Shown here: piece by piece, positions 1-39,670 of the stretch
How the letters are laid out: each line of letters begins with the position of its first letter
Numbering within the stretch: position 1 is the stretch's first letter
From: Asterionella formosa
Taxonomy: Eukaryota
Reading direction: 5' to 3'
Length of the DNA stretch: 39,670 bases
Assembly (NCBI GenBank): GCA_002256025.1
Contig: NKIB01014897.1
Span: forward strand, 1 to 39,670
Notes under the pieces: generated by a model
The model's database searches: none
Told to the model about the DNA's origin: nothing
Seen by the model: only the letters and a program-made list of their open reading frames with translations
Program-made: the position numbers and the translations under genes

Positions 1-47
1 GAAAACCGAGGGGCAATTGGTGTCTGTTGTCTTGCCAAAATGCGAAC

Positions 48-156
48 ATATGAAATATACAAAATATATTTTAATGATGGGCAATATCGGACCTTTGGCA
101 ATTTTCGAGGTGAAGATAGGAAATATATGAAATATATTTTACATGATGGGCAATAG
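48..156. repeat. Imperfect direct repeat (ATATGAAATATA...TTT(T)A(C)ATGATGGGCAATA x2), possibly subterminal repeats of a transposon running off the left edge
   Basis: Two similar ~36-40 bp AT-rich units at about 48-88 and 121-156, both ending ATGATGGGCAATA. Confidence 0.55.
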
Positions 157-233
157 TAGGCTAAAATTGACATCTATGCTAAATTTGTGGGCAGTAGGTA
201 AGCGAATGACGCGACGATAGCTAGAGCGGGAAT

Positions 234-430
234 TGCCTCAACAATACCCTTCTCGGCGGCTACTTGCCTTCTCGTATACATGTGTACTCGACTGGGATTG
301 CACTCGTAGGGTGACCTTCTCGCAGCGCCGGGGGCGCCACTCGTACGGTCAACCTACTCGCGCCACCTAGCCTCGAACACATGTATACTCGCAGGCAAGA
401 GACCACCTCGGGCGTGTATTGCCTTCAGCA
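234..430 (-). other. Long imperfect fold-back (RNA or ssDNA hairpin) with periodically spaced CGAG/CGAG tandem G.A motifs
   Basis: CTCG occurs at 252, 271, 287, 303, 319, 340, 357, 372, 388 and 407. The spacers are pairwise reverse-complementary around a centre at ~330 (e.g. TATACATGTGT 275-285 / ACACATGTATA 377-387). Most non-Watson-Crick positions are G.U on the minus strand. Confidence 0.8.
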
Positions 431-3400
431 CACATCGATGCATAAGCAGCACAGTACACCTCCTGTTACGAGTAAGGAACCGATGTTTGTAACCGGTACT
501 CCACCGTCGTGGTGCTGGCACGAGGTACCTGGTACCTGGTATAACATTTCACTTCGTGATATCTCAACACTGTACTATCCGAACATCCGTTACTCCTTAC
601 TTACCAATAGTAGCAGCTACCTAGCGGTAATATTACGGTACCAGGTACCTTCTATTGAATGGTTGCTACGGTACCGGTAGGTATCCTGGCGGTAAATATC
701 TAAATCGCTTCCTCGGTAAATTATTTCCATGCAAAATTTACATTAAATCTTGACATGTTGGTTCTTTTATCGACCATGATGAATTCGAATCTCATGGTAT
801 TAATATAACAGGAGGCCAATTTGAAACAGCAAGCATGGCTGCTTCAATGTAACAGATTAGGTGTGTATCAATCAAATCCGGAGGTAAGGTCCTTTCCTTA
901 TTTTTGGTGTAACGATTGCTTTTTTCGATCTGCCTTCGTCTATCCCAATCTTTTTTCCTGTTGTTGTTGTAGTTGACGTCAAGGAAAGCTTCATGATATC
1001 CACACAAGCACACACACATCATAATGATCCTAAACTACTGATATAATGAGTCGGACTGTAAAGTGACCGACACCAAACTTGTTTTTGAATGATTTGTGGA
1101 AGAAAGGAAGCTTTTGTAACGCTCTGCTTCAACGGCAGCACTCAGTGCAACGTATAGTACACACGAACATGTAAATACCCAAATGAAGACTCCAACTTAG
1201 GACACCTTCAGAACCCCTCTCGGGGTTATGAGAACAAACTTGTTGTTATTCTTTGATATCTGATGGGTTGAGTCTATTGTACTACATGCTGTATACTTAG
1301 TGTTTGGTACAAAAGAGAGGGGCGATGACGACACTTTCTACAGCACCCATACCGTGCTTTTTCATGGGATGATGGTTGCAAATTACAACTTTAATATACC
1401 CCGAGCTCCTCTTCTTCTTTTCGATTTTTCAATCCTTCCTTCCTTGCTTGCTGCTAACCACTGCCATTTTGCTTGAAAACGATTCAATTCGCCACAGGTT
1501 ACGGAAGTTATGGCCGATGTTCTTCGAGCAATGAATCAGACCATTGATGTTTTATCTTTGTTGCGCAATCACTCTGTAATACTTCAAGCCTTCTAACTGT
1601 ATAGAAAACAGAAACATAACTATCAGCAAGTCATCCTTGAAACAATTGATGCCCATCTCCTTACATGACTTATTTTTACAACTCAGAGTTGATTTGCACA
1701 TTTGCAGTGCTGTGTCACATTCCATATAGCACTTAAATGTAATCCCTGTGCACTCTCAGGACCATTCTTCTTATCATTTTTGGTAGGGCAACACATTATT
1801 TGAACAAGCATCATGCCATGGCTACTTGATTTAAACTGAAAATATTCATTCTCCATGTGAAAAAATAAAATTTATATCACCCAAAAGTATCACAAACATT
1901 CAACTTCAGTTACAGGCTGGCTACAATTATTTGCTTCTTCCTCCAGCCTAATTTGATAATTATCCAGCACTCAAGCATGTAGGGAATCTATGCAGAAATG
2001 TACAAGTATAGAATCTATAGTTGATACTCCTAGTACTTGAATCTATCTACATTGACCTACTCATATATTTATGATGTACAGAATATACATATTAATCATT
2101 CTGTTTAATTCTTGATTGCCAATGTAGTAACATCCTGCTATGCTTGACTTTTTATATTCCTTGTCTTGTAGCTTGTTTCAATTCATACTGCGACAAAATA
2201 TTCTGAAGCTCACATTGTTATTTCCTTTGGTATTACATCTCAGCCGTGTATTACATGAAGTGATGTTCACATAATATGCGGCTTGTTGATGTTGAGAAGG
2301 CAGGGATTTTGAGACATCTGTAAGGACATTGCAAGACAAAGAGAAGCCGTTTATTCAGAAAGGAAAAATTATTCACTCTTGAACAGGCATCATTGCACGA
2401 AGTTGCAACATTAATGCATCACACACTGGCTTCCTTCTTGTCCTTGAAATGACTTCTTCATTGACCTGCAAAGATTTACATAAAAACAGTGTGTCAGTAA
2501 TTCATATGATAGAACTAGCAACGGCAGAAAGCAACACACAGATGTGTTAGTATTCAACTGTTTCTCAGGGCAGTCGAATTGAAACAACAAACTGGCATGA
2601 GCCAGCCAGACAGCACCAAAACTCACTGATGTGTTCAAAAGAATGTTCCTGTTGTGAAATGGACGGCTAAAATGTAAAATAAATGTAGAGAACAACAATA
2701 GAACCATGTGATTTATCGCTCGCTTTGCTGATACAATGACAAAAACTGAAGATTGAGCTTACCTTAAAGGTCTCCATTACGGGTCTCCATATTGTATCAT
2801 TTCACCTTCTATCAATCATGCTATCGAAAGAACACTCCTTTTCTGAAAAGGCCTGTTCAAATGTCAAATGAATGTTGAAAACAACAGCATATCAGTATGA
2901 GTTATCCCTCACTTGGTGATATGCTGATGGCAAAAATAGCAAGAAAATAAATCTTACCTCAAAAACATTGATTGCTTACGATCTCAATGTTGCATCATTC
3001 CACCTTGTGTCGTTGCAACAAACAATATGTGAGTTCTTCGCTGATGAAGGATTTGTTAATGGTGAGGCACTGAAAAGCTAGAAGGGGGATGCCGGAAACA
3101 TCCAACTCCCCAAAACAACAGCAATGATATGGATGCTTCTTAAAGCGACATGGAAACAGCAATGACCCACAATGCAATGGACATGGAATGATTGACTATG
3201 AAGTTATACAATAACGATGACAATTCCAATGATGACGCCATGGAACTCCAAAAACCCTAGCTAGATTTGTAAAAAAAGTAAGCATAAAGCATAAAATAGC
3301 CACTGGAGCCGACAGCAAAATTTTTCGATTATTACAATTGCGATGGCTAATTGGTAAAAGATTATTGTTGCTAACACACATAATTATTGTTTTGAACACA

Positions 3401-4429
3401 TAATTATTCGATAAGTGAAACAAATTTTGTTTTAATATTTATATATAGATTATGGTTTGACCCAAATACATTCCGAAAAAAGTGCCATGATATCATTGTA
3501 GAAAAGTGACAAAAATACTTCACTTTAGATATAATTTCGAAAAAGGGCCGTAAATGGCGTCTTCGATGTACAATCAGAACGAAGCCTGCATAGCAACTAC
3601 AACTACCAACTATTGAAAGAACTTTCCAGGGATACAGTTGAAGCCCAGAGTTGTAGATTCAATGTTATGATGCTAAAGGATGGCTGGAAAACGATGTCCC
3701 CATGACGCCAGGGAAGGATCAATCCCTCTAACAATAGAATCCGACTTCCCCTTTCTCCGCAAGGGTTGCACCACCACAACTTGGATATGCAGCGGCGAAA
3801 CGACCAATCACAACAGAATCATAAGGAGGTCTCTACATTAACCGCTACCACAAAATCTTTAAAGCTTGCACCCGCTACAACACTACTTCACAAGCATCAG
3901 AGACAAAAAGTCAATGAACTCTCTCGATCGTCAGCCTGTATCCAAAACCATGCCTCCTTCCAATGCCGTAGAACCCATCGCTACCAGCAGGTATTTCCCA
4001 ACCTAGCTTCGCCTCCAGCCGACCAGCTACGCCAAGAGCTACACACACCGGAACCAAGCAACAACTCGATAGAAATCCCAGCCTCCATTGTGGATGAAAC
4101 AGACCTGAACAGGCACCACGGCAGCGGCCCAGACATTATTAACCGATAACAGGAGCAGAATTCAGCGGGAATACAAGATGGAAGTGAACAACGTGCAAGC
4201 TAACCCCACGGTTGTCAATCCAAGCAAATAGCAGGCGCCTACATTCACAATATCTCTACCTATTTCAAATGTCGACTTTTGTATATCCCTCAAGATTAAC
4301 CGAAGTGATGAATCCGCCAACGATAAAACCATCATATACATCATCCGAACAGTTTTTAAAGCTATCCTGAAGGCCTTTCCAGAGGCAGCAGTTGTTTCCT
4401 CTGACATCAACAACTCTCTGTCGCCCATC

Positions 4430-5473
4430 ATGTGTGCTACAGAAAACCTACCAGAGACTATGGAAACACGAGCAATTAAAAGATATATCCACAAAGTTGT
4501 GATGATTTTTCACGGAATGCTTCACATTACAGTTGCTCCAAATATGAATATTTTATCTCATGCTCATCTACAAAAGGTGGCAAAGAAGCATCCTCTCTTA
4601 TCTTTGACCAAAGCTGTCTTTGGAAAATCTCTGTTGGTAATGGTTGGCATTCTATCATGTTACTTGCTGCCGAGCTGAAGCGCTTGTAAGGACATAATGT
4701 TAGTTTGAGCATTGCTTGTGCAACAAGGTGTAGTAGCTTGTTGGTGCACACCACAAAATATTATGCATTGTTGCGTCACCCACAAGGCGCAAAACAGTCG
4801 CCATGTACTTAGTGTCATGCAGGAGTAACTCCAGTACATTAACACACAGTTTCTTGACTAAGGGGCGAATCATTGTCCAAGTATTGTAAATTTAGATGAA
4901 ACAAACATGTATTTCGATATTTCCTGTTATTTCAAGCTAGTTGAAAAAGGTGCACAAACCATCAGTTTACGCACCAATGGCAGCAGCATGTGTTGTACAG
5001 TGTTTTGGGCGTTTCAATGTCTGGAGAGAATCTTTCTCATCTTGTTGTTTTCAAAGGAGCACCTGACGCCAGGAATGATCCAAAGGGAATTCAGCAATCA
5101 AAAGCTTGCATATCCCCTACAGATGGTTAATTGTTGTTAGCCAAAGGGTTGGGTCAATGAGTCAGTGTTAGCTCTTTGAATTGTTTGGAAAGTTAGGAAG
5201 CCATGGGCAATCAGCCATGATTTTCAACCAAGCTACCTGCTAATGGACGAGTTCTAGATGCATTTGATGGCGAAAAGCCTTAACATAATGAAGTACTGTG
5301 GAACTGCTGTGGATTTGATTTGTGGAGGTTATAACTCCAAAATTGATGGTGAAGCGACAGGATGTCGTTCAGTGGTTCTGGACAGCTTGGGAGAAGGTTT
5401 CTCAATCCACCATTTTAAACACTTGGAATTCAGTCATTTACATTGCAAGCAATTGATGACTACATGTAAGTAA
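4430..5473 (+). pseudogene. Decayed pogo/Tc5 (DDE_1, Tc1-mariner superfamily) transposase
   Basis: Motifs spread across frames with stops and frameshifts: VTHKAQN (~4776), IVNLDETNMYFD (4883-4918, first catalytic Asp), KGAQTISLRTNGSS..CTV, VVFKG, PKGWVN, YLLMDEF*MH (second Asp, ~5240), ICGGYNSK. Boundaries are approximate. Confidence 0.8.
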
Positions 5474-5753
5474 AAAATGTGTAGCATTTGACTAGAAATA
5501 GAACATTATGGTCTGTTTAAGTATGCTCTAGTGTATTTTATTGATTTTTAGAAGTAATTTCATGGTATTAATGCAAAATAGCTCAAGTTGCAACTATCTG
5601 AGTTGAATTTTTGTGTTGAAGCTAGCTAGTAGAACCATAATCGACATGAATCACTAAATAGAGTCTATTAAGAATGGTTCTACAATGTTGTAACATACAT
5701 AGTATTGAATGCATTTCTATAGCGTTATTGGGAGCTGCTACAAAAATCTATTC

Positions 5754-6171
5754 CTAGCCTTGAATATCCTCCATCAAGCAGAATGATGCCATTCCAGCAT
5801 CTTGCTTGCTCCTTTCTTTCTCATCTTTGAATTTTCATGTAAATCACACAGCACTAGGACCTGTGCAAACACGTCGAAACATAGCGTAGTCTTTGCGAAG
5901 GCAACGCAGCAACTTCCCTGCTGAGAAAACCAACAGTGCAAATTTCTGTGCCATCCTCGATGAGGACAGGACCTTTGATCATCTCCAAGAATGGTTTGCC
6001 TGATCTATCCTCCACAACAGCCACCAGCTTGAACCTAATAACATCATCATGCTTGACCACCTTCCCACAGCATTCATGTTGCTCACATGAGCACCCAGTA
6101 TTGGATGTATTCAGTCCAAGCAGCTCCCCATCACAGAGACCATTGATCACTGCTGGTCTTGTTGTTGACAT
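5754..6171 (-). pseudogene. Frameshifted small transposon-accessory gene (HIRAN-like, G-x-S-C-x2-H-x2-C-G ... C-x-V-G-F-L-x-R)
   Basis: ATG at 6171 (MSTTRP...LLGL...GCSCEQHECCG...DDVIRF...IEDGTEICTVGFLSRE). It continues in shifted frames as FAQVLVLCDLHENSKMRKK and AGMASFCLMEDIQG* (TAG 5754-5756). It converges on the transposase relic. The HIRAN resemblance is from pattern recall only. Confidence 0.55.
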
Positions 6172-7187
6172 GATAATTACCGGTATTTTACAGGTGTATA
6201 TGTGTGCTGTTTGTACCACCGGTATTTAACATGGTACCTGGTACCAGGTACCAGGGTAGCGTCACTCAATTTCCGCCAGGATGCATAATCAAAATAATAG
6301 AACGTTACTTTATCCATCATGGCTGTCTAGAAAAATTTGGGTGTTTGGTGCCACCTCGAAAAAATGTACGGGGGGGGGGCAGGACAACGAAGTTTACGGT
6401 ACCAGGTACAAGGTACCTGGTACTGGTATCTGGTAACCTACCGGTATATTAATTCTTTGTCACTGTGTTAATTCATACATACTGATAGTGTACGATGCAT
6501 ACGTAGGAATACCGGTAATCTCCTTGACTACTGGAGCTAATTCTGCAACCAGGTTCCAGGGGTACCCTGGTACCATGGTAGGTACCAGGTACCTGGTACC
6601 AGCTCCCGGTCACTTTTGCCCTCATGATCAGCCAATTAACGGTGTTTATTAATCCACAGGACGAGCGAGGCGGCGGTCGAGCTGACGCACCGAAAGCGAG
6701 CGAAGTCCAGACGAACTCGTCATAGGCCGCCAGTCCAGAAGTCTTTTTCTTGCTGTACATTTGCATTTGCTTCCATGTGAATTAATGCTTGCTTGGTTGA
6801 AAACCGCGTGCAAGCAATGATGGGAATATATTATGCATGCAATGATATATATGGGGAGTATCGACACATTTTCGTTTCCCTAAAACTCTGCACGAGAGGT
6901 AAGACTAACGGTAGTGAGCCAAGGAGTGACTCCCTCCCTACTAGACGGAATAGAATGGCCTTAGGGACGGCAACGAGCGGTTTCGATTGCTCTGGAGCTG
7001 CTTAAAGTGTTTGAGCGATAGATTCGAATCTGACGAACAACGAGAACGATGATTCTGTGACAAACGTGTCATTTTCGAGGATCAGACCTCTGATGCGTGC
7101 GCTAACTTGACCTGCTTGCTTTCCTCCCCTTCTTCTCAGTTCTCACAGGGTCAGCCGACTTTCTTTGTCAATTCATATATTGTCACC

Positions 7188-10100
7188 ATGTCGATTGAAG
7201 CCAAGATGGAGAGCCTCTCCCTCGGAGACGACGCAGCAATTATCGCTGCTATCAAGGCGGAGGGTGTTGAAAAATCTGGATTTGCTTCCAGTATCGACAT
7301 TCTCAAGGCCAAGTGCGCTTCTGACACGGAAGCTGACGCCCTTGCTGGCCTTGCTACTGTCAAGGCCCTTGCCGAGGGATGCCCGGAAGCTGAAGCCTTC
7401 AACAAAGAGTGCCTCACTGCATGTAAGTTTAAATCTTGGGAAGTCCCATTTTCACGCCTGGAAGAATTGGTGGTCAGAAACGGCCTGTGTTGGAGGGACC
7501 TTCAATTTTGCGTTTCCCGGCCCTGTCGATCAGGAAAAACTATGCAGCGAACCCCCAATAATTGGCACGTTCATGGTTAACTCGGCCCTCTGTTGGTGGC
7601 CTGATCGTGGGAAGAATCTTGGAAGTCTGTTCTGTGAATCTAAGAGAAAGTCGCGAAGATGGACTAATTTTCATCCACTCGCATGACAAACCTTTGTAAC
7701 TCTCTTTACATGGCATGCACTCACCGTTTCCCTTTTCTTTTTATGACAGGTCTTGAGCAAGTTGTCTCGAAGAGCGCTGAAGTTCGCAAGGCTGCTGAAC
7801 TTACTGCCTTTGCTATTTGCGAGAATATCAACCCATTTGCGATGAAGTCGCTCCTTCCTATGCTTTTTGCTAAGCTACCCGTCGAACAAAAGTGGCAGAT
7901 TCGTGAGCTAGCCCTCAAGTGCTTCACTTGCTTCAACAAGAACGCACCACGCCAGCTTGGAAATGCCCTTCCTGAGGTCGTCCCAGAAATTACTGCATGC
8001 ATGTGGGACACCAAGAAACAGATCAAGGTGGCGTCGACTGAAGCCATGCGCGCCGCGTGTAGTGTCATTGGGAACAAAGATATTGAACACATGACTGGCA
8101 ACATCCTACTCGCCATTACCACTCCGAAGGAAGTACCTGAGATCATGCACAAAATGGCTGGAGTTACTTTTGTCCAGTCTGTGGAGTGTCCTGCTCTTGC
8201 CATGGTTGTTCCGCTCTTGCTTCGTGGACTTCGTGAGAAGACTATCGCTACCAAGCGTCAGTCAGCTGTCATTATCAACAATATGAGTAAGCTTGTCGAT
8301 AACCCACTTGACGCCGCTCCGTTCCTTCCTCTCCTTCTACCTGCCCTCGAGACAAACGCAACCAGTATCTCCGACCCTGAGGCTCGCGAGGTCACCGATA
8401 GAGCTGTTCAACAGCTCAAGCGTCTCAAGGCGTTGTCCGATAAGCAGGCTGCCGTCCGTGGAGACTCATCCAAGGTTGGCGAAGAGTTCAAGAAGGCCCT
8501 TGGTGCTGCCGATATCTCCCTCAATCTCAATAAGGTTATCTCCCATGCTGCCGTTGTCGCTTCTTGCATGATGGATCTTCATTTCATGGAAGATCTTCAG
8601 TGGGAGAAGCAGGTCGCCAGTCAGTTCAGTGGATACTTCGCTAAAGACATTTGTAGCAAGGCTTCAGAGACTGTGCGCGAGGAAGCAGAGAAAATGCTCA
8701 TCGTCCCCGACGAGGATGAAGAAGAGGATGACGCTGAGGAACTATGCAACTGCATGTTCACCCTTGCCTATGGTACTAAGATTCTTTTGCACAATACGAA
8801 AATGAGACTCATGCGTGGAAAACGTTATGGACTTCTCGGTGGAAACGACTCCGGAAAGACTACTCTGATGAGGGCAATATCCAAAAACCAGGTTGAAGGT
8901 TTCCCCGATTCTGCTGATGTGCGCACTGTCTTTGTTGAGGCTGATATCCAAGGAGAACAGTCCCATTTGTCATGTGTTGAATATGTCTGTGTTGATCCTA
9001 AGATCCAGGCCTTGAACATTACAGTGGACGAAGTCCGTGCCGTCATGGCAACCGTCGGCTTCACGCCTGATGGAAAGGCCAAGCCTGACCACGCTGTATC
9101 AACTCTCTCTGGAGGATGGCGCATGAAGCTTGCTCTTGCCCGTGCCATGCTTCAAAAGGCTGATATCCTTCTTCTTGATGAGCCTACCAATCACTTGGAT
9201 GTCATCAACGTTGCTTGGGTCAAGACTTACCTCAACTCGTTGACAAATGTAACTTGTATCATTGTGTCTCATGACTCCGGTCTCCTCAATGATTGCTGTA
9301 CCAACATTCTTTCCATTGACAACTTGAAACTTCGTTCATTCAAGGGTAACCTCGACGAGTATGTCAAGACCAACCCTAATGCCCGTGCTTACTTCACCTT
9401 CTCGGAGTCAAAGAAGACTTTCAAGTTCCCGCAGCCTGGTCCTATCGAGGGTGTTAAGTCAAAAGGAAAGGCCCTCATGAAGATTTCCAACAGCACCTTC
9501 ACTTATCCAGTGAACCAGACACCTACGCTTTTTGACATAACTGTCCAGGTGTCTTTGTCTTCTCGTGTGGCGTGCATTGGTGAGAACGGGGCCGGAAAAT
9601 CGACCATGATCAAGCTATTGGTTGGTGAAATCGAGCCCCAGATTGGAGAAGTTTGGAAGCACCCCAACGCTCGTGTTGCCTATGTTGCCCAGCACGCGTT
9701 CCATCACATTGAGTCTCATTTGGACAAGACTCCTAATGAGTACATCAGATGGCGTTACGCCAACAATGGTGAGGACAAGGAGTCGTTGGTCAAGGTTACA
9801 TTGCAATTCACTCCTGAAGAAGAGAAGCTCCAGAAGACTCCTTTTGAAATCCAATTTACGGACGAAGAATCCGGAAAGGTCACCAAGGTGAAGAAGATTG
9901 TTGGTGAACTTGTTGGTGGACGTAAGACCAACAAGAGCAAGGAATACGAGTACGAAGTCCGTTATGCTGGATCCAACGTTGACTCCGGCGATTACTTGCC
10001 TGCCAAGACTTTGAAGAAGATGGGATGGGACAAGGCCATGAAGGCTGTGGATCTCAAGATTGCTCAGCGTGCAGGACTTTACGTTCGACCTCTTTCCACC

Positions 10101-10634
10101 AAGAACGTCGAGCAACATTTGGAAGATTGCGGTTTGGGTCGTGAGTTCGGAACGCATTATCGTCTTTCTGCCCTTTCTGGGGGACAGAAGGTGAAGGTTG
10201 TGTTGGCCGCTGCGATGTGGAATCAACCCCACATTCTCATTTTGGATGAGCCTACCAACTACCTTGACCGCGAGTCTCTTGGAGCCCTTGCGGGTGCCAT
10301 TGAGACGTTCGATGGTGGAGTTGTCATCATCTCCCATAACAACGAGTTCTGCTCGAAGCTATGCCCTGAAACCTGGGTCATGGACGCTGGTCATCTTGAG
10401 ACCAAGGGAGATGCCGATTGGATGTTGAACCAAGATGTCAGAATTGCTGAACAAGCGCAGATTACTGAGGTAACTGATGCTGCCGGTAACGTGTCCGCTG
10501 TGAAGGGGCCTAAGAAAAAGCTCTCTAAGAAGGAAGAAAAGGTTATGATGAAGAAGGTCAAGACCAAGATCAAGGAGGGACTTACTCTTGACACTGATGA
10601 AGAAGAGTTTGCCTTTGAGAAGGACTTGTTGTAA
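7188..10634 (+). CDS. EF3: Translation elongation factor 3 (eEF3, ABC-F-related ATPase), ~1039 aa; exons 7188-7422 and 7750-10634
   Basis: N-terminal HEAT-type region (KWQ..., LPEVVPEITACMWDTK), ABC1 (GGNDSGKTT, LSGGWRMKLALARAML, LLLDEPTNHLD), ABC2 (GENGAGKST, chromodomain-like insert, LSGGQKVKVVLAAAMW, ILDEPTNYLD) and Lys-rich tail. The phase-1 intron GTAAGT(7423)...CAG(7749) joins the two ORFs in frame. Confidence 0.95.
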
Positions 10635-11389
10635 ACGTTTGCAGTTTACCAACTACTAGAATGGGGGAGGCTTTATGATGCTTTTTATATTTAGCTTTTT
10701 AATTAGAGAATATCAAAGGATAAAAGTAATCCCAAAGGTATGGACGTGTGTCAGTGTCGTTCGACTTGTTGCAATGCGACTGAATACTAGATGTGCCCAG
10801 TCTCCCCACACCTGGCTGCAGCTCAGCTACTGTAGTAACTGAACTACATCCTTCTTTAAGTCATAAAGAACGATGGTCGATTCCTCGCTGGACCCCCTCC
10901 TTTTCTTTGGCTTTTCGAATGCCCATTGGACTCGCACCTTGTTTTGAAACAGTACTTATTCATAAACTGCCATTTTGATGGATGATTGCTGTTCTAATGA
11001 GTTCTAAAAAAGAAATAAAGGGTATTCGAGAAGACTCTACCAGTTACCACCGCTCTTTTGCGAGTGTTCGGTTCTCTGTGATGCAGCCTAAAATGTAAGA
11101 GTGTATCCTGCTTGCTGGACTTCAAATGTATATATCATCAATGTCAAATACTATGAACATCAGGAATGTGCCGTATCAAAAATGATAAAGCTGAAAAATA
11201 ATAGGAGTATTTGTCCAATATATATCCTATGCACTTCTAGCCTACCGGATAATCTACTTTTGTGGTTAGCTAGGTTCATGAATAATGGGCATGTCAATAT
11301 AGTACCAGCGCGACTTGCACAACTACCGAGAATGTGATATGTTAAAAATAGCAAGAAGTAGCGATCAACAAATGGCTTGCCCACTTTGA

Positions 11390-14300
11390 TCATTGGACCT
11401 TCAGAGTGCTCAACATTTGTGCAGCAAGTTGTTGAACTTCCGGCTCATAGTCAGAAGCAGCAACGGTTTTGAGAACCGCCAAGGATTTCATCACGTGCAT
11501 AGAGTCCAAGTGGCCTACTCCACCACTGCGAGTTTGGTCAATGGTGATGATGGCTACCAATAGTTTGAGTCCCGCAGTTTTCACCAAGGTTACGGCACGG
11601 GTTCCTTGGTCATGTGGCGGATGTTCGATGGAATTCAGCGCCCAATGGAAAATCAGATGTACAGTCTTTGCAGGGGTGCCAATCATTTCGACGCATTCCA
11701 ACGACTTGGTTCGGACAATCAAAATAAATACAACTTGCAGTGCATTAGCGGCGGAAAGTGGATGGTTAGAATCAATGCTGTACGTCATTGTAGCCCGTCG
11801 AATCATCAAAGGCATTGTTGACTTTGCCCAACGCTTCAAGAGTCCGTCTTTTTCCGGGCAACGCTTGGATACTTCCAAAAAAGATTTCCACAAACAAAAA
11901 CGCATTTCGATTGTTAGCGAAAGGTTACTGTCAACATTAAACAACCGTTTAGCAATCTTTTCCGCCCATTCAAGGTCTGGGGAATCATCCGTCAATATTT
12001 CACTTAAAGACAAAGCAATATCAGACATGTCAGATTTTCCGTATGCAAAGAATTGTTCCAAACAGCTCGCGAAGAGTTCAATGCATCCGAGTGTCTGCAA
12101 CTGTGTGAGATCTCGGTGCTCAGTAAGCTGATATGACGGTGTTGGTATTTCGCACATTAACAGAGCAAAGGCTACAGTGGCAAACAATCCATCACTGCTG
12201 CCAGGATCAACAGAAACTGTCAGAAAATACACAACAGCATAGAGTGCAATCTTTGCAGGCTTGAATGATTCACCTGCCGGCGCAGAATAACCATTTAATG
12301 CCTTTATGAAAGCTGGTTGACAAATTCGCTGAAAGCAAGAGCAGGCAGGGTCGATGTCGAAAGGTAGGCAGTGTCCAGCCACTTCCGCTGATAGACGTCT
12401 TTCTTCTGGTCCAAAACACCCTTCAGGTTCCTCAAAGGTCAGCCTCGCCGAAATTTCATTCGCTAGCAAGGAAAGGGTCGACACTGTATCCGCCTTCTCG
12501 AAACATTCGTTGCCAAATGAAAATTTCCAAGCGAGTTGGTAGAGCTGACTCGGAATGCGGCGAAGTAAAAGGAGCGGCGACAATCTCTTAAAAATATCGC
12601 ACCGAGATTCAGATTGGCTTGTAACTTGAAGGTGGTGCGAGCACAACTGTACTACACTCCGTATTCCAAAGAAGACGGATTGACGACTGCGCTGCGAGTC
12701 AAAGTCGTAATTAGCAGGTTCACCAACGAATAAACCCAACATCGCAAGCAGTCCAACACTGGAAGGTGACCTCAAGACAGCTCTGGCGATAGCGAGCAGG
12801 ACTTGGCAATACCCTCCAAGACCTAAACTTTCTACTAAGAGGACTTCTCTCCACCTCGGAGCAAAACACTCACAAATTTTCGATGCCTTCGATTCGCAGG
12901 AAACTTCAATGGAAAGCAATTTCTCGACAAACGAATCAACAAAGTGGTTAATTTCGTTGCTCCTAAGACACTCCTCAAGTTTCTGTGACATGGAATTTGA
13001 AAGCGCATCACAAATTTCTTTGGAAGTTGAATCATTGTTTGTCAAAGTGCATGTCACATCTATGATCAAAGGGACAAGAAATTCAGTCGCAAGATGCCGG
13101 AATAAACTAGTAGTTTTCATTTTTCGCCTGAGAACTGAACTGTGGCCCACACAAATAAAAAGGAACGTCGCAGCGTACTGATCAAGTTTATTTTCTCCGT
13201 CACTGACAATGCATGAAAGCACTTCAACTTTCATTGGATGATCACCTGACAGCTCCACGAATTCGTCCAATCGAGTGGAATCACCGTCAATGACAAACTT
13301 AGCAAGCAAGGCATATATTGACGGATTCGCTGTGTCGATGTTGTCGGTCGTTTCTCTCGACTCCATTTTTCTCACAACTTCTACAAGCAAGGAAAATATT
13401 GCTGCTTTCGTTTCTTCACCTTGTGGTAGACCGCTACTCTCAGACCAAAGGTAGTTTCTAGGGTTTGCGTGAGATTAAGCATAGAGGCAGGAGCAAAAAG
13501 TTATAAAGCAAATTTCATTTCCACTTACAATATCGTGAGAATCATGTCAACAAGGCCGTCTTGTAAGCTTGTAATCAATTTTTCAACAACTACAATATTG
13601 TTAGCGGCGATTGTCAAGTCCTGCAAGTGCCTTTTGTTGTTGCCCAGCCATGCTGCCAGTCCACGAATAGCAAAACTGCTACTTTCTGAATCTTTCGCTT
13701 CGGAGAGCCTTGCAATAATAATTTTCGCTTCGATTTTATCAGGCTTTGAGCAGACGGTCTGAACTAGTCCTCCAAAACATGAATCTCCAATTCGTAGCGT
13801 ACAGTTGAATTTTTGCCTTGCTGGGTCCTTCAATACGGTTCTCCAATTGGAAATGACCGCTAAAGTACAATGCTTCCGCGCAAGTTGGATTCGTCTTGTT
13901 TCGTTAGCTAGGGATGATTTTATCCATTTTTGTTGAATTTCCAAAAGACAGTCTAAGCCGGGAAGAGCAATGATAAACTCATCATAAATCGAGTATACTT
14001 CTGAGGACAGTGCCACAATGGTACATGCAGCCTGAAAAGCTTGCTGTGATAATCTCGATCTATTGGTGCATCCATCATTTGCAATTTGTATCAGACCAGG
14101 ATAGACCAAAGCAAGTAGATCACGCATAACATTTGCGTTTTCAGCTAAGCATTTCAACGCAACAATCTCAAAAAAAGTTGCTGCCCCGAAAGCCGATACT
14201 CGAGATTTTCTGTCCTTAACGAGAACGATAAATGTTGCAGGAAGTTTCATTCCATAGGAATGCATCATTTCATATCCTAATTCCACCGCACTTGAAGAGT

Positions 14301-14955
14301 CGGCATCAGTCTGGGCCAATCTATCAAACACCAGCATCCATGCGTGCCTCCAATGTGACGCGCTCACGAGACAATTATCAATGAACTGCTGAGAAATTTG
14401 ATGTGGGTTTGATACTTTCGGTATCTTCCATAGAGTACGAAAAAATTCCTTTTCGATGAAGGAACTCTGTGTAAGCGATATGGGCTCGTCGAACGAGCCG
14501 TTGTCACATTGGACGAGAGTTGACGTCTTGTCAATAAATGAGCAACTCGTCGTTACCTTCTGCAGTTTTTCGGTTTCTACAACGACTTCATGAATCTTTC
14601 CAGAAGACACCTCTCGAATATCAATGCTATGTTGGTCCGAATCATCTCCAATATGAAGCGGCAGCATCAGTGACGGCTTACTACATTCCGAAGAATTCAA
14701 GAGTTTGCTGTTCGATGATCCGCTTTTTCCTAACAGATTCTGCGAGTTCGACGAGCCAATGAAAAATATCGATTGCTGATCGTTATATTCCTCCACTTTT
14801 TCTTCCACGTCTATCAGCGTCGACGACGACGCCTGAGCATGGCTACTAGTCGGTCTGGAAGCAGTTGCAATCTTCGCTTGCTTCGACAATGATTTATTTG
14901 ATTCAGATAAAAGGAACCCTTTCCGAAGACCACCTAGATTATTTTTCTTTGTCAT
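11390..14955 (-). CDS. Uncharacterised large alpha-helical (ARM/HEAT-like) protein, ~1164 aa; exons 14955-13529 and 13457-11390
   Basis: The 486-aa and 666-aa ORFs join in frame through a 71-nt intron (GTAAGT at 13528, TAG at 13458). Leu-rich helical composition; N-terminal GGLRKGFL motif. IFKRLSPLLLLRRIP and EERRLSAEVAGH resemble, from memory, a plant ARM-repeat family. Confidence 0.8.
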
Positions 14956-15100
14956 GCTGGCTATTCTGGATCGAAGGAGTGGCACAATTCACAGATGATC
15001 ATAAGCAAATCCGGGATGAATCCGCTTTCTTGATTTTTTTGTCGTGGTCCGGCTATAATTGCGCTACCAGTATACCGGTTCTTACTACCGGTAATTGGTA

Positions 15101-15423
15101 CTGCCCTCTGTCTAGCAACAGTTGCATCTATAATTCCAATTTATCCGGGGCCATTTTGACTCCAACGATTTTCTCCGGCTCAATTGCCCCATTGTGCGGA
15201 TTGCTCTAACGTACAGAATCATATATATATATTACATAGAAAGATTAAAAATGGCAACTACGACGTTTAAAAAAAACGTTTTTCGGCTTTTTCGACGACC
15301 ACTTTTGCTCATCTCGAGCAAAATGCAGATGCATGAGGACCGGCATCATGGGAGGATTCGAACTCCTCTCACCAGCACTGGTGGTGCCGGCAAATCGATG
15401 CAACTGTTACTAGACAGAGGGAG
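15101..15423. mobile_element. Stowaway-like (Tc1/mariner) MITE, 323 bp
   Basis: Left TIR CTGCCCTCTGTCTAGCAACAGTTGCATC (15101-15128). Right TIR reverse complement CTCCCTCTGTCTAGTAACAGTTGCATC (15397-15423). Flanked by TA on both sides (15099-15100, 15424-15425). CTCCCTC(C/T)GT plus a TA target-site duplication is the Stowaway signature. Confidence 0.88.
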
Positions 15424-16413
15424 TACCAGGTACCATGTACTCTTCCTGGTAACTGGTGGTGGGTAGACTACCTGATGGTAATACTGTAGTACCCTTGTCT
15501 CTGCTGAGGTAATGCCTATGACAAAACAGGAACAAATGACAAGAAATGGAAGCAAGCCCGTGACATCGTTTGGTTGCCAGTAAATTTCGACAAACTGATT
15601 TATTGCTGGTCGAAAACAGTTTTTATTTTTTGCACACCCGGATGTATGCAAAATGTTTTTATATAAACAACCATAATATTAGTTGGTCGCATGGCTAATG
15701 GTATATTCAACATGGATGTTGCTTAGTAACAAGAAAATATAAAGTCTAAACTATAAACATGTTATGTGTTGAATAATCATAATGATGTTTTGAAATTAGG
15801 AGAAAAGCATCAGCCATAAAAAGTTATTGACGAATAACTTTTTTGCACGTTTGATGATGAATATATACAGTATATGATTGATGAAATAACAGCCTGTATG
15901 GTAAATTAAATAAATTCAATACAACCTTTCTTCTGACATTAACCAAAATAGAACTTGATAGAATTTTTTAAATATTTGGCTTGGGTGAGCCTATTATGGT
16001 TGTCCAAGCAGATACAAAATATTTGGTCTATATGATCAACCAAGACAAAAAACTTAGAGTGAAATCAACTGTAATAAAACCAAGATGATGAAGCATTGCA
16101 TTTTGCATTCAGATAACAAATTGTATAGACAAGCTTATTCTGTTGACAAAGTCAAGAGTAACCCAGGCCAAGCAAACAATACTAGTAAGCTGATTGTGGT
16201 TAGAAGCTTTTGGTCAGTGCAGCCTGCCTTGCCAGAAGACCACAAGGTAAATTAAGTCAGTCATCTTCTCTATGTGGTTGTGTTTGACTTGATCAGGCTG
16301 TAGTTTACTTGTTCAAGACAGGAAGAGTGATACATAATAAGAATAGTTTATGATGCAAAAATTTCAAGAACTATGTTAATGTTTTAGTTGAGAGGGAAAG
16401 TCTCCTCCCCCAT

Positions 16414-19400
16414 TTACACCCTCGAGCCTGGAAAACTTTTCACAGAAATGATAGCAGTTGGCTTTGGAAGGTCAATTTCTTCTTCCCATCCTCCTGCCCA
16501 CTTATTCGAAAACTCGTCTTCGTCATCGGTCTCAAATGAGAAGCTGTCGAGTTTGTTCAATTCACATATATTAGAAGGTCGTTTCGATGGCAGCGCTTTC
16601 CTGACAGTGGGCAAGGAAGAATGTCCTGATCGGGGATTGTCAAGCTTTGAATTGGTTAATGCGACGCAAGAAGTGGAAGAATTTGCGGTTGAAACGGTTT
16701 GCAGAGTTGTGGGAGTACTGTTGGAATCGTCCGATCGAGACATATTGTATACCGAATAATGAGGTTTGGATTCGAGGCCAGCGACTCCACGAGACCTGTT
16801 TGGTGCTTTGCTTCCCTCGAAGCCCTTTCTGCTGTTGTCAGTCAACGATTGATTTGTTGAATGGCTGTATCCCATAGCATCATCTTCGCAGTCCTTAAAC
16901 TTGCAGTCTTCATCCTGATTATCATTTCCCCCACCAGATGTATCATGACTGCAGGTTTCGTCTTTATCGCAGTTTTCTTCTTCGCTGTGTTCGGGAGCGA
17001 TGACGAATTCAAATGCCATTTGGAGGCCAAGTGTCTTGATTCCACGCTTTACGAAAAAGTTGCGAACATTCGTCAAATCTTTCTTTAGCAACTCGGTGGA
17101 AGACGCATGTCGAGTGTCGACAGCAGAACGAAAATCAATAAAAACAGTCTGTGCCCCATTTCCAGAAGAGCTAGGTGTATTGACGTCTTCGACATCATTG
17201 TCCACAATATGTGCAGGACACACAAGTATATGTGACTCATTGAGGTCGCCATGAACTAAGCGGGCGTGAACATACAATCTGAAACGAGAAGGGAGAACGA
17301 TTGTGAGATCAAGGAATCATGATTCAAAACCATCCAAGTACTGGTATAACATACCGTCTAACGGAAACCATCACTTGAGAGTAGAGAGAATTCCACTTTC
17401 CACTACCCTTTCGCAAATCAAGCGTTTCAAGTTGAGGAGCAGGCCATCCGAAGTCGCCCATAAAGCGCATAAAAATGGCATTGCCTTCCTGAGCAAGTGG
17501 AGTAGGGACTGGGACACGAGCTTTGCTGGCCCGCAACAAGCTGCTATATTCTTTCTGCGCAGCACGTTCCAGCTGCTCAGGATTGCCACCGAACTCAACA
17601 ACTTTCTTGAAAACCTTGATGGCAACATCAGCCCCTCTACTCTTGGTACCGCCAATTGCATGATAAATACGACTCGTTGCCCCTTCTTTGACAAAACCAT
17701 TGCATTTTTGGATGAGGTTACCGGTGGCGGCATATCTGAATTGTAAACGAAAGCTTTCACCCCTTTTGCTTCCACAAGAAAGTGTGGAAGTGCTGGAACG
17801 AGCAGTATCACGTGATGTGATCGTCGAGCGAGTAAATTGACTGTAAGCAGAATTGCTAACAAAAGAAATGTCTTCGTCGGCTTCCATACCAAGCTTCACA
17901 TTATTTTGCTGAATTTCTTCATCCTCATTCTTGAAAGGTAGGGGTAGTGCTCTTACTCGTAGTGGAGGTTTTGGCTGATCTCGGAATTCTCGGGGCGGCT
18001 GAGATTGGACCACCTGTACAGTTTCCACTTCCGGCTGTGGCCGAACAACCCGCTGAGATTCTAACGGCAGCTGAGGCCGACCCTCCAGTTGCAATTCCAA
18101 TGCATGGCGTCTTGGTGGACTAGATGAGCAGCGTGCGCCGACAAACTGAGCTCCCTGCAATCTCGTTGTGTCCACTTGTGTCTGTTGAAAAGGATCTTGG
18201 TAGATTTCCTGCCAACCAAGAGGACGAAACGAGGAATAGCGCGTTGATTCTTCATTCTGAAGTTCCAAGGCCACCATGAGAGATTGCTGCTGCTCAATAA
18301 GGGATTTCTTTTGTTCCTCCTCCTCTGCTTCTCGGATAGCCTGTTCTATTGCAGCAGCTTCATCCAAAGACAAGTGTGTAGCAGCTGCTAATTGGTCACC
18401 AGGGTCGGCAAACAGTGAAAGTGGGCGTCGCGCTAGAGCAGAGCTTGGCTTGGAACTTCTCGACAGCTCCGAGTCTGCGCTTCGTGGCTGTGAATATTCG
18501 CTTCGACAATGGGGTTCATCCTCCCCAGCATTGTGAAGGGCTTGTTCAATTGCGTCAACTTCTTCTTTTGGCATATTCTTACGTGCATAATCTAATTGAT
18601 TATATATATGCGCAGACGAAGATCTGTTCATTGAAGGTAATGCTGGAGGTAGCCGTCTTTCCTCGATGACCAAATATCGTCGAGAATCCTGTCGATAAAA
18701 CGAGTCGAGTGAATTTTTGAGTTTAGCCTCCGAATTGTCCATGCTTTGTATGTCCCTCTCTGTATCATGAAAATCAAGGTCACGGTTGGGTTTCTCGTTT
18801 TCTCGAAAAGACTTTAGAGACATTTTTATAGCTAGCCGAATCATACGATCGTCGTCTGTCTCTCCAGAAATCGACGAAAAACTGTTGTACGGATTCAAGT
18901 CCGGACGGTCTAGTGCTGGGTTCCGTTGCATGTCATGGTGATTCTCAATGAAAGTGGCATTGTGGTTAGAGGCCAACACCGGTCCGCTTGCTGCCGATAG
19001 TAACAAAGATGCATTCAAACTAGTGGTAGAAGTCAACAAAGTAGGGGAGGAAGTCGAATTGGATGCTTGCGTTGAATCCCTTGTAGTTTCTGTCTGTCGA
19101 GTAACTACAGTTGTGTGAGCGAGCTGCCGTTTTCGCTGTCCTAAATTGCGAAGACTGCTTCGACGAGGCGCCATTTCCTCGTCACCAGGTGCATCGTCAC
19201 GCACAAGATTAATTGATGAAGAAAAGCTTTGATGGAGGCTCCCTTGACTTCGGTTCCCTTGGAGTTGAACATCAGTGAACTGACCGACCCAGTATTTACT
19301 TCCCCTAATTGCATTATGTTGCGGAAGGGAGCGATCGCTGGATAAAAAAGGAACGTTGGATCTGTTATTCAATGATGACGTTTCATTTGCGGTCAGTTCA

Positions 19401-19705
19401 CCTGCATGCACCTTGGGAGTGTCCTTGATAGAGCCTGAAATATTCCGAAAACTCTTTTTGGTCTGGGAACTATTGTACGACCCGCTTCCTTTGCTTCTGT
19501 TGCTCTCTCCACTGGAACGATCCTGGCTATCACCGCCCGGCGATCGATTGATATTTGGTTCGTCGTTGTTGCTGCTTTGCTGCTTGCCCCATTTCAGGCG
19601 ACGACGACCCCCCGCAACCGGCGTAATTTGATCCGGATCATCTTCATTTGCCATGCGCTGATATGCTTCCACGTTTTTGTGGCCTCCTCTTGCCTTCGGA
19701 TTCAT
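16414..19705 (-). CDS. RIO-family atypical protein kinase-like protein (RIO1/RIO3-like) with long disordered N-terminus, ~1071 aa; exons 19705-17355 and 17278-16414
   Basis: VAIKVFK, AQKEYSSL, VPVPTP, FMRFMGDFGWPAPQL, LVHGDLNESHIL, FIDFRSAV, LKKDLTNVRNFF. A 76-nt phase-2 intron GTATGT(17354)...CAG(17279) joins the 793-aa and 287-aa ORFs. Confidence 0.88.
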
Positions 19706-21059
19706 GTGTTCTTGATTTGTTTTGCACTTTTTAATTCGCTGCTATGATTACTTTAATTGACGCAATGATGCAAGGGGGTGTGTATCGACAAGGGCGTCGT
19801 GGGGATTTGACACAACCTGTAATTGCATTCACAATAAGGAGTGGAAACGGCACGGACAATCCCTGTCACAACGGTGCTGATATTACCGGTACCTGGTACC
19901 AGGGTAGTCGAATTCTTGGCCTGATGCCAACAGTACATGCAAGAGGCGAGGGATTCTTGATCATACATAGCAAACCGGGTACCTGGTACCGGGTACCGGG
20001 TACGGAGTACCTGGTATGTAATTGAATACGTAAAAGAGCAACCCTGGAATAACTGTTAAAACTGTGTTCCTTTTTAGTAGGTAATGTAATTCTTATTCGA
20101 GTCTTGTCGTGTCCTGATGAGACCGTCGTATGTCCTGAATGATTCAGGTACATATATATGTGTCCGCCTTCTTTTTGGCTACTCCTCATGATTTTTGTCA
20201 AGCTGTTCATATAATTCATTTAACGTTCATTGATAATTTGCCTTTTATTGAATGACAACCTATCTACGGCGAATCCTTCGCATAGACCATAAGTGATACT
20301 GCCTATAAACAAAACTTCCCGCAACAGATAAACGATTTTTGAAAGATGCACGTGATTTAAATCATCCCCCTTGTAACGGTTATGTTTGGCGAAGTCACGA
20401 AGAAATGGTCCATTGTACTATTGTAAAACACTGATGCTGCTAAAATTTAAAGATTTCTTCCCTCAAGAATTGACGGTTGCATTTCTTCCCTCGGAGTGGG
20501 AAAACCAAAGGAGTTCTTCATGGTATTTGTATGAAGTAAGTTGCTATGACAGCAGAACATACTCTCCCTCAGTTCACGAGATGTCTGTAGAATGCCTGGT
20601 GAATCGGATGCTAGTGAACGAAAAATTCAACATATGCCGGTATTTATCTATATCAGTGTACCTGGTACTAGGAGTAGTAAAAGTCGAATTGGTGGCTCCT
20701 CAGTTTTATGGCTAGAATATCTATACGTACTACGGCTGAAATAGTACTACTGGTCGTCTTGAGCGATCTGCCACCCGGTTTAACAAGGTTGGATTACGAC
20801 CACGTGGAGTATCAAACTAATAGAAGTAGGTACCGGTAATTTGTTGAATAGATGAGCTTATCAACAGTAGTTAAAATCAAGTATAGCACCCATTCAACTA
20901 CACTGGTAAGCTAACATCAACATATTTAATAGGCCGGTGTTTGTCAAGTTCTCACATGTTCGAGTTCTGATATACTTGATATAAGAACTGTAACCCTGTA
21001 CACGAATGTATCATTGCATGGGATTGCTCACTTTCCCACACTAAAAGGAAAACCTTGCA

Positions 21060-21461
21060 CCTTTGAAAAGGTTTCATGTGGTGAATATCAATTCATTCAG
21101 TAATATGCATAGCTTGTTGAAAAGTGACTGCACCATTTGTATGCACTTGAATGATAGGAAAAGGACCTTTCCCACAATCATCAAAAGTACAAGCTAGTTG
21201 CTTGTGTCCAACTTTGTAACCACAAGAATGACAACAGAAGTTAGCATGATGAACTCGTTCATTAATTATCACTAGACAACATTGATGTATAAATTGTAAA
21301 TCTGTAACCAATGGAATATACGTCATGCTGGACGACCAATGCTCCTGGTAAAATACAAACATACTAAGCTCTCCACTCCATGGTCGAAACCAGTTGGAGA
21401 ACTCACAACAACTGCGAAAACAGCGAGAAGAAACGCTTCTCTTGCAATACAAGAAATGCAA
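21060..21461 (-). mobile_element. Relic of a Ty3/gypsy LTR-retrotransposon integrase C-terminus
   Basis: IPLVTDLQFI...IINE...N...GYKVG...GPFPIIQVHTNGAVTFQ...ITE*IDIHHMKPF matches the GPF/Y-SH3-like end of gypsy integrases (GPFxIxQVHTNGTV...ERINIRRIKPF pattern). Interrupted by a stop; no LTRs recognised. Confidence 0.7.
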
Positions 21462-22695
21462 ACCACTGTTACATTACTAGCATACTTCAGCATCACTAGG
21501 CATTACCACAGACTCAGTGTCAATGACTCTACAATCATTACCCTGTCAATTTACTGGGACAAAAGCTACAACATATGGCTCATTTCGTCCTCTGATATTA
21601 GCCATGTATGCAATAGTACCTGCTGGCACAGGTGGTCTACAACATCACTGATCCTTAAGAATTAATGCTATTCTCTGCCCATTCACTCTGAGTTGGGGTA
21701 TGCGTCATCCTCCATGCCACAGGCTTCACAGATGGCCAAATATAATTTTTTTGTGGTGGCATACATACATACATACCGGTACATTCATTCGGAATAAGTA
21801 CAAATCGCCAAATGCTATTTTAGATCAGCTGGCCACCCAAAATATTTACAGGAAACAAAATAAAGCATATCACTGCAAATCATGATAACTATATAAGTTG
21901 AATCATAGTTGAATCAGTCATTATTCCATGTACTTCTAGGGTTTTTACATTTACATTGACTACCGGTATACCACTGGGTTGATGACTGTTCCAATCATCA
22001 AAACGAGCATACCAGCATTCCGGTCATAGCAACTTTCGTGGTTACGCAATCTATGCTCGAAGGCAAGTTGCCTTTGTTTTATTGTTATATCTTACTTCGC
22101 ATGTACGCACGTAGAGAATAGATGATGATGGGTGGAAGAAAAATGGGTCCTCATGCATCTGCATTTTGCTCGAGATAGCCAAAAGCGAAAATCGAAAAAA
22201 GCCCATATACCGGTAGGTGCGTTTGCTTGAGTGAAATCTGAAGAGTTTTGCCGCCGCCAGGGTCTGATCGACGTCAGACAGTCAATACTCTGACTGTCCT
22301 GGCCTTCGTCACCATCAGTTTGCACTCGATGATGGCCCTTCATTTTGCTTGCTTTTGCCAATTGCGAAGATGTCCAAAGAAAAAACATTATTCTTCATTC
22401 TTTTTGTGTGTTACCAGCATTTTAATATTTCTTTTTTATCTGCCTCGTGTAGATTTATTATCAGCCACCAGCCAACGTTCCAGCTGCTCACCTGTGGTAT
22501 CAGCAGCCTACCGATATTAATTGCGGTGCCGCGTAATTCTTACAATCAGTAAAAGTGCGGCTGCAGATAGCACCAACAGAAAATCAGCTTGCAAGACATC
22601 GTCCTCGTTACTTGTCGAACTATCTTGCTTTGCCTTACATTCTGTACAGGAGTGTTGAAGCAATAAAGACCACAGTCCCCTTTTCTCGTCCTTCC

Positions 22696-25453
22696 ATGAA
22701 ATTTGATTTTGCCGTGCAATCGCTTATTATGGCGCAAGTTCTTTTCTCGTTGCTCAGTGCATCTCGATATGCATCGTTCAGATTGACTGCTCGTGCCTTC
22801 AGTGCTCCTTCGCGGAGACTAGCAAACGGAGGTCGCTCTCTGAGCTCGAAAACCTCCATTTCGTCTTCCCAGGCTCGCTTTTTCACAGCACAAGTTCAAG
22901 ACGAGGGATTAACGAAGCTCAGTGCAGCTGATGTCGACGACGGTAGAGATTCGGACGTGGACGCACTTTTCGCTCAAATCTTTGACGACGAGCCAGCACA
23001 TTCGAGGGATGCGCTTGATCCACCTTTCTATAATCCCGAAACGACGGACGTGAAGGTACGAGTACACGTTGGTTTTGGTTCGTTGTCAATTTGACAGTCG
23101 CTTGTGATACTTCCTTTCTTTTCAACATGATACTCACACTTTAAATTCATATCCACATGATCTCTAGACTGAGAAGCGCAAATCGCCATCTGAATCTACC
23201 AAAAGCAAATCTTCAAAGGACTTGACCAATCAAGACTTTACTGATGCTGACTTCTTGCAGGTGACAAACCCTCATTGGACCGACGCTGGCTTGCATCCAG
23301 GGATTGTGGATATCCTGAGTGGAAAAGGTATTACAAAATTCACTCCAGTGCAGGGAGAAGCTTTCGGCCCAATTCTTCAAGGCCGTGACGTAATTGGGAG
23401 ATCTAGAACTGGTACTGGGAAGACTCTCGCATTTGGTCTCCCTGCAATGACTCGCATCGCCCAGCTCGCAGAGGAGAGCGGAAACAGGGAAAGGGGCACA
23501 GGCATGATGCGCCGTGGACGTCTTCCATCCATGATTATCCTTTGCCCTACCCGAGAATTGGCCCGGCAGGTGCAGGAGGAGTTGGCTATCATGGCCAAGC
23601 CGCTTGGACTATTTTCCGAGATCTTTCACGGTGGGGTGTCGTACGATCCTCAAGCCAGGGCACTTCGCAATGGTGTCGACATTATTGTTGGAACCCCAGG
23701 TCGCGTTATTGATCACCTTGAACGTGGAAACATGGATCTTTCTGAGTGCCACGTTGCTGTCCTTGATGAAGCCGATGAAATGTTGAACATGGGTTTTGCG
23801 GATGACGTGGAAACCATCTTGGATGGTATTGGTTCCAAGAACAGTGAAAAGACACAGTGCCTTCTGTTTTCAGCAACTACCCCAGATTGGGTCAAAAAGA
23901 TTGGTGATAGATACCAGAAAAATGTGAAATCAATTGATGCAACAACTGAGGTTGGTGGTGCTCGTACTGCCACCACTGTCCGTCATATGGCTATTCAATT
24001 ACCCCCTGGCATGGACTCTAAAATGTCAATCCTTGAAGACATTATTGCTGTAGAAATCTCAAGAGAGAAGGCCGATGACGAAAACAGTAAAGTTGACATC
24101 CATCTTGAGAACAACCCTATTGCAAAAGCTGCAGCGGAAAAGAAAAGAAAGACTGCCGGTGCAATGCAGCAGAAAATCTTCGGCAAGACCATTGTTTTTA
24201 CCGAAACTAAGAGGCAGGCTGACGAACTCGTTTCTGGTTCCATCTTCAAGAGCTTGACAGCTCAGGCGTTACATGGAGATATTGGTCAGAAGCAACGTGA
24301 TTCTACTCTTGCCGCATTCCGTGCAGGGGCCTTCAACGTGCTTGTCGCTACTGATGTCGCAGCCAGAGGAATAGACATTCAAGATGTTGATCTTGTCATT
24401 CAGTTCGACCCTCCTCGTGATGTTGACACTTATGTTCATCGATCTGGTAGAACCGGTCGTGCAGGTAACAAAGGTGTCTCAATTCTATTATTTAGCTCAG
24501 GGCAATCTCGTGACATTGTCCGCATCGAGAGAGATCTTGGTCATGGATTTAAGTTTGAACTCGCTGGTCCTCCGACGACTGAAGCTGCTCTGCGAGCAGC
24601 TGCTACCACTTCCGCCATTGCGTGCAAACAAATTCCCGACGAGACCGCTGAATACTTTATGGACGCCGCCACTAAACTTCTTCAAACTGAAAATGCAGCT
24701 GATATTGTCGCAAGATGCCTTGCTGCCATCTCCAAACGCACTGCCACTGTGCAGACTAGATCACTTTTAACAGGAGAGGTTGGCCAAGTTACTGTAAAAA
24801 TGTCAAATGCAAGCGGACGCCCATTGACTTCCCGCGATGTCATGTTCACTGTTGGAAAGCTCGCACGATTGAGCAATCGCGATGAAGATGGCAATAGTGA
24901 GGGCAGCTTTTCTAGCGACGTCGGAACGATACAAGTGAATGCGGATACGGGTGCTGTTCTCTTTGACATGGATTTTGACGAGGCCAAGAAAATGATTGAG
25001 TTTAGCAAGGGCATCGACACTGGTTCTGATTTTGAGATCGTGAAAGAACTCGAAATCGAACGTGGTAGCGACTTCGGAAGAGGCTTTGGTGGTCGAGGTG
25101 GGGGCCGAGGTGGTAGAGGTGGTGGTGGTAGCAGTTACGGTAGAGGAGGTGGTGGTGGTAGCAGTTATGGTAGAGGAGGTGGTGGTGGAAGCAGTTATGG
25201 TAGAGGAGGAGGTGGTGGTAGCAGTTATGGTAGAGGAGGTGGTGGTAGCAGTTACAGTAGAGGTGGCGACGACAGCTACGGTGAACGAGGAGGTGGTAGA
25301 GGCAGCAGTAGCTACGGTAGTGGCAGTGGCCGGGGATCATCGTCGAGAAGTACAGGATCTCCTTACGGCGAGGGGCGATCCTCGATTGGAAGCTCAGGTC
25401 GAGGAGGAGGTTCCCGTAATCGCTACGAGGGAGGCACCAATGACGGTTGGTAA
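22696..25453 (+). CDS. DEAD-box RNA helicase of the DDX21/RH3-RH7 (GUCT-type) class, probably organelle-targeted, ~881 aa; exons 22696-23055 and 23168-25453
   Basis: Q motif FTPVQ, SRTGTGKT, PTRELA, TPGRVID, LDEADEML, SAT, ATDVAARGID, HRSGRTGRAG; C-terminal RGG/SYG tail. Hydrophobic then Ser/Arg/Ala-rich N-terminus. Phase-0 intron GTACGA(23056)...TAG(23167). An alternative ATG lies at 22729. Confidence 0.92.
25112..25255 (+). repeat. Coding tandem repeat, 5 units of 27-30 bp encoding GRGGG(G)GSSY
   Basis: GGTAGAGG(A/T)(GGT)n(GGT/GGA)AGCAGTTA(C/T) x5 in the helicase tail. Confidence 0.95.
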
Positions 25454-25723
25454 AACTTGGAACCAGCAGAGCATGGGAAGCTATCTCAGGTAGTCAATTT
25501 GGCCCCTTGATGGACAAAAGATTATTAGATTATTCAGTTAAGCACTGTTAGTAAAAGAGTAGTATATACGAGCGCTGCTTATTATATAGTTGAGTTTCTC
25601 ATGTTTTCTAGCATTATTCGTCCTAAAGCACGAATAGTTGCGGTGTTGACGACTGATCGAGTCCGCACGAACAAGCAATCTTAAAAAACTTTTATTTAAG
25701 TAGAAAATGCTCTCGAGCTGAAC

Positions 25724-28700
25724 TCACCAACGACTACCGAGATCTCGTCCACTGTCTCTAGGCCTATCGTTTTGACCAGATGGTCCTCCACGGCGATCAC
25801 CGCCTCTGTCATCTCCAGAACTTCCGCCCCACCGATCGTTCCCACCAGTTTTACCGCCTTCGTAGCGGCCTCCACCATATCCACCTCCACGATCGCTATA
25901 GCTTCCAGTGGCTCTGCTTCCTCCAGTTCCAGCGTTTCGCGCAGAAGGGGGCACATATTTCGCATCCCCACTTCGACTTGTTGGAGTTACTCGGGACGTT
26001 TCTCTACTGTTTCGCTCTCTCGCCATCCGATCGTCTTCCTTCCGTCTAAGTTCAGCCTCGGCCGCTTCCTTCACACGCCTCTCCTCTTCGCGACGAGATT
26101 TTTCTTCTGCTAGCCTTTCTTCCTCTTCTTGCATCTTTTGTTGAGCTTCCTCTTCAGCGATTCGCGCAGCTTCAACTTCTTTTCTACGACGTGCACGAGA
26201 AAACTTCTGGATCTCAGCTTCCATCTCAGCACGCTCATCTTCAGCCTTGCATACTTCCACATGCTTGATTTTTCTACCAGTCATGATTGCGTTCTCAAAG
26301 TCCTTAAGGTAAGAAAAGACTGAGTGCGCCTCAAGTACAGCCTTTTCCTTTACATCGGCCTCCCATTGAAGCTTTGCGCTCTTCGCCCTCTCTATGGTGT
26401 CAGCTTCATAGCGTTCACGATCTTCATTTATCTTCGATTCATATTTTTCCTTGATGAGCGGCAACTCTTCAATGCGAACTGCCCGGACAAGATAATCCAA
26501 ACGCTTGGCTGCCTCGCGTGTTTTACGTTCAGCGTCTTCGCGTTTCTTATTTGCTTTATCTGCATGTTCTTTGGCCAACGCTTCAGTATCAATTTTTGAC
26601 ATCTCCTCTTCTGTCATTTCATCAGTGTTGCGTCCCATAGCTTTCAGGTACTTCTTCTTTTCAACGGCTTCCATTTCTTTCTGGATCTTGCGTAGCTTCT
26701 CCTTTTCGCGCAGACGTTGCTCGCGGGCCAATCGCTTCTCCTCTTCAGCCTTTCGGGCAGCATCTTCAGCAGCCTTATTTTGCTCCGCCTCTCGGATCTT
26801 ATCCTGGGCAAGACGTTCCACTTCTTCTTTGCGTTTCTCGATTGTATCCTTGCGGTCCAAGATGGCAGCGTGTTCTGCCCCTACATGAGCACGGATCTCA
26901 GAGTAAACCTGGGCACGTTTGGCCAGACGCAAAGTCTCATCGGGAGGATGTAGCATCTTGCACACAGCATTCAATTGCTTCGCGAGATTAGTAAGTTGCG
27001 ATCTCATGGCTTCTGACTCCAACTCGGGATCACCAAAGCGCAAGCAACCAGCACGATGGTCAATTCGAACAGCAAGAGTCTTTGTCTGAGTGAACACAAC
27101 AATTGCCTTTTCCACTTGGTCAAAGGGGATGCCCAAACCAGAAGTCAAGCCCTTGACATGATCCATAGAGACAGTATGATATGCTGCAGAGAGATTTGTT
27201 AGGAGCTTAAGCAGCAAAATACTAGTCAAGGGCTTGATGTAGCGAGCCAAAGTATTGTCCTCCACATCATCATTGCTTTCTTCAGAATCAATTGTAGTGG
27301 TGGCACCGATTTCCTGTCGAAGTTTTTCAAGCAATGGTTTTGCAGTTTCAACCATGATTAAAGGATCAGCATTCTCTTCCAACAAGACATAAAGATCACG
27401 AAGATAGTCAGGAACATTCTCCATAACATTCTTGGATCTGATTTCGGTCAACAATGCTTCACGGGTTGGGTGCCGAGTGTGGAAACCTAGGAGAGTTGCC
27501 ATACGAGCCATCTTTTCCTTCACAATATCGTCCTCGATAGTTGACGTAATTCCGTGCTGGACAGTAGCTTTCACAGCAGCAGCATTGGAATTGGAAGGAA
27601 TGCAGAGCGTGGCCAAAAGGACAGCTGACGCATGCATTTGCTTCATTTCCTCACTCATGCTGCGATTGAACTCATTGCAGAGAGTGTAGTACTTGTACCA
27701 AGCAAAGGCATGGAAAAGGTAGTTCTCGCTGACCCAGAACAAGGTGGTGAGTTTTTCATAATATGCGGCCATGAGCTTTGCCTTGGGTGGAGGAGCATTT
27801 GGGTTGGCCTTTCTGCGGGCATGCGAGATTTGCAAGATGTTGTAAATGTCTTCCACTGTGCGGAAACCCTCAGTGTAGAGGTGCAACACAGAAGCAGTTT
27901 CTAACTGGGAGAAACGAGTTTGAAGGTGCAGCTCAATAGAGTCAGTGCTCCAACCTTCCCATCCACGGACCTTGAGAAAATTAGAATTAAAGTAGACCCT
28001 ATTGTGAGCGAACAAACTAGATTTTCCTCATGGGCAATATTTGGAAAAAATAATGGATCTTACCTTGTTGCTTGACTTTCCATCATCTCCAGCAGATGCA
28101 ACGATTCCATACTTTTGGAGATTTCCAAGATGCATACGGAGCATATCACACAAACGACGGAATTCCGTTCGACGCTTGTAGACGCGGCAAAAACGGAGAG
28201 CGCCAAGCGCAGCAGCATGATAAACATGCTCTAGTTTCGAGTTCGATTTGAGAATATCCAAGACAGCTCTATAAGTTTCCCATAGGAACTTAAGTGAAGG
28301 CAAGAGCATGGTCGAATCCCGCTGATTCTTATGCGGGTCTGCGGACATGGTGCTCAACAAAATAGCCTGCGGAGATGCGGCGCCAAGACCTTCTTCAGCA
28401 TCGCCACCGGCATCATCAAGTTCCAATAGAGCGTCAGAAGATGCCTTGGCTTCAGAACACTTTGATTCGGCTTGTTCCATCAAGTATCGAATGACCTTTT
28501 CCAAGGATCCGGGCGCCTGCGATTGACTAAGATTTCGGTACTGGTGCAAACCATCCTTGGCTTCCCGCGATTTGTGGAGTTTCAAACAAAGATTCAAGTA
28601 CGTGATCATGATTGCTTCGTAGGTTGGCGACCATGTCCGGTGGCGACGGCTGGATAGCACCTCATGGAGGAGAGCAAGAGCTGCTTCAGACTGGCGAATG

Positions 28701-28759
28701 GACTCCAGCTCCAGCGCACGGCGAAGCGCCAATTCTGGCTTGTGAAAGAAATTCGACAT
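25724..28759 (-). CDS. EIF3A: Eukaryotic translation initiation factor 3 subunit A, ~980 aa; exons 28759-28064 and 27970-25724
   Basis: N-terminus KPELALRRALEL, AKDGLHQYRN, LKFLWETYRAVLDILKSNSKLE, EFRRLCDMLRMHL, YYEKLTTLFWVSENYLFHA; PCI region; long charged helix with LDYLVRAVRIEE; KYVPP and RG-rich tail. 93-nt phase-0 intron GTAAGA(28063)...AAG(27971). Confidence 0.97.
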
Positions 28760-29484
28760 TCGGAATGGACCTTCTTAGCTTCGACGGCTAACGAGTTATT
28801 CACTGAAGCTTGACTCAGAAAGCAATGAACTTTTGCTTTCGATTGAGGCGTTGATTGAAACAACTGCCTTGAATATGTATCACAACAACCGACGCCGCAG
28901 GGTATAATACGGAGGAAGTATTTCTTTCTACCTGATGCATAATAGGGCACGTATCCCTCTGCTGTCTGCTTCTGCCTGCTTCCCATCCACTGCCTAGAAA
29001 ATGAAGCTCATATCCTTTCTCTAAACAGTGCCACAATGAAAATCATAAATCCAAAAAACTGAGCAGTATAATGGCATGTGTCATGTGTATGTACATATCG
29101 ACATGTGGTACCTGGTACCAGGTACCAGGTACCCTGATACCGGTACCTGGCACCACTTCAATAACAACCGGTATGTGCCCCGTAACAGCATCAGGATTTA
29201 TACTCCTACCAGTATTCGTAGTATACGGGTACGTATGATGTCAAACGTAACACTGCCCCACCCCATCAAATCACATCGGTGTACCGGTATTTTGTATGAA
29301 CCACCTACAAATGCATACCGGTAGCTCACGAAGCTGTTTGAAGACCGTGGACTCTATTTATGTACTACCCCCAGGGGCAGTCCAGAGTCCAGAGTGCGTC
29401 AACACATATGAGGATGTCTACCGGGTATACATAGAATACATTTTTATATGTTGTCTTAAAAATTGGGTTTATGCATCAACTTTT

Positions 29485-29514
29485 TATAATGCACAGTGCT
29501 ATAATGCACAGTGC
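29485..29514. repeat. Perfect 15-bp tandem duplication TATAATGCACAGTGC x2
   Basis: Seen directly at 29485-29499 and 29500-29514. Confidence 0.9.
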
Positions 29515-30001
29515 CTGAATACTGTGTACCTGGTACCAGGTACCGGGTACTCCTCAGGCAGATACCAGGTAATCTCCTTCAATATCATGTTGACGATTGT
29601 GCACATGCAATTGAGCTCATTCTATTTTATGTGGCCATCTGTACGTCAAATACAAGAAGCTGCGAAACCCACAGTTAACATGATCTTAACCTAACTAATG
29701 AATGCAACAAGTAGGACAATCTTGCGAAAGCATGCAACTTGATAGATCCAAGATGCAGGGGGGCGAGATAACGACGGCCAAGTATCGTCATTTCATGAAC
29801 CATTGGATCACCAGGGGCTTTTGTGCGGCAAACCTAGGCAAGCTATCCACAATAACTACTTTGCCACTTCCTCAAAGTGGCATGCAATCAGAAGCATGAA
29901 AGGAGTTGATTCAATTCAATTTTCGATGGTGGAAACTGCAACAGGACACTCTGTGGTCTTGTCATCGAATCTTGACATGCGAACTCATGCTACCGGTAGG
30001 T

Positions 30002-31090
30002 CTATCGAACAGGATGTAGCCATAAAATCACAATGGTCACATTGTCCATGGTACCTCGCTTAAGTGCTTCCGCCACGAGTAGATTGGCCATGTTATCTTG
30101 AAGTGCCTTGCGTCTATAATCTGGTTTCAAGTTTGAATTATGCGATTCCAATAGTGCATGAATGTACGTGACCACCTCTTGGGATGACATAACATCCCAC
30201 AAACCGTCAGTAGCCACGACAATGAATTCATCTTGATCCGATACTTCTATGCGGGTTATGTCGGGTTCGGCTGTAACTGCCGGTCGTTCGGACCTGTCTC
30301 CCATGGCCCGTGACAGAGCTAGATTGCCGTTTACACGGTATACTCCCTGACTTTCAATGGGACGTCCACGTTTGTCCACACGGCCGGACCACACAACTTT
30401 CCCTCCTCGTGATTCAATTCTTGCCTTCTCCTTGGGAGCATTTGGTTTGTGGTCGGTCGTTAGGTCGAGAGCAATCTGTTTTCTGGATAGAACCGCACGA
30501 GAGTCTCCAATATTGGCTGTGAGTATGGCCCGTTGTGTCGCATCAGCATAGATCCAGAGCGCCACCGCTGTGCTTCCTTGAAACGACCAGTGCGAGACTC
30601 GTTGAACTTCACGGTCTACCTTGTCCAGCGCCTTTCTCAGCGCGTCTTCGTAGTCGTCGAGCGATGGATGCGACGCTGTTGCTACCGTTGCTTGGTTATC
30701 CGGTTCATCCCCATGATCAGCGATGGTGGAGCTTTCTCCATTAGTCCCAACCAATGGCAAAATGGAGATAACGTTTGCGTATAGATTTTGCCTGAGATAC
30801 CTTGCCACGGCCCGCCCCCCGTGGCCGTCAAACACCGCCAAAAAGTCCCCGGATGGCGTTTGGAAGTGCTCATCTTCCATGTATGCCCGACCTCCTTGGA
30901 CAGAACATGTCGAGACCTCGTATTTCCATGGCAGAAGCTGAGACCCCGAGCGAATGGTGAAGAGGTTGTGGATAGTGGACGACGAACGAAGAAGGAAGGA
31001 AGGATGACGACTCAGAACCGGACGAGGAGCTCGAAGGACAAGCAACAACATGATGAACGCGACGTGTACTGTCGGGAATTTTCGTTGCAT
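30002..31090 (-). CDS. PP2C (PPM-family) Ser/Thr protein phosphatase with N-terminal signal-like peptide, 362 aa
   Basis: QGGRAYMEDE, VFDGHGG, GSTA, ANIGDSRAVL, DHKP, RVNGNLALSRAMGD, ATDGLWDV, DNVTIV; single ORF. Confidence 0.95.
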   Translation of the reverse strand: MQRKFPTVHVAFIMLLLVLRAPRPVLSRHPSFLLRSSSTIHNLFTIRSGSQLLPWKYEVSTCSVQGGRAYMEDEHFQTPSGDFLAVFDGHGGRAVARYLRQNLYANVISILPLVGTNGESSTIADHGDEPDNQATVATASHPSLDDYEDALRKALDKVDREVQRVSHWSFQGSTAVALWIYADATQRAILTANIGDSRAVLSRKQIALDLTTDHKPNAPKEKARIESRGGKVVWSGRVDKRGRPIESQGVYRVNGNLALSRAMGDRSERPAVTAEPDITRIEVSDQDEFIVVATDGLWDVMSSQEVVTYIHALLESHNSNLKPDYRRKALQDNMANLLVAEALKRGTMDNVTIVILWLHPVR

Positions 31091-31169
31091 AATCGATATA
31101 TGGAATCAATGAATCAGCGTCAAACGGGGCGCTGCACTATGTGTATGGAAGATTGAAACGGGAGATACT

Positions 31170-31218
31170 AGCGGTCAGCGGTCAGCGGTCAGCAGTCAGT
31201 AGTCAGTAGTCAGTAGTC
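31170..31218. repeat. 7-bp tandem repeat x7 with a sequence gradient: (AGCGGTC)3 AGCAGTC (AGTAGTC)3
   Basis: Seen directly, 80 bp upstream of the PP2C ATG. Confidence 0.92.
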
Positions 31219-32428
31219 TGTTTAAAGAGTAGTACCGGTAGATGACATTCTATACTCCTCGTCATGATGAGCTCTGCTCGGCTGCATTAATTAAGTACGG
31301 AATGCATGGTCGTTCCTTTTCCTTTCGATTTACCGGTAGTTACCAGGTAAGACGTGCTGGCTACTTACATGATATGGCTGTACAGTATATACAACTACCG
31401 GTACCGGTAACTTCACATGCAACAATACCCGTTCCGGTAGCTAAGTACCCGGAAGTTAAACTTTTCCAGTTTTCCGGGTGTTTTGTTAAAGCTATAACTT
31501 GTTTTGCTACCGGTAGTTTCCCCAAGTTTTTTTATGAGGCTTGTCAATAAAACCCTATAGTACTTTTAAAGACTAGTTCATAGTTCATTTTAATCATTGG
31601 TCAAAATTGATTTGATACCACGAAAAATCAACTAACAAAACAAAGCTAGTGACTTTCAAATGACCATGGCGGTAATTTTTAAGACAACTATGGATCTAAA
31701 AACAACCTTGAAAGGCAACAGGCCTGTCTATTTGGATTCATTGGAGACTACGTACGACTGTTACAGTAAAAGGGTGAGTTTGTCTATACATACAAAAATA
31801 GGGACAGTATAGTGGAATCAGAGTTTTCTATCTTTGTCGCATATTTTTCATTTATCATGGTGTGACAGTAAGTCATATTCGCTAGTAAAGCTGTACTATT
31901 TCGAGTCGAAAATCAATCAAACAATCAAATCGACATTGAAGCTACAATGTTAAGGATTAGTATTATGCTAAAAATATTTTTCTTAATGAAATCGTAGATT
32001 TGATTATCATTATGCCTTTTGTTGTTGGTTCTTGGCAGTGAGATCTTCCGGTACCATTGTGCTTGTTGGAATGCTATGTTCACTTTATTCTCCCATATAC
32101 TATCATATCGGATTTTCCTTTGTCAACATTTGCCTCCATGTATAACCTTGTATATCAATTATGATGTAACCAATTCTTCATCATCTTGATGGCTTGATTA
32201 TACAGGAGGTTACAAATTTGTTCAATTCTCAGGGTCATGACATAGATCAGCAACTGTGTAACTATAGTCCCGGATGGGCATTCCATAACAAGTCACCAAA
32301 ATTGTCTCGCTTAGATAGTGCCAGGTTACCTATTCAACTCTGCAGTCTACATATACATTGGACTCTGTCATAAAGTAGTGTAGAGCGAGGATCGGTAATA
32401 ATAGTGTATAGAGTGCTTCAAAATTAGA

Positions 32429-34207
32429 TTAGTGGCTGAACTGTCGTTTGTCGCCCTTTTCCTTTTGCCCGTAAGGATTGGAAGCACTGAATGAATGTCC
32501 ATTTGATAATCCCTTCGTCGCTGCATTCTTGGAATTGAGTTTTTGGCCGCTGTTTCGCTTTCCTCCCTTGGCACTGAACGCCAAGTCCACTCGAGGCGGG
32601 GTCGTAAATCCAAACGCCAAACCAACTGCTTGCAAGTCAAGCTCGTGCACATCAAAAATGTCTCGATGAGAATGACTAGCATATGCAAGGAGATAGGATC
32701 GGTATGCATCCTTCGCAGCCTTGTTCAGGTAATAATTCTTTTCGATCAATCGCTGAAGTTGAGACTGCACATTAGATACCTTGTTTGTTGGGAATTCATA
32801 CTCATTTAAGCTGACCTTGGCAGCTTTCAAGTATCGCAAAAAGCCAGTCTCTTCGGGAATCAAAAATAGCAAAGCCTTTCCAGAGCCAGTTGCACCACGA
32901 GCCGTACGTCCAACACGATGAATATATTCCTTTGGATCATCGGGAGGATCAAACTGAATGATCCAATCGACTTTGGGAATGTCCAAACCACGAGCAGCAA
33001 CATCAGTGCAAAGCAACGTCCCGGTGTCAGCCTTACAGAACTGAAAAAAGGTCGTTGTTCGCTTGACTTGCTTTTGCCGTCCATGAATGTCCATCACGGG
33101 GACATCAATGTAGTTCAGGAGTTCAGCGTGAAACTTGACCGAGTTACATGAGGAAAAGAAGACCATAATCTTTTTATTCTTGTTGCGCTTTAAAAAGGAA
33201 AACAACAATAAAAATCTCTTGCTGGAAGGACAAGTCACAAAGCCTTGTTCTAAGCCAGCGGCCGTCGCCTGTGTGGTTTCACTAGGAACTTCAACATAAA
33301 TTGCAGTTTTTTGGTTGATACTCAGACGAGCCAAGTCGTCGACCTTCTTTGTTTGAGTGGCCGAAAATAACATGGTTTGACGTTCCTTTGGTAGGAGCTT
33401 CAAGATCGCACGCAAGTCGTCTTCAAAGCCCTGTTCCAGGATACGATCGGCTTCGTCCATCACAAGAGTCAAGAGATTGCGAACAATGAAACCCTTTGTG
33501 TTCTGCAAATGATCCAAGAGACGACCAGGAGTGCAAATGATGATGTTGACGCCCTTTGCAAGCTTATCTGCTTCCGTCTTCCGGTTGGCTCCGCCCATGA
33601 CGAGTCCATAGGTCTGAGAATGTTTGCCAGCGGTGCAAAGTTCTTTGCAAACTCCATAAATTTGCATGGCCAGCTCACGTGTGGGAGCAATAATAATTGC
33701 ACCTGTCCCATTGCGTGTGGCGAACTTCGCTTTGTGCAAGAGCTCCAAAGTTGGAATAAGAAATGCCAAAGTCTTGCCAGAACCGGTCTTGGCGGCTCCA
33801 ATCAAATCTTTGCCAGCGAGCAAAGGAGGGATCGCCATGCTTTGAATCTGGGTCATGCGGGTGAACTCCATGACGGCGAGGCCAGCTTGTGTAGCTTCTG
33901 AGAGCGGAAGGGACTGGAACGTGCTTTCTTCGCTGGAGTAGAAGTTTGGTTTTTCTCCGGAAACCTCAGATGTGGTGGCGACATCATCTTTTTTTAATTT
34001 CTTGGCATAGGTATTCTCCTCCGACGAATCACTAGACGCAGAACGTTTTTTTGTGTCTTCCACAGCAGGTTGTTCTTCACTGCTAGAATCATCCGAGGAG
34101 GAGTCCGCATCGCCTTCGGAGCTCTCGGAGGAGTCGTTTTCTGTTGGAGGAGGAGGCTCCACCTTCTTGGTAGCTTTCTTCAACGCTTTGGTATTTTTAT
34201 TTGCCAT
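32429..34207 (-). CDS. HAS1: ATP-dependent RNA helicase HAS1/DDX18 (ribosome biogenesis), 592 aa
   Basis: [111 protein letters not shown]. Confidence 0.97.
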
Positions 34208-34924
34208 TTCGAATTGATCAAATTCACTACTTATAACGAGGAAGTTTCAGCTTCGTCACTGTTGGGTTGTCTGGAATCGAATGTGAGACGATGAAGAAAC
34301 GATCTTGCAATTAATTCTTTGTTAGAATGTAAGCGTTGGGTTGAATCTCTATTATTTGTATTTATTTGATTGTGTGCCTTATTCCGACACATTGTTCGCA
34401 CAAGTATACATAGTTTTCGGTGGTCCTGGTGACTTAAAGCTCAGAACCCATTTACCGGTAAATCGGATTTGTTTGTGCTTTTTGTTGTATGGTTCTTTTG
34501 TTCAATAAAATGATTACCAGGTACTCCACCCAGGGTAGTCTACCCGGCAGTAATTGTGATGCAGTACATAATGCATACCCGGTAGAATGTATTTGATGTA
34601 CATTAATATGTACCGGTAGTGGACGAGAATATTATATTTATATACATATGTAATACCAATCTATTTCCGGTATTCTACATCCACTATATTTTGTCAATTT
34701 TGCGAATGCAACAGGTCAGAAGGTGGTGTTGGATGCAAATTATTACCGGTAATTACATTGTCTCATTCAACGACTACACACTACGGCAGGTTTCAACAAC
34801 GAACTGTAACTTTGAATAGCTATGAATCCATCTACGATCGGTGAATCCCAATCAGATGGATGGATATAGTTAGATGCATTCGCAAAGCAAGTGTATACTA
34901 CCTGAAAGTGATGAGTATAATACA

Positions 34925-36130
34925 CTATCGTGTTTTCAGCAGATTTGTAGGTACAGTCATAGGACCATTCTTCACCCTAACTCGATATAGATTGGCAGTA
35001 CTGGAAATGTATAAGAATCCATCATCACCAATAGTTAGCGAAACCGGTCTTTCTGGTAGTTGCAAGTGTCCCAGAATCTTGTGGGGCGCTGACGACACAA
35101 TCAAGACTCCATCGTCGACTCCGACGTATAGATGCTTGTTCTTGTCCATGACAAGTGGCCCAGGTGTGGCAGAAAATTCTGATAAATCTAAAAGATTCTG
35201 GGTTTCTTGTTGACTTTTCCCCTCTTCGTTATCGAGTAATATAGGAACTGAGACTAATTGAACCTTGTCGTCATCATTATCCTTGACAATAGCGTAGAGC
35301 CCTTCCCACAAGGCATCCAGGGCAATTCCACCGATTCTTTCTCTCATTAAAAGGATAGCTATGGAATGATCATGATGCACCTTTGTCCACTTATGAGCCA
35401 TTCTTGATTCCCAAGACGACGCAAGTGGCTGAACTTGCATTGCTCTCTCCAGTCTCCAAATAACAGATTTGGCACACTCCGGTGAATGATCGACTACAAT
35501 CAAATCCCCAAATGGAGTCATGACCATGGAAGTAGGCTGGTTTATCCTATTTTTTTTATTAGCATGACACACATCCGGCACTTCCATCAGCAAGGGTGTT
35601 CTGGCACCTGATACTTCTAGCCGCACGACACGGTTCTCTCCCCATTCAGCAACTAGTAAAGTGCCCTCCAACGAAGTTTCTTTTTCTCTGAAATCAATAG
35701 CAATAGCTCCACTGCCAATCTGACAATTTTGTTTGGATCGACATCCGCTTTGTTCCAAAAATAACGACTTTTTAATGGGAATGGGCCCACCTCCTCGTTC
35801 CCACCTCCACACGCGACCAGCATTGGTAGATGAGCTCAACAAGAGAAAGCCCCGACCAAGATCCGCATCGTGCATCCATGTAGTGGAAACAATATCAGTA
35901 AAATTACTCTGCACGAGCATAACTTGGGCGGTATAAAATATTGACTGCAGGACGAAAGGCTCATGTTGTGCATTCATCGTGGTGATTAGAGAACTAACGA
36001 CTGGAATGCCCAGTTCTCCCGTGAGAGTGAATCGACTGCCGATAAAGTACGCTAAGGCTGGTACGAAGACCGTCAGCCAGGCGAGGGAGGGTGGAATGAT
36101 GTGCTGGGATGGTTGGGTCGTTGTTGTCAT
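34925..36130 (-). CDS. SMP-30/gluconolactonase/LRE-like six-bladed beta-propeller protein with N-terminal membrane anchor, ~401 aa
   Basis: First ATG at 36130 (the ORF track starts at an upstream TTG, 36286). Hydrophobic segment LAWLTVFVPALAYFIG; VWRWE, LLVAEWGENRVVRLE, RINQPTSMVMTPFGDL, MDKNKHLYV, LTIGDDGFLYISS..LYRVRV. Confidence 0.75.
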   Translation of the reverse strand: MTTTTQPSQHIIPPSLAWLTVFVPALAYFIGSRFTLTGELGIPVVSSLITTMNAQHEPFVLQSIFYTAQVMLVQSNFTDIVSTTWMHDADLGRGFLLLSSSTNAGRVWRWERGGGPIPIKKSLFLEQSGCRSKQNCQIGSGAIAIDFREKETSLEGTLLVAEWGENRVVRLEVSGARTPLLMEVPDVCHANKKNRINQPTSMVMTPFGDLIVVDHSPECAKSVIWRLERAMQVQPLASSWESRMAHKWTKVHHDHSIAILLMRERIGGIALDALWEGLYAIVKDNDDDKVQLVSVPILLDNEEGKSQQETQNLLDLSEFSATPGPLVMDKNKHLYVGVDDGVLIVSSAPHKILGHLQLPERPVSLTIGDDGFLYISSTANLYRVRVKNGPMTVPTNLLKTR

Positions 36131-36298
36131 GATGGTGGTGTGGAATACAATGAAAGCAGTAATGAAAAGACCCCAAGTCACGATATCGTATTTTATCGAG
36201 TCAAAATCGAGCAATTTTTTTAAAGCCCATTTTTGACCATATGATACATGATACCCTAAAAAGTTCTGCTCAGTAGGTATAGACAATACAGGTTAGTC

Positions 36299-36442
36299 TA
36301 CCATGGTACCAGGTACTGGTACTGGCACCGGGTATTCATACACGCTGCGTTACCATAACAGATGCATACAGTATAGTTAGCAGGAGTACCAGGTAGTCTA
36401 CCTGGTACCGGTACCGGGGACCACGACAGGTACATACCGGTA
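36299..36442. repeat. Representative cluster of GGTACC(A/T)GGTACC / TACCGGTA palindromic micro-repeats (also at ~490-680, 6178-6601, 15065-15492, 19885-20015, 29106-29570, 31232-31515, 34452-34620, 39280-39500)
   Basis: Dense GTAC/CCGG/CCWGG-based motifs in intergenic DNA, with only isolated copies inside coding regions. Confidence 0.85.
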
Positions 36443-36795
36443 GTAGAACAAAGTAGTATCATGGATGAGTTGAGGGACAGACCTACGCTACTCCCCATAG
36501 GTAGAGGTATAAGGCATAAACCGCCAACATTTGACGTTTCATGTATCGCTCTGCCTGTATCACGGATCAGCATGAAAATAGTGAACAATGCTCGTCCCTA
36601 CATAGCTATGATTCAAGCGGGACCACAAGTAAGAATGCTTGAATTGTTTGCGGTTCTTTTATGACTTCGTCTACCGTACCGGTATCATCGTTGTCGGCCA
36701 ACGACAAAGGTTCAGCATCATAGAGTGATTTCTTACTTGTTCCTTCTCCTCTGTCATTATATCAACGCTTTCGTTATAAGTATACACCCACTACC

Positions 36796-37623
36796 ATGCC
36801 ACAACAACAACAAAACCCATCAGCCCGCATCATCACAGTCCTACCAGGCGATGATGTAACAGCCTACATTGACACTTCGTCGAACCAGTTCAAACTCGGC
36901 CTGGGCCTTGTACAATCCTCAAAGCATCACAGCATTACCGCTACATTGGCCGGTCGTCTCCACTCCAAGAAAGGGTACTGGTATGTACTGCAAAACACGA
37001 AACGGTACATTCCCATGGTAGAAGATCGAGTCCTGGGCATTGTAGAAGATCGCGTCGGACAGGAAAATGGTGGAGATGTGTACCGTGTCAACATTGGAGG
37101 ACCACACGCTGCCATGTTGTCAACATTACGATTTGAGGGAGCTACTAAACGTAATCGACCGCAATTCAAAACTGGAACTCTGGTGTATGCCCGTGTCATT
37201 ATGGATGGGTCGACCATGACAGACCCAGCTCTTTCGTGTCTGCTAGGAAGTCACGATGCTGGCGTGCCTCGGAAAGATTGGATGACGGAGGAAGCGTTGT
37301 ATGGACAACTCAAGGGGGGTACTATAGTGAAAATTACTTTGGGTTTGGCGAAGGAGTTGTTGGATCCTAATAATGTGGTTTTGGAAGAATTAGCGGATTT
37401 GCCATTTGAAGTGGCCATTGGTGTCAATGGCCTTTTGTGGGTACACTCGAAAAGAGTGGAATATACAGTCATGATTCAAAACGCGATTTTGAACAGTGAA
37501 GTATTGACGGAAGAGCAGACGCGAGGCATGGTACGGAAACTGAAACAGACTGTGCAGCAACAGTTGGAAAATCAAGAAAGTAGTGACGATGATGGCGCTG
37601 GGGACGAGAGGATGGAAGAGTAG
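36796..37623 (+). CDS. RRP40: RNA exosome cap subunit RRP40 (EXOSC3), 275 aa
   Basis: VLPGD, LGLGL, ATLAGRL, KRYIP..EDRVLGIV, YRVNIG, FEGATKRNRP, GTLVYARV, GQLKGG, FEVAIGVNGLLWV. Confidence 0.95.
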   Translation: MPQQQQNPSARIITVLPGDDVTAYIDTSSNQFKLGLGLVQSSKHHSITATLAGRLHSKKGYWYVLQNTKRYIPMVEDRVLGIVEDRVGQENGGDVYRVNIGGPHAAMLSTLRFEGATKRNRPQFKTGTLVYARVIMDGSTMTDPALSCLLGSHDAGVPRKDWMTEEALYGQLKGGTIVKITLGLAKELLDPNNVVLEELADLPFEVAIGVNGLLWVHSKRVEYTVMIQNAILNSEVLTEEQTRGMVRKLKQTVQQQLENQESSDDDGAGDERMEE

Positions 37624-37919
37624 GGAACAATGCTTCATTAATTAAAGTGACTTTATTCCTTCCCATTGATTTTACGACCAGTATTCTGGTTCATTTTGGT
37701 CACGTCCGACACAATTTCCATGCACATGAAACCCATGTCTTCACTAGTATTGCGCTCGTCATTCATCCTTTCGGGAACCGCCTACCGGTATTGGTAGTCA
37801 GAATTTATGAATATGCACCTGAGAGGATGAACATGATATCCCATATAGATACAATTTGTTTGTCAAAAATACAACAACGTATTGTGCATGACATGGATTG
37901 TCATCAAGATGAGTTCGTA

Positions 37920-39126
37920 TTAGACCTCGGATTCATCTCCGAAGACAACGGAGACTGACGATTTTTGTTCCTTCTTCTTTGCGCCTTTCTTGTCTTCCTT
38001 CGTTGCTTTCTTCTTGTTTTTGCCTCCAAAAAGTGCCTTGAAACCTGTAAACATACAGACGCACACGAAAAGTGAAAACATGGACAGCACACATGCAAGG
38101 AGTATACGGTAGTATTACAAATAAAGGACAGAAAAAGAAAATAAAAGGTTAGCCAATCCTACAACGCTCTTTTCTAACTTAACACACAAGAACAACCCTT
38201 TGGTGTTGGCGTACAGCTAGGGGGGTCAGTATCGACATTGAGTTCCGCACCGGGTTCTCCAACTCCAATATCGTTGGAGGCACAACACAAACGCATTGTA
38301 TAAGATGTGGCTGGATCGAGCTTGGTGAGGGTAGCCTTGGCACGGCTGTGAGCACCTCCATAGACATTGCGTTTCATAGATCGGTGGTCCTCCGGGGTGT
38401 CTTCGCTAAAGTCCCAGTCTGCTCCTTGTTTCTTGTACTGGAGTTCGTACTTGATCACGCCCTTGACGACATCAAACACAAGAATGATGGATTCCTGTAA
38501 AGAGGACAGCAAGATAAAGAATGAGTTAGCGAAACGAGTGAGTGTCGACGATGCTTGTGGGTGGGTACCATCGAAAACTGTCAGAACCAAAGTTCGTTGG
38601 ACTCCTCAGATACTATCTAGCGGAAATAGACGTCGTCTTGGAGCGAGGAGAAATTAAAAAATGCTCAACGCTCATCTGCATTTCGTGTGTAACATCATAG
38701 GAGACAACTTTCTCATCTTGGGTTGATTGTTTGTGTGGCTGTATTTCAGTCACAGGTCCACACAAGTGAGGAATACCGGTATGCATGTTCATGATATGGT
38801 CAAAAAAACTCTCTCCTCTGCAATTTAGAAACAGTATTTGAACTGCGCGCGTCGTCATTTCGTTCAAATAAAACGTAAGAAATCTCATGTAGAATGACAT
38901 CATTGGAGAGAGCAGATTGTATAAAATGCATACAGATAATACATGTAGAAGGTGTGACAGTATGTATTTTTGATGGAGGGTGCAGCAGCGCTGTAACGCA
39001 ACTGAACTATCAGCGTCTTTTCACCAAACCATTTGCGTATTGCAAAATTACAGTTCCACTCACATCGGTCGTCTCGAGAAGCTCCAGCTTTGGTCCTGGA
39101 GGGAATTGTGAAGCATCACCAACCAT
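37920..39126 (-). CDS. Small fibronectin type III (FN3) domain protein; exons 39126-39064, 38494-38179 and 38044-37920 (167 aa), or a 127-aa form ending CSCVLS* at 38174 if the last intron is retained
   Basis: Exon 1 MVGDASQFPPGPKLELLETTD ends at GTGAGT (39063) and joins TTACAG|GAA (38494) in phase 0. This gives an FN3 pattern: PPGP..L..TT.ESI.L.F....G..KYELQYK.....W ... ATLTKLDPATSYTMRL.....G.GEP. A third exon follows TTTACAG (38045). Confidence 0.78.
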
Positions 39127-39670
39127 TATTGGTGCTTTACTGGTAGTTGATGGGTCGATGGACTGCCAACAATAGCGGTAGGATGGGAATAGGATTTTTG
39201 CGAGCACGCACACTGGGATACTGCAAATAAAACACTCCTGGTTTATTAAAATTGATCACACATGCTGGTATATACTGCAGGTACGGGCATTCCGCTACCA
39301 GGTAGTCTAGTCTACATCTCTATCGTACTGTATCAATGCATAATACCGGTAGCATCCATTTTCGTTTATATACCAGGGTGGTACATGCAAAAAATTCAAC
39401 CCCCAGTGCAACCTTTTAAGACCGTAGTGAAAGCTAGTGTACTAGCAGTCAACTAGCACTGTGTACAAAGGTAAACTACAAAAAACCCTGGTACTGGTAT
39501 TAAAAGGCATGACCAAATTCATGAAACAACGTTTCGACTTCAATATGGCTCAACAGTGCAGCATAACCAGTTTGAGGCGCTTGCAAGTTGCAAACAAGTG
39601 CCACAACTGGGAGTTGATATTCTTTGGAATTCAAGCCTAATGAACAACCACATCGAATCGCAAAATGTGC

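Follow-up and report, generated by a model that had tools for sequence, protein, structure and literature searches.

A rod-like fold-back with evenly spaced CGAG motifs at the sharp end of a dispersed, transcribed repeat in the diatom Asterionella formosa

The nuclear genome of the freshwater diatom Asterionella formosa carries a dispersed repeat whose final piece, 197 nt long, folds back on itself into a long and regular rod, and this fold-back is probably the cis-acting end of a mobile element. It lies at positions 234–430 of the stretch of DNA that was analysed, a window of 39,670 nt from contig NKIB01014897.1 (assembly GCA_002256025.1), to which all coordinates refer. The mobile-element reading is considered the best one because a common end is joined to many unrelated flanks, coding capacity is lacking, the terminal structure is conserved and the repeat is expressed in RNA libraries. 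A more specific form of it, about evenly poised between acceptance and doubt, is that the mobile element is multi-copy, transcribed and non-coding, that the fold-back is its conserved cis-acting end, and that this is most likely a retroelement end. The first-pass annotation, made from the letters of the window, had offered two readings, a structured non-coding RNA or a single-stranded terminal or origin structure of a mobile element. A single-stranded mobile-element terminus fits a structure that is multi-copy, has its base at 430/431 and is the best conserved part of its repeat; the other reading is taken up below with the transcription data.

The rod is made up of a left arm (234–329), a tip loop (330–332) and a right arm (333–430), and is assigned to the minus strand. 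Ten copies of CTCG, which read CGAG on the minus strand, lie between 252 and 410, with starts at 252, 271, 287, 303, 319, 340, 357, 372, 388 and 407 and start-to-start distances of 19, 16, 16, 16, 21, 17, 15, 16 and 19 nt. All ten (starts 252–407) have a single orientation, and every start and spacing given at first pass (ten copies, 15–21 nt apart, one orientation) was recovered. CGAG does not occur on the plus strand between 201 and 460; the totals for the full window are 120 CTCG and 142 CGAG. The pattern CTCG-N11-18-CTCG-N11-18-CTCG has nine matches in the window, eight of them in the hairpin, against an expectation of 0.04, and none of 100 shuffles reached nine. The spacers are unique in sequence and pair with one another in mirror order (fourth with sixth, third with seventh, second with eighth and first with ninth), the tip reads GCGCC-GGG-GGCGC, and the outer pairs are CAATAC/GTATTG and TGC/GCA. 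Folding and arm-against-arm alignment agree on this symmetric pairing, on the GGG tip and on the paired flanks, all of which had been proposed earlier.

Each of the five facing CTCG/CTCG units consists of a C-G pair, a 2×2 mismatch and a G-C pair. On the plus strand these mismatches are U.C/C.U; on the minus strand they are G.A/A.G, and there all five units read CGAG/CGAG (C-G, G.A, A.G, G-C) and so have the sequence that a CGAG block requires. Watson–Crick helices of 11–15 bp alternate with the units at a period of about 16 nt, equivalent to about 1.5 helical turns, and the longest perfect duplex in the hairpin is about 12 bp. GC content is 58% in the hairpin and 38% in the upstream part of the repeat (1–233). 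An outermost sixth G.A pair had been thought to keep the period. On the minus strand, 424–427 faces 237–240 and is followed by the 3-bp stem TGC/GCA, the whole (424–430) reaching the terminus ...CAGCA; the position can hold tandem G.A pairs, but its loop is an asymmetric 3×2 one (GAA/GA) and not a clean CGAG/CGAG.

The same tetranucleotide, read 5′ to 3′, is found on both arms in all five facing units, which rules out an inverted duplication and concurs with the earlier argument that direct copies of CTCG on both arms do not arise from a simple one. Because the motif has the same sense on both arms, a decayed inverted duplication could account for it only with a pair of identical transversions at every one of the five sites. 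A two-fold symmetric tandem mismatch, on the other hand, requires the same tetranucleotide on both arms.

Further copies of the repeat, for which a search had been advised at first pass, were found both in metagenome contigs and in contigs of RNA libraries. Scanning of metagenome contigs with the left-arm pattern yielded two, L027 and L028 (about 1.1 kb each), which together with the window copy form the three full sequences used for copy comparison. The alignment of each with the window starts at the window's first base, and over window positions 1–430 L027 is 97.9% and L028 92.6% identical to it; past position 430 only 27–31 matches remain among 70–89 compared positions. For the RNA libraries, contigs of four public runs from four studies (X1, X2, X5 and X13) were aligned to window positions 1–1600. 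In all four runs the contigs cover 1–431 and similarity is lost at 430/431, beyond which the continuations resemble neither the window nor one another, with at least seven to at least nine different ones. Copies in the runs range in identity from above 99% to below 90%, and diverged copies of 80–90% are visible as subfamilies in X1 and X5.

The sharp end of similarity at 430/431 is taken as the terminus of the element, as copies diverge there at once and loose ends occur there in all four runs. The 3′ end of the repeat is ...CAGCA in all three full copies, and the base of the hairpin (TGC 234–236 with GCA 428–430) falls exactly on this common end. To the left, L027 and L028 stay similar to each other for a further 290–325 nt, up to the ends of their contigs; the repeat is thus at least about 715 nt long, the window starts inside it, and its left end lies beyond the starts of all three sequences. 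The upstream body of the repeat (1–233) is AT-rich, is cut by the window start, and contains two ~68-nt direct repeats (44–73 and 112–141), closely packed GGCAAT/ATTGCC motifs and TATA-like runs. Within L027, a weak direct-repeat similarity to the upstream ~68-nt unit (373–432 against 812–871) lies within the range of shuffles.

Conservation within the repeat is highest in the hairpin. Between copies the hairpin shows 3–5 differences per 197 nt (192–194 of 197 identical; 97.5–98.5%), while window positions 1–211 show 20–21 differences in 205 (with six further gap columns where L028 is compared), an upstream identity of about 88–90%. Beyond the left edge of the window there are 34 differences in 288 positions and 38 gap columns. 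The difference rates of hairpin and upstream sequence are distinct by Fisher's test, with p from 0.003 to 4 × 10⁻⁵.

Variants in the runs bear on the pairing and on the motif in different ways. Among those that dominate, three non-CpG ones (291 A>G, 299 T>G and 368 T>C) each put a G-C pair where the window copy has a mismatch, so that the window copy is slightly degenerate and the family consensus makes a better hairpin. Six hairpin variants are CpG transitions inside CTCG (at 274, 306, 321, 343, 390 and 391), each damaging the motif; many copies thus decay at CTCG, which counts against selection on the motif itself. A count over the 74 pairs gave no double changes, two one-sided changes and five broken cells, equal to shuffles, but since it draws on just three near-identical full sequences this covariation result is uninformative, not negative. 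The regular array might also be regarded as double-stranded DNA bearing ten head-to-tail CTCG protein sites, in which the fold-back never forms. Ten sites in one orientation with a period of about 16 bp would suit such an array; the mirror-order complementarity of the spacers and the pairing-restoring variants would be left unexplained by it, and the idea is highly improbable.

The region 225–440 was folded with RNA and DNA parameters on both strands, each fold being compared with 200 dinucleotide shuffles. With RNA parameters the minus strand folds at -103.7 kcal/mol (z -7.24) and the plus strand at -83.7 kcal/mol (z -4.66); with DNA parameters the values are -47.7 kcal/mol (z -5.51) and -40.9 kcal/mol (z -3.84). 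In none of the four cases did a shuffle fold as well as the real sequence (0/200 each), so that RNA and DNA folds on both strands came through the shuffle control that had been recommended at the outset. The advantage of the minus strand is 20–28 kcal/mol with RNA parameters, across the three copies and an extended fold of L027 described below, and 5–7 kcal/mol with DNA parameters.

The first-pass annotation had seen strand-specific selection in about six G.U wobbles on the minus strand against about one on the plus strand. Minimum-energy folds of the three copies contain 9–10 G.U pairs on the minus strand and 2–3 on the plus strand; the direction was therefore right and the counts are higher, but the asymmetry by itself is not significant (binomial p 0.15). 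Among six variable hairpin sites, 291 and 306 fit the minus strand only and 367 and 368 the plus strand only. What remains of the claim is that energy and CGAG chemistry favour the minus strand, while the variable sites split evenly between strands. On modelled folding energy together with CGAG chemistry, a minus-strand preference appears to be supported.

The chemistry of the CGAG block is known from short DNA hairpins. According to an extract of PMC10085684, CGAG/CGAG in DNA hairpins forms C:G pairs with tandem sheared G:A pairs in structures solved by NMR, and facing CGAG in hairpins from the AUTS2 promoter is arranged as C:G, sheared G:A, sheared A:G and G:C with cross-strand purine stacking. 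This unit is identical, here by sequence, to the five minus-strand facing pairs of the diatom hairpin. The AUTS2 blocks are contiguous within a short human promoter oligonucleotide, whereas in the diatom rod single blocks stand between unique 11–15 bp helices. By analogy, sheared G.A geometry is predicted in the five CGAG units of the hairpin. The CGAG context also yields sheared pairs in RNA.

Tandem sheared G.A pairs, as predicted in the diatom rod, are shared with kink-turns and C/D-box RNAs, and a likeness to kink-turns and SECIS elements had been drawn at first pass. In a kink-turn, a 3-nt bulge is followed by tandem G.A pairs in an asymmetric loop. The analogy fails on anatomy, and the kink-turn was rejected as a candidate: the loops of the rod are symmetric 2×2 loops flanked on each side by a closing Watson–Crick pair, and the 3-nt bulge is missing.

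Parts of 180–480 were found in 18 public runs, 13 of which, from 10 studies, are recorded as RNA; these RNA studies are freshwater, estuary, lake and wetland metatranscriptomes. Run X5 includes the organism of the window or a near-identical one, as contigs of the neighbouring gene show 0–1 differences and spliced joints at 858/881->1496; a GT..AG intron within the window is confirmed by spliced contigs. Depth over the element in X5 reaches 891 (379–432). X5 cover over the intergenic interval 433–756 is zero, so the cover of the element in this run is RNA and not contaminating DNA. No contig in any of the four runs covers 433–756, although zero cover of 433–1600 in X1, X2 and X13 is uninformative by itself, and the window's own copy shows no read-out into its flank. 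In X5, depth climbs towards the hairpin from 13 (163–216) to 207 (217–270). The Logan contigs of the runs are strandless.

These data bear on the proposal that the hairpin belongs to a stand-alone non-coding RNA gene of about 265 nt, transcribed from the minus strand from about 430 to a T-run at 166–163 and lying in a duplicated block, with CGAG motifs as protein docking sites. The abundance of the region in RNA libraries, the superior fold of the minus strand and the conservation of the hairpin above its surroundings all suit such a gene. So does the distribution of T-runs, as 167–430 lacks a run of four Ts on either strand and the minus strand reaches its first one at 166–163; likewise, one X1 contig begins at 168, where depth in X1 steps from 0.9 (109–162) to about 20 from 163 onward. 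An X2 contig, however, spans 36–417 and is unbroken at about 167, and Rfam has no family for the hairpin. At least 700 nt of non-coding sequence is shared on one side of the terminus and nothing past 430, which argues for the end of an element rather than a gene with its promoter. Contigs also cross 430 into unrelated sequence, so an RNA end fixed at 430 does not hold for every copy. The stand-alone RNA envisaged at first pass is thus present in RNA libraries as expected, but is weakened by the long shared upstream sequence and the one-sided sharp boundary, and is judged unlikely.

Some contigs contain joints that skip the inner hairpin: 284->386 (depth 337, in X5), 326->370, 331->378, 331->402 and 367->404. 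These may be shorter natural variants or may result from skipping by reverse transcriptase. Taken as signs of strong RNA structure, the inner-skipping contigs (284->386) would suit a long hairpin RNA that feeds RNA silencing, as a source of repeat-derived siRNA or a miRNA-like precursor, and the hairpin is indeed long, transcribed and repeat-associated. For a Dicer substrate, however, symmetric mismatches every 16 nt and a conserved direct CTCG would be unexpected, and perfect duplexes do not extend beyond about 12 bp. A silencing role is accordingly given little credence.

An alternative type of mobile element is a DNA transposon, of which the hairpin would form the subterminal region, or a foldback element or MITE. 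In this proposal GGCAAT/ATTGCC motifs would be transposase sites, and during transposition single-stranded or cruciform DNA would adopt the hairpin, as in elements whose HUH or tyrosine enzymes recognise folded ends. GGCAAT/ATTGCC occurs six times in 1–431, where 0.14 would be expected from the rest of the window, and in L027 the motifs lie on either side of the hairpin. The sharp terminus, the DNA fold (z -5.5 and -3.8) and the documentation of CGAG blocks in DNA point the same way. A matching inverted terminal repeat was not found, with one end in view and an inverted similarity of 29 nt in L027; no transposase was found either, and the model does not require the abundance of RNA. The end CAGCA is also unlike that of a Helitron. 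The 3′ end of a Helitron is CTRR, with a short hairpin about 10 nt before it. Here the end is CAGCA (TGCTG on the other strand) and a 197-nt hairpin reaches the very end, so this class was rejected. A DNA transposon of any of these kinds seems improbable.

The boundary could in principle be the edge of a block that is subtelomeric or arose by segmental duplication; the hairpin would then be a mere passenger, and the assembly would have broken inside the repeat. The window does begin within the repeat, and the copies are highly similar. Telomere-type tandem repeats, however, are absent from the window and from the outer 290–325 nt of L027 and L028, breakpoints that are exact to the base across at least seven to at least nine flanks are atypical of segmental duplication, and both GGTACC-cluster flanks resemble ordinary gene promoters. 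A mere block edge is very hard to credit.

Searches for coding capacity and for known families returned little. No gene for a reverse transcriptase, integrase, recombinase, transposase or other enzyme was found in the ~1.1 kb of each extra copy or beside the window copy, which leaves the link to Crypton-type tyrosine recombinases raised at first pass a conjecture. No Pfam family was matched at E up to 0.1 by ten ORFs of L027 and L028, and no ORF is conserved between the two. On the plus strand of L027, the 430 nt past the putative primer-binding stretch contain no ORF of at least 60 aa. The Rfam search proposed at first pass was run over the whole window and gave no match at gathering score; the hairpin had no match at E up to 10 either. 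Within 1–1200, two chance-level matches at E up to 10 were discarded, a snoZ40-like one at 64–128 (E 6.8) and a PsrR1-like one at 720–802 (E 6.3), both outside the hairpin. A C/D-box snoRNA reading of the ATGATGGGCAAT units was likewise rejected, as there is no D box, the motif is opposite the CGAG strand and the Rfam match has an E of 6.8. A tRNA scan found none.

In viral contigs, a 16-nt left-arm pattern matched 26 loci, none with a CTCG array around the match, and the tip pattern had no matches. In prokaryote genome contigs the left-arm pattern had no matches, and three loci with the tip pattern were dismissed as chance matches in GC-rich bacterial sequence. Literature on diatom foldbacks, LTR primer-binding sites, ncRNA hairpins and DIRS elements contained no description of the element in the searches made, although that is no proof that none exists.

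Among mobile elements, the end of a retroelement would be favoured by the ...CA terminus, the conserved R-U5-like end, the ~68-nt repeats with TATA-like runs and an extra stem in L027. In a test of LTR terminal dinucleotides, the ...CA end was seen in all three copies, and the 5′ end lies outside all of them. The extra stem involves the segment just outside the left arm (205–233), which in L027 only pairs with the 29 nt after the terminus; 24 of the 29 nt are paired, or, measured otherwise, the match is 84% complementary over 32 nt. The fold-back of L027 thereby grows to about 255 nt (minus strand z -12.3, plus strand z -7.7). In X1, the consensus of a pair of contigs shares with L027 the first 8 nt past the end, and the post-terminus stem is absent from the window, from L028 and from the eight other flanks. 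A longer palindrome beyond the L027 hairpin was considered and set aside, as the inverted similarity extends for just 29 nt and its score is within reach of shuffles.

Two retroelement arrangements can be envisaged. In the first, the repeat would end with the R-U5 end of a long terminal repeat, and the start of the transcript would pair just past the repeat in the style of hairpin priming or self-priming. Members of the Tf1/sushi group, which are LTR retrotransposons, use such a mechanism. Features of the diatom repeat that recall them are the pairing of 205–233 with the sequence after ...CA in L027, a self-folded R-U5-like region and an end that is more conserved than the rest. The diatom fold differs in being far longer, periodic and better on the strand opposite the presumed RNA, and no gag or pol, second LTR, polypurine tract (PPT) or target-site duplication was seen in the ~1.1-kb copies. 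An extract of PMC3601003 describes several chromoviruses as priming from a 5′ hairpin, and stem-loops between LTR and adjacent sequence as existing.

In the second arrangement, the end of the repeat would be DIRS-like and fold back on a complementary region inside the element. DIRS-1, as an extract of PMC7192593 describes it, uses cDNA in single-stranded form, and one of its internal regions is complementary to its extremities. Comparably, the last 98 nt are complementary to window positions 205–331, and in L027 so are the 29 nt that lie past the end. A single-stranded minus-strand cDNA intermediate, as in DIRS-1, would also account for the minus-optimised fold of the diatom repeat. The same extract presents the internal complementary region of DIRS elements as an exact complement; it is free of periodic mismatches, whereas the diatom repeat is imperfect and periodic, and no tyrosine recombinase or reverse transcriptase genes or inverted LTRs were seen.

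Under either retroelement arrangement, the working form would be a single strand, and if the plus strand is the RNA then the minus strand would be first-strand cDNA. Once folded, the minus strand would be a rod of helices interrupted by five or six CGAG blocks of two-fold symmetry, presenting a strand-specific and evenly spaced surface to the proteins that replicate and integrate the element. The corresponding rod of the plus-strand RNA would be weaker, with pyrimidine mismatches at the corresponding sites. It is a point against a retroelement end that genomic RNA of the plus strand leaves optimisation of the opposite strand unexplained; a fold optimised opposite the presumed RNA would be explained if the minus-strand cDNA were single-stranded.

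A protein platform of similar symmetry exists in the type-D retroviruses, whose constitutive transport element (CTE), according to an extract of PMC4330390, is an elongated cis-acting stem-loop with two-fold symmetric internal loops. As in the diatom rod, the same 5′–3′ loop sequence is described there on both arms of the CTE. The CTE as described has two large loops that bind NXF1, whereas the diatom rod has five or six minimal 2×2 loops, and there is no sequence similarity between the two.

Strand selection by a folded end also has precedents. attC sites, the subterminal hairpins of IS200/IS605 elements and the terminal hairpins of parvoviruses are imperfect palindromes at ends, in which unpaired or non-canonical bases select one strand. 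These systems differ from the diatom repeat in being bacterial or viral, shorter and non-periodic, and no matching enzyme was found for the diatom repeat. It is a tentative suggestion, and rather doubtful at present, that diatoms possess a mobile-element end of a type not described before, in which a rod of CGAG blocks forms in one strand only and acts as a ruler-like scaffold for the machinery of priming, circularisation or integration. If true, this would give eukaryotes an equivalent of attC and similar folded sites that select one strand, with another structural principle behind it.

Folded ends mark where mobile elements start replication and integration, and a regular rod of sheared G.A blocks would be a new structural solution to that task. 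If the rod is conserved, it would also represent a natural CGAG block beyond the test tube. The expression of the family in many environmental metatranscriptomes suggests that it is widespread and readily studied. For annotation a caution follows, as a striking hairpin that looks like a non-coding RNA may be the tip of a repeat. Elsewhere in the window are genes for EF3, eIF3a, two DEAD-box helicases, PP2C and RIO-type proteins; the best named relatives of the eIF3a ORF are those of the diatoms Skeletonema, Conticribra, Thalassiosira, Cyclotella and Amphora, at 58–63% identity.

Several spacers of the 197-nt hairpin (window 234–430) contain palindromic cores of their own, namely ACATGT, GGTGACC/GGTCAACC and GGCGCC; these lie at window 275–286, 307–318 and 325–337 and in the partners of these spacers. 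The two hairpin arms therefore resemble each other in direct orientation too, as in the copy on the metagenome contig L027, where positions 614–637 and 651–674 are 75% identical. Such cores, and the direct likeness of the arms, could allow alternative mini-hairpins or dimerisation. Contigs from three public RNA-library runs (X1, X5 and X13) lack inner parts of the hairpin within window 284–386, with joints falling between TACTCG direct repeats. The form with the joint from 284 to 386 is the deepest in run X5 (depth 337); it is either a product of reverse-transcriptase skipping or a naturally occurring shorter variant that has fewer modules.

Upstream of the hairpin, the body of the repeat contains two direct repeats of ~68 nt (window 44–141; L027 369–480), in each of which ATGATGGGCAATA follows an AT-rich run. 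GGCAAT/ATTGCC is enriched ~40-fold in window 1–431.

Clusters of GGTACC with a 7-nt period, in the variants GGTACCT, GGTACCA and GGTACCG, are found in the window at 513–690, 6229–6613, 15423–15456, 19884–20017, 29103–29550 and 36293–36410, and at 747–779 of a second metagenome contig, L028. These intergenic clusters precede ORF starts, or the mapped mRNA start (~769), by 100–500 nt, and in this diatom they resemble a promoter-proximal motif. In two of the three repeat copies compared, those of the window and L028, the repeat stops 35–83 nt before such a cluster, a placement that may hint at insertion near promoters.

Elsewhere, window 15104–15421 holds a MITE-like element of ~318 bp with terminal inverted repeats of 28–42 nt. 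On its minus strand is a tRNA T-arm-like stretch, GGAGTTCGAATCCTCC, at which ARAGORN called no tRNA; a related 54-nt piece (85% identity) lies inverted 6.8 kb away at 22146–22199.

Three long minus-strand ORFs (694, 487 and 455 aa; window 11390–14988 and 34925–36292) matched no Pfam family. In the plus-strand gene at 769–1600, the first intron has two 5′ splice sites that serve as alternatives (858 and 881), each joined to 1496; run X5 also contains a contig with intron retention. Finally, a GUCT-domain DEAD-box helicase has a Gly/Arg/Ser/Tyr-rich tail encoded by a 30-nt tandem repeat (window 25061–25302; 4–5 copies, 81–95% matches).
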